Of a stretch of 64,000 nucleotides of DNA, positions 1 through 64,000 are shown one piece after another. The translations under genes were made by a program, and so were the position numbers. Position 1 is the stretch's first letter. The number at the start of each line of letters is the position of its first letter. Source of the stretch: Vulcanimicrobiales bacterium (GTDB lineage: Bacteria > Vulcanimicrobiota > Vulcanimicrobiia > Vulcanimicrobiales > Vulcanimicrobiaceae). The DNA lies in contig JBBRLI010000007.1 of assembly GCA_038231455.1 (NCBI GenBank), positions 87,657-151,656 on the forward strand. Reading direction: 5' to 3'. The notes beneath the pieces were generated by a model. It saw nothing but the letters and a program-made list of their open reading frames with translations. It had not been told where the DNA came from and ran no database searches.

Positions 1-1098
1 GCGATGCGCCATCTGGACGGCATCGAGCGTTTCAGTCAGCGTCCCGATCTGGTTGACCTTGATCAGGATGGCGTTTGCGGTGTGTTCTTTGATACCGCGT
101 TCGAGACGCTTGAGGTTGGTGACGAAGAGATCGTCGCCGACGAGTTGCACCCGTGCACCGATGCGCTGCGTGAGCAGATTCCAACCGTCCCAGTCATCTT
201 CACCGAGCGGATCTTCGAGTGAGATAATCGGATAGTTGTGCACGAGTCCTTCGTACATCGCGACCATCTCCGCTGAGTTCATTGCGTGATCGGGAAGATG
301 CGGAAAATATTTCCCGTCGTGCATGAATTCTTGCGCGGCGGAATCGAGTGCGATTGCAATATCGTCACCGGGTTTGTAGCCGGCTTTCTCGATTGCGGCA
401 ATGAGGAGTTTGAGCGCATCGTCGATGGAGGCGAGTCGGGGCGCGTACCCGCCTTCATCCCCCACGAGCGTCGGCTGGCCTTGATCGTGCAAGATTTTCC
501 CCAGCGCGTGAAAGACTTCCGATCCGTAACGGACGGCGTCTTGCATCGTCGGCGCGCCGATGGGCACGATCATGATTTCTTGGAATTGGAGCGCGCCCTC
601 GGCGTGTTTTCCGCCGTTGATGACGTTCATCATCGGCACCGGCATCGTCGATGCCGTCGGCCCGCCAAGATAGCGATAGAGCGGAACGCCCAAGCTCACG
701 GCCGCTGCACGCGCGCACGCAAGCGACACGCCGAGCAGCGCGTTTGCGCCGAAGTTCGATTTATTTTCGGTCCCGTCGAGATCGATTAGTTGCTCGTCGA
801 TCTCGCGCTGCGCGGTCACGTCGAGCCCTTCGAGCGCCGGCCCGAGCATCTCGTTCACGGCCGCGACGGCTTTGAGCACGCCTTTGCCGCCGTAGCGCGA
901 TTTGTCGCCGTCGCGCAATTCGACGGCTTCGTATTTTCCGGTCGATGCGCCCGAAGGCACCATCGCTTCTTCAACTGCGCCGAAGCTCGTCGCTACGGCG
1001 ACGGCAACCGTCGGGTTCCCACGCGAGTCGAGCACTTCACGTGCGCGAACGCTCTCGATGAGGGGGCGGCCACCGCCGCGCAGCGATTCGATCGACAT
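1..1098 (-). CDS. eno: Enolase, 5' portion; runs off the window start
   Basis: Minus-strand translation from ATG at 1098 reads [33 protein letters not shown], with VPSGASTG and ELRDGD further on. Not in the ORF track because it is truncated. Confidence 0.97.
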
Positions 1099-1101
1099 GA
1101 A

Positions 1102-1560
1102 CTAATTGCTTACCAGCCACGACTCGAGGTCGGACTTGCGCGGGAACAGTTCGTTCTTCTCGAACCAGATCGCGATTTCGCGTGCGGCGCTCTCGGGTGA
1201 GTCGCTGCCGTGCACCAGATTGCGGCCGATCGTTTGACCGTAGTCGCCGCGGATCGAACCGGGGGCCGATTTGATCGGGTTCGTCGCGCCGATCGTCGAG
1301 CGGCAGCCTTCGATCGCGTCGTTGCCTTCGACGACGAGCGCCACGATGGGAGCCGAGGTAATATAGTCAATGAGCCCCTTGAAGAAGCCCTTACCATCGT
1401 GTTCGGCGTAGTGCTTTTTCGCACGTGCCTCATCGACCATCAGAAGTTTCATGCCGACGATTTGATAACCGCGACGCTCGAAGCGCGCGACGCATTCGCC
1501 GACAAGACCGCGCACGACGGCGTCGGCTTTCAAAAGGATGAGTGTTTGTTCGTTAGCCAT
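1102..1560 (-). CDS. ndk: Nucleoside diphosphate kinase
   Basis: MANEQTLILLKADAV...PGSIRGDY...NLVHGSDS (catalytic His motif); stop lies 3 bp before the eno start. Confidence 0.97.
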   Translation of the reverse strand: MANEQTLILLKADAVVRGLVGECVARFERRGYQIVGMKLLMVDEARAKKHYAEHDGKGFFKGLIDYITSAPIVALVVEGNDAIEGCRSTIGATNPIKSAPGSIRGDYGQTIGRNLVHGSDSPESAAREIAIWFEKNELFPRKSDLESWLVSN

Positions 1561-1576
1561 AGCGGGAGGGACATAC

Positions 1577-2377
1577 GTGCCAAGTGACGCCGCCCCTCTG
1601 TCCCCACTCGACCTTGCGCTACTCGAGGCGATGACCGCAGGAACAGCATTCGCCGACGTCCGCGTCCTCGACGAGACCGCGAGCACGAATACCGATGCGA
1701 CCGCGCTCCTCGGAGAAGCGCCCGGGACGACAATCCTCGCAGAGATGCAGACCGCCGGTATCGGTCGCACGGGGCGGACGTGGCATGCGCCGCGTTCATC
1801 GAGCCTGCTCTTTACGACGCTCTTGCCGGAGCCCATCCGCGTTCCGGATCTGTGGGCGGTGACGTTTTGGACGGCGCTTGCCGTCGCCGATGGCATCGAG
1901 CGTGCGAGCGGAATCCGGGTCGATCTCAAATGGCCGAACGACCTCTTGCTCGCAGGTCGTAAACTGTGCGGGATTTTGTGCATCTCGCGCGTCAGCGGCG
2001 AGCGGGCGTGGGTCGGCTGCGGTGTCGGCCTCAACGTCCATCGTCCCGCGGATGCGCAGTCGATTGCAGCAATCGAACCGCGGCCCGCGTTTCTCTCCGA
2101 TGATGCGCCAAAGATCGACCGCTCGCGTCTGCTCGGCGAAGTGCTCCTTGCATTCGAACGTCTACTGCCGCTTCTCGGAGAGCCGGAAGCGATCGCCCGC
2201 GCCTGGGAATCCCGCGCGCAGATCGATGGCACGCCTTATCGACTCAAACTCGACCGCGACGGCTCGATCCTCGAGGGCATCGCACGCGGACTTGGCCGCG
2301 ACGGTGCGCTACGCATCACGACAAGCGACGGCGGCGAGAGGGAGACCCACCTCGCGGACGCACACGTCCTGCGCTAG
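1577..2377 (+). CDS. birA: Biotin-[acetyl-CoA carboxylase] ligase, no HTH domain
   Basis: STN, QTAGIGRTGRTW, KWPND and KLCGIL motifs; GTG at 1577 is preceded by GGAGG. Confidence 0.93.
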   Translation: MPSDAAPLSPLDLALLEAMTAGTAFADVRVLDETASTNTDATALLGEAPGTTILAEMQTAGIGRTGRTWHAPRSSSLLFTTLLPEPIRVPDLWAVTFWTALAVADGIERASGIRVDLKWPNDLLLAGRKLCGILCISRVSGERAWVGCGVGLNVHRPADAQSIAAIEPRPAFLSDDAPKIDRSRLLGEVLLAFERLLPLLGEPEAIARAWESRAQIDGTPYRLKLDRDGSILEGIARGLGRDGALRITTSDGGERETHLADAHVLR

Positions 2378-2378
2378 T

Positions 2379-2594
2379 TTATTTTACGACCCCGCCGAGG
2401 GCGATGTTTGCTTTACCAAGTGCGGCGACCGCGCTTGACTCCGCACCCCCGTCGATCGACAAACAGAGGTTTGCCGGTGTTGTGACGCTCGCGGGTTTCG
2501 GGATCATCTTCGCCGTGACGCCGGAATCTTTGAGCGCTTTGGTCGCGATCATCGTGTCGGCGTTCGATGAGAAAAAGAGTATGACATCGGGCAT
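2379..2594 (-). CDS. DUF3343-like small protein (putative Se/S carrier-like fold)
   Basis: 71 aa with pattern F-S-S-x-x-x-T-M-x-A-x-K-x-L-K...MIPKP...LCLSI resembling DUF3343; starts 3 bp after the upstream stop. Confidence 0.65.
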   Translation of the reverse strand: MPDVILFFSSNADTMIATKALKDSGVTAKMIPKPASVTTPANLCLSIDGGAESSAVAALGKANIALGGVVK

Positions 2595-2597
2595 CGT

Positions 2598-3971
2598 CTA
2601 CGCCGCGGACTTGCCACTGACGAGTTCGTCGAGACCCCGTGCGACGTCGTTGAGTTCGTTCACCCGCGTTACCGCGTGTTGCATGCGGCCGTTCATCTCT
2701 TGCGCAAGCATGTCGATGACCACGACGTCGCCAAGAATTTCCGCGTTGAGCTCGGATGCTGCAAGCACGGTGTTTTTGACGCCGGTGTTCGTTGCGATGG
2801 TTCCCTCGGATGACATCGGTGCAGTCGTCGCGATCTGCATGAGCAATTCGCCTTGGCGCTCGACTGCGGCTTTCGTCTGCGCGACATGGTCGCCCGAAAC
2901 CTCGGTCCCCACAACGATAACGGCCAGTTCTTTTGCCGACTCGCTCACTTGTTTTGAGCGTTTGATGATCGCGCGCGACACCGCCTCGACGACCGGGATC
3001 GCAAGCGCGAGTGCGATCACAAGGCCGATGAGGCCCCATAGCAGGAGCGACTGCGTCGTATGATTTTGGATGTCGTTGAACTGCGCGAGCGGCACGCCGT
3101 ACCAGCGCGCGGCTACGACTTCGTTTTGATCGTTGAGAATGGGATCGATCTGGGCAAGATACTGCACGCCGGCTTGCGTATCGACGCCACTATAGGACTT
3201 GCCGGCTTTGATCTCGGACATCCCGGTCGTCGTCGCAGAATCGACGAGCCGCGTGCCGTTGGGACGCGAGATCGTGCTCGAAACGATCGCATTGTCGATG
3301 ATGAGGGCCGATCTGCCGCCGAGCGCGCGTGAGGCCTGATCGACGATATCGTAGTAGTGGTTGATGAGAATGCCGCCGTACACAGCACCGACGGTGCGTT
3401 CGTTCGTATCGCTGATGGGCGCTGCGGAGACGAGCGCGAGTCCTTCGGTCATCTTGCCGGTAACGGCGCCGCTTTCGTTTTTGATGTCGGCGCTAATTTG
3501 CGGCGCGAGCGCTTCGGGGGTGAGTTCGTCGAGCGAAAGGCGCGTTGCGGTGTTGACGCTCTCGCCTTGCAGCGCGCGTTTGATGTACGCGCTCTTGAGC
3601 TCGAGCCCAGCCCCGCCTCCGTTCGCGCGCGCGATAACTTTGCCGTTCCGATCGACGATGGTCAGAAACGAGAGCCCGGCGTTGCGGGCGACACTGGTGA
3701 GCGCCGTCTCGAGGGCTTTGGTCGCTTTTGCTCCGACGTTCTTGCGAATCGCTTCTTGAATCGCAACTTGCTGCGTGAGCAGGCGAACCTGATCGCGCTT
3801 CTGCTCCCAATAGCCGTTGAAGCCGAGCGACCCGCTCTGCACGTTCTTACGTCCAAGCGAACTCAAGTCGTTCGACATCGTCGAACGCGCCGCGAGCGCA
3901 CTCACGATGAAGAAGACGAGGATCGCGCCGACAATTGTCCCGATCAGTCGGGCACGCAGACCGAGCTTCAT
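2598..3971 (-). CDS. Membrane Cache-domain sensor with a truncated MCP-like coiled-coil tail
   Basis: N-terminal TM, large extracytoplasmic region ([19 protein letters not shown]...[23 protein letters not shown]), second TM and a short helical tail without the MCP hairpin motif. Confidence 0.75.
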
Positions 3972-5506
3972 ACGTTGGTCCCCTCTTGGGCGGCATCGGC
4001 AATGCGGTAGCGGCCGAGTTCGCCGGTAATCACCGTTGCTTGGGCGTTCATTTCTTCAGCCGAACTCAAGATGCGCTGCGCGGCCGAGGTGACCTCAGCG
4101 TTGACGTAGCTGAGGACTTCGACCGACGAGGCGTTCTGTCCGGAGATTCCGGCGATCCCTTCGAACGCACTCGAGACTTCGTTTGAGTGTGCGGCCATCT
4201 GCTGCGTTGCCGCGAGATTGGCTGCGACCGATCGCGTGATCTCATCGAGCGCCCGTATGACGGAAATGGAATTCTGACTCATCGAGCGCGTCACGTTCGA
4301 GATTTGCGTGATCTGATTGTTCGATTTGAGAACCGCCTCGACGATCTCGCGTAAGGCAAGCGACGCGTTATCCGTCGATGAAACACTCTCTTCGACGCGC
4401 TCGGTGAGACGCTGCATTGCGTGGGTCACCTCGGCGATGACGCCTTGCGTCGAGCCGATGTGTCCGGCGATTTCTTTGGTAGCCGCCACGCTGCCGTCGG
4501 CAAGTTTGCGGATCTCCGATGCGACGACCGCGAATCCGCGTCCGTGTTCGCCTGCACGCGCCGCTTCGATCGCGGCGTTGAGCGCAAGCAGGTTCGTCTG
4601 TTCGGCGATCCGGTCGATCACTTTGACGATGTCGCCGATCTGCGATGAGTTGTCGCCGAGTTGACGGATATCGCTTGCCAATTCGCCGATCGTCGCGCGG
4701 ATGGTGTCGAACGAACCGACGATCGTGTGGATCGCCGAACCGCCGCGGTCGGCCGTGAGCGACGTCTCCGAACTAATCGTTAAGAGGGAATCGACTTGTT
4801 CGGCGACTTCCTCGATCGATGAGGACATCGCCGTTACCGATAGTGCCGTTTCATCGAGGGTGCGCGTCTGCTGTTCGGCCGAACCCGCAATCGTCACGAT
4901 GGCGTCGGTCAAGGACGTGATTTTTGCCTGCGCGGCGGAGACGATTGAGGATTGTTCGAGGATGCCTTCTTCGAGTTGCTGTTGGGCAACCGAACTGCCC
5001 TCGATCACCGCAAGCGAATTACCGGCCGTATCGGTGAGCTCCGAACCTGCGACCGCGAGCCGTTCGACGTTGCCTTTCATCGCGGACAGAAAATCGCGCG
5101 TACTGAAAATCAATTTATTGAGGGCGATTCCCAGCTCCGAGAGCGGTCCGTCGGTGACCGCTAGATTCTTCGTGAAATCGCCTTGCGAGACTTCGCGAAT
5201 TCCCGCAGTCAACGCCGCGATCGTCGCGCTACTTCCGGCGACCGCACCGTTTTGGCCGCGTGGCAGGGCAACGGTCTTCGTCTTGCCGAGTGCCTCGAGA
5301 GCGGGGTTCTCGCCGGAGGGGGCGGTCGCGAAGGCCGCAAGCGTGAGGGCGGGTCCGGCTAGGAGGGCGGCCACAAGCGAATACCAGAGCAAGCCCGGTA
5401 TCGTCGCCATCCAGATCGCGAATCCAACGAGCAGGACGCCCACCAAGGCACTGACGATTCGCGGTGCCGCGTTCATCCGAAGGGGCGAGGGTGAAGGCCC
5501 GGTCAT
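3968..5506 (-). CDS. Methyl-accepting chemotaxis protein with no extracellular sensor domain
   Basis: [37 protein letters not shown] signalling motif, HAMP-like segment and two closely spaced N-terminal TMs. Confidence 0.95.
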
Positions 5507-5569
5507 GGCATCCCGTCTTTAAAACGATTGAAAACGCGCCGTTAGGCACGTTCGGAAGCTTTTCCTAAC

Positions 5570-5597
5570 ACTTCGGCCGTTCCGCTCCGGTTCTTAA
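5570..5597 (-). promoter_or_regulatory. Sigma-28 (FliA/SigD)-type promoter for the chemoreceptor operon
   Basis: Minus strand TTAAG-N15-GCCGAAGT versus consensus TAAA-N15-GCCGATAA, about 65 bp upstream of an MCP gene. Confidence 0.65.
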
Positions 5598-6130
5598 GAT
5601 GAACGGCCCGCTTTGCTCCGCTTCTCGCAGTGTTCGCAGAAATTCGGGTACTTGTTATCGGTGTCGTAGATCGAATTCGAGAAATACATCGCACAGCGGG
5701 CATTGAAGCAGTGCTTGAGGCCGAGCGCGTGTCCGAGTTCATGGACCGACTCTTTGAGCAGCCGCTGGAAGAGCATGTTCTCATCCGGCGGCTCGCCGTA
5801 GAACTCAGAACGCAGGCGATGGGTCGAGACAACCGCGCAGCGCTGCGCCTCGCTCGAACTCCCAAAGATGAAGTGCTGCGAGGTCTTGTAGAGATCGTAC
5901 TCGGTGATCCCCAAGACGAACTCATCGACGCGGTCGTGGACCGACGTAAGTTTCCCGACGACCGAGCCGAAGAAAAGCTGGTTGCGCGCGCTGTTGAGGG
6001 CCGTCTTCGGAATTCGCAGCGGGACGCGAACGAGCGCCGTTGAGAGGAAGCGTTCTTCCAGACAGAGCGCAAGCCGGGTGAGCAGGGCCGGATCGATCGT
6101 ATTGATCGGGACGATGCTGATCTCGCTCAC
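5594..6130 (-). CDS. Archaemetzincin-family Zn metalloprotease (M54)
   Basis: HELGHALGLKHCFNARCAM...FCEHC matches HExxHxxGxxHC-x4-CxM...CxxC; GTG start at 6130. Confidence 0.9.
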   Translation of the reverse strand: MSEISIVPINTIDPALLTRLALCLEERFLSTALVRVPLRIPKTALNSARNQLFFGSVVGKLTSVHDRVDEFVLGITEYDLYKTSQHFIFGSSSEAQRCAVVSTHRLRSEFYGEPPDENMLFQRLLKESVHELGHALGLKHCFNARCAMYFSNSIYDTDNKYPNFCEHCEKRSKAGRSS

Positions 6131-6190
6131 GCAAATCGCGTTCGCCCGAGCGCGGAAACGGTCCTGGGGATGGATGCGCGGAACGCCCGA

Positions 6191-6556
6191 ATGATGATCC
6201 TCGGACTTGGAATCGATCTTGCTGAAGTCGAGCGCTATCGCTTCGATGAAGCCGCACGCGAACGGTTCGCGCGCAAAGTCTACACCCCCGAAGAGTGGGC
6301 TTACGCGATGCGCAAGCGCCACTGGCCCGAACGCCTCGCCGGATTCTATGCCGCCAAAGAGGCCACGCGCAAAGCGTTCGGCCATGCGATCCCGTGGCGC
6401 TTGGTCGGCGTGACGCACGAAGCATCGGGGAAACCGACGATCGTGCTTTTGGGCAAGGCCGAACGTCTCATTGCGGCGCGCGGCGTGAAGTCGATTCACC
6501 TCACGATCACGCACACGGCACAGACGGCCGCGGCCGTCGTCGTCCTCGAAGGCTGA
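6191..6556 (+). CDS. acpS: Holo-ACP synthase
   Basis: ILGLGIDLAE, AAKEATRKA, GKP and HLTITH motifs. Confidence 0.95.
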   Translation: MMILGLGIDLAEVERYRFDEAARERFARKVYTPEEWAYAMRKRHWPERLAGFYAAKEATRKAFGHAIPWRLVGVTHEASGKPTIVLLGKAERLIAARGVKSIHLTITHTAQTAAAVVVLEG

Positions 6557-8085
6557 TGCGCGTTCTCGATGCCGCGCAGATGCGCGCGCTCGATGCCGCA
6601 TCGGTCGCGAAGCTCGGCGAAATCGCGCTGATGCGCGCGGCCGGGGATGCGATCGCAACGGTGATCCCGCGTTACGCGCGACCGGGGACAGTAGTCGCCT
6701 TTGCCGGCGGCGGCAACAACGGCGGCGATGCATTCTCCGCGCTCGCAGCGGCCGATCTGAACATGACGCGCACGGTGTACGGCGATGCATCTGAGGCCGA
6801 TTCGCCCGCGCGTAAAGACGCGATTGCCCGCGCGCGTGCGAGCGGCGTGCGAATCGAGCCGTTCCCCACCGACCCCGCGCACATCGAGGCGATCTGCCGC
6901 AAAGCGGGACTCGTCATCGACGGGCTGCTCGGCGTGAACGCGCGCGTCCCGCTCGGTGATGACATGGCGCAGATTGTCGCAGCGATCGTGCGTAGTGGCG
7001 CGCGCGTGCTCGCGTGCGATATTCCAACCGGCGTCGACCCGTCCACGGGCGCGGTCAACGGTCCCGCGATCAAAGCCATCGCGACGATCACATTCGGCGC
7101 ACCAAAGCTCGGGCTGTATCTCGATCCCGGACGCGGACACGCCGGGCATGCATATCTCGCCCGCATCGAAATGGCCGATGCCGATATTCCGCCCGGCGAC
7201 CCCGTCTTCTATGCGCTCGACGATGCGGAATTCTGCGAACTCTTGCCCGTGCGCGCGGCCACGGCCGACAAACGCAGCGCGGGAGCGCCGCTCATTATTG
7301 CGGGGTCCGAGCAATTTCCCGGCGCAGCGATTCTTTGCGCGCGCGGCGCAGCTCGCGCGGGCGCGGGTTACGTGACGGTCGCAACCACGCAGGCCGCGGC
7401 TCCGGCGCTGCGTCTCCATCTCATCGAACAGGTCGTCGTGACGTATGACGAGCGCGACCCCGACGCCGCGATCGAAACGCTCCTCGATCTTGGCAACCAC
7501 TGTTCTTCGATTGCAATCGGCCCCGGCGTTGGACTGAGCGAGGGGATGGGGAAAATCGTTCGCGGCGTCATCGAAGGAACGACGCTGCCCGTCGTTGCCG
7601 ATGCGAGCGCGCTTTTCCACTTGAGCAAACAACTCGACAAGCTTCGTTCGAAGCCGATCGTGATTACGCCGCACGCGGGTGAATTCGCGCGGCTCTCCGG
7701 CAAAGGCACGCTCGAAGAACGGGACCGCGTCGCGCGCATCCGCGACTTCGTCGACGCGCACGGCGTCACGACACTCCTCAAAGGCCGCACGACACTGATC
7801 GCCGAGCGCCATGCAACGCACATCAACCCGACCGGGAGTGCCGTTCTCGCGACCGCCGGCACGGGAGACGTCTTGACCGGCGTAATCGCAACGCTGCTCT
7901 CTCAAGGTCTCTCACCACTCGATGCAGCGCGCATCGGGGCATACTGGCACGGACGTGCCGGTCATCTCGCGCACGATGCACGACCGTACGGCGTTATTGC
8001 CGGCGACCTCCCCGACATGCTCGCCGCGGCGGCGAAAAACGCCGATCACCGGCTCGCCGGCGACCGCATCGAACGGTTGTTTTAG
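6556..8085 (+). CDS. nnr: Bifunctional NAD(P)H-hydrate epimerase/dehydratase
   Basis: GGGNNGGD, DIPTG, TPHAGEFARL and ATAGTGDVLTG motifs; TGATG overlap with acpS. Confidence 0.95.
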   Translation: MRVLDAAQMRALDAASVAKLGEIALMRAAGDAIATVIPRYARPGTVVAFAGGGNNGGDAFSALAAADLNMTRTVYGDASEADSPARKDAIARARASGVRIEPFPTDPAHIEAICRKAGLVIDGLLGVNARVPLGDDMAQIVAAIVRSGARVLACDIPTGVDPSTGAVNGPAIKAIATITFGAPKLGLYLDPGRGHAGHAYLARIEMADADIPPGDPVFYALDDAEFCELLPVRAATADKRSAGAPLIIAGSEQFPGAAILCARGAARAGAGYVTVATTQAAAPALRLHLIEQVVVTYDERDPDAAIETLLDLGNHCSSIAIGPGVGLSEGMGKIVRGVIEGTTLPVVADASALFHLSKQLDKLRSKPIVITPHAGEFARLSGKGTLEERDRVARIRDFVDAHGVTTLLKGRTTLIAERHATHINPTGSAVLATAGTGDVLTGVIATLLSQGLSPLDAARIGAYWHGRAGHLAHDARPYGVIAGDLPDMLAAAAKNADHRLAGDRIERLF

Positions 8086-8091
8086 GACTCC

Positions 8092-10462
<2,371 letters not shown>

Positions 10463-10466
10463 CGTT

Positions 10467-13451
<2,985 letters not shown>

Positions 13452-13469
13452 GCCGCTCTTAGACCTCAT

Positions 13470-13483
13470 CGAACGGGCGTTCG
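13470..13483. promoter_or_regulatory. LexA SOS box, Gram-positive (Cheo) type
   Basis: CGAACGGGCGTTCG is a perfect CGAAC-N4-GTTCG, 18 bp upstream of the uvrA ATG. Confidence 0.85.
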
Positions 13484-13496
13484 TTGCGCGCGACGA

Positions 13497-13721
13497 TTAG
13501 CGAGGCGGCATATGGTTGCCGAGGACGAAGCTGCCGAGCCCCGCGACCACGGCTACCGCACCGAAGATGCGGAGCATAAAGACGGCAGCGTCGCGCTGGA
13601 AGGTCTCGCTCTGCTGGCGACCCGTCGCAAAGGGCGTCCGGTCGTTGCGGATTTGGAGTACTTCGCCGACAGCGATCAAGATGAAACCGAAAACAACGAT
13701 GGCGATCTGGAAAACGAACAC
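13497..13721 (-). CDS. Small two-TM membrane protein
   Basis: 74 aa with two hydrophobic stretches; starts 3 bp after the upstream stop. Confidence 0.65.
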   Translation of the reverse strand: MFVFQIAIVVFGFILIAVGEVLQIRNDRTPFATGRQQSETFQRDAAVFMLRIFGAVAVVAGLGSFVLGNHMPPR

Positions 13722-13724
13722 GTA

Positions 13725-14429
13725 TTAAACCACCCGGCGCGATGAGGCGCGCAGCTCGAGATACTCACCCACGATAACTAAGGTCGCGAAGGCGGTGACA
13801 CATTGAATGATAACGGCGGATCCGACCAAGCCGATCAGCGGCGCAGCTGCGACGAGGCCGGCGAGTAAACCGACGACCAGATACACGACACCCAGTAAGA
13901 TTGCGATCAAGAGCGTCGGGAAAAAGCGTTCGATCGCAATCGCAAACGACTCTTGCAGCGCACGCAGTCCCGGACGTTCTCCGACGACGGCCGAGGGCAT
14001 CGTGTAGAGCGAGAGCAGATAGTACGCCAGCACCGAGATGCCGAGCGTCGGCGGTGCGAGGAAGATTGCGAGGACGCCGACGATACCGAGGCCGAGCATC
14101 GCAACGAAGACGTTCACGCCGTCACGAGCGAAGGCATCGCGCCCATCGGCAAGCGACGTTTTTTCACGCGCCCACGCGGCGCCCGCCATGCCAGTGGTGT
14201 ACGCGGTCGTCGCGATTTGCGCGACGAGCACGATGACGCCCGAGAGCAATTGAAGTCCGAGTTGGCGCACGATGCCGGGGACCGTCTCCGGGTTGTCGGC
14301 CGGAACGAGCAGCCATGAGAACATCCCCGAAACGACGCCGATGAGCAGTCCGGGAACGAGTAAGATCCAGTTGTTCGTAAGCAAATGCCACGAGCGTGAA
14401 AAGATGTGGCCGACGGGCTGCGACTGCAC
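13725..14429 (-). CDS. Multi-pass membrane protein of unknown function
   Basis: About 6 hydrophobic segments; GTG start preceded by AAAGGGG. Confidence 0.75.
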   Translation of the reverse strand: MQSQPVGHIFSRSWHLLTNNWILLVPGLLIGVVSGMFSWLLVPADNPETVPGIVRQLGLQLLSGVIVLVAQIATTAYTTGMAGAAWAREKTSLADGRDAFARDGVNVFVAMLGLGIVGVLAIFLAPPTLGISVLAYYLLSLYTMPSAVVGERPGLRALQESFAIAIERFFPTLLIAILLGVVYLVVGLLAGLVAAAPLIGLVGSAVIIQCVTAFATLVIVGEYLELRASSRRVV

Positions 14430-14456
14430 GCGAATCCCCTTTGGTCGGTAGCGCGG

Positions 14457-15215
14457 TTAGCGCGAGCGGTTCTGCTCGTGGACTTCGCGTCCTGCGGCGG
14501 GCGCGAGCGGAAGCACGCCGAGCACACCCGCGATCGTCGGCACGATGGCATCCGGAGGCGGGGCGTTTGGGATGAGCGGAATGCGATGCACGTCCACAAG
14601 GACCGTAAAGAGGCCGAGTTCGAGCGCGCCCGCGACATCGCGGTCGTACCGGTCGCCGACCATCGCCGTGCGCTCGGGCGTGGAGCCGAGCGTCTCGCAC
14701 GCAAGCGCGAAGACGCGCGGATCGGGTTTGACCATGCCCATCTCATCGGCGATGAAGAGCGCATCGAAGAGCGGGGTGAGCCCAAGGAGCGCGATCTTCT
14801 CGTGATGCGTCTCGGCGAAACCGTTCGTGACGATCCCGAGCTTCACACCGCGCTTCCGCAGCGCGAGGATCAGGTCCATCGAACCGGGCGAGAGTTCGAG
14901 CTCGTGCTTCCGGTATTCGGTGTACGCTGCCGCGCATTCAACCGCGAGCTCGGCGCGATCGAGTCCCGCCGCGCGGAGCGCTTCGAGCCACAGTTCGAAA
15001 CGCGTATCGATCATGCGATTTGCCAGAGCGTCCGCCGAGAGCGCCTTCCAGAAATTCGACGCCTGCACGACGTACGCATCGAAGATGGTCGTGCCGTCGA
15101 CCCCGTGCGCTGCGGCGACTTCCTGAGCGACGCGTCGCGCCGCATTCTTATACGCTGCCGAATCGTCGTGGAGCGTGTCGTCCAGATCGAACAGAACGGT
15201 ATCGATGATTCTCAA
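14457..15215 (-). CDS. HAD-family hydrolase
   Basis: VLFDLDDTL, TNG, KPDPRVF and MVGDRYDRDVAGA motifs; probable TTG start overlapping the upstream TGA. Confidence 0.9.
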   Translation of the reverse strand: MRIIDTVLFDLDDTLHDDSAAYKNAARRVAQEVAAAHGVDGTTIFDAYVVQASNFWKALSADALANRMIDTRFELWLEALRAAGLDRAELAVECAAAYTEYRKHELELSPGSMDLILALRKRGVKLGIVTNGFAETHHEKIALLGLTPLFDALFIADEMGMVKPDPRVFALACETLGSTPERTAMVGDRYDRDVAGALELGLFTVLVDVHRIPLIPNAPPPDAIVPTIAGVLGVLPLAPAAGREVHEQNRSR

Positions 15216-17650
15216 AAGGTTACCCGAAACGAGCGCAGCCCGAAGGCCGGAAGCGTGAAGTGTAAGGATTCGTCGACGAGTCGGACGTCGCCCGCGACCG
15301 ACCGTTCGACGGCATCGACTGAATACACGGCGCGCGCGCGGCCGCCGCTGCGCAGTTCGACCGGGCGCGTTTGGCCATTGCATTCGCGCACGCGCACGAT
15401 GACGCCGTCGCCGTCCTCGGCCGGCTTTGCCGCGACAATGAGGACGGCCGGGTCATCGCAGCTGAAGAGCCGTACGCGTGGCGCATGCGCGTAGTCAAGC
15501 CACGCCTGCTCGAGTCCCGAGATCGTCACGCCATCGGTCGGCACGAGCGCGTAGGAAATGTGCTGTTCGCCGCGATCGGCGTGCGGCGAGGGCCAGTTGG
15601 TCGAGCGCAACAGCGAATGACCGAGCGCAATACCGGGTTCGAGGCCGCGTGCCGACCAGCCGTACGAGTCGGTGACGAACTGCGCGAATCCAAAACCCGC
15701 CGTCTCCAGCGCTGCATAGCGGTGTCCGGGCGCTTCGAATTTTGCGCGCTCGGCAGCGGTCTGCGGATACGCGCTGCGAACGACCGTCCCGTGCGGCGCA
15801 CCGTAGCGCACGTCGCGCGCGTCCGTTGCGATCCAATGTTCGTTCCGCAGCAGCACGTGCTCGGCGTTCCAAGCAATTGCAAGCTCCACGCGCAGCCACG
15901 GTTCGTCGGCTGCAAGCCAGAGGCGCATCGCAATCGGCGAATCGCCGCATCGCAGACGCACGACGAGCGCCTCATCTTCGACCGTCGCACCCTCACACCG
16001 AATACGGACCTGTTTACGCGTATAGGTGCGGTCGATATTCCAGGCATCCCATTTCTTGGGTTTATCGACATAGGCGCGCAAGCCGTTGATCACGCTTGCA
16101 ACGTTCGGCCCGCTCGCCGTACCAAAATCGATAATCGTCCCGTCGCGCCGGATACGCGTGCGCACGTAGTCGTTTGCAAGATCGAACTCTTCGCCGTCGG
16201 CGCGCGGTGTGACGAGTCGCGCCGCGGGCGGATGCAGCTTCACCCGCGGCAAGATCGACTGCGCGCTCTCGAGTGTGCGCGCGGCGATTCGCTCGGCTTT
16301 GTCGTAATCTTCGTGGACCTCGGAATACACTTTGGCGATCGCCGTTCCGGTGATGACGTCGTGAAACTGATTGCGCAGCACGATCGTCCACGCGCGCTTC
16401 AAATCTTCGCGCAAGGTCGCGATCACCGTCGATGGCGCGCGAACGGCAACGCACCAGGCTGCCGCTTCTTCTGCAGCTTCGAGCGCTCGTTCGAGCCCGG
16501 CGTTTCGTACCTTGAGCGCGCGGTGCGTCGTGAAGACGCCGCGATGATATTCGAGATAGAGTTCCCCCGTGTGCGAAGGAAGCTCGTGCGTTGCGATCTC
16601 GTCGAGCCAAGCCCCAACGCTGGTCCAACGTACGTGTCCGGCGAGCGTGGCAAGATCGGCGTCGCGCGCTCCGCCTCCGCCATCGCCAAAACCGAGCACG
16701 AAGAGTTCGTCCCGCGTCCGACTCGCCGCGACGCGTTTTCGATCGATGCCGCCGTCGTACGAGGCAAGGAGCGCTGCGACGACGCGGCTTCCATCGGGTC
16801 CGTGCCAAGCAAACTGCGGATACGGAAAGACGGTCGTGTCGTTCCACATGAGTTTCGTCGTTGCGAAGCGGTGAATACCGGCGTGCGCGGCAAGCGTCGG
16901 AAATGTCGCGCAAAAGCCGAATGAATCCGGCAACCACGCAACGGTCGGCGTGAGCCCGAGCGCGCTTTGCGCGTACCGAATGCCATGTAAGAATTGTCGG
17001 AGCAGCGATTCGCCTGAGGGGATGTTGCAATCCGATTCGACCCACAGCGCAGCGACGCTCGCGTCGATTCCGCCGCGCTCGATTGCACCCCGCACGCGCT
17101 CGAACAACGCGGGTTCGCTTTTTTCGAGGTACGCGTAGAGTTGCGGTTGCGACTGGGCAAAGACGTAGCCGCCGTCGATCTGACGCAGCGCCGTCGCAAG
17201 CGTGCGCGCGATCTTGCGTTTGGTCTCGGAAAACGTCCACAGCCACGCGACGTCAAGATGCGCGTGACCGACCGCGGGCAGACCCTCGACGCCCTTCGGC
17301 ACGGTACCGGCCATCGCGTTTGGCACGGATAGCTCGAGTTCCAGCGGTGGCGTTTGTTCGGCGCGCGCGAGCATCCAGCGCCACGCGATACCATCACCCG
17401 CCGGCAGGCCCGATGTCGGCAGCGACCGTTCTTCCACCGCGATATCGAGCGCGCACGAACCGCGCGGCGGGGTCACGGTACACGTCTGATGTTCGCGATC
17501 GAACGCGCACACGACAACATCATCGATGCGCAAGAGTGCGCCCGTGCGGGTCGCATACGTGAGCGCGACGGGCGAGCCGTCAAAATCCGCGCGGCCGCGC
17601 AAACGCGCGACGCCCTCACGCGAATCAACGCGCTCGAGTGTCACGCGCAC
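15212..17650 (-). CDS. Alpha-mannosidase (GH38)
   Basis: GHAHLDVAWLW, WLPDSFG, GELYLEYHRG and QFHDVITGT motifs. Confidence 0.92.
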   Translation of the reverse strand: MRVTLERVDSREGVARLRGRADFDGSPVALTYATRTGALLRIDDVVVCAFDREHQTCTVTPPRGSCALDIAVEERSLPTSGLPAGDGIAWRWMLARAEQTPPLELELSVPNAMAGTVPKGVEGLPAVGHAHLDVAWLWTFSETKRKIARTLATALRQIDGGYVFAQSQPQLYAYLEKSEPALFERVRGAIERGGIDASVAALWVESDCNIPSGESLLRQFLHGIRYAQSALGLTPTVAWLPDSFGFCATFPTLAAHAGIHRFATTKLMWNDTTVFPYPQFAWHGPDGSRVVAALLASYDGGIDRKRVAASRTRDELFVLGFGDGGGGARDADLATLAGHVRWTSVGAWLDEIATHELPSHTGELYLEYHRGVFTTHRALKVRNAGLERALEAAEEAAAWCVAVRAPSTVIATLREDLKRAWTIVLRNQFHDVITGTAIAKVYSEVHEDYDKAERIAARTLESAQSILPRVKLHPPAARLVTPRADGEEFDLANDYVRTRIRRDGTIIDFGTASGPNVASVINGLRAYVDKPKKWDAWNIDRTYTRKQVRIRCEGATVEDEALVVRLRCGDSPIAMRLWLAADEPWLRVELAIAWNAEHVLLRNEHWIATDARDVRYGAPHGTVVRSAYPQTAAERAKFEAPGHRYAALETAGFGFAQFVTDSYGWSARGLEPGIALGHSLLRSTNWPSPHADRGEQHISYALVPTDGVTISGLEQAWLDYAHAPRVRLFSCDDPAVLIVAAKPAEDGDGVIVRVRECNGQTRPVELRSGGRARAVYSVDAVERSVAGDVRLVDESLHFTLPAFGLRSFRVTF

Positions 17651-17655
17651 GGAAG

Positions 17656-18069
17656 CTAGAACGTCTTTTCGATCGTGCTATTGGCGCGCGCGCAATCATT
17701 GCGCGCTTGATCGCTCGAAATCAGTTGCATACCCAGGGGAAGCGGGAGCGCACGCTCTTCATGTGGCCGATCGACCGTGAAGGCGACGTCGAGCGTTCCG
17801 CCGGCCGGCAGCGCGGGCACAATCTGCGTTCCGACTTTGATGCGATTGCGCAGCAGGACGACCGACTGTTTCACATCGGCTACTTGATCGCGCTGACCGA
17901 CATTGGTGAGGGTCCCCGTGACGATGATGTGATCGGCTTTGCCGCGTTCGGCGATCACCTTGATGCGCAAGTTTCCAAGCGACGCATCGGCGGCCGGGCA
18001 AGGCGACGGCGGCGGCGCCGGCGCGGGGCTGGCCAAGAAGAGTGCGAGGGCGAGCAGAAGATGGTTCAC
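17656..18069 (-). CDS. Secreted protein, CARDB/Ig-like beta-sandwich
   Basis: Signal peptide (NHLLLALALFLA), Pro linker and TLTNVG...VPALPAGGTLDVAFT pattern. Confidence 0.6.
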   Translation of the reverse strand: MNHLLLALALFLASPAPAPPPSPCPAADASLGNLRIKVIAERGKADHIIVTGTLTNVGQRDQVADVKQSVVLLRNRIKVGTQIVPALPAGGTLDVAFTVDRPHEERALPLPLGMQLISSDQARNDCARANSTIEKTF

Positions 18070-18071
18070 GT

Positions 18072-18980
18072 TTAGCGTAACCGCGGCGGCGTCGCGAACG
18101 ATGCATGCCGCGCGAACCATTCGCGGATCACCCCGATCGTCTCGAGCGGGCGTTCGCGCTGGACGAAATGTCCGCACCCGGAAAACGTCGCGCGGCGATA
18201 CGGCCCGCGAAAGAAGGCGTCTTTGTTCTGGGTCGTTTCCGGGAGGGTGGCCCCGTCTTCATCGCCGTGCAGAACGAGCGTTGCGACATCGAGCGGCGGC
18301 AAGCCATCAAGATAGGAGCGGTCGAGCGCGTAACGCGTGTGACCGGGGACAAAGCCCCAGCGTTGCCGGTACGAATGGACGACGATCTTCACAAATTCGG
18401 GATTGTCGAAGGCGGCGGCGGTCCGCTCGTATTCTTCGGCCGTGAATGCCCAACTCGGCGACCACAATTTCCAGAGCGATTCGCAAAACGCGTAACGATC
18501 GTTCTCTAGCGCTTCGACGCCGCGGTCCGTGCCGAAATACCACTGGTACCAGTAGGCCCGATTTTGCTCGGGCGATAGCCGCTGATCGGCAAGATTCGTA
18601 CCGTAGCCAACGGCGATCGCGACCATCGAGGCGATGCGATGCGGCTCGAGCGCGGCGGCAACGTAGGCGGCGCGTGCGCCCCAATCGTGGCCGACCAGCG
18701 CAAAGCGCTCGACCCCGACGGCATCGGCGAATTCGAGGATGTCGCGGCCGAGCGCCGCTGTCTCACCGGTCGTATGCCAGGCGTCGCGGATTTTCGTTTC
18801 GCCAAAACCGCGGACCGATGGCACGAAAACACGCATCCCATCGGCGGCCAACGCTTCGGCTAAATGATCCCACGTGCGAATGCTATCGGGGAAGCCGTGG
18901 ACGAGAACGACCGGCGGTCCATGACGAGGACCGCGCACTTCATAGGCGATCTCGAGAACCGGGGTGACGGCGTAGGGCAT
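18072..18980 (-). CDS. Alpha/beta hydrolase (epoxide hydrolase-like)
   Basis: HGFP, GHDWGA nucleophile motif and GHFVQRE. Confidence 0.9.
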   Translation of the reverse strand: MPYAVTPVLEIAYEVRGPRHGPPVVLVHGFPDSIRTWDHLAEALAADGMRVFVPSVRGFGETKIRDAWHTTGETAALGRDILEFADAVGVERFALVGHDWGARAAYVAAALEPHRIASMVAIAVGYGTNLADQRLSPEQNRAYWYQWYFGTDRGVEALENDRYAFCESLWKLWSPSWAFTAEEYERTAAAFDNPEFVKIVVHSYRQRWGFVPGHTRYALDRSYLDGLPPLDVATLVLHGDEDGATLPETTQNKDAFFRGPYRRATFSGCGHFVQRERPLETIGVIREWFARHASFATPPRLR

Positions 18981-19016
18981 ACGACGTCGTTCGTCAGTGC
19001 TTGCTTACTTCCGGCC

Positions 19017-19202
19017 CTATGCCGAGGCGTCGACGGCTGGGGGTAAGTTAATGTCGATGGGCGCGGCAACCGGCTGAGCAAATTGTTCGACGGCGGTTGG
19101 CGGTGCCGACGCGTCGGCGTCGGCGGGGGCGGACGACGGCGGGAGCGGCGTGCTCTGCACGACCGCGGTATCGATAGGTCCGGAGACCGGTCCGACGCTC
19201 AT
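19017..19202 (-). CDS. Small Pro/Ala-rich hypothetical protein
   Basis: 61 aa; start overlaps the stop of the upstream ORF (TGATG). Confidence 0.55.
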   Translation of the reverse strand: MSVGPVSGPIDTAVVQSTPLPPSSAPADADASAPPTAVEQFAQPVAAPIDINLPPAVDASA

Positions 19203-19465
19203 CAGGCAAGACCCGTGAACGCGGCTGGGACCGAACTTGCAAAGAGTGTCTGCGAGGAAGATTGCCCGGCTGTTGTCCCGACAGCGGTCGAATTGGCGCC
19301 TTCGCCGATTTCGTCTGTGCCCTGGTCGGCGCCGGCTTCTTCGGATGAATTGGCCACGTTCGAAATCGAGGGGTTGGACGGTGGCGGAGCCGTCGAGACC
19401 GGGGTCGTCGATGTCGTCTCGGGCGGGACATAGGCCGCGGGGGCGGCCGGGGCGATCGTGCTCAA
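19202..19465 (-). CDS. Small Ser/Thr/Ala-rich acidic hypothetical protein
   Basis: 87 aa; TTG start with GAGGAG about 6 nt upstream. Confidence 0.6.
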   Translation of the reverse strand: MSTIAPAAPAAYVPPETTSTTPVSTAPPPSNPSISNVANSSEEAGADQGTDEIGEGANSTAVGTTAGQSSSQTLFASSVPAAFTGLA

Positions 19466-19571
19466 AACAGACTCCTCGAAGTGACGTGTCCCATCATCTT
19501 ACTTGCCTGCCAACCCAAGAGCAAGCGCCCGCCGTCACACCGTGTTGCCCGGCCTACCCCCGGCGAACACG

Positions 19572-21617
19572 TTAGGTGCCGACGAGTTCGCGCAGAGCGT
19601 GGCTGAGAATCTTTGGGGCTTTGCCTTGGAAGAGCAGGCTCTCATTGCCGCCGATTTGCTTGCGCAGTTCGACGAGTTCGTCGCGCAGCGCGGCAGCTTT
19701 TTCGAACTCCAGGTTGCCGGCGAACTCGCGCATTTTTTTCTCGATCTCCGCCGCCATTGCCATTGCGACATCGCGCGGAATTTTCTCCGCGCGTAGCGCT
19801 TGGGCATCGGTTCCGGGCGCACCGACGAGCGCGAGAATGTCGCGTACTTCTTTGCGCACGGATTTCGGTTCGATTCCATGCTCGAGGTTGTAGGCGACTT
19901 GCGTCTCGCGACGGCGTTTGGTTTCGCCCAGAGCCCGCGCCATTGATTCGGTGATGACGTCGGCATACATGATCACTTTGCCCTCGACGTTGCGCGCGGC
20001 GCGCCCGATCGTTTGGATGAGCGAGGTGCCCGAGCGCAGGTAGCCTTCTTTATCGGCATCGAGAATGCCGACGAGAGAGACTTCGGGAAGATCGAGCCCT
20101 TCGCGTAAGAGATTGATGCCCACGAGCACGTCGAACTCGCCTTTGCGCAGGTCGCGCAGAATCGCGATGCGCTCGAGTGTCTCGACTTCGCTATGCAAAT
20201 AGCGCACTTTGATGCCGTTTTCGAGCAGATAGTCGGTGAGGTCTTCGGCCATTTTTTTTGTGAGCGTCGTAACGAGCACGCGTTCGTCTTTTTCGGTGCG
20301 CTTGCGAATCTCGTCCATCAAATCGTCGACCTGATGGCGCGTCGGCCGCACCTCGACTTCGGGATCGACCAGACCCGTCGGACGGATCACCATCTCGACG
20401 ACTTGCGCCGACTTGCCAAGTTCGTACGTTGCCGGTGTCGCCGAGACGTAAACGATCTGCTTGATGTGTTTGTCGAATTCTTCAAAGGTCAGCGGACGAT
20501 TGTCGAGTGCGGAAGGCAAGCGGAAACCGTGTTCGACAAGTGATTCTTTGCGCGAGCGATCGCCGCCGTACATGCCGTGCACTTGCGGGATCGACACGTG
20601 CGACTCGTCGACGAAAATCAGCCAATCATCCTGCGGGAAGAAGTCGAGCAGACACCAGGGAGTCGAACCCGATTCGCGACCGGCCAAGTGACGCGAATAA
20701 TTCTCGACGCCGTTGCAGTAGCCGACTTCGCGCAGCATGTCCAAATCGTAGCGCGTGCGCTGCTCGAGGCGCTGCGCTTCGAGCAATTTGCCTTCGCGCT
20801 TGAAAAATGCCAATCGTTCTTGAAGTTCTTCTTCGATCGCGATGATCGCACGACCGAGCTTCTCTTCGGGCGTGATGTAATGTTTGGCCGGAAAAATTTT
20901 TAGCTCGGCTTTTGACTCGACGTATTCACCCGTAAGAATGTTGACGACGTTGATCGCCTCGACCTCATCGCCAAAAAACTCGATCCGGTGAACGAGTTCG
21001 TCTTCAACACCGACATATTCGAGCGTATCGCCGCGCACACGGAACGTCCCGCGAACCAAATTCAGATCGTTGCGACGGTATTGCATGCCAACAAGCTTGC
21101 GCAAAAAATCATCGCGATCGACCCGATCGCCAACTTTGATGTCCGCGGAAAGCTCCATGTAGTCGGCGGGCGAGCCCAAACCGTAAATACACGAAACAGA
21201 AGCTACGATTAGCGTATCTTTACGTGTAAGCAGTGACTGCGTCGCCGAATGCCGCAAACGCTCGACCTCATCATTGATCGAACTATCCTTAGCGATATAC
21301 GTATCGGTATGCGCGATATACGCCTCAGGCTGATAGTAGTCGAAGTACGAAACAAAATACTCAACCGCATTATTCGGAAAAAACTCCCGAAACTCAGCAC
21401 ACAGCTGCGCAGCCAGCGTCTTGTTATGGCAAAGCACAAGCGTCGGCTTCTGAACCGACTCAACGACCTTGGCCATCGCCATCGTCTTGCCCGAGCCCGA
21501 AACGCCAAGCAACGTCTGTGCACGGAGCCCACGTTTGATTCCGTCGGCAAGGGCGGCGGTCGCCTTGGGCTGATCGCCCGCCAGCTCGTAAGGCGATTCC
21601 AATTTAAATTGCGGCAT
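19572..21617 (-). CDS. uvrB: Excinuclease ABC subunit B
   Basis: [17 protein letters not shown]-like beta-hairpin motif ([10 protein letters not shown]), DESH, GRAARN and C-terminal UVR domain. Confidence 0.99.
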
Positions 21618-21816
21618 GGAACCGTTCTAACACGCCGCGCAGCCACCATGGTGGCACGCGCAACGATTACTCTACGACAACGATGCAAGGCGCGCCCACG
21701 GGGAATCGCGCCCAGCCACCCTGTTCAGGCGCGCCAAGACCCGGGGGCCCCGCGCCGCAGGCGTGGGGGGCGCGGAGCGGAGCGCAGCGCCTTCAAACCC
21801 GCACGCCACGAACTCT

Positions 21817-21914
21817 GCCCTCAGGCAAGCAACCGGCAAGCCACAAGCTCCGCCCTCAGGCCAGCAACCGGCATGCCACACAACCACGCCCTCAGGCCAG
21901 AACCGACAAGCCAC
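21817..21914 (+). repeat. Three imperfect direct repeats of 27-28 bp (period 35-36 bp)
   Basis: GCCCTCAGGCAAGCAACCGGCAAGCCAC (21817), GCCCTCAGGCCAGCAACCGGCATGCCAC (21852) and GCCCTCAGGCCAGAACCGACAAGCCAC (21888), with 7-8 bp linkers. Confidence 0.85.
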
Positions 21915-22060
21915 CATCAAACCCACCGGCGCGGCAAAGCCGCTAGCATACGCGATGCGGCAAAGCCCAGGAGCAAAGCCACAAAGCAACCACGTTTACA
22001 GGCCACCACGCCTGAAACTAGAAGCTATCGGGCCCTGCGCCTTTCCCGGAGAATCCGTCT

Positions 22061-23125
22061 TTGATCCAAGCGCCGCTTCTCTTTAGCGGGAACTCGAATC
22101 GCGAGCTCGCCGAAGAGATCGTCAAAAAAATGCAGGGCCGCGTCGGCTCCGCCCTCGTGGACCGTTTCAAAAACGAAGAATGCCGGATCGAGATTCGCGA
22201 AAACGTTCGTGGCGCCGAGGTTTTCGTTCTGCAATCGATCTGCACGTCGCCGGGCGGAATGAGCGTCAACGACTCGCTCATGGAACTGCTGCTCATGATC
22301 GATGCCCTGCGCCGCGCCTCGGCGAACCGCATCACCGCGGTCGTCCCATATTACGGATACGCAAAGCAAGACAAGAAGACCAAAGGCCGCGAGCCCATCT
22401 CCGCTAAGCTGGTCGCGAACATGCTCGAGACCGCCGGCTGCGAGCGCCTGGTCACCCTCGACCTCCACGCCGCGCAAATCCAGGGCTTCTTTAATATCCC
22501 AGTCGACAACCTGATGGCCGCCCCGACGCTCTGTAACTACCTCAAACACAACAATTTACAGGGCGATTCGATCGTCGTCGTGTCCCCGGATGCCGGCGGC
22601 GTGCCGCGGGCGGAACTCTTCGCAAAACGGCTCAAATCGCAGGTCGCGGTCATTATGAAGCGCCGCCCGGAGCCCGATGTCTCCGAGGTCACTCACATCG
22701 TTGGCGATGTAAGCGGTAAGATCGCGGTTGTCGTGGATGATATGATATCGACCGGTGGGACGCTGGTCAAAGCGGCCGAGGCCCTCATCGCGCGCGGCGC
22801 GACCAAAGTCTACACGCTCGCCACGCACGGCATCTTTGCCGGCGAGGCGATCAAGCAGCTCCAGAACTCGCCGATCGAAAAGGTCATCGTCACCAATACC
22901 ATTGCGCGGGGCTCCTGGCTCGCCGATGGCGGCGATACCGCCTCCAAAATCGAAGTGCTCTCGATCGCTCAGATCCTCGCTGATGCGATCAAACGGATCA
23001 CCACGAACCGCTCGGTCTCCGAGCTGTTCATGCCGGACGAACTCGAGGACGACGGTTCGGCCCACCCTAGCGACGCGTCGCACGCCCCCGAAGCGGCGGC
23101 GCTCGAACCGATCGCCATCAGCTAA
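22061..23125 (+). CDS. prs: Ribose-phosphate pyrophosphokinase
   Basis: PYYGYAKQDK, DLHAAQIQGFF, VSPDAGG and VVDDMISTGGT motifs. Confidence 0.98.
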   Translation: MIQAPLLFSGNSNRELAEEIVKKMQGRVGSALVDRFKNEECRIEIRENVRGAEVFVLQSICTSPGGMSVNDSLMELLLMIDALRRASANRITAVVPYYGYAKQDKKTKGREPISAKLVANMLETAGCERLVTLDLHAAQIQGFFNIPVDNLMAAPTLCNYLKHNNLQGDSIVVVSPDAGGVPRAELFAKRLKSQVAVIMKRRPEPDVSEVTHIVGDVSGKIAVVVDDMISTGGTLVKAAEALIARGATKVYTLATHGIFAGEAIKQLQNSPIEKVIVTNTIARGSWLADGGDTASKIEVLSIAQILADAIKRITTNRSVSELFMPDELEDDGSAHPSDASHAPEAAALEPIAIS

Positions 23126-23139
23126 AACGAAAGATTATC

Positions 23140-23772
23140 GTGTCGAAATCCACCACACTCACCAAAGTTGAACTTGCTTCACGCCCGAATACCGGAACGA
23201 CCGGATCCAAAGCCGCCCGCCACGCCGGGATGATCCCCGCCGTTGTCTACGGTCACGGCGATCCGCTCTCGGTCTCCGTGCCGGTGAAGATCCTCGACGA
23301 ACTGCTCGCGGCCGGTGCGAACCACTTGCTCGATGCCAAGATCGACGGCAAAGCCGATACCGTGATGCTGCGCGGCGTTGCCCGCCATCCGGTCACGCAT
23401 CGCCCGATCCATGCCGACTTCCAGCGCATGTCGCGCACGGAAAGCGTCCGCAACAAGATCGCCGTTCACACCAGCGGCACAGCCGCCGGCGTGAAAGACG
23501 GCGGCGGCGTCATGGACGTTGTGGCCCACGAGATCGACATCAGCGGCCCCGCCTCGGACTTCCCCGAGTATGTGACGGTCGATGTGAGTTCGCTTGGCAT
23601 CCACGGCCACATCACCGCCAAGGACGTCCCGCTGCCGAAGGGCTTCACGCTCCACACGCCGCCGGACCAGACGATCGTCACGATCTCGGCGCCGCGTACC
23701 GTGGTCGAACCGACCGTTGCGGCCGAAGCGCCGGTCGCCGCGGCAGAACCCGCAGCAGCGCCCGCCACCTAG
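23140..23772 (+). CDS. rplY: 50S ribosomal protein L25/Ctc
   Basis: IPAVVYG, HPVT...HADF and GVKDGG motifs; conserved prs-rplY-pth order. Confidence 0.95.
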   Translation: MSKSTTLTKVELASRPNTGTTGSKAARHAGMIPAVVYGHGDPLSVSVPVKILDELLAAGANHLLDAKIDGKADTVMLRGVARHPVTHRPIHADFQRMSRTESVRNKIAVHTSGTAAGVKDGGGVMDVVAHEIDISGPASDFPEYVTVDVSSLGIHGHITAKDVPLPKGFTLHTPPDQTIVTISAPRTVVEPTVAAEAPVAAAEPAAAPAT

Positions 23773-23775
23773 GCT

Positions 23776-24390
23776 CTGCGCCTCATCGCGGGCCTGGGAA
23801 ATCCGGGCAAGCAGTACGCGCGAACGCGCCACAACATCGGATTCATCGTCCTGGACGAACTCGCGCGGCGCTGGAACGCGCCCGCGTGGAAGAAAAAGGA
23901 CGGCGCGTTCCAGTCGCTGGTGCGCGAAAAAAACGCGATCCTCATCGAGCCGCAGACGTTTATGAATGCGAGTGGCGAGCCGATGCGGATCGCCGCGTCC
24001 TTTTATAAGATCGAAGCACCCGACGTCCTCGTCGTGGTCGACGATCTCGATTTACCATTCGGACGCCTACGGGTTCGCGTGAACGGCAGCGCCGGCGGAC
24101 ACAACGGCCTCAAGTCCATCATCGCGCACTTCGGCCCCGATTTTCCGCGCCTCCGCATCGGGATCGGACGCGGGCGAAACGGCGCCGAGGCGATCGACCA
24201 GGTCCTCGGCACGTTCGACGCTGACGAAGAGCGCGACATGGACAAGATCGTTGATGCGTGCATCGAAACGATCGAAATGTGGCTGGCCGGGAACCGGAGT
24301 GCAGCGATGAATTTTGCTAACCCGTGGAGCGCGAATCCGCCCCCGAAGCCTCCCAAAGCTGAAGATCCGGCGGTTCGTGCCGAACAGTAA
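23776..24390 (+). CDS. pth: Peptidyl-tRNA hydrolase, apparent CTG start
   Basis: CTG CGC CTC ATC GCG GGC CTG GGA AAT CCG gives (M)RLIAGLGNPGKQYARTRHNIGF, then FMNASG and GGHNGLKS. The ORF-track start at 23920 omits the catalytic His region. Confidence 0.93.
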   Translation: MRLIAGLGNPGKQYARTRHNIGFIVLDELARRWNAPAWKKKDGAFQSLVREKNAILIEPQTFMNASGEPMRIAASFYKIEAPDVLVVVDDLDLPFGRLRVRVNGSAGGHNGLKSIIAHFGPDFPRLRIGIGRGRNGAEAIDQVLGTFDADEERDMDKIVDACIETIEMWLAGNRSAAMNFANPWSANPPPKPPKAEDPAVRAEQ

Positions 24391-24394
24391 CCAA

Positions 24395-25066
24395 ATGCCT
24401 TTGAACGACTTCGCCGGACGCACGATGGTGGTTCGCATCGATGAGGGAACCCTCACCGCCGGCGGCTCGACGTTCCTGAGCGATCTTGCGTTCTTGGTCG
24501 AGCGTCAAGTCTCGCCGATCGTCGTCGCTCCCTCGAGTGACGTAGCGCGCGCCGTGGTGCGTACGATGAACCGCACGGGCGATACGGCCGTCGGTCTCTC
24601 GGGCGCGGATGCGGGCCTCGTGCCCTCGGCGGGCGGCGGCGGGATCGGTGCGATCCAATCGCGGCTGCTGCTGACGCTCGCAAGCGCCGGGTACATCCCC
24701 GTCATCGAGCCGACGGCGTTTGGACTCTTCGGAGGCGATATCGCGGTGAACGCGGACGATCTGGCCGGGGCGATCGCCTCGGCAACCGAAGCCGCGCGGG
24801 CGATCTTCTTTCACGATGCCGGCGGGATCGCCGATGGCGAACGGCTCATCGATGAGCTGACCCCCGCCGAAGCCCTCACCTTGAGCGAGAACGAAACGCT
24901 CGATCCGGACCTGCGAGCAGCCGTGCGTGCGGCGGCTCTGGGCGTGCGCGGCGGCGTCCGCGCGGCACAAATCGTCGATGGGCGGATTGCCCACGCCGCA
25001 ATTGTGGAATTCCTTACGGCAAGGCACTTGGGAACCCAAGTCGCCGGCACCGTCTTCCTGAGGTAA
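24395..25066 (+). CDS. Acetylglutamate kinase (ArgB)-like protein with degenerate catalytic motifs
   Basis: AVGLSGADAG, GYIPVI, VNADDLAGAIA and GVRAAQIVDGRIAHA...GT match the NAGK fold; KxGG and VHGGG are missing. Confidence 0.75.
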   Translation: MPLNDFAGRTMVVRIDEGTLTAGGSTFLSDLAFLVERQVSPIVVAPSSDVARAVVRTMNRTGDTAVGLSGADAGLVPSAGGGGIGAIQSRLLLTLASAGYIPVIEPTAFGLFGGDIAVNADDLAGAIASATEAARAIFFHDAGGIADGERLIDELTPAEALTLSENETLDPDLRAAVRAAALGVRGGVRAAQIVDGRIAHAAIVEFLTARHLGTQVAGTVFLR

Positions 25067-25070
25067 TTCC

Positions 25071-25850
25071 ATGCTCCAGTTCCGCCGACTCGCCGGCGCG
25101 GCCGCCGCCGCTCTCTTGATGTGCGCGCCGCTTGTCGCACGGGCCGATGATGGGCTCACCTCCAGCGGCTCGATCGTGATCCAAGCCGTGCTCTCCGGTC
25201 AGAAAATCAACGTTGGAAGCCCGATTGCGCTGTTGCGTTCGGGCTCGAGTTATCGTTTGGACGTCACGCAACTCGCGCCGGTCGGCGTCGACCCGACTGT
25301 GGCCGCGTTCCTTGCAGGCGCCCTACCGATTCATTCGTTCACGTTCATGTATGACGGAGCGACCGGCACCACGAGCGCGTACTCGAACGACAACCACACG
25401 TACTATCAGGAAACAAAGAAAGCATCCGGCACGACCGCTACCCCCGCACCCGCCGCACCGACAAACGGCGGCGATCCGCTCTCGCTCATCGCAATGTACG
25501 GCCGCATGCTGCGCGATGACAAAACGTTTTCGGCGACGCTGGATCTTGCCGGGCACGGCACGACCAACGGCCATCCCGCAACGAACGTGAACTTCGAATT
25601 CAAACAGCAGAAAACGGCCGGTGCGTTACAAGACTACCGCGCGCATCTCGCTCTCGCCGACGATCTCGACGGCTTTCCCATACAAATCGCGCTCGATTCG
25701 GTCGGCGTAAAATCGTCCGACTTCGCCGGTGCCTTGCGTCTGGATCTGACCAACGTGCAGCGTGCGGCTCCGCCGAGCGGTTCGTTTGCGATTCCAAGCG
25801 GATTCACGCGCGTGACGAGCCTCCAAGAAATTCTTCGTCCCGCTCACTAA
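25071..25850 (+). CDS. Secreted hypothetical protein
   Basis: Signal peptide ending ARA; C-terminal 'FAIPSGFTRV' typical of DUF4412/LolA-like beta proteins (weak). Confidence 0.7.
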   Translation: MLQFRRLAGAAAAALLMCAPLVARADDGLTSSGSIVIQAVLSGQKINVGSPIALLRSGSSYRLDVTQLAPVGVDPTVAAFLAGALPIHSFTFMYDGATGTTSAYSNDNHTYYQETKKASGTTATPAPAAPTNGGDPLSLIAMYGRMLRDDKTFSATLDLAGHGTTNGHPATNVNFEFKQQKTAGALQDYRAHLALADDLDGFPIQIALDSVGVKSSDFAGALRLDLTNVQRAAPPSGSFAIPSGFTRVTSLQEILRPAH

Positions 25851-27091
25851 CGGCACGGGTCGGGTACGCCTTGTAAGGCCGCGATACGCGTGCCGTACGA
25901 TGGGCGCGCGCCAAAATATATCCGTGCGGAACGCGGGAAACACAACTGCCGCGCACCGTCATCGACGATCCGCACGAGCGCTCGTATGCCGCCGGCGCGA
26001 TCGTGCGTCAGCGCGAGCGCGGCAATGTCGGCGCGCGTCGTCACCTCACGCGAATATGCATTATAGACCGGATAGAGCGCAAGACAGAACACACCAAGAA
26101 ACGCGGCGACAAGCGAGAGCCGGACGAGCGGATCGTCGTCGCGTCGGAATCCGATGCGGTCGCTTGCAAGAACCGCGAGTGCCGCCGCAACGGCAAGCAA
26201 AAACGTGCCGATGCACGTGCGCCGAAACGAATCCGCGGCCTCCGAGAGACTCTCGGCGATCAAATAGGCGATTTCATCGTCGCTCGCAACGGAGAGCAGC
26301 GAATCGGGCAACAGCACGCGCGTCGTCGGACCGAGGCCCTCGACGGCCGGTTCGTCGATCGTACGGCGCTGCGCGCTTGCCGTAACGACGATCGGTGTCG
26401 TGGTTTTCATCGTGGCTTCGATCGCGACGATACGCGCCCGAAGCGTGCGCGTTTGCAGCGCGCGTTCCGGTCCGAAAAACGGATCGAGGACGACTGGCCG
26501 CATCGCAGCGCCGAGCGATGCGAGGACAAAGAGACCGAAAAAGACCGCGACATACCACAGATGCGTTCGATCGACGAGTGCGAGCACGATCGCGACGAGC
26601 AATCCGACAACGATCATTCCGACGATCGTTCCGACGGAAAAATCGATCAGCCACGAGCCGATGTGCTGCTCCGTCAGGCCGACGTTGAACAGCAGACGAT
26701 AGGACGCAAATGAAAACGGTAGCCCCGCAAGCGCTCCCGTCAGCGCCAACAGTGCGCCGAAGAACAAGCGCTGGAGCGCAAGCATTCGCGTTCGGCGGCG
26801 CAGCCAATTGCGAATCCGCGCGGCATTCCCCGAACGCCACAGCCACGCAAAAGCAAGCACTTGCGCGATCGCCCATGCGAAAAAGAGCGGCCGCCGGATC
26901 CCGGTAATCGCGCGCGCTGCATGCTGACGGTTCACGTTCACAAGATGCACGACGCTCTGCGTGAGCAGCGTACGGTCGCTCATCGCCGAGACGTGGTGGT
27001 CGATCGCAACCGGCGTCGCCGCAAGCGTAGGAGCCGCTCCGAACAAGAGAAGAAAAAGCACCGTTAGCCAGGCGCAGGTGCGCCCGACCAA
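25847..27091 (-). CDS. M48 (Ste24/HtpX)-like membrane protein lacking Zn ligands
   Basis: Ste24-like TM layout and GLGPTTRVLLPDSLL...EIAYLIAESLSE where HExxH is expected; start position uncertain (TTG 27091). Confidence 0.75.
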   Translation of the reverse strand: MVGRTCAWLTVLFLLLFGAAPTLAATPVAIDHHVSAMSDRTLLTQSVVHLVNVNRQHAARAITGIRRPLFFAWAIAQVLAFAWLWRSGNAARIRNWLRRRTRMLALQRLFFGALLALTGALAGLPFSFASYRLLFNVGLTEQHIGSWLIDFSVGTIVGMIVVGLLVAIVLALVDRTHLWYVAVFFGLFVLASLGAAMRPVVLDPFFGPERALQTRTLRARIVAIEATMKTTTPIVVTASAQRRTIDEPAVEGLGPTTRVLLPDSLLSVASDDEIAYLIAESLSEAADSFRRTCIGTFLLAVAAALAVLASDRIGFRRDDDPLVRLSLVAAFLGVFCLALYPVYNAYSREVTTRADIAALALTHDRAGGIRALVRIVDDGARQLCFPRSARIYFGARPSYGTRIAALQGVPDPCR

Positions 27092-27107
27092 CCGTGCTTT
27101 TGTGGAC

Positions 27108-27611
27108 CTAACCGAGTTTACGCAGTTCGTCGAAAATCTGCTCTTCGTCGGGTTGCTCAGCGATGTCGTGGACATCGATGTAGCGGATGATACCTTGTTT
27201 GTCGATGATGAAGATCGCCCGTTCCGACATGCCTTCGGCACGCAGGACGCCGTATTTCTTTGCGACTTCGCCATGCGGCCAGAAATCGCTCAGTAACGGA
27301 TAGGTGATCTCTCCGAGGGTTTTCGCCCACGCGCGATTCGCGTGCTGGCTGTCGATCGAGATGCCCACAACTTGGGCATCATAGCCTTCGAAACGTTCGA
27401 GGTTCTCCTCGTACGAAGGCATTTGGCTGGCTCAAACGGCGGTAAATGCGAACGGGTAAAACGCGAGGACGACGTTTTTGCCTTTGAGGCTCGAGAGCTT
27501 CCACTTGTCTTGCGAGTTGTGGCTGCCAAGCTCGATCTCCGGCGCAACGTCACCGATCTTGAGCGTTGACGTCGAATTTGAAGTCGACGCGCGCCCTTTG
27601 GTGATGGCCAT
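27108..27611 (-). CDS. Selenocysteine-containing peroxiredoxin (AhpE-like), 167 aa, Sec at codon 60 (TGA 27434-27432)
   Basis: ATG 27611 with AGGAG RBS; continuous frame ...KIGDVAPE...VVLAFYPFAFTAV-TGA-ASQMPSY...LLSDFWPHGEVA...SERAIFIIDK. The TGA occupies the peroxidatic position of PxxxTxxC. Confidence 0.92.
27384..27420 (-). promoter_or_regulatory. Putative SECIS element of the peroxiredoxin
   Basis: Begins 11 nt after UGA: GCCUUCG-UA-CGAGG-AGAA-CCUCG-AACGUUU-CGAAGGC. Confidence 0.7.
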
Positions 27612-27730
27612 TCTAGTGAGATTCTCCTGGGTTCGGTCAGAGTGGGAATATCCCGACTCGCCTCATTGTTCGCAAATCCCCAGAGATGATGCTGGGAATC
27701 GCGTATGCGGCGGTCGGAATGCTTTTGGTG

Positions 27731-28399
27731 TTACGCGATCGTTCGAATCGAACCGGGTTCGATCGGATCGAGGACGGCGTTGAGCGCGGCGAGGAGTGTT
27801 TTGCGCTGCTCGGTCACATCGTTTGGCCCGCCCATCGGCGTCCCGATGCTGTGGTGGATCGGGTGAACGGCGCGCGGCGGACGCGCCGACGCCGTTTGCG
27901 CCGGTTCGACGGTGATGAGGATCGTCGGAATTCCGGCGGCTTCGATGGCTCGTTGGACATGCACGACCGTGCGATGACAGAGCGGTCAACCGCCGGTCAA
28001 GAGGACGAGATCCGTCGCGCTTCGTTCGATCTTCTTGGCGATTTCGGGACCGGTTTCGTCGAGCACTTGTTTCATCTTGAGCGTGTAGCCCATCATGCCG
28101 AAGAACTCGGTGTTCAGCCCTTTGATCGTCCCGTCGGCGACGAGTTCGCGCAGACGTTCGATCGGGAAGACCACATTGATATCCCGATCCGCTGCCGTGT
28201 GATCGTAGTGCGTGTGGGTTACCATCAGGTCGGCGACGCTTGTATCAGATGGAATGACGCGATACGAGCCGTCACCGTCCACGTTATACGGTTCTTGCGT
28301 CTTGAGATGCACACCGGCCGTCGACACGAGAGCGATCGTCGTGTCGCTCAGGTCGCGTTCAAACGGCGTATAGGGGATGGCGCGGCGGGCGAGTTCCAT
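27731..28399 (-). CDS. PrdB/GrdB-family selenoprotein, 222 aa, Sec at codon 138 (TGA 27988-27986)
   Basis: IALVSTAGVH, HYDH...DRDINVVFPIERLREL, then LVLLTGG-TGA-PLCHRTVVHVQRAIEAAGIPT in one frame. This is the UxxCH motif of D-proline reductase PrdB; joins ORF-track fragments 27986..28570 and 27731..27964. Confidence 0.92.
27958..27976 (-). promoter_or_regulatory. Putative SECIS element of the PrdB-like gene
   Basis: Begins 9 nt after UGA: CAU-C-GCAC-GGUC-GUGC-AUG, a small G-leading apical loop with a bulged C. Confidence 0.7.
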
Positions 28400-28403
28400 A
28401 CGG

Positions 28404-29024
28404 CTACATCGGACCCGGCGAAGGCGAGGAGCGTTGCAGCTCGGACGGAGTTGGTTCCGACGCGGGCTGCATTGCAGGTTCCGCGCCTGCGAGGTTTCCG
28501 ACAGCGGCGCTCGGAACGGCTTTCCAAACCGCCTCGGCCGTCGGCGGCAGTTTATCCATCCGCTTGACAAACGCGGCGATCTGCCAGCGCTGCGTGTCGT
28601 CGAGCGTTTTTGAGAATGCGGGCATCGCAGTGAAGCGGATGCCGTGCGTCACCTTGAAGTACGTCACGTTTTCCGGATCGTCAACAACGCTGCCGTCTTT
28701 CGTCGCGAGCATCGGCGATTCGACCGCGAAGCCTTGCGCGAGCAGCGACGGTTTGCCGTTTTCTGCGCCGTGACAGACGGCGCAATTTGCGCCGTAGAGT
28801 TTGACACCCGCGACGAGATCCGCATCCGTCGGTTTGAGCGGGCTCGCGAGCCCGGCGGCATCGCGATTGATCGACTTGTGCAGGCTTCGCACCGCAAGAT
28901 TTTTTTCGAGGGCACCCGGCGGCACGTCGGCGCGCGCCGGAACGTAACCGTTTGAAGCGGCATAGTAGCCGCCGGCGACAAGCGCGATGATCGCAACGAA
29001 GAAGCCGAAGAAGAAATTACGCAT
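28404..29024 (-). CDS. Membrane-anchored monoheme cytochrome c
   Basis: N-terminal TM, CAVCH heme motif and GIRFTAMPAF distal Met; abuts thyX and ends 4 bp before the PrdB-like start. Confidence 0.9.
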   Translation of the reverse strand: MRNFFFGFFVAIIALVAGGYYAASNGYVPARADVPPGALEKNLAVRSLHKSINRDAAGLASPLKPTDADLVAGVKLYGANCAVCHGAENGKPSLLAQGFAVESPMLATKDGSVVDDPENVTYFKVTHGIRFTAMPAFSKTLDDTQRWQIAAFVKRMDKLPPTAEAVWKAVPSAAVGNLAGAEPAMQPASEPTPSELQRSSPSPGPM

Positions 29025-29870
29025 TTACGATGTTGCCGCCGTTTGGTGATCTGCAATGATTTCGGTACTCGAGCGTTCCGGGCCGTTTTCGTCGATCGTC
29101 GCGCGCCGTTTTGCAGCGATGGGATTTGCAACGAGGATGTAGCGCGGGCATTCGGGACCGTTGGGTTCATTACAGTACCCGCGAACGCAACTCGCACCCG
29201 CGCGAATAAACAACGTCGGAGCCGCTTTTTTCGCAAGTCGCAACATCGCAAAGCCGAGTTCGCGAATCTCCCACTGCGCGTTATTGCACGTGCGCAGCGT
29301 GAAGAAGTCCAGCAGCGCGCGAGCATTTGCCGTAATGACGATCTGCGTCTCGGCTGCGTTCGGAAGCGCAAACCGGGCGTCTTCCGGCGGCGTCCCCGCC
29401 GCGAGCGCTTCCTGGTAAAAATCGGCGATCTGCGCCATGAGCACGTCGTACTTCGCCTTGATTTCCGGCCGCGCCGCAATCGAGGGGGGCGTGATGAAAT
29501 CGAACTGGCCTTTGACCTTAATGTAACGCTGGCTCTTCTGCTCGTACGACATGTGCCGGTGCCGGACCAGTTGGTGGGTGAGTGCCCGCGAGACACCGGC
29601 GACGCCGAAGGTGAACATCGTATGCTCGAACGTCGAGAGATGGCCCGCGTCCCGAACGCGTGAGACCATTTTTTTGACTTCGTCGTCGGTCCAGTTCTCG
29701 TCGATCGATTCGATATCGCGCGGGCTATAGCAGTTTCGAGCTGCCGTCGCGACGGCTTTTTCGGGTTCGGGGCTATGCGAGAGCAGGACGACTTTGAGCG
29801 CCAAGCGATCCTCCGGCCGGACTTTGAGAAGCGAAGTGGATTCGCCCGGCGACGGCCCATTCTTCTTCAT
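29025..29870 (-). CDS. thyX: FAD-dependent thymidylate synthase
   Basis: GHLSTFEH, RHRHMSYEQKSQRY (RHRx7S), EDARFALP and AQWEIR motifs. Confidence 0.96.
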   Translation of the reverse strand: MKKNGPSPGESTSLLKVRPEDRLALKVVLLSHSPEPEKAVATAARNCYSPRDIESIDENWTDDEVKKMVSRVRDAGHLSTFEHTMFTFGVAGVSRALTHQLVRHRHMSYEQKSQRYIKVKGQFDFITPPSIAARPEIKAKYDVLMAQIADFYQEALAAGTPPEDARFALPNAAETQIVITANARALLDFFTLRTCNNAQWEIRELGFAMLRLAKKAAPTLFIRAGASCVRGYCNEPNGPECPRYILVANPIAAKRRATIDENGPERSSTEIIADHQTAATS

Positions 29871-29984
29871 GGAGCCGCGGCGCGGAAAGCGTAATCTTTA
29901 CGGCCCGCCCCTAGCACCCTAGTGTGCCTTTGGTTACAATTTTGAAAGAAACGGGGCGGTCTGCCCGGTTTTTTTGGGGGATTC

Positions 29985-31325
29985 ATGGTACGCCGTACTA
30001 GCGCGCTGGTGTTTCTTTTTCTCCTCGCCGGATGTTCCGGCGGGGGCGGCGGCGCTGCGTCAACATATGTACCCGCGCCGGTCGCGCCTCCAATTGCGCC
30101 CCCGCGCACGCTCCAGTCGACGTTCAAACACGTCATCATGATCGTTCAAGAAAACCGCTCGGTCGACAACCTCTTTAATGGCTTCCCGGGCGCGGATACC
30201 GTCCCGTACGGCATCAACCACACGGGCGCCAAAGTCCCGCTCGTGCCGATCGGGCTTGGCGCCGGCGGCGATGTCGACCACAGCCATCGCGGTTGGCTCC
30301 GACAGTACAACAAAGGCAAGATGAACGGCTTCGATGCGACGACGAGCGGCACGTTCTTCCCGAACGTCCCCGAACATCCGGCCCCCGCGTATGGCATGGT
30401 TCCCCGAAGCGAATCGGCGCCGTACTGGGACATGGCCTCGCAATACACGTTTTCCGATCGATTCTTCCAAAGCAACAGTGGACCGAGCTTCCCCGCGCAT
30501 TTGTATTTGATCGCCGGCGGATCGAAACTGGTCGCCGAAAACCCGACCGACTCCAAATGGAACTGCAATTCGACTGCAGGCGCAACGGCCGACGTGTTGG
30601 ACTCGGTGAATACCGAGCTGTATACCGGCGCGACCAAACCGTGTAGCGAGGCGCAAACGCTCGGTGACGAACTCGATACCGCCAATCTTTCCTGGCGTTA
30701 TTACGCGCCGACCAGCGATGCGACGTCCACCGGCGGAATCTGGTCGGCTTATGCCAGTATTCCGCACATTCGCTTCGGCGCCGATTGGGCGAGGAACGTC
30801 ATCACCCCGGAAACGACCGTTCTCGACGATATCGCTGCAAAACGTCTCCCGACCGTCAGTTGGGTCGTGCCGAATTTTTCGAACAGCGATCATGCGGGCT
30901 TCGGCAGTTCGACCGGACCCGATTGGGTCGCAGCGGTCGTCAACGCCGTTGGGACGAGCGCGTACTGGCAAGATACGGCGATCTTCGTCACCTGGGATGA
31001 CTGGGGCGGCTGGTACGATCACGTGGCCCCGCCGCAGCTCGACTCGATGGGACTTGGCTTCCGCGTACCGATGATTGCGATCTCCGCCTATTCGCGCGCC
31101 CAATACGTCTCGCACACGCAGTACGAATTCGGAAGCCTCCTACGCTTTATTGAGGAAGACTTCCATCTGCCGACGCTCAGTAGTTCCGATGCGCGCGCCG
31201 CGACGCCGATCGAGCTCTTCAATTTCGCTGCGCCGGCGCGCGCTTTCGTCCCGATTGCAACGACGCATTCCGCGCAGTACTTCCGGCGCGAACAGGCCCG
31301 CGTAAATCGCGCGCCCGACGACTAA
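29985..31325 (+). CDS. Phosphoesterase/phospholipase C (AcpA-like) lipoprotein, copy 1
   Basis: Lipobox LAGC; HVIMIVQENRSVDN, GPSFPAH, TWDDWGGWYDHV and GFRVP motifs. Confidence 0.9.
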   Translation: MVRRTSALVFLFLLAGCSGGGGGAASTYVPAPVAPPIAPPRTLQSTFKHVIMIVQENRSVDNLFNGFPGADTVPYGINHTGAKVPLVPIGLGAGGDVDHSHRGWLRQYNKGKMNGFDATTSGTFFPNVPEHPAPAYGMVPRSESAPYWDMASQYTFSDRFFQSNSGPSFPAHLYLIAGGSKLVAENPTDSKWNCNSTAGATADVLDSVNTELYTGATKPCSEAQTLGDELDTANLSWRYYAPTSDATSTGGIWSAYASIPHIRFGADWARNVITPETTVLDDIAAKRLPTVSWVVPNFSNSDHAGFGSSTGPDWVAAVVNAVGTSAYWQDTAIFVTWDDWGGWYDHVAPPQLDSMGLGFRVPMIAISAYSRAQYVSHTQYEFGSLLRFIEEDFHLPTLSSSDARAATPIELFNFAAPARAFVPIATTHSAQYFRREQARVNRAPDD

Positions 31326-31409
31326 AAATAAAGAAGAAGGTACAATGGGATTAGAGGTCTCTTAAACCTTCTAGCCCCTTTCTGGTTGGCGTGATACAAC
31401 CAAGCCCTG

Positions 31410-32750
31410 ATGAAACGGACGGGACGGTTTATCTTTCTCCTCACCGCAACGACGGCGGTGATGTCCGCCTGTGGCGGTGGCGGCGGCTCGACTTCGCCGA
31501 TGTCGCTGCCCAGTGTGATGCCGAGCACACCGGCGCGTCCACCCGTATCAGCAAGCTCCGTTATCAAACATGTCGTTATCATCGTGCAAGAAAATCGTTC
31601 GTTCGATAACCTCTTCAACGGATTTCCGGGAGCCGATACGGCGCAAGGCGGCACGACGTCGACCGGCGCGTACATTCCGCTCGCGACGGTCGGCCTCGAA
31701 GACGGCGCCGATCCCAATCATCGCCGGTCGGATTTCGTTAATTCGTTTGATGGCGGCAAGATGGACGGCTTCGATAAAGTCGGCGTCTTCGGACCGTCGC
31801 GACCCTCCACGTACGTCTACGCAAAAGTGCCGCAAAGCGAAGTTCAACCGTATTGGGATTACGCGAAGAATTACGGTATCGCGGACCGGATGTTCCAATC
31901 ATCGACGAGCGCGAGTTTCACGCAACATCAATATCTGATTGCCGGCCAATCCGCTGGGTTGACCGATGTTCCCTCGGCATTGCCTTGGGGATGCGACGCA
32001 CCGGCCGGCACGACGACCGTCACCATCAACCCCGACGGATCGCTCGGCACCGGACCCTTTCCGTGCTTCTCGTATAAGACGATCGCCGACTCCCTCGATG
32101 CCAAAGGCATCTCCTGGGGCTATTATGCACCGGCGGTTAGCAGCGGCGATGTCGCCGGAAATATCTGGAGTGCGTTCGATGCGATTTCACCGGTGCGCTT
32201 CGGCGCCGACTGGACGCGCAACATCCATTCACCCGAAACGAACGTCCTGGGCGATATCACCGGCGGAACGTTGCCGAGCGTTTCGATCGTCATACCGGAT
32301 TCCGCGAATTCGGATCACGCGCGCTTTAGCGCCGTAAACGGCCCGGCTTGGGTAAGTTCGATCGTGAGTGCGGTCGGCAATTCGAAATACTGGAACGATA
32401 CGGCGATCTTCGTAACGTGGGACGACTGGGGCGGCTGGTACGATCACGTTCCGCCGATTGCGATCGATGCGGAGGGACCGGGAATGCGCGTCCCGCTTCT
32501 GGCGATCTCGCCGTATGCAAAACACGGCTATATCTCGCACACGATTTACGAAACGGCCAGCCTCACGCGCTTCGTTGAAGATGTCTTCGGCCTGGGAAAT
32601 ATGGGCCAGCGCGATGCAACCGCGCACAGTCCTGTCGATATGTTCGACTTCACGCAGACGGTGAAGCCGCTCGCTGCGGTTCGCACGACGAAGTCTATTC
32701 GCGACTTCCAGATGCAGCGTCCCTCCGGACTCGCACCCGACACGGACTAA
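31410..32750 (+). CDS. Phosphoesterase/phospholipase C (AcpA-like) lipoprotein, copy 2
   Basis: Lipobox MSAC; HVVIIVQENRSFDN, TWDDWGGWYDHV and GMRVP motifs. Confidence 0.9.
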   Translation: MKRTGRFIFLLTATTAVMSACGGGGGSTSPMSLPSVMPSTPARPPVSASSVIKHVVIIVQENRSFDNLFNGFPGADTAQGGTTSTGAYIPLATVGLEDGADPNHRRSDFVNSFDGGKMDGFDKVGVFGPSRPSTYVYAKVPQSEVQPYWDYAKNYGIADRMFQSSTSASFTQHQYLIAGQSAGLTDVPSALPWGCDAPAGTTTVTINPDGSLGTGPFPCFSYKTIADSLDAKGISWGYYAPAVSSGDVAGNIWSAFDAISPVRFGADWTRNIHSPETNVLGDITGGTLPSVSIVIPDSANSDHARFSAVNGPAWVSSIVSAVGNSKYWNDTAIFVTWDDWGGWYDHVPPIAIDAEGPGMRVPLLAISPYAKHGYISHTIYETASLTRFVEDVFGLGNMGQRDATAHSPVDMFDFTQTVKPLAAVRTTKSIRDFQMQRPSGLAPDTD

Positions 32751-34087
32751 CCGGACGGTTTTGGTGGCAGCGTGCGCGCCGGGTTACCGACGACACGCTC
32801 GCCGTTTGCGACATCGCGAATAACAACGGCGCCAGCGCCGGTCATGCCGCCATCGCCGATCGATACCGGCGCGACGAGCGATGAATTACTGCCGATGAAC
32901 GCATCCGCACCGATCTCGGTGCGGTGCTTGTTTTTTCCATCGTAATTGCACGTGATCGTTCCCGCTCCGATATTTGCGCGCTCGCCGACCGCGGCGTCGC
33001 CGAGGTAGGCGAGATGTCCGGCTTTGGCACCCGCGTGCATCGCGGTCTTTTTTAACTCGACGAAGTTGCCGATATGGACGCCTGCACCGATATCGTTCCC
33101 CCCGCGCAAGTGCGCGAAGGGTCCGATCGTCGTACGCGCGCCGATCGTGGTTTCCGTCACGACGCTCTCGGTGATCCGCACGCTCTCCGCGATCTTCGAC
33201 CAGGCGATTCGCGTGTTGGGTCCGATACTCGAACCGGCGCCGATCGTTGTTTCGCCGCCGATCGTCGTGTTCGGAAAGATCGTCGTGTCGGCGCCAATCG
33301 TGAGATCCGGTTCTAAATACGTCGTCGCCGGATCGACGATCGTCACACCGGCGCGCATGTGACCCTCGCACAGGCGGGCATTGAGGATCGCGCGTGCGGC
33401 AGCGAGTTCGACGCGGTCGTTGATGCCGAGCACGAGCCGGTGATCGGCGGCAACAACCGGCACGACCCGCTCGCCACGGCCGAGCAGCAGCTCGACGGTA
33501 TCGGTAAGATAGAGTTCTCTTTGCGCGTTGTCATCGCGCAGTTCGCCGATGACGGCGCGAAGTTTCGCCTCATCATAGGCATAGATACCGGCGTTCATCT
33601 CATCCAGAATCAGCTCGTCCGGCGTGCAGTCGCGCGCCTCGACGATTTTGGCGACGCCGCCGCCGCTGCGCACGATCCGACCAAAATTCGAGGGGAGCGG
33701 CATGTGCGCGGTGACGAGTGCCAACGCTGCGCCGTCGTCGATTGCCGCGATGACCGAACGAAACGTCGGCGGATCGATGAGCGGCATATCGCCGTATGCG
33801 ACGACGATGCTCCCACTGGATTTTTCGAGCGCCGCAAGTCCGACTTGCACCGCGTGACCGGTACCGTGCTGCGGCTCTTGCAGAACGCCGCGAACGCCGA
33901 GGGCGGCAAGTGCCGGCTCGACTTCGCGATTCGTGACGACGACGATATCGTCGACCCCGGCTTCGCGGAGCGCGCGCAACGTGTACCACAGCATCGGTCG
34001 CCCGCAGATTCCGTGCATCACCTTCGGCAGAGCACTTTTCATCCGCGTACCTTTGCCCGCAGCGAGCACGATCGCGCGTACGCTCAT
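32747..34087 (-). CDS. glmU: Bifunctional UDP-GlcNAc pyrophosphorylase/GlcN-1-P acetyltransferase
   Basis: LAAGKGTRMKS, GTGHAV, hexapeptide repeats and GNFVELK...ITCNYDG. Confidence 0.98.
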   Translation of the reverse strand: MSVRAIVLAAGKGTRMKSALPKVMHGICGRPMLWYTLRALREAGVDDIVVVTNREVEPALAALGVRGVLQEPQHGTGHAVQVGLAALEKSSGSIVVAYGDMPLIDPPTFRSVIAAIDDGAALALVTAHMPLPSNFGRIVRSGGGVAKIVEARDCTPDELILDEMNAGIYAYDEAKLRAVIGELRDDNAQRELYLTDTVELLLGRGERVVPVVAADHRLVLGINDRVELAAARAILNARLCEGHMRAGVTIVDPATTYLEPDLTIGADTTIFPNTTIGGETTIGAGSSIGPNTRIAWSKIAESVRITESVVTETTIGARTTIGPFAHLRGGNDIGAGVHIGNFVELKKTAMHAGAKAGHLAYLGDAAVGERANIGAGTITCNYDGKNKHRTEIGADAFIGSNSSLVAPVSIGDGGMTGAGAVVIRDVANGERVVGNPARTLPPKPSG

Positions 34088-35562
34088 GCGAGCGCCTCCG
34101 CATGCGCGGCGAAGAACGCCTCGATCCGGCCGAGCGTGATCTTGGGACCTAAAAGCTCGATCGTCTCGAAGATTCCGGCCGATACGGCAACCCCGGTAAC
34201 GGCGACGCGCAGGGGACCGATCATATCGCCGGCTTTGGTATTGTGCGCGGCTGCAGCGGCGCGGATCGCTGCTTCGAGATCAACGCGATTCCACGCGCCG
34301 GTATAGGCCCCAAGAGCATCGCCGACTTCGCGCAGTCGCGAGCGCGACTCAGACGTGCCGACGCGCTTCGCAACGGCTTCGTGCTGCCAGCCGATATTCG
34401 TCTCGGTTGTGAAGAAATAGTGCGAGGCCGCGGTGATTTCTGCAATCGTTTTCGCCCGCTCGCGCAAGAGTTCGCAGACACCCGCTACGTGTGCCCGGTC
34501 CGTGCGAAGCCTTGCAGCATCCGGTGCGTCCGCCAAAAGCGCTGTGACTTCATCCACAAGCACATCGATCGGAGCGGTTTTAAGATACTCGCCGTTCATC
34601 CACGTCAGCTTAACCGTATCGAAGACGGCGCCGTGTTTCTGGACGCGATCGAATTCGAAGAGTTCGACCATCTGATCGAGGGTCAGGAGCTCGCGATCCT
34701 CACCCGGCGACCAGCCGAGCAGTGCGAGAAAGTTGACGAGCCCCTGCGGAAGATAACCGAGCTTACGGTATTCGAACACGGCCGTGGCGCCGTCGCGCTT
34801 GGAGAGCTTCTTGCGCTCCGCATTCAGAATAATCGGCAAATGCGCGAAGTTCGGGATCGGAAGCCCGAGAGTCCGGTACAGCACGATTTGCTTTGGCGTA
34901 TTCGCAAGGTGTTCTTCGCCGCGAATCACATGTGTGATCTGCATTGCCGCGTCGTCGACAACGTTGGTGAAGTTGTAGAGCGGGTCGCCACCGGCTTTGG
35001 TGATGATGAAATCTTCGACTTCGCCCGGCGGAAAGGCGACGTCGCCGCGAATGAGATCGTGCACGTGATGCGTGGCCGTTTGATCCACCCGCATGCGCAT
35101 GGCAGGCGATGTATCGAGGGACGATGTTTTCGAGGCGACTTCGGCAGCCGAAAGTTGGCTGCACGGGCAGCGTTTCGAGGTCTTCGGATCTTCCGGTTCG
35201 TCGTCGCTCGTCTCGTAATTTTCATCGATTCGCGTGCCGCAGAAACAGGGATAGGTCGCTCCGAGCGCTGCGAGTTTCTCCGCTGCTTCTCGATAGAGAT
35301 GCAGTCGCTCGCGCTGTGAATACGGCCCGAAGGGTCCGCCTTTGGTCGGACCTTCATCGTGTTCGAGACCGAGCCACGAAAGCGCGCGGAAGATCTCTTC
35401 GCGATACTCTGGTCGCTCGCGCGCGACGTCGGTGTCCTCAACGCGCAGAACGAACGTGCCGCCGTGTCGACGCGCGTAGAGCCAGTTGAAGAGCGCGGTG
35501 CGTGCACCGCCCACGTGAAGAAACCCCGTCGGTGACGGGGCGAAGCGAACGCGAACTGCCAT
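34084..35562 (-). CDS. gltX: Glutamyl-tRNA synthetase
   Basis: RFAPSPTGFLHVGG (HIGH) and KLSKR (KMSKS) motifs. Confidence 0.97.
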   Translation of the reverse strand: MAVRVRFAPSPTGFLHVGGARTALFNWLYARRHGGTFVLRVEDTDVARERPEYREEIFRALSWLGLEHDEGPTKGGPFGPYSQRERLHLYREAAEKLAALGATYPCFCGTRIDENYETSDDEPEDPKTSKRCPCSQLSAAEVASKTSSLDTSPAMRMRVDQTATHHVHDLIRGDVAFPPGEVEDFIITKAGGDPLYNFTNVVDDAAMQITHVIRGEEHLANTPKQIVLYRTLGLPIPNFAHLPIILNAERKKLSKRDGATAVFEYRKLGYLPQGLVNFLALLGWSPGEDRELLTLDQMVELFEFDRVQKHGAVFDTVKLTWMNGEYLKTAPIDVLVDEVTALLADAPDAARLRTDRAHVAGVCELLRERAKTIAEITAASHYFFTTETNIGWQHEAVAKRVGTSESRSRLREVGDALGAYTGAWNRVDLEAAIRAAAAAHNTKAGDMIGPLRVAVTGVAVSAGIFETIELLGPKITLGRIEAFFAAHAEALA

Positions 35563-35566
35563 CAGT

Positions 35567-35983
35567 TTAGCCGACCAGCTCGCGGCGCTTGCCGCATTCA
35601 CGCTCGACGAACGTGATGATCTGCGAGAGCGGAGCCCCTGGCGTAAAAATCTCGCGAACGCCAAGCGCCTTGAGTTCGGCTGCATCGTCCGCCGGGATCG
35701 TCCCCCCGCCGAAGAACACGATGTCGGAGGCGCCTTGCGCTTTGAGCTGCTCGACGATGAGTGGGAAGAGCGTCATGTGCGCGCCCGAGAGAATCGAGAG
35801 CCCGATCCCGTCGGCGTCTTCTTGGATCGCCGTTTGCACGATTTGCTCGGGTGTTTGGAAGAGGCCGGTATAAATCACTTCCATGCCCGCGTCGCGCAGC
35901 GCCCGCGCGATGACTTTCGCACCGCGGTCGTGGCCGTCGAGACCGGCTTTGGCGACGATGATACGCAGCGGTCGGTCGGCCAC
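35567..35983 (-). CDS. Acyl-CoA mutase small (cobalamin-binding) subunit
   Basis: AKAGLDGHDRGAKV (DxHxxG), SILSGAH and GGTIP motifs. Confidence 0.95.
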   Translation of the reverse strand: MADRPLRIIVAKAGLDGHDRGAKVIARALRDAGMEVIYTGLFQTPEQIVQTAIQEDADGIGLSILSGAHMTLFPLIVEQLKAQGASDIVFFGGGTIPADDAAELKALGVREIFTPGAPLSQIITFVERECGKRRELVG

Positions 35984-36105
35984 TAGCGTCCGTCCTCACG
36001 CGCGCGGCTGAGTTCGAGCGCCTCGCGCAGCTTCGCGCGAACGACTAAGAGCGTTCGGCGGACGTCGCGTGTGCGACGCTCGGTATCTTTGCGGCGTTTT
36101 CCCAT
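35983..36105 (-). CDS. 40-aa basic small protein between the mutase subunits
   Basis: MGKRRKDTERRTRDVRRTLLVVRAKLREALELSRAREDGR*; starts 5 bp after the large-subunit stop, and its TAG overlaps the next GTG (TAGTG). Confidence 0.55.
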   Translation of the reverse strand: MGKRRKDTERRTRDVRRTLLVVRAKLREALELSRAREDGR

Positions 36106-36110
36106 AGCGA

Positions 36111-37814
36111 TTAAAATGCTGCTCTCTCCGTGTAGCGTCCGTAGACTTCGACCATCGCATCGACGATCTCGCCTTCGGTCGCAAGGGCCTTGACTGCCGC
36201 GATGATGCGCGGCATGACGTTGTCCGATTCGTCGCGGCAGGCACGCGTGAGTGCGCCCAGTGCCTCGGCGACGGCCGTGCCGTCGCGCGAGTCGCGTACC
36301 GACTGCACGGCGCGCGCTTGACCCTCTTCGATCTCGCGGCCGATCTTCAGCAGGTCCATCGTCGCCTGCGACTCTTCTTTTTCGAACGCGTTGACGCCCA
36401 CGATCACGCGGTCTTTGGTCTCGAGCGAGCGTTGGTAGCGATACGATGCATCGGCGATTTCGCGCTGGAAGAAACCGGCTTCGATCGCTTCGATCACGCC
36501 GCCGAACTCCGCGATCTGGTCGAAGTACGCTTGCGCGCCGCGTTCCATCTCATCGGTGAGCGCTTCAATGAAGTACGAGCCACCGAGTGGATCGACGACG
36601 TTTGTGACGTTGGTCTCGTAGGCGAGGACCTGCTGCGTGCGAAGCGCGATCTCGACCGATTTTTCGCTCGGCAGTGCGAGCACTTCGTCCATGGAATTCG
36701 TGTGCAACGACTGCGTGCCGCCGAGCACCGCGGCCATCGCTTCGAACGCGACGCGTACGATATTATTTTCGGGCTGCTGAGCGGTTGCGCTGCAGCCGGC
36801 AGTCTGCGTGTGAAAGCGCAGCTGCCACGATTTGGGATCTTTTGCACCGTAGACGTCGCGCATGCGGCGGGCGTAGATGCGACGAGCGGCGCGAAACTTG
36901 CAGATCTCCTCGAAGAAATCGATATGCGAATTGAAGAAAAACGAGAGGCGCGGCGCAAACGAGTCGATATCCATGCCGGCCTTCATCGCCGCCTCGACGT
37001 ACGCGAAGCCGTCGGCGAGTGTGAAGGCGAGTTCTTGCACGGCCGTCGAGCCGGCTTCGCGGATATGGTAACCGGAGATCGAGATGGTGTTCCACAGGGG
37101 CATCTCATCGCGACAGAACTTCATCATGTCGACGATCACGCGCACGTGCGGACGCGGCGGAAAGATCCACTCTTTCTGTGCGATATACTCTTTGAGGATG
37201 TCGGCCTGCAGCGTGCCGCCGAGTTTGACGCGCGGGATGCCTTTGTTTTCCGCCGCGACGATGTACTGCGCGAGCGCAATTGCGGCCGGGCCATTGATCG
37301 TCATCGACGTCGTAATCGTGCCCATGTCGATTCCCTCAAAGAGAATCTCCATATCCCGGACCGAGTCGATCGCTACGCCGCACTTGCCAACTTCGCCGCG
37401 CGACTTCGGGGCGTCCGAATCGTAGCCCATGAGCGTGGGCATGTCGAAGGCAACCGAGAGCCCCGCTTGTCCTTGCGAGAGCAAAAAGTGGTAGCGTTCG
37501 TTCGTCTGACGCGCATTACCAAAGCCGGCGAATTGGCGCATCGTCCAGAGCCGGTCGCGATACATGTTGGCGTGGATGCCGCGCGTATACGGAAATTCGC
37601 CGGGGGTCGAGAGATCGCGTGCAACGTCGAGGTGCGCGACATCGCTTGGGCCGTACAGGGGTTTGAGCGGCAGATCGGAGATCGTGCGGTCGCCGGCACC
37701 CGATCCCGGACCCGTGCGGCCTTTGGACTTGGCCGACCGGTCTTTCCAGAGCGCTTGCTGCTCGACGAACTCCGGCGTCTCGGCGGGTCCAAGACCCGAA
37801 GGACGCTCGATCAT
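36111..37814 (-). CDS. B12-dependent acyl-CoA mutase large subunit, isobutyryl-CoA mutase-type
   Basis: PGEFPYTRG, WTMRQFAGFG, QADILKEYIAQ, ISISGYH and GGTQSLHTN motifs. Confidence 0.93.
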   Translation of the reverse strand: MIERPSGLGPAETPEFVEQQALWKDRSAKSKGRTGPGSGAGDRTISDLPLKPLYGPSDVAHLDVARDLSTPGEFPYTRGIHANMYRDRLWTMRQFAGFGNARQTNERYHFLLSQGQAGLSVAFDMPTLMGYDSDAPKSRGEVGKCGVAIDSVRDMEILFEGIDMGTITTSMTINGPAAIALAQYIVAAENKGIPRVKLGGTLQADILKEYIAQKEWIFPPRPHVRVIVDMMKFCRDEMPLWNTISISGYHIREAGSTAVQELAFTLADGFAYVEAAMKAGMDIDSFAPRLSFFFNSHIDFFEEICKFRAARRIYARRMRDVYGAKDPKSWQLRFHTQTAGCSATAQQPENNIVRVAFEAMAAVLGGTQSLHTNSMDEVLALPSEKSVEIALRTQQVLAYETNVTNVVDPLGGSYFIEALTDEMERGAQAYFDQIAEFGGVIEAIEAGFFQREIADASYRYQRSLETKDRVIVGVNAFEKEESQATMDLLKIGREIEEGQARAVQSVRDSRDGTAVAEALGALTRACRDESDNVMPRIIAAVKALATEGEIVDAMVEVYGRYTERAAF

Positions 37815-37919
37815 TTTAGCCACGGAAACCCCCAAGAAATCGAAAGCCCACATCGTTTCGACTGCCACCCCCGCTTTCCCTAAAAGGAGGCCATGTGCGA
37901 CCTACTTTGCCTCGCAGAG

Positions 37920-38717
37920 CTATCGTTGGAGAAACGCCTCGACGGATTTGATGAAGCGCTCGAACGCCGTCCGCTGGAGGCTGTGGCCTTCGCCTTCGAA
38001 CACTTCGATTGCAACGTTCGGGCCGCCGCGTTCCCGAACGAACGCCGCATCCGGTACGGCAACAACGGAGTCGACTTGATCTGCGAGCAGCAGCAAGAGG
38101 GGCAGCGGATAGTCGACCAGGTCGGGCCGCAAATCCCAATCGCCATGGTCGACGCGATTGATCGCGCCGAGCTCGACGATCGGCTCGATCGACATGTTGC
38201 GCATCGCGTGGATCTTCGCGTCGATCTCGATCGGCGCGAGCGATTTATAGAAGTCGCGAATCTTCGCCTCGCGATCGGCGATCGGCAAATCGAATACTGC
38301 GCGCAGATCGTCGACGAAATCACCGTACCACGTTCCCGGCGCCTGATGGATCATTGGATCGATCGCGATCACGCGCTGGGCGTCGATGCGCTTGCCGCCG
38401 CGTAACGCGACGGCGCCGCCCCATGAGTGTCCAAAAAAGCCCGCGATCGGTTCGCCGATCGTGCCTGCGACGGTTTCGAGATCGAGCAGACTTCGTTCGA
38501 GCGCCATCGGACCGCGGACATGCGCCGAATCGCCGTGCCCGCGCTGATCGTACGCGAACACGCGGTGCGTCGGCGCGAAGTGCAGCGCCATACGCTCCCA
38601 CGACTTGCGCGAACTCGTAATGCCGTGGACGCCAAGCAATACCGGGCCGCGCGTCCCCCACTGTTCGAGTGTCGTTGCGGCGCCGTCATCAAAAGCAACG
38701 ATCCGTTCGACGCTCAC
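37920..38717 (-). CDS. Alpha/beta hydrolase
   Basis: HGIT, DQRGHG, GHSWGG and C-terminal GHS. Confidence 0.88.
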   Translation of the reverse strand: MSVERIVAFDDGAATTLEQWGTRGPVLLGVHGITSSRKSWERMALHFAPTHRVFAYDQRGHGDSAHVRGPMALERSLLDLETVAGTIGEPIAGFFGHSWGGAVALRGGKRIDAQRVIAIDPMIHQAPGTWYGDFVDDLRAVFDLPIADREAKIRDFYKSLAPIEIDAKIHAMRNMSIEPIVELGAINRVDHGDWDLRPDLVDYPLPLLLLLADQVDSVVAVPDAAFVRERGGPNVAIEVFEGEGHSLQRTAFERFIKSVEAFLQR

Positions 38718-39595
38718 ACCGGTCGCCGATCTTTGAACGTCAATTCCGAGACGCCGCTCTTATCGAGTTCGCCGAGGCCGGCACTCACCATGGCGCTATA
38801 TTGCGCGAGCGTAGCCGACGCGAGCGGCAACTCGAGTCCCTCGTCGTGCGCGAGCGCGAGTGCGATGCCGGAATCCTTTGCCGCATGCGCCGCCATGAAA
38901 TACGCTTCGTGATCGCGTGCCTGCATGTCGGCACCGTCGGTTTCGAGCACGCGCGAATTCGCGCCGGTCTGCGAAAAGATCTCGCGTAGTAGCGTCAGAT
39001 CGAGACCGAGCGCATCGCCCAGAGCGAGCGCTTCGGCAAGGCCGGCGGTATTGATATTCATGAGCATGTTGACGAGCGCTTTAACCTGCGCCGCCGACCC
39101 TGGACCACCGACGTATTTGAGGGCTTTACTCAATTTTTCGAGCATCGGTCGCACGGTGAGGAACGCCGTCTCATCGCCCGCACAGATCAGGTAGAGCGAG
39201 CCGTCGCGCGCTTGCGGAATGGAACTTGCCATGCACGCTTCCACGCTCGCCGATCCGTGCGATTTGGTCAGCGCGTGAACGTCGACGTGGACCGACGGCG
39301 TGATCGTCGCGCAGTTGATGTACATCTTCCCGGGAGCGAGCAGCGTGTCGCCGGACGTGCTGAAGATCGTTCGCATCGCAGCATCATCCGTTACGACCGT
39401 CACGATCGCGTCGCTCAGTGCCGCGACTTCGGCCAGCGTTGCGGGCGCTTGTGCGCCGAGTTCTTGCGCGAGCGCTTCGGCGCGAACGCGGTCGACGTCG
39501 TAAACCGCGGTCACGGTGTAGTCGACGTCTTTCAAGCGGCGCGCTATATTGGCGCCCATACGCCCCACGCCGACGACGGCGACAGTGGTACTCAT
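38714..39595 (-). CDS. NAD(P)-dependent beta-hydroxyacid dehydrogenase (3-hydroxyisobutyrate dehydrogenase family)
   Basis: GVGRMGANIA Rossmann motif, catalytic Lys (QVKALVN) and AAKDSGIA. Confidence 0.85.
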   Translation of the reverse strand: MSTTVAVVGVGRMGANIARRLKDVDYTVTAVYDVDRVRAEALAQELGAQAPATLAEVAALSDAIVTVVTDDAAMRTIFSTSGDTLLAPGKMYINCATITPSVHVDVHALTKSHGSASVEACMASSIPQARDGSLYLICAGDETAFLTVRPMLEKLSKALKYVGGPGSAAQVKALVNMLMNINTAGLAEALALGDALGLDLTLLREIFSQTGANSRVLETDGADMQARDHEAYFMAAHAAKDSGIALALAHDEGLELPLASATLAQYSAMVSAGLGELDKSGVSELTFKDRRPV

Positions 39596-39612
39596 CGGTG
39601 TATCTCCATAAA

Positions 39613-40581
39613 CTAAAGGCCTTTGACGGTGGCGCGGACATCCGAGCGCGAGCGCGCGTGCCCGCCTCGTTCGACGCCGCCAGAAATCCCGTAGAACGCA
39701 AGAATGGTTTCAGCCGCCGCATACGGATCGCCGCCCGGTTCGAGCGCGGCGATTTGTTCTTCGAGTTTGCGTTCGAGCGTGCCGAGCGCGAGCTGACGCA
39801 CTTGATGATCGAACGCCGCGCGTCGCTTCACGGCGATCTCGCCCGTCGATTTGAGATACGCGTCGTGCGCGAGGATCGCATCCCAGAGTTCGGCGATGCC
39901 TTTGCCTTCGAGCGCCTGGGTGAGCACGAGTTCGGGATTCCAGCCGTGGAAATGCAACATCTCCATCATCGAGCGAATCTCGCGCTGCAACTGAAGCGCC
40001 ATCGGATGATCGGCTTTGTTAACGACAAAAATATCGGCAACTTCAAGAATACCGGCTTTGAGGACTTGCACCGAATCGCCGCTGCCGGGCTGCAATGCGA
40101 CGAGTGTGGTATCCGCGACTTCGGCGATTTCGATCTCCGACTGACCGACGCCGACCGTTTCCACGATCACGACGTCTTTGCCGAAGGCGTCCATCAACGT
40201 CACGGCATCGGCGGTCGCGCCGGAGAGGCCGCCGAGATGGCCGCGCGAGGCCATCGAACGAATGAAAACGTCGGGATCGACGAAGTGCTCGGTGAGGCGA
40301 ATGCGGTCGCCGAGGAGCGCGCCGTGCGAGAACGGCGAACTCGGATCGACCGAAATCACGCCGACGGTTTTGCCGGCTTTGCGCGCGTGGGTGACGATCG
40401 CCGAACACAAGGTCGATTTCCCGACGCCCGGCGGTCCCGTCAGACCGATCGTGAGCGCGCGTCCGCTCTGCGGAAAGACCTCGCGAATCAGCGCTGCGCC
40501 GCGGCCGGATTCGACCGCCGAAATTGCCTGCGCGAGCGCACGCATGCTGCCCGTGCGGAAGTCTTCTAGAAGCGTACCCAT
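39613..40581 (-). CDS. meaB: Mutase-associated GTPase chaperone MeaB/ArgK
   Basis: GPPGVGKST, DPSSPFSHGALLGDRIR, ETVGVGQSE and NKAD motifs. Confidence 0.95.
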   Translation of the reverse strand: MGTLLEDFRTGSMRALAQAISAVESGRGAALIREVFPQSGRALTIGLTGPPGVGKSTLCSAIVTHARKAGKTVGVISVDPSSPFSHGALLGDRIRLTEHFVDPDVFIRSMASRGHLGGLSGATADAVTLMDAFGKDVVIVETVGVGQSEIEIAEVADTTLVALQPGSGDSVQVLKAGILEVADIFVVNKADHPMALQLQREIRSMMEMLHFHGWNPELVLTQALEGKGIAELWDAILAHDAYLKSTGEIAVKRRAAFDHQVRQLALGTLERKLEEQIAALEPGGDPYAAAETILAFYGISGGVERGGHARSRSDVRATVKGL

Positions 40582-40596
40582 CGGCGGCAAACCATT

Positions 40597-41439
40597 TTAG
40601 TTTGCGGCTTTTGTGGCCTTCTCGTGCTCCTCGAGGAGCTTCTTATCAAAGGTCCACGACGGAACGCTCGCCGGGAACTCGATCGCGGGGAACGTGATGT
40701 CGCCCGAACCGCCGTATTGAAAGAGAAAGACACGGAGACGACCCGACGCCAGGACCTTGTCGAGCATCCAGTAGGAATCGACCGGCTTGAAATACGCGTG
40801 ATAGATGAACGGCTGCCGGATCATGCCGACCTGCGCGATCGCGATCGCGCGGATGTGCCAGACATCGAAGGTCTGCTTGTCAATCCAAAGTTCGCGGAGA
40901 CGATAGATGTCCGGTTCGCGTTGCGGGCTGAGCAAGAGATGATAGACCGGATGTCCTTCGTACACGTCGTCGACATCGAGTGACATGTCGTACGGAATCT
41001 TTACGATCACGCTCACGCGACCGATCACCGATGGCGCGGGCGTCGCGCTCACGGAGGGATCGGTCGTCATCGTATCGCTCGCGTACGCCGGCCGCGGCGC
41101 AACGCCGAACGTGGCATCGGGGGAAATGCGCGGCGGTCCGAACGTCCGCTCGATTTTCTCTTTGGAAGAGTGCGGAACGCTTACCGTCATCGCTTCACGA
41201 TCGGAGGTACGATAGGTAACTTCGTAGTCTGCCGTCAGGTGTTTGCGTTTTCGGTTGAACTCACCGGCCACTCGGTATTTGATGAACGGCGGCAGCGGGC
41301 GCGCTTTCCACGTCTGTCGAGCCTTGATGAAAATTTGCATTGGCGTGAGCGCGGTCGCCGGCTCGGGGGCGGATTGCGCACCGGATTCACCCGTGCAAAC
41401 GATCGCGAGTGCGAGCACGCGTACAACATATCGGAACAT
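40597..41439 (-). CDS. Exported hypothetical protein (LolA/MucB-like beta fold possible)
   Basis: Signal-like N terminus and 'ELWIDKQTFDV' pattern; coupled to its neighbours. Confidence 0.65.
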   Translation of the reverse strand: MFRYVVRVLALAIVCTGESGAQSAPEPATALTPMQIFIKARQTWKARPLPPFIKYRVAGEFNRKRKHLTADYEVTYRTSDREAMTVSVPHSSKEKIERTFGPPRISPDATFGVAPRPAYASDTMTTDPSVSATPAPSVIGRVSVIVKIPYDMSLDVDDVYEGHPVYHLLLSPQREPDIYRLRELWIDKQTFDVWHIRAIAIAQVGMIRQPFIYHAYFKPVDSYWMLDKVLASGRLRVFLFQYGGSGDITFPAIEFPASVPSWTFDKKLLEEHEKATKAAN

Positions 41440-42083
41440 TAGGGTCCCACACCGTGTGCGCGCGCGTACGCTGCAGAGCCCTCTTCGTCGCGCAGCATTG
41501 CCTCGATCGTGAGGGCGATCGGGTCGTAGTCGATGAGTCCGGAAAAGCGTGCTTCATCGTTGATCGCATTACGCAGCACAAACGCGGGCCGCTGCGGCAA
41601 CGCAAGTTCTTGGAAGCGTTTGGTCGATGCCTCGACACGGTCGCGCACGACCGCAGACTGTGCGGTGTCAACGAGCCGATCGGCGTCGATACCGCACGCG
41701 GCGGCAACGGTGTCGGCGGCACCCACGAACGAGGCGATTTGTTGACCTTTGCCCATCGTTTCGCGCGCAACCGCAAGCCACGCGCGATCGTCGTGAATAC
41801 CCAGCTCACGCGCCGCCTCGACCACGAGATTCGCCTCGAGCGACCCCGTCTCGCGATTGACGATCCAATTCGGATCGAGCTTCTCACCAGTGAGCGCATG
41901 CGTTCGGCGATAGTACCAATCCATCGAATCGGGCGTATAGCCGAGGGCATCGGCGCGGTCAAGCAGCGCGATGCGCCACGTAAATTCCGCGCGATCGCCG
42001 AACGCGACGCGCAACCGCGTGATCGTTTCGCGCGCGAGGTACACCCACGATGAGCAGGTGTCGATGAAGTATTCGATCGTCAC
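41439..42083 (-). CDS. DsbA/FrnE-like thioredoxin-fold protein
   Basis: IEYFIDTCSSWVY at the CxxC position and cis-Pro region QRPAFVL. Confidence 0.7.
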   Translation of the reverse strand: MTIEYFIDTCSSWVYLARETITRLRVAFGDRAEFTWRIALLDRADALGYTPDSMDWYYRRTHALTGEKLDPNWIVNRETGSLEANLVVEAARELGIHDDRAWLAVARETMGKGQQIASFVGAADTVAAACGIDADRLVDTAQSAVVRDRVEASTKRFQELALPQRPAFVLRNAINDEARFSGLIDYDPIALTIEAMLRDEEGSAAYARAHGVGP

Positions 42084-42137
42084 GGTATTTGCTTACCTTT
42101 GCGAGGACGCTCGCGCTTGGTGCCGTAGGGTGGACGG

Positions 42138-45100
42138 ATGAACACCGGCTACTACCGCGCACCGTCGATCAATGGCGAGACCATCGTATTCATAACGGAA
42201 GACGACGTGTGGTCCGTCGCGGCGAGCGGCGGTGTGGCTCGACGCTTGACGACGAATGCGAGTGAGTGTTCCCTGCCGCGTCTTTCGCCCGATGGCACGC
42301 GAATTGCTTTCGTCGGACGCGATGAAGGCCATCCGGAAATCTCCGTCATGCTCGCCAGCGGCGGCCCCGCCCGTCGCCTGACGTTTCTCGGCGCCGACGT
42401 GCTCCACTGTTCGGGCTGGTCGCCGGACGGAAGCGAAATTTATTTTTGCAGCGACGCGCGCACGCCGTTTGCAAAGGAGACAGCAGCCTTCGCCGTCCCC
42501 GCAGACGGCGGCCCCGTGCGCGCGCTGGAACTCGGTCACGCAATGTCGTTTGCAACGCGAGCGGGCGGCGGGATGCTCATCGGTCGCAATAACCTCGATC
42601 CGGCGCGCTGGAAACGCTATCGCGGCGGCACGGCCGGACAACTCTGGATCGACCCGCACGGTGAAAGCGCATTCACACGTTTGCACGAGACGATCGACGG
42701 CAATCTCGTCTGGCCGATGTGGCTCGGCGAACGCGTGTACTTTCTCTCCGATCACACCGGAATCGGCAATCTCTTTTCCTCACTCCCTGAGGGCAGCGAC
42801 CTGCGCGCGGAAACGAACGAGACCGAGTATTTCGTGCGCTTTCCGGCGACCGACGGAAAACGGATCGTCTACGCGTGCGGCGGCGAGATCGTGGTGTACG
42901 ATCCCGCCTCGCGCACCGCGCAACGCGTCGCGATCGAAGCCCCCTCGAGTTCACCGCAGCTTGCGCGGCGCTTTATCGAGGCGAGCGACTATCTCGAACG
43001 CTTCGTCCCATCACCGGACGGCACGTCGCTTGCGCTGATCTCGCGCGGGCGACCGTTCGCGATGCCGCTCTGGGAAGAAGCGGTTACTGATTTCGGTACG
43101 ACCTCGCGCATTCGCGCACGTGCGATCGACTGGATGCACGACGGCAAACGCCTCATCTACATCGACGACGCCGACGGATTCGAACGCGTCGCCGTCGTTC
43201 CGCTCGATCAACGCGACGCGCCGACCTACGTCACGACACAAGACTACGGCCGCATCACGGAGCTTGCCGTCTCTCCCGTTTCTGAGGTTATTGCCATTGC
43301 CAATCATCGTCACGAACTTCACGCAATCGATCTGACGAACGGCGAGAGCCGCTTGATCGACACCGGTCGCGCCGCGCGCATCATGGACGTGACAATCGCA
43401 CCTGACGGCCGCTGGGTCGCGTACACGTATTCCGCAGCCGAAGGTGCCTCGATCATTCGCATTGCCGCGCTCGACGGAAGCGGCGTTCACGATGCGACGC
43501 CGCTGCTGCGCGTCGACCGCGCGCCGGCCTGGGATCCCGACGGCAAATATCTGTACTTCATCTCGACGCGCGATTTCAACCCGGTATACGACGCGCTGCA
43601 ATTCGACTTGAGTTTTCCACAAGCCGCGCGACCCTTTCTCATCACGCTGCGCGCCGATGTTGCCAACCCGTTCGTCGCAAAACCCGCACCGCTCCATCGC
43701 GCCGATAAAGATGATGACAAGAGCGACGGTGACGAAAAAGACGACGAGAAGAACGACGAACCGCCGCCGATCGCGATCGACTTTGAGGGGCTCACGCGCC
43801 GCGTGTTGGGTTTCCCCGTCGAAGAAGGCGACTACGAACATCTCCTTGCGGTGAAGAACCGCGCGCTCTTCACGCTCTTCCCCGTGCGCGGCATTCCGCC
43901 GCAGGGCCGCGAGGGCGACGAGGACGAGCACGGTGTGCTCATGGCGTATGACTTCGAGACGCAGCGAACCGCGACGCTTGCAAGCGACATCGATGACGTC
44001 CGTCTCTCGATCGACCGCCGCACGCTCATCTATGCCGCACACGACAAACTGCGCGTGATCGATGCGGGCGGGGACTTACCCGAAGACGACGGTGACGAGC
44101 CGAAACCCCCGGCGGAAATGAACCGCCGTTCGGGCTGGCTCGATCTCGCGCGTGCAAGCGTGCTGGTGGAACCGATCGACGAGTGGCACCAGATGTATCG
44201 CGAAGCGTGGCGTCTGCAGCGCGAACAATTTTGGGATGCCGCAATGTCGGGCATCGATTGGGACAAGGTCTTCGCGCGTTACGAACGACTCGTTCCACGC
44301 GTGCGCACGCGTGGCGAACTCTCCGATCTTATCTGGGAGATGCAAGGCGAACTCGGCACTTCGCACGCCTACGAAATCGGCGGCGACTATCGCCAGACGC
44401 CGCAATATCGCCGCGGTTTTCTTGGCGCCGACATCGCCTGGGGCGAAGGCGGCTATCGCATCAACGCGATTCTGCGCGGCGATTCGTGGGATCGGGATCT
44501 CGATTCACCGCTTGCCGAACCCGGACTCGACGTGCGCGTCGGCGACTGCATCGTCGCGATCGGCGGACGTCCGCTCGACCGATTCAAAACACCCGACGAG
44601 CTGCTTGTCAATCAAGCCGGACGCGATGTGGTGCTCAGTATCGCGCGCGACGGCGAGACGCGCCGCGTCCTCGTGCATGCCTTACGCGATGAGCGACTGC
44701 TGCGTTACCGCGCGTGGGTCGAACGCAATCGCGCGATCGTGCACGAGCGTACGGACGGCGCCGTCGGCTACCTGCACATACCGGATATGGGCCCGTGGGG
44801 TTTTTCCGAATTTCACCGCGGCTATCTCTCGGAGTTCGATCGCGCCGGCCTCATCGTGGACGTGCGCTACAACCGCGGCGGCCACGTCTCGCCCTTGCTG
44901 CTCGAAAAGCTCACCCGCAAACGCGTCGGCTACGACGTCTCGCGCTACGGGCCCCCGATGCCGTACCCACCGGAATCCGTCGGTGGTCCGATCGTCGCGC
45001 TCACCAACCAATTCGCAGGCAGCGACGGCGATATTTTCAGCCACTGCTTCAAAATTTACAAGCTCGGGCCGCTCGTGGGAAAACGAACGTGGGGCGGCGT

Positions 45101-45362
45101 CATCGGCATCAACCCGTACCACCGGCTCGTCGACGGCACCCTCACGACCCAGCCCGAGTACTCGTTCTGGTTCGTCGATGTCGGCTGGGGCGTCGAGAAT
45201 TACGGGACGGATCCCGACTTCGAGGTGGACATCGCGCCGCAGGATAGCCACGCCGGCCGCGACCCGCAACTGGAGAAAGCGCTCGAACTTATGGCCGACG
45301 CACGGAAGCAAGCCTCCGGACGGCCGGAATTCAGCGCTCGCCCGAACCTCGGTACGGTCTAG
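42138..45362 (+). CDS. Tricorn protease (S41B)
   Basis: WKRYRGGTAG, beta-propeller repeats, SHAY, PDZ domain, DVRYNRGG, GSDGD and GKRTWGG. Confidence 0.96.
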   Translation: MNTGYYRAPSINGETIVFITEDDVWSVAASGGVARRLTTNASECSLPRLSPDGTRIAFVGRDEGHPEISVMLASGGPARRLTFLGADVLHCSGWSPDGSEIYFCSDARTPFAKETAAFAVPADGGPVRALELGHAMSFATRAGGGMLIGRNNLDPARWKRYRGGTAGQLWIDPHGESAFTRLHETIDGNLVWPMWLGERVYFLSDHTGIGNLFSSLPEGSDLRAETNETEYFVRFPATDGKRIVYACGGEIVVYDPASRTAQRVAIEAPSSSPQLARRFIEASDYLERFVPSPDGTSLALISRGRPFAMPLWEEAVTDFGTTSRIRARAIDWMHDGKRLIYIDDADGFERVAVVPLDQRDAPTYVTTQDYGRITELAVSPVSEVIAIANHRHELHAIDLTNGESRLIDTGRAARIMDVTIAPDGRWVAYTYSAAEGASIIRIAALDGSGVHDATPLLRVDRAPAWDPDGKYLYFISTRDFNPVYDALQFDLSFPQAARPFLITLRADVANPFVAKPAPLHRADKDDDKSDGDEKDDEKNDEPPPIAIDFEGLTRRVLGFPVEEGDYEHLLAVKNRALFTLFPVRGIPPQGREGDEDEHGVLMAYDFETQRTATLASDIDDVRLSIDRRTLIYAAHDKLRVIDAGGDLPEDDGDEPKPPAEMNRRSGWLDLARASVLVEPIDEWHQMYREAWRLQREQFWDAAMSGIDWDKVFARYERLVPRVRTRGELSDLIWEMQGELGTSHAYEIGGDYRQTPQYRRGFLGADIAWGEGGYRINAILRGDSWDRDLDSPLAEPGLDVRVGDCIVAIGGRPLDRFKTPDELLVNQAGRDVVLSIARDGETRRVLVHALRDERLLRYRAWVERNRAIVHERTDGAVGYLHIPDMGPWGFSEFHRGYLSEFDRAGLIVDVRYNRGGHVSPLLLEKLTRKRVGYDVSRYGPPMPYPPESVGGPIVALTNQFAGSDGDIFSHCFKIYKLGPLVGKRTWGGVIGINPYHRLVDGTLTTQPEYSFWFVDVGWGVENYGTDPDFEVDIAPQDSHAGRDPQLEKALELMADARKQASGRPEFSARPNLGTV

Positions 45363-45637
45363 TGTTTCCCGTAGCCGCTAAATCCGCCACCTAGGAGAAG
45401 CGCCGAGATGCTCTGGGTCTGCAAGGCGATCGCGTAGATCTCCGGCGCGTAGTTAGCGGTGAACGAATCCGTCCTCCCGTGCGATGGGACCGGCGCGGCG
45501 CCGAAGCCGACTTGGGGCGGCGTCGGGACGGTCGAGGGGAGCACGGTTTGCAAGAAACTGCGCGAGATTGCTGCCCCGTCCGTCAGCTGTTGCTGAGGCG
45601 GGAAATGGTTGTAAGCAAACGGCGACACGTATCCCAT
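45359..45637 (-). CDS. Small hypothetical protein
   Basis: 92 aa from ATG 45637 (MGYVSPFAYN...GGGFSGYGKH) filling the gap between tricorn and the infC promoter. Confidence 0.5.
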   Translation of the reverse strand: MGYVSPFAYNHFPPQQQLTDGAAISRSFLQTVLPSTVPTPPQVGFGAAPVPSHGRTDSFTANYAPEIYAIALQTQSISALLLGGGFSGYGKH

Positions 45638-45707
45638 AGTCGAGTATTCGGCATTTCCGCCCACCGCCTGCTTGTTTTGTCGCAGAGTGTGACCTGGACC
45701 ACGGGGT

Positions 45708-45737
45708 TTGACGAGAAGACCCCAATACTGGTATGAT
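45708..45737 (+). promoter_or_regulatory. Sigma-70 promoter of infC-rpmI-rplT
   Basis: TTGACG-N18-TATGAT with an extended -10 TG. Confidence 0.75.
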
Positions 45738-45742
45738 CCCTG

Positions 45743-45865
45743 AGCCGAAGCAGGTCGCAAGACCTCACCGGATGCCCTCGGGCGATCCGGTTACTATTCA
45801 GAGAAGCCACCTTGTGTGGCAGAAATTGAGTGGGAGTTGCTTGGGCAACCCCATTTTTTGTTTTC
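45743..45865 (+). promoter_or_regulatory. Structured leader with attenuator (L20-leader-like)
   Basis: Hairpins AGGTC-GCAA-GACCT and ACCGGAT...ATCCGGT, then terminator-like TGGG-A-GTTGC-TTGG-GCAAC-CCCA-TTTTTT upstream of infC. Confidence 0.6.
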
Positions 45866-45881
45866 TTGCCGGAGGACGCCC

Positions 45882-46613
45882 ATAGCTCGACCGCTTCGTA
45901 TCAACGACCAGATCCGTATTCGTACCGTCCGCGTCATCGACGATGAGGGTGCGCAACTCGGCGTGATGCCGACGGAAAATGCCTTAGCGCTCGCACGCAA
46001 CAAGGGCCTCGATCTGATCGAGGTCAGTCCGACGGCGGTGCCGCCGGTCTGCCGGATCAGCGATTACGGTCGCCTCAAATACGAGCAGTCGAAAAAAGAT
46101 AAAGACGCGCGCAAGAAACAGAAAAACTGGGAACTGCGCGAGGTCAAACTGCGACCCAAAATCGAGACCCACGACTACGAAGTCAAAGCGCGCATGGCCG
46201 AACGCCTGCTCACCGACGGCGGAAAAGTCAAAGTCACGATTATGTTTCGCGGACGAGAGATCACGTATGCCAGCTTCGGCCGGCGCCTCCTCGACCGCAT
46301 GGCCGTCGATATGACGAACATCGCGATTATGGAACGTGAACCCAAACTCGAAGGCAAGAACATGTTCATGATCCTGGCCCCACGCGCCGTACCGCTGGGA
46401 CCGCCGAAATTCACGCACGTGAAAGACGCGGTCGTCGATGCGGCCGCCAAGGCACAAGACGAAGAACCCGATCACGACGAGCATGAAGACGAACACGAAA
46501 TTCATGAGGACGGCGCGGTCGTAGCGGAAAATTCGGTAGCAGAAAGTCCGGTTGCCCAGGCGCCGGTCGCAGCAGAAGAAACCACCAACGTCGGGAGTGC
46601 CACCAGTGCCTAA
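45882..46613 (+). CDS. infC: Translation initiation factor IF-3, ATA start, acidic C-terminal tail
   Basis: GGAGG-N6-ATA GCT CGA CCG CTT CGT ATC AAC; RINDQIR, PPVCRI and KVKVTIMFRGRE motifs. Confidence 0.96.
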   Translation: MARPLRINDQIRIRTVRVIDDEGAQLGVMPTENALALARNKGLDLIEVSPTAVPPVCRISDYGRLKYEQSKKDKDARKKQKNWELREVKLRPKIETHDYEVKARMAERLLTDGGKVKVTIMFRGREITYASFGRRLLDRMAVDMTNIAIMEREPKLEGKNMFMILAPRAVPLGPPKFTHVKDAVVDAAAKAQDEEPDHDEHEDEHEIHEDGAVVAENSVAESPVAQAPVAAEETTNVGSATSA

Positions 46614-46812
46614 GATCAAGACCCACCGCGGTACCGCAAAGCGCGTCAAGGTGAGCGCCAATGGCAAAGTCAGCCATCGCCACCAGTTCAGCGGCTGCGG
46701 CCACATTCTGTCCAAGAAGACGCGCAAACGCAAGCGGAATTTCCGTAAGGACCAGCCCGTTTTCAAAGGTGATCTCAAGCGCTTTGCGCCGCAGATCCCT
46801 TATCTTCTCTAG
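46606..46812 (+). CDS. rpmI: 50S ribosomal protein L35
   Basis: (M)PKIKTHRGTAKRVKVSANGK...HILSKKT. Confidence 0.96.
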   Translation: MPKIKTHRGTAKRVKVSANGKVSHRHQFSGCGHILSKKTRKRKRNFRKDQPVFKGDLKRFAPQIPYLL

Positions 46813-46823
46813 GAGTCTGATCC

Positions 46824-47195
46824 ATGTCGCGCATTAAACGTGGTCTCCACGGAGCCAAACACAAACGCAAGGTGATGAAGCTCGTTAAGGGCTTCCGCGC
46901 CGCTCGCAGCCGCAACTACCGCGTTGCGAATGAAGCGCTGCTTCATTCGCTCTCGTATGCGTTCCGCGATCGCCGCGTCCGCAAGCGTGAATTCCGTTCG
47001 CTCTGGATCTCGCGTATCAACGCGGCAGCGCGTCGCGAAGGCATGAACTACTCGCGTCTGATGGCTGGATTGAAGATCAGCGGCATCAACGTGAATCGCA
47101 AAGCGCTCGCGGATCTCGCGGTGCACGATGCAGCAGCGTTCAACCAGCTCCTGACGGTTGCGAAAGATTCGCTCGGAAAGACGACCGCCGCGTAA
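46824..47195 (+). CDS. rplT: 50S ribosomal protein L20
   Basis: MSRIKRG...RDRRVRKREFRSLWISRINAAAR...NRKALADLA. Confidence 0.98.
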   Translation: MSRIKRGLHGAKHKRKVMKLVKGFRAARSRNYRVANEALLHSLSYAFRDRRVRKREFRSLWISRINAAARREGMNYSRLMAGLKISGINVNRKALADLAVHDAAAFNQLLTVAKDSLGKTTAA

Positions 47196-47215
47196 GCTGC
47201 CGGTCTACCCCGTAC

Positions 47216-47251
47216 AAAAAGCGAGCATCGATGCGATGCTCGCTTTTTTTT
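47216..47251. terminator. Bidirectional intrinsic terminator
   Basis: AAAAA-GCGAGCATCG-ATG-CGATGCTCGC-TTTTTTTT between convergent genes. Confidence 0.9.
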
Positions 47252-47252
47252 G

Positions 47253-49250
47253 TCAATTGCGATCGTCAGTAAACTTTGCGTACCAGTGCGAACCGTCGCA
47301 GAACGGTTTGTTCTTTGACTGACCGCAGCGACAGAGCGCGTAGTGCTCGGTCGATGCGCCTTCGTTGCGTTGCTCCCCTTTGAGGTCGATGCCGCCCCGC
47401 ACGTGGTACGGGCCGTCCTTGGAGACGTAGATTTCTGCGGGTCGCTCGAGGTCGTGTTGTGTTCCGTCCGCGAAAGCGTAGCCGAGTGCTCCCGACGGGC
47501 ACTGCTGCACGATGTCGATGATTTCTTTCGCGTCGGCGCCGGTTGGATCGACGAACGGCTCCTTCGCTTGTCGGAAAACTGCGGGGAGCTTCGTCGTGCA
47601 ATTGCCCGCGTGGCAGCACGTCCCGCGGTTGTCGTACACGGTTAACGCTCCCGCGAGGTAGGTATCGCGTTTGTCCGGCGTACGATCCGGCGACTTTCCG
47701 CTGCGGAAGCGCGCGTCGGCATGCGAACCGTCGCAGAACGGTTTCATGCGCGAATGCCCGCATCGACAAAGGGCCATCTCCACGCGCGGCGCGAGCGTCT
47801 CGCCTTTGGAGTTGGTCAAGAGCGAGACGTTGCTCACAAGATAGGGCCCGTTATGTTCGGGCTTGATCGAGATTCCGAGCGGCTTCTCAATCTCCGCGAT
47901 TCTCTCCATTGATCCCGCATCGCCGCGCGGTGCGAGTTCGCCGATCTTCTCGGCGATGTCTTGCAGGGCCGCCGCTGCTTCTTCAATCTCGGGCGGAACG
48001 TCGAAGTGCGTGCGGATGTACGATGCTTTGATAGCGAGTTCACCGAGCCGTTCGGCAAAGAAAATCCAGGCCGAATTCTTGTGCGGTAAGAGATGCACGT
48101 CGCGATTGTAACCGAAGCCCGGCCCCGCATTTAGTCCCGGATACGGCGCTCCGGCCGGCATTTTCGTAAGTGCTTCGCCAAGCGGTCGCAGAGCCGAGGC
48201 CATCATGCGAATCGTCCCGCGCGAGAGCACTTCGAGTTCCGCCTCGGTTTCGTCCGTGTGCGCGAAGAACCGGAGCAACATCAGCAACATCGTATCGTAG
48301 GCGACATTGTAGAGATCGGCAACGTTGTGCGTGAGCTCGTCGCGGATGATCGCGCCGCCCTGCGCATCGCCGTAAAAGTGCGTCATCGGATTGACGACGG
48401 TCGGCCGCACGGGATCGAAGGAGGTCCGAGTCGCTTCGGCACGCGCGAGTTCGTCTTCGAATTCGATCCGGATCTTATCGAAGACGAAAAAATGCGCGTC
48501 GGGATGATCGGCCGTCGGCGCCTCGCCTTGCGTGACGATCATCTCGATTGCGGCAAGCGCCGATTTGCAATCGGCGACCGCCGTCAGTTGCCCATCGAGA
48601 TCGACAAAGCGCGCGTTTGCCTGCGCTTCGGGCGGTCCAATGAAGAGTGTCGCCTCATCGATCGATTGAAATCCGGTTGCGATTTTGTGGTAGAACTCAC
48701 CAACGGTGCGAAAGTCGATATCGAACGGCTCGACGGCGCAGTGCACCGGCATGTTATCGTCGGTCGGCTCCGGCGGAAGAACGATGCGCGAGCGGATCGC
48801 GTCGTACGTGGGCTGACGCTCGGCCGGGAGGACGCCGTCCTCGGGCATTTCGTAACAGACCAAACGCTCGATGAGTTCGCGCGAGAACGGTTCGAGCGCG
48901 AGCTTGATGCCGAACGGAAAGGCACTCGCGCCCTGCGGAAAGTTCGATCGGCGAAAGTGTGGAGCGCCGCCGATGGCCGTGAGCATGTTCGTCACTTGCG
49001 CGAGATGGAGCATCTCCTCGATCGCGACGCCCGCCAGGCGCCGCTTCCAATCGCGCACCATCCGCGCTTGATCGACGGTGAGGCCGCCCTCCTCGACGTC
49101 GCTTTTCAGCGAATGCGCGGCGTACAAGTAGACGCAGGCGAGATTGTGTTCGAGTTCGCTTGCGCGCGAGAGCAGATAGATCAACTCTTCGCGTGTGGTG
49201 ACAGGCGCGATGTGCGAACGATCGCGTACGGGTGGATCGAGAAGTGACAT
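47253..49250 (-). CDS. Ferritin-like (VioB-type) domain fused to CDGSH - ferredoxin-like - CDGSH Fe-S domains
   Basis: ELEH...YLYAAHSL...IEEMLH...NMLTAIGG...QGE at the N terminus; LCRCGHSRMKPFCDGSH, CCHAGNC...CPSGAL and LCRCGQSKNKPFCDGSH at the C terminus. Confidence 0.88.
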   Translation of the reverse strand: MSLLDPPVRDRSHIAPVTTREELIYLLSRASELEHNLACVYLYAAHSLKSDVEEGGLTVDQARMVRDWKRRLAGVAIEEMLHLAQVTNMLTAIGGAPHFRRSNFPQGASAFPFGIKLALEPFSRELIERLVCYEMPEDGVLPAERQPTYDAIRSRIVLPPEPTDDNMPVHCAVEPFDIDFRTVGEFYHKIATGFQSIDEATLFIGPPEAQANARFVDLDGQLTAVADCKSALAAIEMIVTQGEAPTADHPDAHFFVFDKIRIEFEDELARAEATRTSFDPVRPTVVNPMTHFYGDAQGGAIIRDELTHNVADLYNVAYDTMLLMLLRFFAHTDETEAELEVLSRGTIRMMASALRPLGEALTKMPAGAPYPGLNAGPGFGYNRDVHLLPHKNSAWIFFAERLGELAIKASYIRTHFDVPPEIEEAAAALQDIAEKIGELAPRGDAGSMERIAEIEKPLGISIKPEHNGPYLVSNVSLLTNSKGETLAPRVEMALCRCGHSRMKPFCDGSHADARFRSGKSPDRTPDKRDTYLAGALTVYDNRGTCCHAGNCTTKLPAVFRQAKEPFVDPTGADAKEIIDIVQQCPSGALGYAFADGTQHDLERPAEIYVSKDGPYHVRGGIDLKGEQRNEGASTEHYALCRCGQSKNKPFCDGSHWYAKFTDDRN

Positions 49251-49396
49251 GCGGGTCCTTCGAAGGTGGGGGTGGATCGTATCAGGTCTGAGCTTCTCAC
49301 CGGTGTCGGTCGAAGTGAACTACCCATTCGGGCAGCTCGAGCCCCGTCGTTCGTCCCCCGCAGGACTCCCCGTTGGGGGCCGCGCACGAGGCACGC

Positions 49397-50983
49397 GTGA
49401 GTTCCGGCGCCATCATCACCACGTTCCTCGGGGCAATCATCGCTTTCGCGCTCATCGCGAGACGCCTTCGGATTCCGTATCCGATCGTGTTCGTGATCGG
49501 CGGAGCGCTGATCGCGATCATTCCGGGCGTCCCAACCGTGACGCTCGAGCCGGATATCATCTTCCTCTTGTTCTTACCGCCGCTCATTTTCGGCGACGGT
49601 TGGACGACGGACGTTCGCACGTTCTTGCGGTACCGTCAACCGATTTTCTTTCTCGCGATCGGCCTTGTGATTTTCACCTCGGTCTGCGTTGCGTATACCG
49701 CGCATTGGTTCTTTGGATTTCCACTCGCGCTCGGCTTCGTGCTCGGCGCGATTCTCTCGCCGACCGATGCGGTTGCGACCGACGCGATCGCAGAAGAACT
49801 CAATCTTCCGCGGCGTCTTGCGGCAATCGTCAACGGCGAGTCACTCGTCAACGACGCCTCGGGCCTGGTTATCTATGGATTTGCCGTCACCGCCGTCATG
49901 ACCGGCGCGTTTTCGCTTGGCCTCGCACTCTTGCAATTCGTGTACGTGGTGATCGTAGGACTCGCGATTGGGATCGGCGGCGGACTGCTCATCGCGCGCG
50001 TCATCGAATGGATCCGCTCGACCGGCCTCTCGGACGAGCTGCTCGCGGTCTCGATCTCGCTGCTCACGCCGTTTCTTCTCTACGTCCCCGCTGACGCGCT
50101 GCATGCATCGGGCGTGCTTGCCGCGCTGAGCGGCGGCATGACGCTCAGCCGGAAATCGAGCCGCATCTTCGATGCCGACAGTCGTATCGCCGCAAGCTCG
50201 GTTTGGAATCTGCTCTTCTTTACGTTCAACGGCGCGGCGTTCGTGCTCATCGGTCTGCAGTTGCGTTCGATTCTCGGTGCACTCAACGCATTTTCCGGTG
50301 CCACACTCGCGGCCTGGTCGCTTGGAACCGCTGCCGTCGTGATCATCGCGCGGTACGTGTGGGTGTTCGTGGTACCGCAACTGCGCCGGTTGATCCAGCC
50401 CAAAGCCGTCGCTGCCGAAGGTCCCCTGGCGTCGTGGCGGATCCTCTTTATCACGGGTACCGCCGGAATGCGCGGCGTTGTCTCGCTCGCTGCGGCACTC
50501 GCCCTCCCGCGCCAGGTTCCACAGCGCGATCTCATCTTGTTCATCGTGTTCGTGGTCATCGTGGTAACGCTCGTCGGCGAAGGCCTCATCATGCCCATCT
50601 TAATCCGCCGCTGGAACATCGTTGAGACCGATGATGAGATGGGACGCGGCGTCGCGCTCGCACGGGCGCGGATGGCCGAGGCCGTCAAGAAGCGCATGGT
50701 CGAACTCGAAGCCGGCTTTGCATCGCAAGCGGAGTGGGAAGTCGTTGGGCGCATCACCAGCGACTACGAACAGCGTATCGCCCATTACAGCGCGCAAGCC
50801 GATGGCAACTTAGATTCCGGGCTAAGCATGCCGCATCACGACATTGAAATGCGGTTACGGCGCGAAGCTTATCGCACCGAGCGGCGCGCGCTACTCGAAT
50901 TGCGCGGCGCGGGTGCGATCACCGATGAGGCGTACCGTCGGGTCGAATTCCAAATCGATCTTGCGGAGTCGCGCCTGGACTAG
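49397..50983 (+). CDS. Na+/H+ antiporter (CPA1, NhaP/YjcE family)
   Basis: FLPPLIF, SPTDAVA, GESLVNDA and GMRGVVSLAAAL motifs. Confidence 0.93.
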   Translation: MSSGAIITTFLGAIIAFALIARRLRIPYPIVFVIGGALIAIIPGVPTVTLEPDIIFLLFLPPLIFGDGWTTDVRTFLRYRQPIFFLAIGLVIFTSVCVAYTAHWFFGFPLALGFVLGAILSPTDAVATDAIAEELNLPRRLAAIVNGESLVNDASGLVIYGFAVTAVMTGAFSLGLALLQFVYVVIVGLAIGIGGGLLIARVIEWIRSTGLSDELLAVSISLLTPFLLYVPADALHASGVLAALSGGMTLSRKSSRIFDADSRIAASSVWNLLFFTFNGAAFVLIGLQLRSILGALNAFSGATLAAWSLGTAAVVIIARYVWVFVVPQLRRLIQPKAVAAEGPLASWRILFITGTAGMRGVVSLAAALALPRQVPQRDLILFIVFVVIVVTLVGEGLIMPILIRRWNIVETDDEMGRGVALARARMAEAVKKRMVELEAGFASQAEWEVVGRITSDYEQRIAHYSAQADGNLDSGLSMPHHDIEMRLRREAYRTERRALLELRGAGAITDEAYRRVEFQIDLAESRLD

Positions 50984-51786
50984 TCGATCTCGCCGAACTG
51001 CACGGCGAGCATTGAAATCGAACCAAGATCGATTCCCTCAACCGGATAGCGAACGTGTTCGCCCGCGCGACGGGCACCCAGCACGTACAAGAGCGGCAGG
51101 TAGTGTTCCGGCGTGGGAATCGAGAGCAGCGCATCCTCGCCGAGCTCGGCAAAGTTGACGAGCGGCTCGTGCTCGTCTGCATCGAGCAGCGCTCGCGCCC
51201 GGCTTTCGAACCGTTGTGCCCACGGAAACGGCGTAGCCGATGGCGTTCCCCACGCGAGCGTTTCTAAATTGTGTACGATGTTGCCGCTGCCGATCACGAG
51301 GACGCCTTCGGCGCGCAATTGCGAGAGGCGGCGGCCAAGTTCGTAGTGGAACGCCGCAGGCTGCGTCTCATCGATGCTCAGTTGGAGCACCGGGATATCG
51401 GCTTTCGGATACATGTGGACGAGAACGGACCACGTTCCGTGATCGAGTCCCCACTGGCGATCGAGACCGACGGAGATCGGCGCAAGCAGATCGCAAACGC
51501 GCTCGGCAATCGACGTATCGCCCGGCGCCGGATACACAACCTCGCGCAGTTCGCGCGGAAATCCGCCGAAGTCGTGAATGGTGCGCGGCTGCGCCATCGC
51601 CGTCACGGACGTCCCCTCAACGTACCAGTGCGCCGAAATGCAGAGAATCGCTTTTGGCCGCGGAATGCGCGCGCCGAGCGACGCCCAGCCCGCGGTGTAC
51701 GCGTTGGTCTCAATCGCATTCATCGGACTCCCATGTCCGATGAAGATCGTCGGTAGCGGCTTTTGCAGATCGATGCCCTCGCTCAA
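50980..51786 (-). CDS. ygiD: 4,5-DOPA extradiol dioxygenase (LigB family)
   Basis: GHGSPMNA, SAHW, LDHGTW, SGNIVHNL and PTPEHYLPL motifs. Confidence 0.92.
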   Translation of the reverse strand: MSEGIDLQKPLPTIFIGHGSPMNAIETNAYTAGWASLGARIPRPKAILCISAHWYVEGTSVTAMAQPRTIHDFGGFPRELREVVYPAPGDTSIAERVCDLLAPISVGLDRQWGLDHGTWSVLVHMYPKADIPVLQLSIDETQPAAFHYELGRRLSQLRAEGVLVIGSGNIVHNLETLAWGTPSATPFPWAQRFESRARALLDADEHEPLVNFAELGEDALLSIPTPEHYLPLLYVLGARRAGEHVRYPVEGIDLGSISMLAVQFGEID

Positions 51787-52670
51787 ATTCGGTGGACGCG
51801 CCGCTCGCTTTGCGGCAGCGGCTCGAGAATGAGTTTGCGCAAGATTGGCAGCACGCGCGATGCCGTCGGCCGACGGCGTTCCGGCTCGATCACGTCGTGC
51901 GAGCGTGGCAGACCGCTGAGGTGGTGCAGCGACACACGTGACTCAGGATGCGTCCGCCAGCGCCGCGCGAGTTCGACGACCGTGCGATTGTTGACCGACG
52001 ATTCACTTCGGTTGAGAACGAGGTCGATGTGCTGCGCGGCGTGCGCGCGTTCGCTTGCATCGGCGCGCAATTTATCGGCGATTGCGATTCCGACTGCAAG
52101 CGCATGCGAGGTATACCGCGGGTAGCCCCAAGCGGGTTGCAGTTTCTCTCGGTCGATCGGGTTCCAGAAAAGAAAGACATTCGGGAGCCGGCGCACGACG
52201 GTAAACGCCGGTTTGTGCAGTTGGTGCGGAAGCTGCGCGATCCCAAGAAACGGTGCGACGGCGATGGCGCGTTCCAATTCCGCGCGGCGCTGCGCGAGCG
52301 CCAGCGTCAGCGTGCCCCCGAGCGAATGACCGACGAAGGTGATCGGCCGATCGAGTGCGAGCATGGCGTCGAGCAACGCGTCCGTGAAATCGTGTAGCTG
52401 CAACTCGGAGAGTTCGAGCAGCGCATCCGTCATGCGCTCGGCACGACCGTGCAGCGGAAGTCGCGGAACGACGACGGTCACACCCGCGTCGCGAAGTTCG
52501 TGAGCAAAATCTTTCCAGGAGCGCGGCGATGCGGTCAGGCCGTGCATGAGGACGACCACCCGCGTTGCATCGCTGCGGTACAGCAGCCGCGAGCGCATCG
52601 CGCGATCGACGTTGTCTTCGGCGTCGTCGTGGGCGGCCAGGAAATCGGTGAGGTAGCTCTGCGCGCTCAC
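51783..52670 (-). CDS. Alpha/beta hydrolase (esterase-like)
   Basis: HGLTASP, LPLHG and GHSLGG motifs; GTG start overlapping the upstream TGA. Confidence 0.85.
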   Translation of the reverse strand: MSAQSYLTDFLAAHDDAEDNVDRAMRSRLLYRSDATRVVVLMHGLTASPRSWKDFAHELRDAGVTVVVPRLPLHGRAERMTDALLELSELQLHDFTDALLDAMLALDRPITFVGHSLGGTLTLALAQRRAELERAIAVAPFLGIAQLPHQLHKPAFTVVRRLPNVFLFWNPIDREKLQPAWGYPRYTSHALAVGIAIADKLRADASERAHAAQHIDLVLNRSESSVNNRTVVELARRWRTHPESRVSLHHLSGLPRSHDVIEPERRRPTASRVLPILRKLILEPLPQSERRVHRI

Positions 52671-53080
52671 GCCGTCGAGAGGTCGTTTGCGATCGCGATG
52701 AGCGTAAATCGCCGTTCGCTCGTCGCAAGCTGGGGATCGCGCATGAAGCTGGTGAGCATCGTGAGCATGCCCTCGCCCGTCCCGTGCGCGCTGCAAAACG
52801 CGTGCGCGTCCGTGGCCTTGGCATCGAGCAGCAGCGAGATCAACGCGAGCGTATCGTCAAGCGCGCGTGCCAGGCCATCGTCGATCGCGCGCTTCGCATC
52901 GTCGGCAGCGATGCGCACGCCGGCGGTTTCGGTGACGAGCATGAGCACGTAGTCGAGCGCCGCGGCCGTTGCGAGAAAGCGTTGTGCGTGGTCGCCGATC
53001 GAGTCGATATCATCGTATGTCCGCACGCCATCCATGAGCATGCGCTGTAAGGCGAGGATCGTTTCGCGCGTTGGCCTCAT
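52667..53080 (-). CDS. Helical hypothetical protein
   Basis: Coupled to both neighbours by 4-bp start/stop overlaps. Confidence 0.65.
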   Translation of the reverse strand: MRPTRETILALQRMLMDGVRTYDDIDSIGDHAQRFLATAAALDYVLMLVTETAGVRIAADDAKRAIDDGLARALDDTLALISLLLDAKATDAHAFCSAHGTGEGMLTMLTSFMRDPQLATSERRFTLIAIANDLSTA

Positions 53081-53598
53081 CCGGCGCGCTCGCGCAAGGC
53101 CCAGAGAATCCCGATCGTCGTCTTCGCGTCGCGAATCTCGCCGCGCTCGATCATCGACCACGCCTCATCGAGCCGGAACGTTCGCATCGTGATGTCTTCG
53201 CCCTCATCGAAATCCGTTTCGCCTTCGGTCCAGTTGGAACAGCTGAAAAAATGCAGCAATTCATCGCAAAAGCCGGGCGCCGAATACGCGGAGAAGAGCG
53301 CCCGCATGTCGGTTGCACGGTGGCCCGTTTCTTCGCGCAGTTCCCGCACCGCCGCATCGGATGGCGACTCGCCGTCGTCCATGCCGCCCGCCGGGACTTC
53401 CCACAGCATCGCCTCCATCGGATGACGGTATTGCCGCACGAGGACGATGGAGTCCGCGGTCGGTTGCGCGATCACCACGACCGCGCCGCGATGTTCGACC
53501 ACCTCGACGTCGTGCCGTCGGCCGTCCGTTTCCAGCGTATCGACGCGCAGATTGACTACGCGTCCATCGTACATCCGCTTCGATGCAATCGCCTTCAT
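53077..53598 (-). CDS. NUDIX hydrolase (ADP-ribose pyrophosphatase-like)
   Basis: VRQYR, EVPAGGMDDGESPSDAAVRELREETG Nudix box and IRDAKT. Confidence 0.93.
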   Translation of the reverse strand: MKAIASKRMYDGRVVNLRVDTLETDGRRHDVEVVEHRGAVVVIAQPTADSIVLVRQYRHPMEAMLWEVPAGGMDDGESPSDAAVRELREETGHRATDMRALFSAYSAPGFCDELLHFFSCSNWTEGETDFDEGEDITMRTFRLDEAWSMIERGEIRDAKTTIGILWALRERAG

Positions 53599-53605
53599 GC
53601 CGCGA

Positions 53606-54487
53606 TCAGACGACGGTCGTATTCGAGAGTTCCTCAAGAATCGTCGGGCGGTGCGGATCCCAACCGAGTTCGCGCTTCGCTTTCTGTGAGGTCGCTTGAA
53701 GATCGCACGTCATCGCGTCGGCAAAGGGGCCCATCACCTTCCGTGCGTCCTCGAGCGAAATGTGCTCGACCTGACCGTCGCCGCCGGCGGCGCGCGATGC
53801 GGCGTGTGCGATCTGAGCGTAGGTCGGTGCGGCGCCCGTCACGGCGTTGTAGATACTTCCGGCGGCGGCTTCCTCGAGCGCGAGCACGTAGAGTTCGGCA
53901 AGCGCGTCGACGCGCACGCAGCTAAAGTGATTGTTCCCGTCGCCGACGATACGCAGTTCGCCCTTCTTCGCGCGCTCGACCATATCGCCCGGGATACCGC
54001 CTCCATCGCCGTACACGATGCCCGGACGAATCACGATCGGTCGCAAGTGGTGTTTGGCCGAGTCGAGCACGAGCGTTTCGTGCGCCGGTCGCCATGCAAC
54101 TAAATCAAGCGGTGCAAGCGGCGCGTCCTCGGCGATGACTGCATCGCCGCGACTTCCGTACACCCAAATGCCGCTCGTGTACACGAACGCTTCGTGATCC
54201 GTATCGAGTGCGCCGAGCATTGCCTCCAGCGCCTTGCGTTCGAGTTCGACACCGCTCATGTCCATCGCAAACGCGGTGTGCACCACCGCGTCGGCATCGT
54301 GCGCCATTTCTGCAAGCACGGCGACGTTACTCAGATCGCCCATCACCGGATGAATGTCCGAACGCAGTAGTTTCTCTTTCGCCGATTCGCTGCGCGCAAG
54401 ACCGATCACGTCATGACCGTGTTTCTTTGCGCGCAAGCATACCGCGTGCCCGATATAGCCGGTCGCACCGGTCACAAAAATCCGCAT
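53606..54487 (-). CDS. NAD-dependent epimerase/dehydratase family protein
   Basis: IFVTGATGYIG, YTSG and IRPGIVYG motifs. Confidence 0.9.
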   Translation of the reverse strand: MRIFVTGATGYIGHAVCLRAKKHGHDVIGLARSESAKEKLLRSDIHPVMGDLSNVAVLAEMAHDADAVVHTAFAMDMSGVELERKALEAMLGALDTDHEAFVYTSGIWVYGSRGDAVIAEDAPLAPLDLVAWRPAHETLVLDSAKHHLRPIVIRPGIVYGDGGGIPGDMVERAKKGELRIVGDGNNHFSCVRVDALAELYVLALEEAAAGSIYNAVTGAAPTYAQIAHAASRAAGGDGQVEHISLEDARKVMGPFADAMTCDLQATSQKAKRELGWDPHRPTILEELSNTTVV

Positions 54488-54494
54488 GTCACTC

Positions 54495-54863
54495 CTATGA
54501 ACGTCCCGCTGCCGGGCGCGCCGCAAAGATCGTAATGATATCGAAGACGAGCGCGACTTCCATCGCCGCGATGGTCGACCCGTAGACCCATTTCGCCGGA
54601 GCGAGCACCGCGAAGAGCGCAAGCGCCGCCGCCGCAAGATAGGCCAGATGTTTGGTCACGGACAGCCGCATTTGCGCGGGATCGCCCACGAACGCGCGGC
54701 GCACGTTGGCGAGCGTGGCGAGGATCAGCACCGCGATCACCACGGCCGCCGCGATTTTATACTGCTGGAGGTTGTGCAGCAGCACCTGACCGCCGATTGC
54801 AACGAGCAGTGCGATTGCGGCCATGAAGCCGATTTCCGTGAACCGAGTCGACCGGGATTCCAT
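54495..54863 (-). CDS. Small four-TM membrane protein
   Basis: Four hydrophobic segments from MESRSTRF. Confidence 0.65.
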   Translation of the reverse strand: MESRSTRFTEIGFMAAIALLVAIGGQVLLHNLQQYKIAAAVVIAVLILATLANVRRAFVGDPAQMRLSVTKHLAYLAAAALALFAVLAPAKWVYGSTIAAMEVALVFDIITIFAARPAAGRS

Positions 54864-54915
54864 CTCGGATGAGCCTTCGGCAAGGCCCGCCAAAGTCCAG
54901 CGCCAAGAGCGCGAA

Positions 54916-55689
54916 GTGCCTACTGAACTCGGAGCCCACAGCCAGCGCATCGACGACTTGCGCGCCCTATCGGCCCCAAAAGGGCGGCGCGAGAGCGGAA
55001 TCATTGCAATCGAAGGTCCGACGCTCATCGAGGAAGCCGAGCGCAGCGGAGTACGCATCACCGCCCTCTACCTCACGGAGGGCGGTCGTTTCAACCATCC
55101 CTACGTCGCAGACCTGGAATCGGCCGAGATCCCGGCCTTTCTTTTAAACGACCGGCTCTTCGCGAAAATCTCGGACCTGGAGACCCCGACGGGCGTGCTG
55201 GCCACAATCGAGCTTGGCGAGGAGCCGCTCGAGGCCGTGCTTGCCCTGCCCGGCCCGCTCGTGCTCTTCGCCGGCCTCGGAGATCCAGGCAACGCCGGGA
55301 CGCTGCTCCGGGCGGCCGAGGCCTTTGGCTTTGCCGGCGCGATTTTTGGCACGGGCAGCGTGGACCCGTTCTCGCCAAAAGTGGTGCGCGCGGCGATGGG
55401 TTCGCTCTTTCGGCTGGCCGTCGCGCGGGCGAGCGTCGAGGAGCTGATCGCGGGTGCCCGCACAAGCAACCGTCCGATCGTCGCAACCGAGCTGAACGGC
55501 GTGCTGCTCGCGGATGCCGATTTGCCGAAACGGGGTATTTACGCCATCGGAAACGAGCGGCACGGCGTGCGTTCGTGGTTGCCCCACGCCGACTTGACCG
55601 TCACGATTCCGCAAGCAGGCCCGACGGAGAGTTTAAACGCGGCGGTGGCCGGCGGCATCCTCTTCTACGAGTATGCAAAACGCCAATAA
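54916..55689 (+). CDS. TrmH/SpoU-family RNA 2'-O-methyltransferase
   Basis: DPGNAGTLLR, GNERHG and ESLNAAVA SPOUT motifs; common position upstream of pheS. Confidence 0.93.
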   Translation: MPTELGAHSQRIDDLRALSAPKGRRESGIIAIEGPTLIEEAERSGVRITALYLTEGGRFNHPYVADLESAEIPAFLLNDRLFAKISDLETPTGVLATIELGEEPLEAVLALPGPLVLFAGLGDPGNAGTLLRAAEAFGFAGAIFGTGSVDPFSPKVVRAAMGSLFRLAVARASVEELIAGARTSNRPIVATELNGVLLADADLPKRGIYAIGNERHGVRSWLPHADLTVTIPQAGPTESLNAAVAGGILFYEYAKRQ

Positions 55690-55833
55690 CCGCCGGGATT
55701 CGCGCATCTTGTCAAGTCCTGTCAAGCCGCCGAAATAGTGTTCGTTGTCAAGACTTGGCGGAGCAGTATCCCTATGCTATATTCTCCCCGCGACTACACC
55801 ACTCGGAACGTGAAGAGAAGGGTATCGACGACG

Positions 55834-55935
55834 ATGCGCACTTCGGAACTATTCTGGAAAATGTTCGCCAAAACCGGATCCATCAAGTCCTACTTGATGT
55901 ACCGCCATCTCCATCCGGTCCAAGCTACGTCCTAG
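55834..55935 (+). CDS. YqzL-like small protein (33 aa)
   Basis: MRTSELFWKMFAKTGSIKSYLMYR resembles the YqzL pattern W-x-x-F-x-x-T-G-x-I-x-x-Y-L. Confidence 0.7.
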   Translation: MRTSELFWKMFAKTGSIKSYLMYRHLHPVQATS

Positions 55936-55970
55936 TCCCTTCGTGCGCCAGGGTGGCGCCAATGACTAGT

Positions 55971-56010
55971 AAATAAAGGTCCGTCCGAAAGGTCCGGACG
56001 TTTATTTTTT
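55971..56010 (+). terminator. Terminator-like hairpin immediately upstream of pheS
   Basis: AAATAAA-ggtc-CGTCCG-AAAGGTC-CGGACG-TTTATTTTTT. Confidence 0.7.
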
Positions 56011-56024
56011 CGATACAACGAGTG

Positions 56025-57053
56025 ATGTCCGACCTCGATCAAAAACTCTCTGCACTCGCATCACGTTTTGACGCTGCGCTTACCGGCGCGCCCGATGAAA
56101 AAGCACTCGATGAGGTGCGCGTCGCGTTTCTCGGCCGCAGCGGCGAGATCACGCTGATCCGCCGCTCGATCGGTGAATTGCCGCCGCCCGAACGGCCGGA
56201 GGCCGGCAAGACGATCAACGCTGCCGTGGAGGCGCTCGAAGCACAACTGCAGAGCGCGCTTGCATCGCTCGAACGCCGTCATCTCGACGCTGCGCTCGAT
56301 GAGACGATCGACGTCACGTTCCCCGCCCCGCGCGCGGCGCTCGGGACCTTGCATCCGATTCGCCGCATCATGAACGAACTGGCGGACTATTTTGAACGCC
56401 ATGGTTTTGCCGTGGTACTCGGCCCCGAGATCGAGACCGACGCGAACAATTTCGATGCGCTCAACATCCCGCCCGATCATCCGGCGCGCGAGGGCCTCGA
56501 CTCCTTCTATCTGCGTCCCGATCTCTTGCTGCGCACGCACACGTCACCAATGCAAGTGCGTACGATGCGCGAGCATCAGCCGCCGGTCGCGGTGATCGTG
56601 CCCGGTAAAGCGTATCGCCGCGATGCAATCGACGCGCGCCACTCGTATATGTTCCACCAGTGTGAAGGCCTACTTGTCGGCGAGGGCGTGCACTTCGGCC
56701 ATCTCAAAGGCATGCTTACCGGAATGTGCCGCGCGCTCTTCGGGCCCGCGCAAGCCGTTCGGTTCCGGCCCTCGTTTTTTCCGTTTACCGAACCCAGTGC
56801 CGAAGTCGACACGACGTGCCCGGGCTGCGGTGGTTCGGGCTGCCGGACATGCGGTGGATCGGGTTGGATCGAACTCGGCGGCTCCGGCATGGTACACCCG
56901 AACGTGCTGCGCAGCGTCGGATACGATCCAAGCCTCGTTACCGGCTGGGCGTTCGGATTCGGCATCGAGCGCATTGCGATGGTGCGCTACGAGATGAGTG
57001 ACATTCGCGACTTCTACGAAAATACGCCGGCCTTCTTGGAGCAACTCGGATAA
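56025..57053 (+). CDS. pheS: Phenylalanyl-tRNA synthetase alpha subunit
   Basis: HPAR, LRTHTSP, FPFTEPSAE and GFGIER motifs. Confidence 0.98.
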   Translation: MSDLDQKLSALASRFDAALTGAPDEKALDEVRVAFLGRSGEITLIRRSIGELPPPERPEAGKTINAAVEALEAQLQSALASLERRHLDAALDETIDVTFPAPRAALGTLHPIRRIMNELADYFERHGFAVVLGPEIETDANNFDALNIPPDHPAREGLDSFYLRPDLLLRTHTSPMQVRTMREHQPPVAVIVPGKAYRRDAIDARHSYMFHQCEGLLVGEGVHFGHLKGMLTGMCRALFGPAQAVRFRPSFFPFTEPSAEVDTTCPGCGGSGCRTCGGSGWIELGGSGMVHPNVLRSVGYDPSLVTGWAFGFGIERIAMVRYEMSDIRDFYENTPAFLEQLG

Positions 57054-59443
57054 TGCGGACCCCGATCGCGTGGCTGCGCGACTACGTCGAACTCAATCTC
57101 GATACGAACGCCATCGTCGAACAACTCGCTGCGATCGGATTCCCGGTCGACGCGGTTGAGACGCGTCCGCACATCTCCGGCGTCGTCGTCGGCAAAATCG
57201 TGAAACTTGAAAAGCATCCGAACGCCGACCGACTGCAAGTCTGCACGATTGACGTCGCGCGCGAACAGATGCTTACGATCGCGACGGCCGCGACGAACGT
57301 AGCCGAAGGTCAGGTGATCCCCGTTGCGACGATCGGCGCGCAGCTGCCGACGATGAAGATCGAACCTCGCAAGATGCGCGGGATCGACTCCGAGGGCATG
57401 CTGTGTTCCGCCGAAGAACTCGGGTTGCCCGGCGAGTGGTTCGAAGAGGGCATCATGCAACTCGATGTGAGCTGTCGCCTGGGCGCAGACGTCGTGCAGA
57501 TGTTCGGCTTACAGTACGACGTGCTCGACGTCGACATCACGCCGAACCGCGTCGATGCGATGTGCATGATGGGTCTTGCGCGCGAACTCGGCGCGGCGCT
57601 CGGCAAACCAACAAAAGTGCCGGAAACATCGGTGTCTTATGGCGGACAGCGCGTCGACGATGACGGCGCAATCGTCGATGTGTCGTTCGATTCGCTCGAC
57701 GTACGCGTGACGCTCGAGAGCCTCGATTGCCGCCGCTATGTCGCGCAGCGCGTGTCGAGCCTGCGCGTGCGTCCGGCAAAATCGTGGATGCGCGTGCGTC
57801 TGGCCCTTGCGGGGCAGCGCCCGATCAACAATTTGGTCGACATCTCGAATTTCGTGATGCTCGAAGTCGGCCAGCCGCTGCACTTCTTCGACTTTGCAAA
57901 AATCGGCGGTAAGCACATCATCGTGCGCGACGCGAAACCCGGCGAGCAGATCGTTACGCTCGATGGCGAGGAGCGCACGCTCGATTCGACCTCGCTCCTC
58001 ATCGCCGATGAATCGCAAGCAACTGGACTTGCCGGACTCAAAGGCGGCCAAGTCAGCGAAGTGTCCGAAACGACGCGTGAGCTTGTGATCGAGAGCGCCA
58101 ATTGGGTAGGCCCCCGCATTCGCCGCATGAGCGTCGCACTCGGCCTGCGCACCGACGCCTCGACGCGCAATGAAAAGAATTTAGCGATCGGGCTTGCGGA
58201 CCTCGGCGCGGCACGCGCGGCGCGTCTGCTCGAACAAGAGGGCGGGATCATCCACATTCCGCGCGGCTTCGGCAAGACGCCCGGGGAGCTAACCGTCGTC
58301 AAGCTCCCAACAACGGAAGTTGACCGACTGCTCGGCTTCACCGTCAGCGATAAAGAAATGATCGACGCCTTGAACGCGCTCGGTTTTGAAGCAACGGTCA
58401 ACGGCATGATGCTCCATGCAACCGTTCCGATGTGGCGCGGCGATGTCACGATCGCGGCGGACATCGTAGAAGAAATCGCTCGCATCGTCGGCTACGGCCG
58501 CGTGCCAACCGTTATCCCCGCCGTCCCCGAACAAACGGTGACGAGCGATGAATTCCATCGCGAACGTCTCATCGCATCGACCGGCGCGGCGCTCGGGTTC
58601 GCCGAGGTGTTCTCGCTCGCGTTGCAAGCAAAGGCCGTCGAGACGCGCTGGCGCGATGCCGGCATCGATGTGCCCAAGCCCGTCGAGATTCGGAACCCGC
58701 TCTCGGAAGATCAGCGCTACATGCGCTTCTCGCTCGTGCCCTCGCTCCTCGAATTCATCGCACGCGACGGCGCACCGCGCGCGCTCTTCGAACTCGGTCA
58801 TCTCTTCTCCGAGGGTGCAAGCGATCCGATCGAACAAAGCGTCGCGACATTCGTGCTCGCGCAAACGAAGTCGGACCATCCCGCATACACCGACCCAACG
58901 TTCCTCGCACTCAAAAGCAAGATGAACGCACTCGTGCGTGCCGCGTGCGGTAGCGAGCCGACGGCCGTGCGCGCGACCTATCCGGCACTCCACCCCGGCA
59001 AAACGGCAGCACTGCACATCGGCGATGTCGTGGTCGGCTATGTCGGCGTCCTCGATCCGCGTCTTGCATTCGCGTATGAACTCGGCGGACCGGTGAGCGC
59101 CGCGGTCTTGTTCCTCGATGCGCTGCCGCATGCGACGGCAGCGTCGTATCGTTCTGCGTCGCGATTCCCCGCAATCGAACGCGATCTCGCGCTGATCGTC
59201 GCACCGGAGGTGAGCGCCGGCGACCTGAGCGATGCGGTGCGCGGGAACTCGCCGCTCGTGCGGGACGTTCGCGTGTTTGATGAGTATCGTGGAGCGCAGA
59301 TCGGCGAGAACAAGAAGAGCCTTGCGATGCGCGTGACCCTCCAGCGCGACGATGCGACCATGACCGACGCGGAAGCCGATGGGGCGATCGCGGCGATCCT
59401 GGCCGTGCTGCGGGACCGCTTCGAGGCCACGATCCGCGGGTGA
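57053..59443 (+). CDS. pheT: Phenylalanyl-tRNA synthetase beta subunit
   Basis: HPNADRL, SEGMLCS, ITPNR, DIVEEIAR and C-terminal FDX-ACB domain. Confidence 0.98.
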   Translation: MRTPIAWLRDYVELNLDTNAIVEQLAAIGFPVDAVETRPHISGVVVGKIVKLEKHPNADRLQVCTIDVAREQMLTIATAATNVAEGQVIPVATIGAQLPTMKIEPRKMRGIDSEGMLCSAEELGLPGEWFEEGIMQLDVSCRLGADVVQMFGLQYDVLDVDITPNRVDAMCMMGLARELGAALGKPTKVPETSVSYGGQRVDDDGAIVDVSFDSLDVRVTLESLDCRRYVAQRVSSLRVRPAKSWMRVRLALAGQRPINNLVDISNFVMLEVGQPLHFFDFAKIGGKHIIVRDAKPGEQIVTLDGEERTLDSTSLLIADESQATGLAGLKGGQVSEVSETTRELVIESANWVGPRIRRMSVALGLRTDASTRNEKNLAIGLADLGAARAARLLEQEGGIIHIPRGFGKTPGELTVVKLPTTEVDRLLGFTVSDKEMIDALNALGFEATVNGMMLHATVPMWRGDVTIAADIVEEIARIVGYGRVPTVIPAVPEQTVTSDEFHRERLIASTGAALGFAEVFSLALQAKAVETRWRDAGIDVPKPVEIRNPLSEDQRYMRFSLVPSLLEFIARDGAPRALFELGHLFSEGASDPIEQSVATFVLAQTKSDHPAYTDPTFLALKSKMNALVRAACGSEPTAVRATYPALHPGKTAALHIGDVVVGYVGVLDPRLAFAYELGGPVSAAVLFLDALPHATAASYRSASRFPAIERDLALIVAPEVSAGDLSDAVRGNSPLVRDVRVFDEYRGAQIGENKKSLAMRVTLQRDDATMTDAEADGAIAAILAVLRDRFEATIRG

Positions 59444-59976
59444 ACGTGGGCTGGCCGGACGTCGTGATCGTGGGGATCGCGCTGATCGCGGCCCTCAAGG
59501 GCTTCAAGCGCGGCTTCGTTGCGGAACTGGGCGGGGCGCTGGCGCTCGCGGCCGCCGTCACGGCCGGCTTTCTCTATAACGGGGTGCTCGATCAGTCGAT
59601 CGAGTCCATCATGCATGTGGGGGCCGGAAGTTCGCACGTCATCGGGCTGATCGCCTTTGCGCTGCTGGTCTACGCGGTCTTCATGGGCGCATCGCTCCTC
59701 TTAGGGACGATCGCCAAGCTCCCGATCCTCGGGATCGGCAACAGCATCGCGGGCGCAGGCGTGGGGATCGTGAAGGCCGCCGTCGGCCTGTGGGCGCTCT
59801 TGTACGTCTGCCTCTTCTTCCCGCTGACCCCCGATTTACGGGCCGATTTCCACCGCTCGCCTCTCGTCGGGATGCTCACGAGCCCAAACGAGCAGCTCGA
59901 CGGGACGATCCGCGGCAACATGCCGTGGTTTGTGAAGCCATTCGCCGAGCCGTTTTTCAAGCGCCATCGGGTCTAA
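59440..59976 (+). CDS. CvpA-family membrane protein
   Basis: D-x-x-I...GFKRGFVAE...NSIAGAGVG pattern with four TMs. Confidence 0.85.
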   Translation: MNVGWPDVVIVGIALIAALKGFKRGFVAELGGALALAAAVTAGFLYNGVLDQSIESIMHVGAGSSHVIGLIAFALLVYAVFMGASLLLGTIAKLPILGIGNSIAGAGVGIVKAAVGLWALLYVCLFFPLTPDLRADFHRSPLVGMLTSPNEQLDGTIRGNMPWFVKPFAEPFFKRHRV

Positions 59977-59980
59977 GGTC

Positions 59981-60010
59981 TTGGCCGGACCTTGCCGGGT
60001 ACGATATACT
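59981..60010 (+). promoter_or_regulatory. Probable sigma-70 promoter of infA
   Basis: TTGGCC-N18-TATACT. Confidence 0.55.
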
Positions 60011-60039
60011 AGGTGTATGCAGTTGAAACAGGTGAAGTC

Positions 60040-60354
60040 ATAGCTTCCCGCGGCTCGTACAAACGCGCCCGCCGGGTCGAAACGGCCAAAGCGGCCCCCA
60101 AAGAGCCCGATAAAGAGGGCTCGATTGAAATTTTCGGGACGATCAAACAGGTCTTCCCGTCGACGACGTTCTCGGTCGAGCTCGAAAACGGCCACGAGAT
60201 CCTCGCGCACATCGCGGGCCGGCTCCGCCGCCACCGCATCAAGATTCTGCCGGGCGACCGCGTGGATCTCGAAATGTCCCCGTACGATCTGACCAAAGGC
60301 CGGATCGTGTACCGCTACCGCGCCGGCGAAGCCCGCCGCTCAAGCCCGAACTAG
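60040..60354 (+). CDS. infA: Translation initiation factor IF-1, probable ATA start (alternative GTG 60013)
   Basis: IEIFG...[51 protein letters not shown]-like AGGTGA precedes an in-frame ATA at 60040. Confidence 0.95.
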
Positions 60355-60374
60355 CTTCGCATATCGTCCAAGAG

Positions 60375-60402
60375 AAAGCCGCTCGCAAAAGCGGCTTTTT
60401 TT
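60375..60402. terminator. Intrinsic terminator after infA
   Basis: AAAGCCGCT-CGCAAA-AGCGGCTTTTTTT. Confidence 0.88.
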
Positions 60403-60403
60403 G

Positions 60404-61003
60404 TTACGCGCGCCCGGTGATGACCGGCTCGAAGCGGCGGTCAGGGACGATCCAGATGACCGCGACGATGACGATGAGCACGTCCGATACGATCGGTGAG
60501 ACGAATGCAAGCCCGATCGCGAGGAGGTAGAGCGCGGGTGAGATCTTGCCTTTCAAATCGCTGTTGACGGCTTTTCCAAACGCCGTGTCGCGGCCATTAA
60601 CGGCGACGAGCAGATTTTGTAAGATCGTGTACGCGACTGCATCAAGAAAGAGCACGAGAGCGTAGAGCGCGGTGGGGACAGACTCCGTTGGATGCTCGCC
60701 AACCCATGCCGTCATAAATGGTGCGAGTGAGAGCCAGAACAGCAAATGCAAATTCGCCCACATCACCTTCCCGTCGATGCCCTTTGCGGCGCGCAACATG
60801 TGGTGATGATTGTTCCAATAGATCCCGATAAAAATAAAACTCACGACGTACGCCGTGAATGTCGGCAGTACCGCCCGCAGCGCTCCAAGCGTGGCCTCGT
60901 GCGGAGGCTTCAGATCGAGCACCATGATCGTGATAATCACCGCCATCACGCCGTCGCTAAATGCTTCGAGCCGATCCGTCTCCGTCGAAAAGCGAGAGTT
61001 CAT
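60404..61003 (-). CDS. TMEM175-family K+ channel
   Basis: RLEAFSDGVMAVIITIMVL signature and YWNNHH. Confidence 0.93.
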   Translation of the reverse strand: MNSRFSTETDRLEAFSDGVMAVIITIMVLDLKPPHEATLGALRAVLPTFTAYVVSFIFIGIYWNNHHHMLRAAKGIDGKVMWANLHLLFWLSLAPFMTAWVGEHPTESVPTALYALVLFLDAVAYTILQNLLVAVNGRDTAFGKAVNSDLKGKISPALYLLAIGLAFVSPIVSDVLIVIVAVIWIVPDRRFEPVITGRA

Positions 61004-61011
61004 TCGCCTCG

Positions 61012-62175
61012 CTACCCGACGAGGGCGGCGTCTTCCAGGAACACTTTGAGTGTGGCTTGCACGCCGGTGCCAATCTGCAGTTTGTAGTCTTGTTCGAGTA
61101 GGCTGATTTCGAGCGCGCCGATGGCGCCCGCGACGTCGGTTTGCGTGAGGTCACCCATCGTGCCGATACGCATGACTTTGCCTTTGAGACGTGCCTGACC
61201 GCCGCCGATCACGATGCCTTGCGCGGCCTGGATGCTCTTGCGCAGCTTCGGAACGTCGATGCCCTCAGGTGCGTGGAACGCGCATACCGTGACCGAATGG
61301 GCGTCTTCGCTTGAGAACGACTTGAGGCCAATTGCCTTTGCAGCGGCGCGAATTGCACGCGCGTAGCGCGCGTGACGCGCCCACACGTTTGATGCGCCTT
61401 CTGCATTGTAGAGATCGATTGCGGTATCGAGCGCATACGCAATGGAAATCGGCGGTGTCCACGGCGTTTGACCGAGATGTGCAAACTCGCGTGCTTTAAG
61501 TAAATCGAAGTAGTAGCGCTGCGTTGTGTTGTGCGCCATCTTCTCCCACGCACGCGGACTCACCGCGATCATCGCAAGTCCCGGTGGAACCGCAAGCGCT
61601 TTTTGTGAGGCCGTGACAACAATATCGAATTGCCAGGCATCCATGTGAAATGCACTTGCGCCAAGCCCGCTAACGGAATCGACAATCGAGTACGCGCCAT
61701 GACGCTGGATCGACGGTGCAAGATCCGCGAGCGCATTTTGTACGCCGGTCGAGGTTTCATTATGCGTGAGCAGCACGCCGACGATCTTCTTCTCGGTATC
61801 CGCCTGCAGTCGCGCTTCGAGCGCACGTGCATCGACGCGGTCGCCCCACGTCGTCTCCAGCACGTCCACCGTACAGCCGAACTGACGCGCGATTGCGATA
61901 ATGCGATCGCCGAACACACCAACCGGGCATGCGAGAATCGTCTCACCCGGACCGAACATGCTGCCGACGGCGGCTTCGAGTCCGCCCGTTCCCGAGCTGC
62001 CCAAGACGAGCACTTCGTTGTCCGTGCCGAAGATCGGTTTCATACCCGCGGCGATGCGTTCGAGCAAATCGTGGAAGGCCGCGCCGCGATGATCGATCAT
62101 CGGTTTTGCCATGGCGGCAAGCACGGGTTGGGCACACGTTACGGGGCCGGGGATGAACAGTAAATCTCGCTTCAT
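61012..62175 (-). CDS. Class V PLP aminotransferase (alanine-glyoxylate/serine-pyruvate type)
   Basis: LFIPGP, HNETSTGV, DSVS, SQKAL (PLP Lys) and RIGTMG motifs. Confidence 0.93.
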   Translation of the reverse strand: MKRDLLFIPGPVTCAQPVLAAMAKPMIDHRGAAFHDLLERIAAGMKPIFGTDNEVLVLGSSGTGGLEAAVGSMFGPGETILACPVGVFGDRIIAIARQFGCTVDVLETTWGDRVDARALEARLQADTEKKIVGVLLTHNETSTGVQNALADLAPSIQRHGAYSIVDSVSGLGASAFHMDAWQFDIVVTASQKALAVPPGLAMIAVSPRAWEKMAHNTTQRYYFDLLKAREFAHLGQTPWTPPISIAYALDTAIDLYNAEGASNVWARHARYARAIRAAAKAIGLKSFSSEDAHSVTVCAFHAPEGIDVPKLRKSIQAAQGIVIGGGQARLKGKVMRIGTMGDLTQTDVAGAIGALEISLLEQDYKLQIGTGVQATLKVFLEDAALVG

Positions 62176-62221
62176 TGCAACTCACACGCGGGCAGTTGGG
62201 TGGTGATTTAGTACGATGTCC

Positions 62222-63265
62222 ATGCAGTCCCCCGAGCGCGTGCGCCTGACAGAACTCGCGTCTGGCGCGGGTTGAGCGAGTAAAGTCGGCGCTGCCGACC
62301 TGGCGCAGGTTCTGCGCCGCTTGCCACCCGTAACGGACCCCAACGTTCTGGTCGGGATCGCCACGAGCGACGACGCCGGAGTTTACCGCCTCTCCGACGA
62401 TCTGGCACTGGTTCAGACCGTCGATTTCTTCACGCCCATCGTCGACGATCCGTACGACTTCGGACGCATCGCGGCGGCAAACAGTCTCTCCGACATTTAC
62501 GCGATGGGCGCAAAGCCGCTCACCGCGCTCAACATCGCGACGTTCCCGGTCGGCGACCTCGATCTTGAGATCCTCGCCCGCATTCTCGAGGGGGGCGCGG
62601 CGGTGGCAAAAGAGGCCGGCATCGTCATTTTGGGCGGCCATACGGTCAAAGACCCGGAGCCTAAATATGGCATGGCCGTGACGGGAACAATTCACCCCGA
62701 TCGGATCGTTACCAATGCGGGAGCCCGTCCCGGTGACTCCCTGATTCTGACCAAGCCCCTCGGGACGGGTATCCTTTCCACCGCCCTCAAACGCGGCCTG
62801 ATCGATGATGCGGGGATCGCCTCGGCCGTCGGTTGGATGGCGCGGCTGAATGCGAAGGCTTCCGCGGCGATGATCGCCGTCGGCGTGCACGCGGCGACCG
62901 ATGTCACCGGCTTTGGCTTACTCGGCCACGCCAGCGAGATGGCTCACGGGTCGGGTGTGCGGATCGAACTGCGCGCATCGCGCGTGCCGTTTCACGACCG
63001 CGCAATTGAATTCATCGAAAGCGGATGCGTTCCAGGCGGAACGCGCGACAATGCCATCGAGCATGCGAAATTCACGTCATACGATGCGGACGTTTCACCA
63101 TCGATTCGCCTGGGACTCTCCGATGCAACGACGTCGGGCGGACTGCTCATCGCTTGCGGCGCCGACGTCACAGAACACCTCGTGAAGACGCTGCTAGCAG
63201 GCGGCGACCTCGCCGCGATTATCGGCACGGTGGAAAGCGGCTCGGGAATTCACGTCAAGTCGTAA
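62222..63265 (+). CDS. selD: Selenophosphate synthetase, Sec-containing (TGA 62273-62275); alternative start 62216
   Basis: MQSPERVRLTELASGAG-TGA-ASKVG continues in frame to DDAGVY, TVDFFTPIVDDP, GGHT, TDVTGFGLLGH and TSGGLL. Confidence 0.96.
62285..62299 (+). promoter_or_regulatory. Putative SECIS element of selD
   Basis: Begins 9 nt after UGA: GUCGGC-GCU-GCCGAC; a second hairpin ACCUG-GCG-CAGGU follows. Confidence 0.6.
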
Positions 63266-63308
63266 GCCGTGATGCGCTTGTCGGGCGCATCAGTTTTTCC
63301 GCAGACTA

Positions 63309-63908
63309 TTACGTACCAGGCAGCTCCGTAGGCGAATACGATGCAATTGAGGTTGCGATCGGCCCATTTGCTGTTGCAGCGACGAATAGCGCATTCGGCC
63401 GCGCAAGGCGCAATTCGTTGAAGGCCTGATCCGCAAGCCTCTTATTCGAACCCATGACTTCAGACGGCATCGAAAAAATCGAGACGATCCACCAGATACC
63501 AAGACCTTGAAGCGTGAAGAATGCAATCGCGGCCAGTCCCCACTTACCTTGATACAGATACGAAATCGTGGGCGAGAGAATTGCGGTCAAGACCCACGCG
63601 AGAACGACGCTTTTGGGACTTTTCGAGTTGTACATTTGCAAGAAAAGAACGCGATCGTTCGGATCGGTAATCTGACCAGCTAGGGCGTTGAGATGATCTT
63701 CGGCGTGTTTTGCGGGGCCACGGAAAAACCAAAACGCGGCGAGACACAAAAGAACGAAGAATCCGATAAAAATAAGCGATCCGAACGTCGCTCCTGCCGC
63801 GTCGCCGACACCCGAGGCCAGAATGCGCGTTGGCACGATCACGGAGGCAAGTCCGATTGTTATTCCAACCGGGACGCACGTGTATCGGACAAAAACAGTT
63901 TCGCTCAT
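63309..63908 (-). CDS. Membrane protein with a TM2-like C-terminal domain
   Basis: KSVVLAWVL...YLYQGKWGLAAIAFFTLQGLGIWWIV resembles TM2; visibly lower GC than its neighbours. Confidence 0.65.
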   Translation of the reverse strand: MSETVFVRYTCVPVGITIGLASVIVPTRILASGVGDAAGATFGSLIFIGFFVLLCLAAFWFFRGPAKHAEDHLNALAGQITDPNDRVLFLQMYNSKSPKSVVLAWVLTAILSPTISYLYQGKWGLAAIAFFTLQGLGIWWIVSIFSMPSEVMGSNKRLADQAFNELRLARPNALFVAATANGPIATSIASYSPTELPGT

Positions 63909-64000
63909 AACACCCCGCAGCAAGAGAATACAAGTTACAACACGCCATCAATAATGGCGCTCGTTACGTGAGGCTTCGTCGGCGAGCTACGGGTTGCCCC

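Follow-up and report, generated by a model that had tools for sequence, protein, structure and literature searches.

Clostridial D-proline reductase contains PrdB, a selenoprotein subunit of 26 kDa. AhpE (Rv2238c) of M. tuberculosis is a 1-Cys peroxiredoxin (Prx), and its reductant is mycoredoxin-1/mycothiol. Other peroxiredoxins with dedicated reductants are AhpC/AhpF, AhpC/AhpD and the Prx-glutaredoxin hybrids, in which the peroxidase and a recycling CxxC-type protein are found together or fused. The 'Prx, TxxU' family of selenoproteome surveys, whose prototype is PrxU of Eubacterium acidaminophilum, carries Sec in T-x-x-U; in this organism a Sec-peroxiredoxin is found next to glycine reductase, and a protective role has reportedly been suggested.

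The locus described here carries a gene for a PrdB-like selenoprotein beside a gene for an AhpE-like Sec-peroxiredoxin, an arrangement similar to the peroxidase/CxxC-protein systems above. The candidate reductant, in place of the AhpE recycling system, is the PrdB-like protein encoded next door, which has a predicted Rossmann-like fold with Sec, unlike the thioredoxin or AhpD fold.

Locus organization and selenocysteine decoding

The window, i.e. the whole stretch of DNA analysed, consists of 64,000 nucleotides of contig JBBRLI010000007.1 from a Vulcanimicrobiales bacterium. The host genome is an Eremiobacterota/Vulcanimicrobiota MAG with a completeness of 93.7%. The features are as follows.

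29025..29870, minus strand: thyX, FAD-dependent thymidylate synthase, first of the co-directional run (PF02511, 222 bits; TIGR02170, 182 bits)
28404..29024, minus strand: membrane-anchored mono-heme cytochrome c, CAVCH motif (PF13442, 48 bits)
27731..28399, minus strand: PrdB-like selenoprotein gene, 222 aa, U138-P-L-C141, candidate peroxiredoxin reductant
27986..27988, minus strand: predicted Sec codon TGA of the PrdB-like gene, U138 in GG-U-PL-C
27958..27976, minus strand: SECIS-like hairpin of the PrdB-like gene, stem GCAC/GUGC, GGUC loop
27108..27611, minus strand: AhpE-like Prx gene, 167 aa, U60 as peroxidatic site, 0 Cys
27432..27434, minus strand: predicted Sec codon TGA of the Prx gene, U60 in PFAFTAV-U, aligned with the peroxidatic Cys of AhpE
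27384..27420, minus strand: SECIS element of the Prx gene, 5-bp hairpin inside an outer 7-bp helix
25847..27091, minus strand: M48-family membrane protein gene, TTG start (PF01435, 40.2 bits; PF16491, 36 bits)
about 62243..63265, plus strand: selD (selenophosphate synthetase), one in-frame TGA (TIGR00476, 385.5 bits)

The coordinates bear out the co-directional five-gene run of the original prediction, in the minus-strand order thyX, cytochrome c, PrdB-like, Prx and M48 homolog, with gaps of 0, 4, 119 and 16 bp. In this host thyX, cytochrome c and the M48 homolog may be co-transcribed with the pair.

The two in-frame TGAs had been read as Sec codons. Profile matches span the TGA in both genes, and full-length or related homologs show Cys or TGA at exactly the same columns. 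The frame is conserved past the TGA, and in 63 complete gene pairs every in-frame stop is a TGA at the aligned Sec site. In the PrdB-like Sec column TGA is found in 50 of 63 related loci and Cys in full-length homologs, with TGA at the U138 position in all PrdB-like orthologs; the Prx Sec column shows TGA in 51 of the 63 loci. The Sec machinery is complete in the host genome, with selA and selB adjoining each other on contig 28, one tRNA-Sec(tca), and the Sec-type selD that had been assigned within the window and is confirmed by its profile score. These findings support the PrdB-like and Prx genes as encoding predicted selenoproteins in a genome able to decode Sec. The selD gene belongs to the Sec trait and not to the selenoprotein locus. 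As anticipated for standard gene callers, the PrdB-like gene is annotated publicly as a 137-aa fragment (P0004) that stops at the TGA.

SECIS-like hairpins had been noted at both TGAs. The hairpin 3′ of the Prx TGA has a folding z of −2.55 against shuffles (2 of 200 as good), and its two-helix structure is maintained across 52 genes with compensatory changes: 82% of cells are paired vs 31–50% when slid, both-sided changes occur in 5 of 12 pairs, and the covariation score is reached by 0 of 500 shuffles. Folding energy and covariation thus agree that the Prx hairpin is SECIS-like. The hairpin of the PrdB-like gene presents its GGUC loop 13 nt past the U of UGA; its stability is no greater than that of shuffles (z = +1.18 and −0.02), its sequence is invariant in 13 Eremiobacterota genes, and covariation is slight.

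The PrdB-like protein and the AhpE-like peroxiredoxin

The PrdB-like protein is of the same fold family and size as PrdB, with 39–42% identity. U138-P-L-C141 aligns with the U/C column of C. difficile-type PrdB, and the U/CxxC motif is invariant in 64 of 64 family sequences. It lacks the N-terminal 'GLQSEIFVPITP' extension of PrdB, and its THxHYD and MGYT motifs correspond to SHGGYD and MGGGG in PrdB. The score against TIGR04483 is 196.8 bits, under the curated cut-off of 300, vs 411–413 bits for the true PrdB cluster (C. difficile-type). The PF07355 (GRDB superfamily) score is 42.6 bits, above the gathering value of 22, with the match covering only model positions 214–345 of 347. The AF2 model (pLDDT 94.6) predicts an alpha/beta sandwich of generic Rossmann-like type, distinct from the thioredoxin fold, in which a strand at 131–135 is followed by U138 at the N-terminus of helix 139–154. 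Structure comparison of the model gave no specific solved relative (best Z 9.0). Both this family and the Prx family have been catalogued since 2005, and the former carries the name PrdB in public annotation and in selenoproteome surveys.

A search of the host genome for prdA/grdE, named beforehand as one that could refute the prediction, gave no full PrdA-containing reductase: in the 93.7%-complete genome there are 0 matches to the PrdA/GrdE pyruvoyl subunit (PF09338) at E ≤ 0.1 and 0 matches to GrdA (PF04723). A quick tree places the Prx-linked PrdB-like sequences in a single group (SH-aLRT 90) whose sister is true PrdB; two other PrdB-like paralogs of the host genome fall elsewhere. A role as D-proline or glycine reductase subunit is rejected on the sub-cut-off TIGR04483 score, the lack of PrdA/GrdE/GrdA and the separate tree group.

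Alternatively, the protein may itself be a reductase, of some non-proline compound or together with a partner that has escaped recognition, while the Prx shields its easily oxidised selenol. The sister-group position to true PrdB fits this reading, as does the retention in the 64 sequences of many family-core residues besides U/CxxC (H62, Y65, D66, N75, R143, R150, E153 and R176 vary little or not at all). The two paralogs, both orphan PrdB-like selenoproteins that do not adjoin a Prx, also favor it, since they indicate that the fold has other uses. However, the host has none of the PrdA/GrdE or GrdA partners, the pair has no conserved third gene to act as one, and the protein is only 222 aa long, without the substrate-binding N-terminal half of GrdB. 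A general guard, in addition, needs no Prx lacking a resolving residue. We regard this alternative as unlikely.

The lack of a resolving residue in the Prx is clear. Zero Cys are found in the 167 residues of the window Prx and in 12 of 12 Eremiobacterota orthologs. The sequence matches PF00578 (AhpC/TSA, 119 bits), with the PxxxTxxC(U) peroxidatic motif present as PFAFTAVU, and the closest solved relative is M. tuberculosis AhpE (E-value = 4e-28, residues 15–161). The assignment as an AhpE-like, Cys-free Sec-peroxiredoxin is therefore upheld. It shares PxAFTxxC/U and LLSDFWPHG with AhpE; both lack a resolving Cys, but AhpE has a peroxidatic Cys where the window Prx has Sec. Sec in T-x-x-U is common to PrxU and the window Prx, which differs in being Cys-free and of the AhpE-like subfamily; the PrxU equivalog was ruled out (NF040737, 74.1 bits vs a cut-off of 270). 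Relatives of the Prx are found fused to DsbA/thioredoxin-like CxxC domains, showing that this type of Prx recruits CxxC partners.

Conservation of the pair and of its neighbours

Each of the 14 Eremiobacterota-type loci has the PrdB-like and Prx genes side by side. This holds for the window, for 12 of 12 genome loci and for 7 of 7 loci of relatives, the latter partly overlapping the 12. A metagenome sample gave 80 loci with PrdB-like genes, 79 of them non-Eremiobacterota, with identities of 48–55% for the PrdB-like protein (75% in L056) and 44–64% for the Prx (73% in L056). An AhpE-like Prx lies less than 400 bp from the PrdB-like gene in 58 of the 80 and 0.7–2.8 kb away in 8 more. Fourteen loci are without a Prx; in 8 of these the flank on the usual side is shorter than 500 bp, and in six no Prx is found despite at least 900 bp of upstream flank. 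Gene order in the 58 adjacent cases is Prx then PrdB-like on the same strand (52), convergent (5), or PrdB-like then Prx (1), the last being the order of all Eremiobacterota genome loci. A search for a Prx/PrdB-like fusion protein found none. No third conserved gene is found beside the pair, the next commonest neighbour cluster occurring in 14 of 92 loci.

Sec/Cys states match in 49 of 56 scored pairs (UU 40, CC 9, mixed 7), which is weak evidence as the loci are related and the agreement may only mirror whether the organism decodes Sec. Adjacency could likewise exist without functional coupling, through common descent or co-regulation of selenoprotein genes by selenium supply, and the 40 Sec/Sec pairs, together with counts that are not independent in related loci, are compatible with that. 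But the nine Cys/Cys pairs are linked too, so the linkage is independent of Sec, and the pair survives at about 50% protein identity and in three arrangements while the other neighbours all change. Linkage without coupling thus seems highly improbable.

The relationship is not symmetrical. The PrdB-like ortholog is absent from 4 of 12 related genomes that have a Prx ortholog, with TGA in the Prx of G008, G011 and G014 and Cys in that of G018; in G014 and G011 the order is thyX-Prx-M48 without a PrdB-like gene between. The Prx can thus work with another reductant. That the PrdB-like gene is almost always found with a Prx, and not the reverse, fits a shielded reductase equally well.

The original prediction had joined all five genes in one selenium redox module, with the membrane cytochrome and H2O2 made by ThyX as its connections. 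With gaps of 0 and 4 bp, thyX, cytochrome c and the PrdB-like gene are likely to be co-transcribed in this host. When 4 Prx-only loci are added to the 14 pair loci, 10 of these 18 Eremiobacterota-type loci have thyX upstream of the Prx, two of the ten being without a PrdB-like gene. However, of the 14 pair loci 8 have thyX upstream and 3 have cytochrome c alongside, and both genes are restricted as pair neighbours to one family-level clade. Among the 79 other loci thyX is found in 0, which leaves the ThyX-oxidase link without comparative support, and cytochrome c is absent save for one weak match 2 kb off in L080. Location also speaks against the link to the cytochrome: as read from sequence, an N-terminal hydrophobic anchor places the heme domain outside the cytoplasm, while neither the PrdB-like protein nor the Prx has a signal peptide. 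A module of all five genes is accordingly very doubtful.

Of the 14 Eremiobacterota-type loci, 12 have the M48 homolog 3′ of the Prx; no other locus does. Confined to this phylum, the homolog drops out as a part of the module. Its zinc motif reads AESLS in the window vs HEMGH in sister lineages, so HEXXH is lost, in keeping with the inactive homolog first proposed; HEMGH, HEIGH or HELAH is present in 5 of 13 aligned sequences, the window counted. On their distribution, thyX, cytochrome c and the M48 homolog are best read as neighbours gained within Eremiobacterota and outside the conserved mechanism. Co-conservation of the module as first proposed thus applies to the PrdB-like/Prx pair, far beyond the lineage, and not to these three lineage-bound genes.

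Other neighbours place the pair in a stress context, which favors a role in peroxide defence. A Fur-family regulator is situated divergently upstream of the pair in 8 loci; a second, Cys-type Prx is found on the same side in 8 loci. Yeast thiol peroxidases pass oxidation to transcription factors as a signal, and the Prx might similarly hand its oxidation to the PrdB-like protein for a downstream target. The close association of a peroxidase and a U/CxxC protein, the adjoining Fur-family gene, and the membrane M48 homolog that follows the pair in Eremiobacterota, with its protease motif decayed in some lineages, are all compatible with a sensor. Yet profile searches of the PrdB-like protein find neither a DNA-binding nor a signalling domain, no conserved third gene is available as recipient, and Sec in both proteins suggests high-turnover catalysis. 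This makes a sensor quite improbable.

Proposed recycling of the peroxiredoxin

The best explanation of the locus is that its functional unit would be a two-gene peroxide-defence pair and not a five-gene module. The retention of the pair across distant bacteria suggests that the PrdB-like protein probably recharges the Prx and does not serve proline fermentation. We lean towards the U/CxxC protein being the dedicated resolving reductant of the one-Sec peroxiredoxin, a reading built on the established gene anatomy, Sec decoding, family assignments, lack of PrdA/GrdE/GrdA in the host and deep conservation of the pair.

In the proposed route, the U60 selenolate of the Prx would reduce a hydroperoxide and become a selenenic acid. 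The Prx could not resolve itself because it has no second Cys. The U138 selenolate of the PrdB-like protein would then attack the oxidised Prx to form an intermolecular Se-Se bond, which C141 would resolve, giving an internal selenenylsulfide in the PrdB-like protein. Reduction of the latter would fall to a general dithiol system, with thioredoxin/thioredoxin reductase as the likeliest candidate; TrxB (402.6 bits) is present in the host genome as an available closing reductant. The PrdB-like protein would thus still perform the second half of PrdB catalysis, forming the Se-S bond and reducing it again, with a selenenic acid as electrophile instead of a pyruvoyl-bound amino acid. Direct contact between the partners, the direction in which electrons pass and the identity of the last reductant are inferred. 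The Sec-to-Sec relay first suggested is in keeping with the deep co-conservation, as would be a Cys-to-Cys relay, but an obligate relay is not, as the Prx stands alone in 4 of 12 genomes.

A literature search found no paper describing the PrdB-like/Prx pair, and 'undescribed' seems right for the pairing, though not for the two long-catalogued families. We give about an even chance to a wider reading, in which stand-alone 'PrdB' proteins would be a new, non-thioredoxin-fold class of peroxiredoxin reductase forming a Se-Se peroxide relay with AhpE-like Sec-peroxiredoxins. If true, this would be a selenol-to-selenol peroxide relay without a described counterpart, in stand-alone 'PrdB' selenoproteins that are among the most abundant selenoprotein families of ocean and soil metagenomes and are labelled proline reductase.

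Locus organization and selenocysteine decoding

Five co-directional genes occupy the minus strand of the window, and the gaps between them are 0, 4, 119 and 16 bp, as in the original prediction.

29870..29025, minus strand: thyX, first gene of the run
29024..28404, minus strand: cytochrome c with an N-terminal hydrophobic anchor and a single CAVCH site
28399..27731, minus strand: PrdB-like gene, 222 aa; TGA at 27988..27986 (U138), motif GG-U-PL-C
27611..27108, minus strand: peroxiredoxin (Prx) gene, 167 aa; TGA at 27434..27432 (U60), motif PFAFTAV-U, zero cysteine
27091..25847, minus strand: M48-family membrane protein, fifth gene of the run

The two in-frame TGA codons were predicted to encode selenocysteine (Sec), with selA, selB and selC expected in the genome. 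The source genome carries adjoining selA and selB genes and one tRNA-Sec; selD lies inside the window and itself contains a TGA. Pfam and NCBIfam matches span both TGA codons, and the U138 column is occupied by Cys in full-length PrdB-like homologs. Across the 63 related loci in which both genes are complete, all in-frame stops are TGA at the aligned column, with TGA present in 50 PrdB-like genes and 51 Prx genes. The Sec assignment of both codons is supported, as is the expectation that standard gene calling breaks up the PrdB-like gene: its public call is a 137-aa fragment (P0004) terminating at the TGA.

SECIS-like hairpins were proposed for both genes. In the Prx gene, a two-helix structure begins 15 nt after the U of the UGA and is supported by folding energy and by covariation. 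It is more stable than shuffles (z = −2.55), both-sided changes are found in 5 of 12 pairs, and its covariation score was reached by 0 of 500 shuffles. Paired cells amount to 82%, compared with 31–50% in slid controls; the tested structures of both genes were sketched by eye on the sequence of the window itself, which gives them some advantage over those controls. In the PrdB-like gene the hairpin (GCAC/GUGC stem, GGUC loop) occurs without variation across the phylum; its stability is not above shuffles and it displays hardly any covariation. RNAalifold found a consensus structure for neither SECIS region.

Rfam and tRNA scans across the window gave no matches. A scan of 25500..30300 for sigma-70-like promoters gave 0 sites, the sigma-70 model not being informative for this phylum. 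A 13-pair terminator-like hairpin with a trailing T-run, at 27063..27092 (minus strand), opens one base ahead of the TTG presumed to start the M48 homolog. Either it truly terminates transcription downstream of the Prx gene, or it results from the T-richness of the signal-anchor coding sequence. Two tandem PF04185 (phosphoesterase family) paralogs of 446 aa, both with lipoprotein-like N-termini, are situated on the plus strand at 29985..31325 and 31410..32750 and are transcribed divergently from thyX.

Family relationships of the two selenoproteins

The nearest solved structure to the Prx is M. tuberculosis AhpE, a 1-Cys peroxiredoxin (E-value = 4e-28). Assignment as a PrxU equivalog was rejected on a score of 74 bits, the cut-off being 270.

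The PrdB-like protein scores 196.8 bits with TIGR04483, which has a cut-off of 300, whereas members of the cluster holding C. difficile PrdB score 411–413 bits. A search for PrdA/GrdE family and GrdA genes, the former a check named in the original prediction, found none in the source genome, a 3.7-Mb metagenome-assembled genome that is 93.7% complete. Besides the window copy, the genome has two more PrdB-like selenoprotein genes (three in all), which are 33–36% identical to it and neither of which adjoins a Prx gene. These orphans, on contig 14 (L014/L027) and contig 6 (L015/L033), carry one TGA each, with UxxC motifs UPIC and UPMC. The neighbors are a tadA-like deaminase for one, and a TetR-type regulator and an EamA transporter for the other.

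In a quick maximum-likelihood tree, with long branches flagged, the 64 sequences known to be Prx-linked cluster together with three others (SH-aLRT 90). True PrdB is the sister of this cluster (83), which does not include the other paralogs of the source genome. One row of the tree is a paralog from an unpublished genome (G020), and no claim depends on that row.

An AlphaFold2 model of the PrdB-like protein, made with 64 sequences, is confident (pLDDT 94.6). In it, helix 139–154 comes after strand 131–135 and has U138 at its N-terminus, an arrangement typical of a redox-active CxxC. Foldseek with the model found no PDB match at E ≤ 0.001, VIA-align gave generic Rossmann-like matches only (best Z 9.0), and the sole match in a profile search against PDB sequences was a spurious one to a repeat protein.

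Most non-Eremiobacterota PrdB-like proteins in alignment A4 have an additional Cys at position 7 (SRKCVPFTP, compared with RRAIPYTP in the window), and most non-Eremiobacterota Sec-containing Prx sequences in alignment A5 have one in DSVPCN (DSQHAN in the window). The window lineage has lost both cysteines, and the redox residues remaining in its two proteins are U60, U138 and C141 alone.

Conservation of the gene pair and of its neighbors

In all 14 Eremiobacterota-type loci with flanks (the window, 12 loci from other genomes and the metagenomic locus L056), the Prx gene directly follows the PrdB-like gene. The metagenome set consists of the 80 best loci from a diverse PrdB-like alignment, 48–55% identical (75% for L056). 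An AhpE-like Prx gene is found within 400 bp in 58 of these best 80 and at 0.7–2.8 kb in 8. Among the 14 loci with no Prx, 8 have a flank shorter than 500 bp on the side where the Prx usually lies, and six have at least 900 bp of upstream flank and still show none. Gene order differs among clades: Prx then PrdB-like in 52 loci, convergent in 5, and the reverse order, with PrdB-like first, in the Eremiobacterota type.

The original prediction of a five-gene selenium redox module is not supported beyond the co-conservation of these two genes. M48 follows the pair in 12 of the 14 Eremiobacterota-type loci, thyX precedes it in 8 and the cytochrome is present in 3; in the 79 non-Eremiobacterota loci thyX and M48 are never found and the cytochrome gives one weak match 2 kb away. 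When all open reading frames from 92 loci are clustered, no further gene proves conserved; the next most frequent cluster, GreA, covers 14 loci. Judged by gene neighborhoods, Prx and PrdB-like together make up the conserved unit.

The side genes are lineage-specific. Adjacency of thyX is restricted to one family-level clade, and the M48 homolog is limited to the phylum Eremiobacterota. HEXXH is kept in 5 of 13 aligned M48 sequences, counting that of the window, where AESLS replaces it; the window copy is thus predicted to be inactive as a zinc protease, as first proposed. The anchor of the cytochrome, read from the sequence, puts its heme domain outside the cytoplasm, and both selenoproteins are devoid of signal peptides, which argues against direct electron exchange between them and the cytochrome.

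In eight non-Eremiobacterota loci (L074, L076, L088, L096, L114, L120, L124 and L128), a Fur-family (PerR-like) regulator is situated divergently upstream of the pair, with a second, Cys-type AhpC/TSA Prx on the same side.

Proposed function of the pair and its significance

Of 41 related genomes, 12 carry a Prx ortholog (identity of 64% or more) and 8 a PrdB-like ortholog (67% or more). The Prx stands without a PrdB-like ortholog in G008, G011 and G014, all with TGA, and in G018, with Cys. In G014 (L136) and G011 (L139) the order is thyX-Prx(Sec)-M48 with nothing between thyX and Prx; thus the Prx does not depend on the PrdB-like protein. This arrangement implies that the PrdB-like gene was gained or lost at exactly the thyX/Prx junction. 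The converse dependence is nearly true, the PrdB-like gene almost always having a Prx gene beside it. The main rival explanation, in which the PrdB-like protein acts as an enzyme on a substrate of its own and the Prx guards it, is considered rather unlikely. In another related genome, G023 (L038/L049), the Prx ortholog matches in two reading frames at L049:5746-6245 (residues 1–70 and 53–167), and the gene is either frameshifted or mis-assembled.

Sec/Cys states are concordant in 49 of 56 scored pairs (40 UU and 9 CC, with 7 mixed). As proof of direct contact this co-variation was rejected as weak, since the Sec trait of the organism can by itself account for it. The longer proteins searched include no PrdB-like/Prx fusion: the one longer PrdB-like protein, of 394 aa, has no second domain, and PF07355 is present in none of 12 long Prx relatives. 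Prx relatives are found fused to DsbA/thioredoxin-like domains. Complex prediction with naturally occurring Cys/Cys homologs (9 rows in each of alignments A6 and A7) gave a score of 0.00, neither for nor against binding.

We lean modestly toward a reductant role for the PrdB-like protein. The Prx, which has no resolving residue, would be left as a selenenic acid; the U/CxxC of the PrdB-like protein would resolve and re-reduce it, and would itself be re-reduced by the thioredoxin system. TrxB is encoded in the source genome.

Every selenoproteome catalogue contains both families, the PrdB-like one as "proline reductase PrdB"; the literature consulted comprises PMC1088965, PMC2398784, PMC1794560, PMC1976440, PMC9312934 and PMC13188914. 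The Sargasso Sea survey gives 42 such genes alongside 43 Prx genes, and the GOS survey 235 alongside 253. In the table of a 2006 survey, the cultivable Anaeromyxobacter dehalogenans is credited with Sec peroxiredoxins as well as a "proline reductase". JGI and NCBI annotation uses the same name. The operon section of a 2026 review does not name the pair, and no description of it was found in searches of openly available full-text articles.

Naming the family "proline reductase" ascribes Stickland-type fermentation of amino acids to organisms without PrdA. The window adds an inverted gene order, a fully Cys-free Prx, a PrdB-like gene absent by gain or loss from sister genomes, and a lineage-specific thyX, cytochrome and M48 context. 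Natural Cys/Cys pairs are found in 9 loci, so the reductant role can be tested without Sec expression. If the PrdB-like protein is the Prx reductant, a widespread annotation is wrong. The pair would then provide a testable answer to a long-standing question, the identity of the reductant that serves 1-Cys AhpE-type peroxiredoxins outside mycobacteria, and a two-selenoprotein relay in which to study why Sec replaces Cys in both partners.

Follow-up and report, generated by a model that had tools for sequence, protein, structure and literature searches.

In a 64,000-nucleotide stretch of DNA (the window) from an uncultured soil bacterium of the Vulcanimicrobiota (also named Eremiobacterota or WPS-2; genome label G000), the gene for translation initiation factor IF1, infA, very probably begins at a non-canonical AUA codon, and this codon overlaps the stop codon of an eight-codon mini-ORF whose AUG is predicted to form the mRNA's 5' end. 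Taken as a whole, the explanation that we consider best, and judge to be on balance probable, is that the gene is the sole IF1 gene of its genome, that it belongs to a distinct kind (named type A here), that it starts at AUA, and that its translation is coupled to that of the leaderless mini-ORF. All genomes compared in this work are metagenome bins, and a few of their records carry other phylum names and are probably mislabelled bins. The features on which the argument draws, in window coordinates, are as follows.

59981-59986, plus strand: -35-like hexamer TTGGCC from a promoter scan, 18 nt before the -10 box and 5 nt after the stop codon of a CvpA-like ORF
60005-60010, plus strand: -10 box TATACT from the promoter scan, 6 nt before the ATG at 60017
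60013-60015, plus strand: GTG from the plain ORF listing, probably unused, upstream of the predicted transcript start and within the 6 nt that separate -10 box and ATG
60017-60043, plus strand: mini-ORF MQLKQVKS, eight codons plus TAG (60041-60043), in the +1 frame with respect to infA; the mRNA 5' end is predicted to fall on its ATG
60030-60035, plus strand: weak Shine-Dalgarno-like AGGTGA, within the mini-ORF and 4 nt before the ATA
60040-60042, plus strand: ATA, proposed infA start codon, overlapping the mini-ORF stop (ATAG); placed by alignment of relatives and by a third-position bias that begins after it
60040-60354, plus strand: proposed coding sequence of type-A infA, 104 codons and the stop codon TAG (60352-60354); TIGR00008 match at 1.8e-30
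60040-60111, plus strand: basic extension at the N terminus, 24 codons long and ahead of the IF1 core, delimited by its substitution pattern
60112-60318, plus strand: IF1 OB-fold core, 69 residues, from profile and structure matches
60371-60402, no strand assigned: hairpin flanked by runs of A and of T, located between infA and the convergent gene, -19.8 kcal/mol, z = -3.09

A first-pass annotation, made from the letters of the window, had placed the TATACT, GTG, ATG, AGGTGA and ATA at these coordinates, had read the ATG at 60017 as opening MQLKQVKS with a TAG that overlaps the ATA, and had seen no in-frame ATG, GTG or TTG between a predicted transcription start near 60017 and the IF1 core; on re-reading the sequence, all of these elements are present and the frame agrees.

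The infA ORF matches the TIGR00008 profile from end to end (positions 1-69 of 69; 104.7 bits against a cut-off of 61.15) and also exceeds the cut-off of PF01176 (87.6 bits). All 12 of its structure matches are IF1 chains, the nearest solved structure being 2n8n_A (2e-25, residues 25-94). The genome, which is 93.67% complete, yields a single PF01176 match, and infA at 60040-60354 is thus the sole IF1 gene found in G000. The customary position of infA in bacteria is between map and rpmJ, a location that is typical of the gene and does not define it. In G000, adk, map, rpmJ and rpsM are clustered and the usual infA slot is empty, with a gap of 40 nt between map and rpmJ; infA itself is located outside the ribosomal-protein cluster, after pheT and a CvpA-like gene. 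To judge from its predicted fold, the hairpin at 60371-60402 is likely a two-way terminator that serves both infA and the convergent gene; it is absent from the output of the consensus terminator scan.

Comparison with related genomes distinguished two kinds of infA, which we call type A and type B. The first sample contained 41 genomes, 25 of the window's family and 16 of two neighboring families, and within it type A proteins are 67-99% identical to the window infA, and type B proteins about 45-55%. Type A is present in 18 of the 25 family genomes. Both types occur in six family genomes (the second copy in G014 being a partial match of 47 residues), and type B occurs alone in seven. In the two neighboring families a type-B-like gene stands alone in 15 of 16 genomes, and the remaining genome gave no match. 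Type B lies within an adk-map-infA-rpmJ-rpsM cluster in 9 of 12 loci, and all 12 have an in-frame ATG or TTG at the equivalent start position, followed by a basic extension. A wider sample comprised 401 genomes of the phylum (297 of the family and 104 outside it), with type-A level defined as E <= 1e-35. A match at this level was found in 217 of the 297 family genomes, while 72 had weaker matches only and 8 had none; outside the family it was found in 0 of 104 genomes, where the best E value was 1.9e-30. No E value fell between 1e-28 and 1e-35 across the 401 genomes. In a quick tree, type A split from type B with full support. Judged by these comparisons, type A is a family-restricted, lineage-specific infA paralog. 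The earlier suggestion that the window gene might be a second paralog therefore stands insofar as it belongs to a distinct paralog lineage, and falls insofar as it implied a second copy, this being the only IF1 gene found in G000. The genes that flank type A vary among genera and its 5' region persists; the pheT and CvpA-like neighbors seen in the window are limited to G000 and G001 (2 of 87 type-A loci). Some of the data come from genomes flagged as unpublished, namely 2 of the 12 type-B loci (G009 and G022), 1 of the 30 infC loci described below (G022) and 15 of the 401 genomes; locus L010 is from the flagged genome G020, and its upstream region is identical to that of the public locus L106. 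The conclusions do not depend on the flagged genomes alone.

Several observations concern IF1 copy number and location elsewhere in the phylum. Some genomes carry two type-A copies, which are adjacent and divergent at G278:C12:5059-6672 and G295:C163:16064-17755 and stand at separate sites in G145, G235 and G161. The large genomes (5-9.5 Mb) of two families of the phylum, f19 and f20, regularly contain two IF1 matches with E values of about 1e-27 to 1e-30, and these pairs are a separate infA duplication. In the neighboring family f2, three loci (L020, L022 and L023) carry a canonical-type infA outside the adk-map-rpmJ cluster, where TATACT is followed by 7 nt and then by the infA ATG, an arrangement that resembles that of a leaderless IF1 mRNA.

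The evidence for the AUA start comes from an alignment of type-A loci. We assembled 98 of them, 18 from the 41-genome sample and 80 from among 258 related loci, and 87 are distinct over 150 upstream bases. In 65 loci the start position was assigned by a rule that asked for AUN or NUG at a distance of 16-26 codons ahead of the core and for arginine to be encoded within three codons, and in the 22 of 87 for which the rule was ambiguous it was set by hand. The aligned start codon is ATA in 56 of the 87 loci, ATC in 18, ATT in 7, ATG in 5 and GTA in 1; ATA, ATC or ATT therefore occupies this position in 81 of 87, and the start codon is followed 66 times by GCN and 13 times by CCN. The first-pass annotation had proposed the ATA start, had suggested its conservation in relatives as a check, and had held that relatives with an ATG at this position and no uORF would speak against it; the proposal is strengthened by the 81 loci, and ATG, confined to 5 of 87, falls at the same aligned position where it is present (L016, L018, L019 and L101). 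A count that is independent of how the start position was chosen gives a similar picture: 53 of the 87 loci have no in-frame ATG, GTG or TTG anywhere from the upstream stop codon to the IF1 core. The other 34 have some in-frame canonical codon, and in several type-A loci a canonical codon within the extension could provide an alternative, shorter start. In the window, the ATA at 60040-60042 shares its frame with the IF1 ORF listed at 60013-60354, and no ATG, GTG or TTG occurs in this frame from the GTG at 60013 to the core. The GTG is itself replaced by GCA in G001 (locus L003), a genome of the same genus whose protein is 99% identical and whose 5' region is otherwise the same.

Substitution patterns place the beginning of the coding region at the same codon. 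Between G000 and G001, all 7 differences within the 24-codon extension are at synonymous third positions. In seven independent close pairs, the differences at first, second and third codon positions number 10, 6 and 30 in the extension and 4, 0 and 73 in the core, and in the 27 nt upstream of the start codon they number 7, 16 and 12. Because the third-position bias is seen in the extension and is absent upstream, coding constraint appears to begin at the ATA codon. G000 has 46 tRNAs, three with the anticodon CAU and none with UAU. A special AUA-reading initiator tRNA was rejected on this count, and the ordinary initiator tRNA must therefore read AUA with a third-position mismatch. From the aligned codons and substitutions we conclude that infA translation very probably begins at the AUA at 60040, read by the ordinary initiator tRNA, like that of infC in G000. 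An AUA start need not mean low output, because an engineered AUA-infA mRNA is described, in a passage of PMC5499595, as well translated in E. coli extracts. The single locus with GTA at the start position (L009 of genome G018, with the same upstream region in the public locus L072) keeps the -10 box, a nine-codon mini-ORF and the overlapping TAG; the GTA, which fits no known initiation rule, may reflect initiation at GUA, a mutation that arose recently or an error in the assembly.

A non-canonical start codon that acts as a sensor of IF3 activity is the textbook peculiarity of infC. In the window, infC begins at ATA (45882-45884) behind a GGAGG-type ribosome-binding site and in an ATA-GCT context, which the first-pass annotation had rightly described as common to infA and infC. 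Its start codon in 30 of 30 relatives is ATA (18), ATC (5) or ATT (7), each behind a GGAG-type site. Compared by eye, the start codons of infA and infC within individual genomes show no strict match (for infA and infC, respectively, ATT and ATC in G016 and ATT and ATA in G006). The repression of non-canonical starts by IF3 is given as the basis of infC autoregulation in PMC5499595. The two systems have in common an initiation-factor gene with a conserved AUA, AUC or AUU start behind a ribosome-binding site; they differ in that the present gene is infA, and in that infC in these genomes lies behind a T-rich leader and has no 5' mini-ORF. The region upstream of infC in the window (45800-45881) consists of a GC-rich segment and a T-rich stretch, together terminator-like, and the GGAGG-type site, an arrangement common to relatives that may represent an L20-type or attenuator leader.

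The mini-ORF depends on where the infA transcript begins. TATACT preceded by TTGGCC with an 18-nt spacer was found by the promoter scan at 1 site, as compared to 0.4 expected in shuffled sequences, and from the spacing of the -10 box we predict that the transcript begins at or next to the AUG at 60017. A consensus scan found no terminator between the upstream gene and infA, and read-through transcripts in which the ATG is internal may therefore also exist. A search of RNA runs returned small shares only (0.06-0.14): two of the four runs gave contigs of an approximately 91%-alike relative that cover 60043-60354 and the other two gave nothing, which makes them uninformative on the 5' end, strand and level of the transcript, and no weight can be given to the absence of cover before 60043. 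The 16S rRNA 3' end was not found in G000 with a 12-base pattern, and arguments from ribosome-binding-site pairing consequently rest on the usual consensus.

The mini-ORF reads ATG CAG TTG AAA CAG GTG AAG TCA TAG, and its stop codon shares two bases with the infA start codon in the ATAG at 60040-60043. The arrangement recurs well beyond the window. NTAG is present at the start position in 49 type-A loci, and in 33 of these an uninterrupted frame of 7-10 codons leads up to it from the nearest ATG in the +1 frame, giving the same overlap; in 1000 dinucleotide shuffles, ORFs of 7-10 codons were expected in 2.08 +/- 1.32 of the 49 loci (maximum 7), a statistic that overstates the significance because the relatives are not independent. 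The length of the mini-ORF is near-constant, at 8-9 codons. When all 37 loci with ORFs of 4-12 codons are considered, a -10-like hexamer precedes the ATG by 6-9 nt in 31, at a spacing of 6 nt in 15 loci, 7 in 3, 8 in 10 and 9 in 3, and in 22 of the 31 the hexamer is TATACT. As a non-circular check, loci were picked by the hexamer alone, which had to match 5 of 6 consensus bases and to end 27-40 nt before the start codon; this selected 30 of 86 loci, and 28 of the 30 have an ATG 5-9 nt after the hexamer, all in one frame. The conservation of the uORF in relatives, which the first-pass annotation had also named as something to examine, is thus seen in this subset.

Not every part of the arrangement bears on the mini-ORF. 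The TAG follows automatically from ATA and a GCN alanine codon, and it occurs likewise in infC and in type-A loci that lack the mini-ORF. Neither conservation of the peptide nor coding periodicity is seen, and the conserved bases inside the mini-ORF are those of the weak ribosome-binding site. By this sequence reasoning, real evidence for the mini-ORF comes from three features only: the open frame, the ATG and how far this ATG lies from the -10 box. These features are distributed unevenly. No such mini-ORF is present in 54 of the 87 type-A loci; where it is present, its partner at the infA start is ATA in 32 loci and GTA in 1, never ATG, ATC or ATT, and a small clade that switched to ATG is without it. 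Ribosome-binding sites are of a weak GGTG type in the loci with the mini-ORF, as opposed to an AAGGAG type, 6-9 nt before ATA, ATC or ATT, in the loci without it, and 12 of the 33 loci with the mini-ORF contain no exact match of at least 4 bases to the ribosome-binding consensus. In a weakly supported tree, 32 of the 33 fall in one 50-row subtree and 0 in another subtree of 32 rows. We regard both the ATA, ATC or ATT codon and the combination of -10 box, ATG and mini-ORF as more than chance, since in these alignments they recur in relatives with differing surroundings.

Starts of the leaderless type are seen elsewhere in G000. A strict -10 box followed by an ATG at 6-9 nt opens an ORF of at least 100 codons in 23 of 54 cases, versus 28 of 154 when the ATG is at 10-30 nt, and by this measure leaderless-type genes exist in the genome. 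A further search of G000 returned 24 rows in which a -10 box is followed 5-9 nt on by an ATG that opens an ORF of 5-13 codons, with a stop codon that overlaps the GTG, ATG or TTG of a long ORF; examples are on C3 (plus strand, near 86827), C6 (plus, near 100573), C12 (minus, near 4003) and C13 (plus, near 79433). G000 may make general use of leaderless mini-ORFs to which a main gene is coupled, although several of these rows probably reflect chance occurrences inside genes. Among type-A loci, a second recurrent type of upstream region is found in L057, L064, L066, L069, L070, L084, L104, L111 and L113, where ATA or ATT is preceded, at about 45-55 nt, by a conserved GGGATAGT-like element that may be an extended -10 box; a strong ribosome-binding site follows this element, and there is no coupled mini-ORF.

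We propose the following sequence of events to explain the layout of the window gene. The gene would have left the ribosomal-protein operon and would carry its own promoter, whose -10 box would set the transcript start at or next to the AUG at 60017 and so place a leaderless eight-codon mini-ORF at the head of the mRNA. Ribosomes recruited by the 5'-terminal AUG would translate the mini-ORF across the weak AGGTGA, terminate at the UAG that lies on top of the AUA, and re-initiate at the AUA; re-initiation would offset the weakness of the infA ribosome-binding site. We lean towards this reading, in which translation of the mini-ORF ends on the AUA and infA translation resumes there, and regard it as somewhat probable. 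A variant in which mini-ORF translation opens an occluding RNA structure around the AUA was rejected on the fold results: the leader of the window has a fold z of -1.33, the mean over the 33 loci with the mini-ORF is -0.02, a fixed-register hairpin of at least 4 pairs is present in only 4 of the 33, and no consensus fold was found among the 23 loci with nine-codon mini-ORFs.

The alternative that survives best is plain initiation by the 30S subunit at the AUA via AGGTGA, with the ATG at 60017 serving as a mark of the transcript start or as a ribosome standby site and the mini-ORF untranslated or inert. We consider it unlikely, although a good part of the data suits it: the peptide is not conserved, what is conserved within the mini-ORF is the stretch that corresponds to the ribosome-binding site, ATA-GCN yields the TAG as a side effect in infC and in loci without the mini-ORF too, and 54 of 87 loci do without the mini-ORF altogether. 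In addition, E. coli ptrB needs a 5' AUG and not translation of a peptide, as described in part of PMC4965119. An inert ATG is harder to reconcile with the finding that in 28 of 30 loci the -10 box is followed by a full ATG and not simply by a purine, with a reading frame that reaches the TAG unbroken and hardly varies in length (8-9 codons), with ribosome-binding sites that are weaker exactly where the mini-ORF is present, and with the leaderless-type genes in G000. The mini-ORF could also be translated as a brake, in which case the ribosomes engaged on it would hide both the AUA and the ribosome-binding site and so block IF1 synthesis. The distance from AUG to AUA is 23 nt, which is shorter than a ribosome footprint, and the two codons therefore cannot be occupied together, an argument that is made for ptrB in the same part of PMC4965119. 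We judge this to be decidedly improbable, however, as a weak site, a poor start codon and a brake would together result in very low output of an essential, abundant, single-copy factor.

Initiation at the GTG at 60013, on a transcript that arrives from upstream, would produce an IF1 of 113 residues. It would make use of the only canonical in-frame codon, and no terminator was found after the upstream gene, but this start has very little probability: the codon is GCA in the otherwise identical 5' region of G001, no ribosome-binding site precedes it, 53 of 87 relatives have no canonical codon to use, and third-position bias is absent upstream of the ATA. In prfB, an in-frame stop codon is found with a Shine-Dalgarno-like element shortly upstream. 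A start at the ATG with a shift of the release-factor-2 type into the infA frame at the TAG, which would give an IF1 with the mini-ORF peptide at its N terminus, resembles this layout in its stop codon and Shine-Dalgarno-like element but is least credible of all and was rejected, since the shift would have to be -1 and not +1, the codons before the stop vary (TCA, CCA, CTA, AAA, CGA) and form no slippery site, and 54 of 87 loci keep ATA, ATC or ATT without the ORF.

If the preferred reading of termination on the AUA followed by re-initiation is correct, the leader would tie IF1 synthesis to the activity of the initiation factors; the first-pass annotation had likewise suggested that it may sense IF3 or initiation fidelity. 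By analogy with E. coli, IF3 would disfavor leaderless initiation, re-initiation and the non-canonical start, and IF1 would support IF3 in this. Passages of the literature describe inhibition of leaderless translation by high IF3 and enhancement of the other factors by IF1 (PMC9031893), and a marked lowering of re-initiation upon IF3 overexpression (PMC2268962). Since IF3 disfavors all three steps and IF1 aids it, IF1 output may be coupled inversely to IF3/IF1 activity, which would keep both factors in balance; we offer this tentatively, the direction of the coupling included, and with somewhat more doubt than confidence. According to a section of a review, IF1 stimulates coupling by 70S scanning and its depletion lowers coupling (PMC12548453), and on this basis the feedback would be positive and not homeostatic. 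The most far-reaching version, in which leaderless AUG, termination-reinitiation and AUA start form a three-step gate, each step being disfavored by IF3 together with IF1, and in which infA and infC make up one fidelity feedback circuit, is possible and in our estimation doubtful.

Translational coupling by termination and re-initiation generally involves overlapping stop and start codons, of the ATGA and TGATG types. The infA leader is similar in that its stop and start codons share bases (ATAG) and its downstream ribosome-binding site is weak, and excess IF3 is reported to lower re-initiation in the portions of PMC2268962 and PMC12548453 that bear on such systems; it is different in that the upstream cistron is an eight-codon leaderless ORF in place of a gene, and in that the re-initiation codon is AUA. 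A second relevant system is formed by E. coli mRNAs that carry 5'-terminal AUGs in addition to ribosome-binding sites. In the part of the study that describes them, these AUGs bind 70S ribosomes and are needed by the downstream genes ptrB and rcnR (Beck, Fleming and Janssen 2016, PMC4965119). Both leaders are short (26 nt in ptrB, a predicted 23 nt in infA) and combine a 5' AUG, likewise predicted in infA, with an internal ribosome-binding site, whereas only infA, which is known from sequence alone, has a non-canonical start, a stop codon that overlaps it, and a layout conserved over many genera. In mycobacteria, leaderless short ORFs head transcripts, as set out in portions of two reports (Shell et al. 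2015, PMC4633059; for polycysteine ORFs, bioRxiv 10.1101/834739). These too are short, unannotated first cistrons at the first base of the transcript, a position that is predicted in the case of infA, and some are regulatory. In the regulatory cases described there, codons of the peptide sense an amino acid, while the infA peptide is not conserved and the link would be the start codon. Lastly, chloroplast infA has a functional UUG start that limits translation (Hirose et al. 1999, as cited in a passage of PMC9845219). It shares with the present gene its product, IF1, and a non-AUG start, the one described in that passage being limiting for translation; however, UUG is canonical in bacteria and accepted by IF3, whereas AUA, AUC and AUU are not.

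No naturally occurring infA that starts at AUA, AUC or AUU came up in full-text searches of limited coverage, the closest case being the UUG start of chloroplast infA. What appears to be new, as read from the sequence, is the union in one leader, and on infA, of an infC-type start codon, an mRNA with a 5'-terminal AUG and a presumed coupling through overlapping codons. Leaderless initiation, re-initiation and near-cognate start, all three of them poorly understood, would be combined within 40 bases, and this design should be of clear interest to translation specialists and can be tested with short reporters. On the practical side, gene callers that accept only ATG, GTG and TTG are expected to misplace or miss the essential infA gene in these genomes. 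If the three-step gate were true, infA would be the first initiation-factor gene besides infC known to be under start-codon control, and its mini-ORF would be the first leaderless one known to hand ribosomes on to a non-canonical start. Type A is the only IF1 gene in many of these genomes, G000 included, and the conservation of an AUA-class start on the IF1 gene of the family suggests that a second initiation factor can be tied to the same fidelity gauge.
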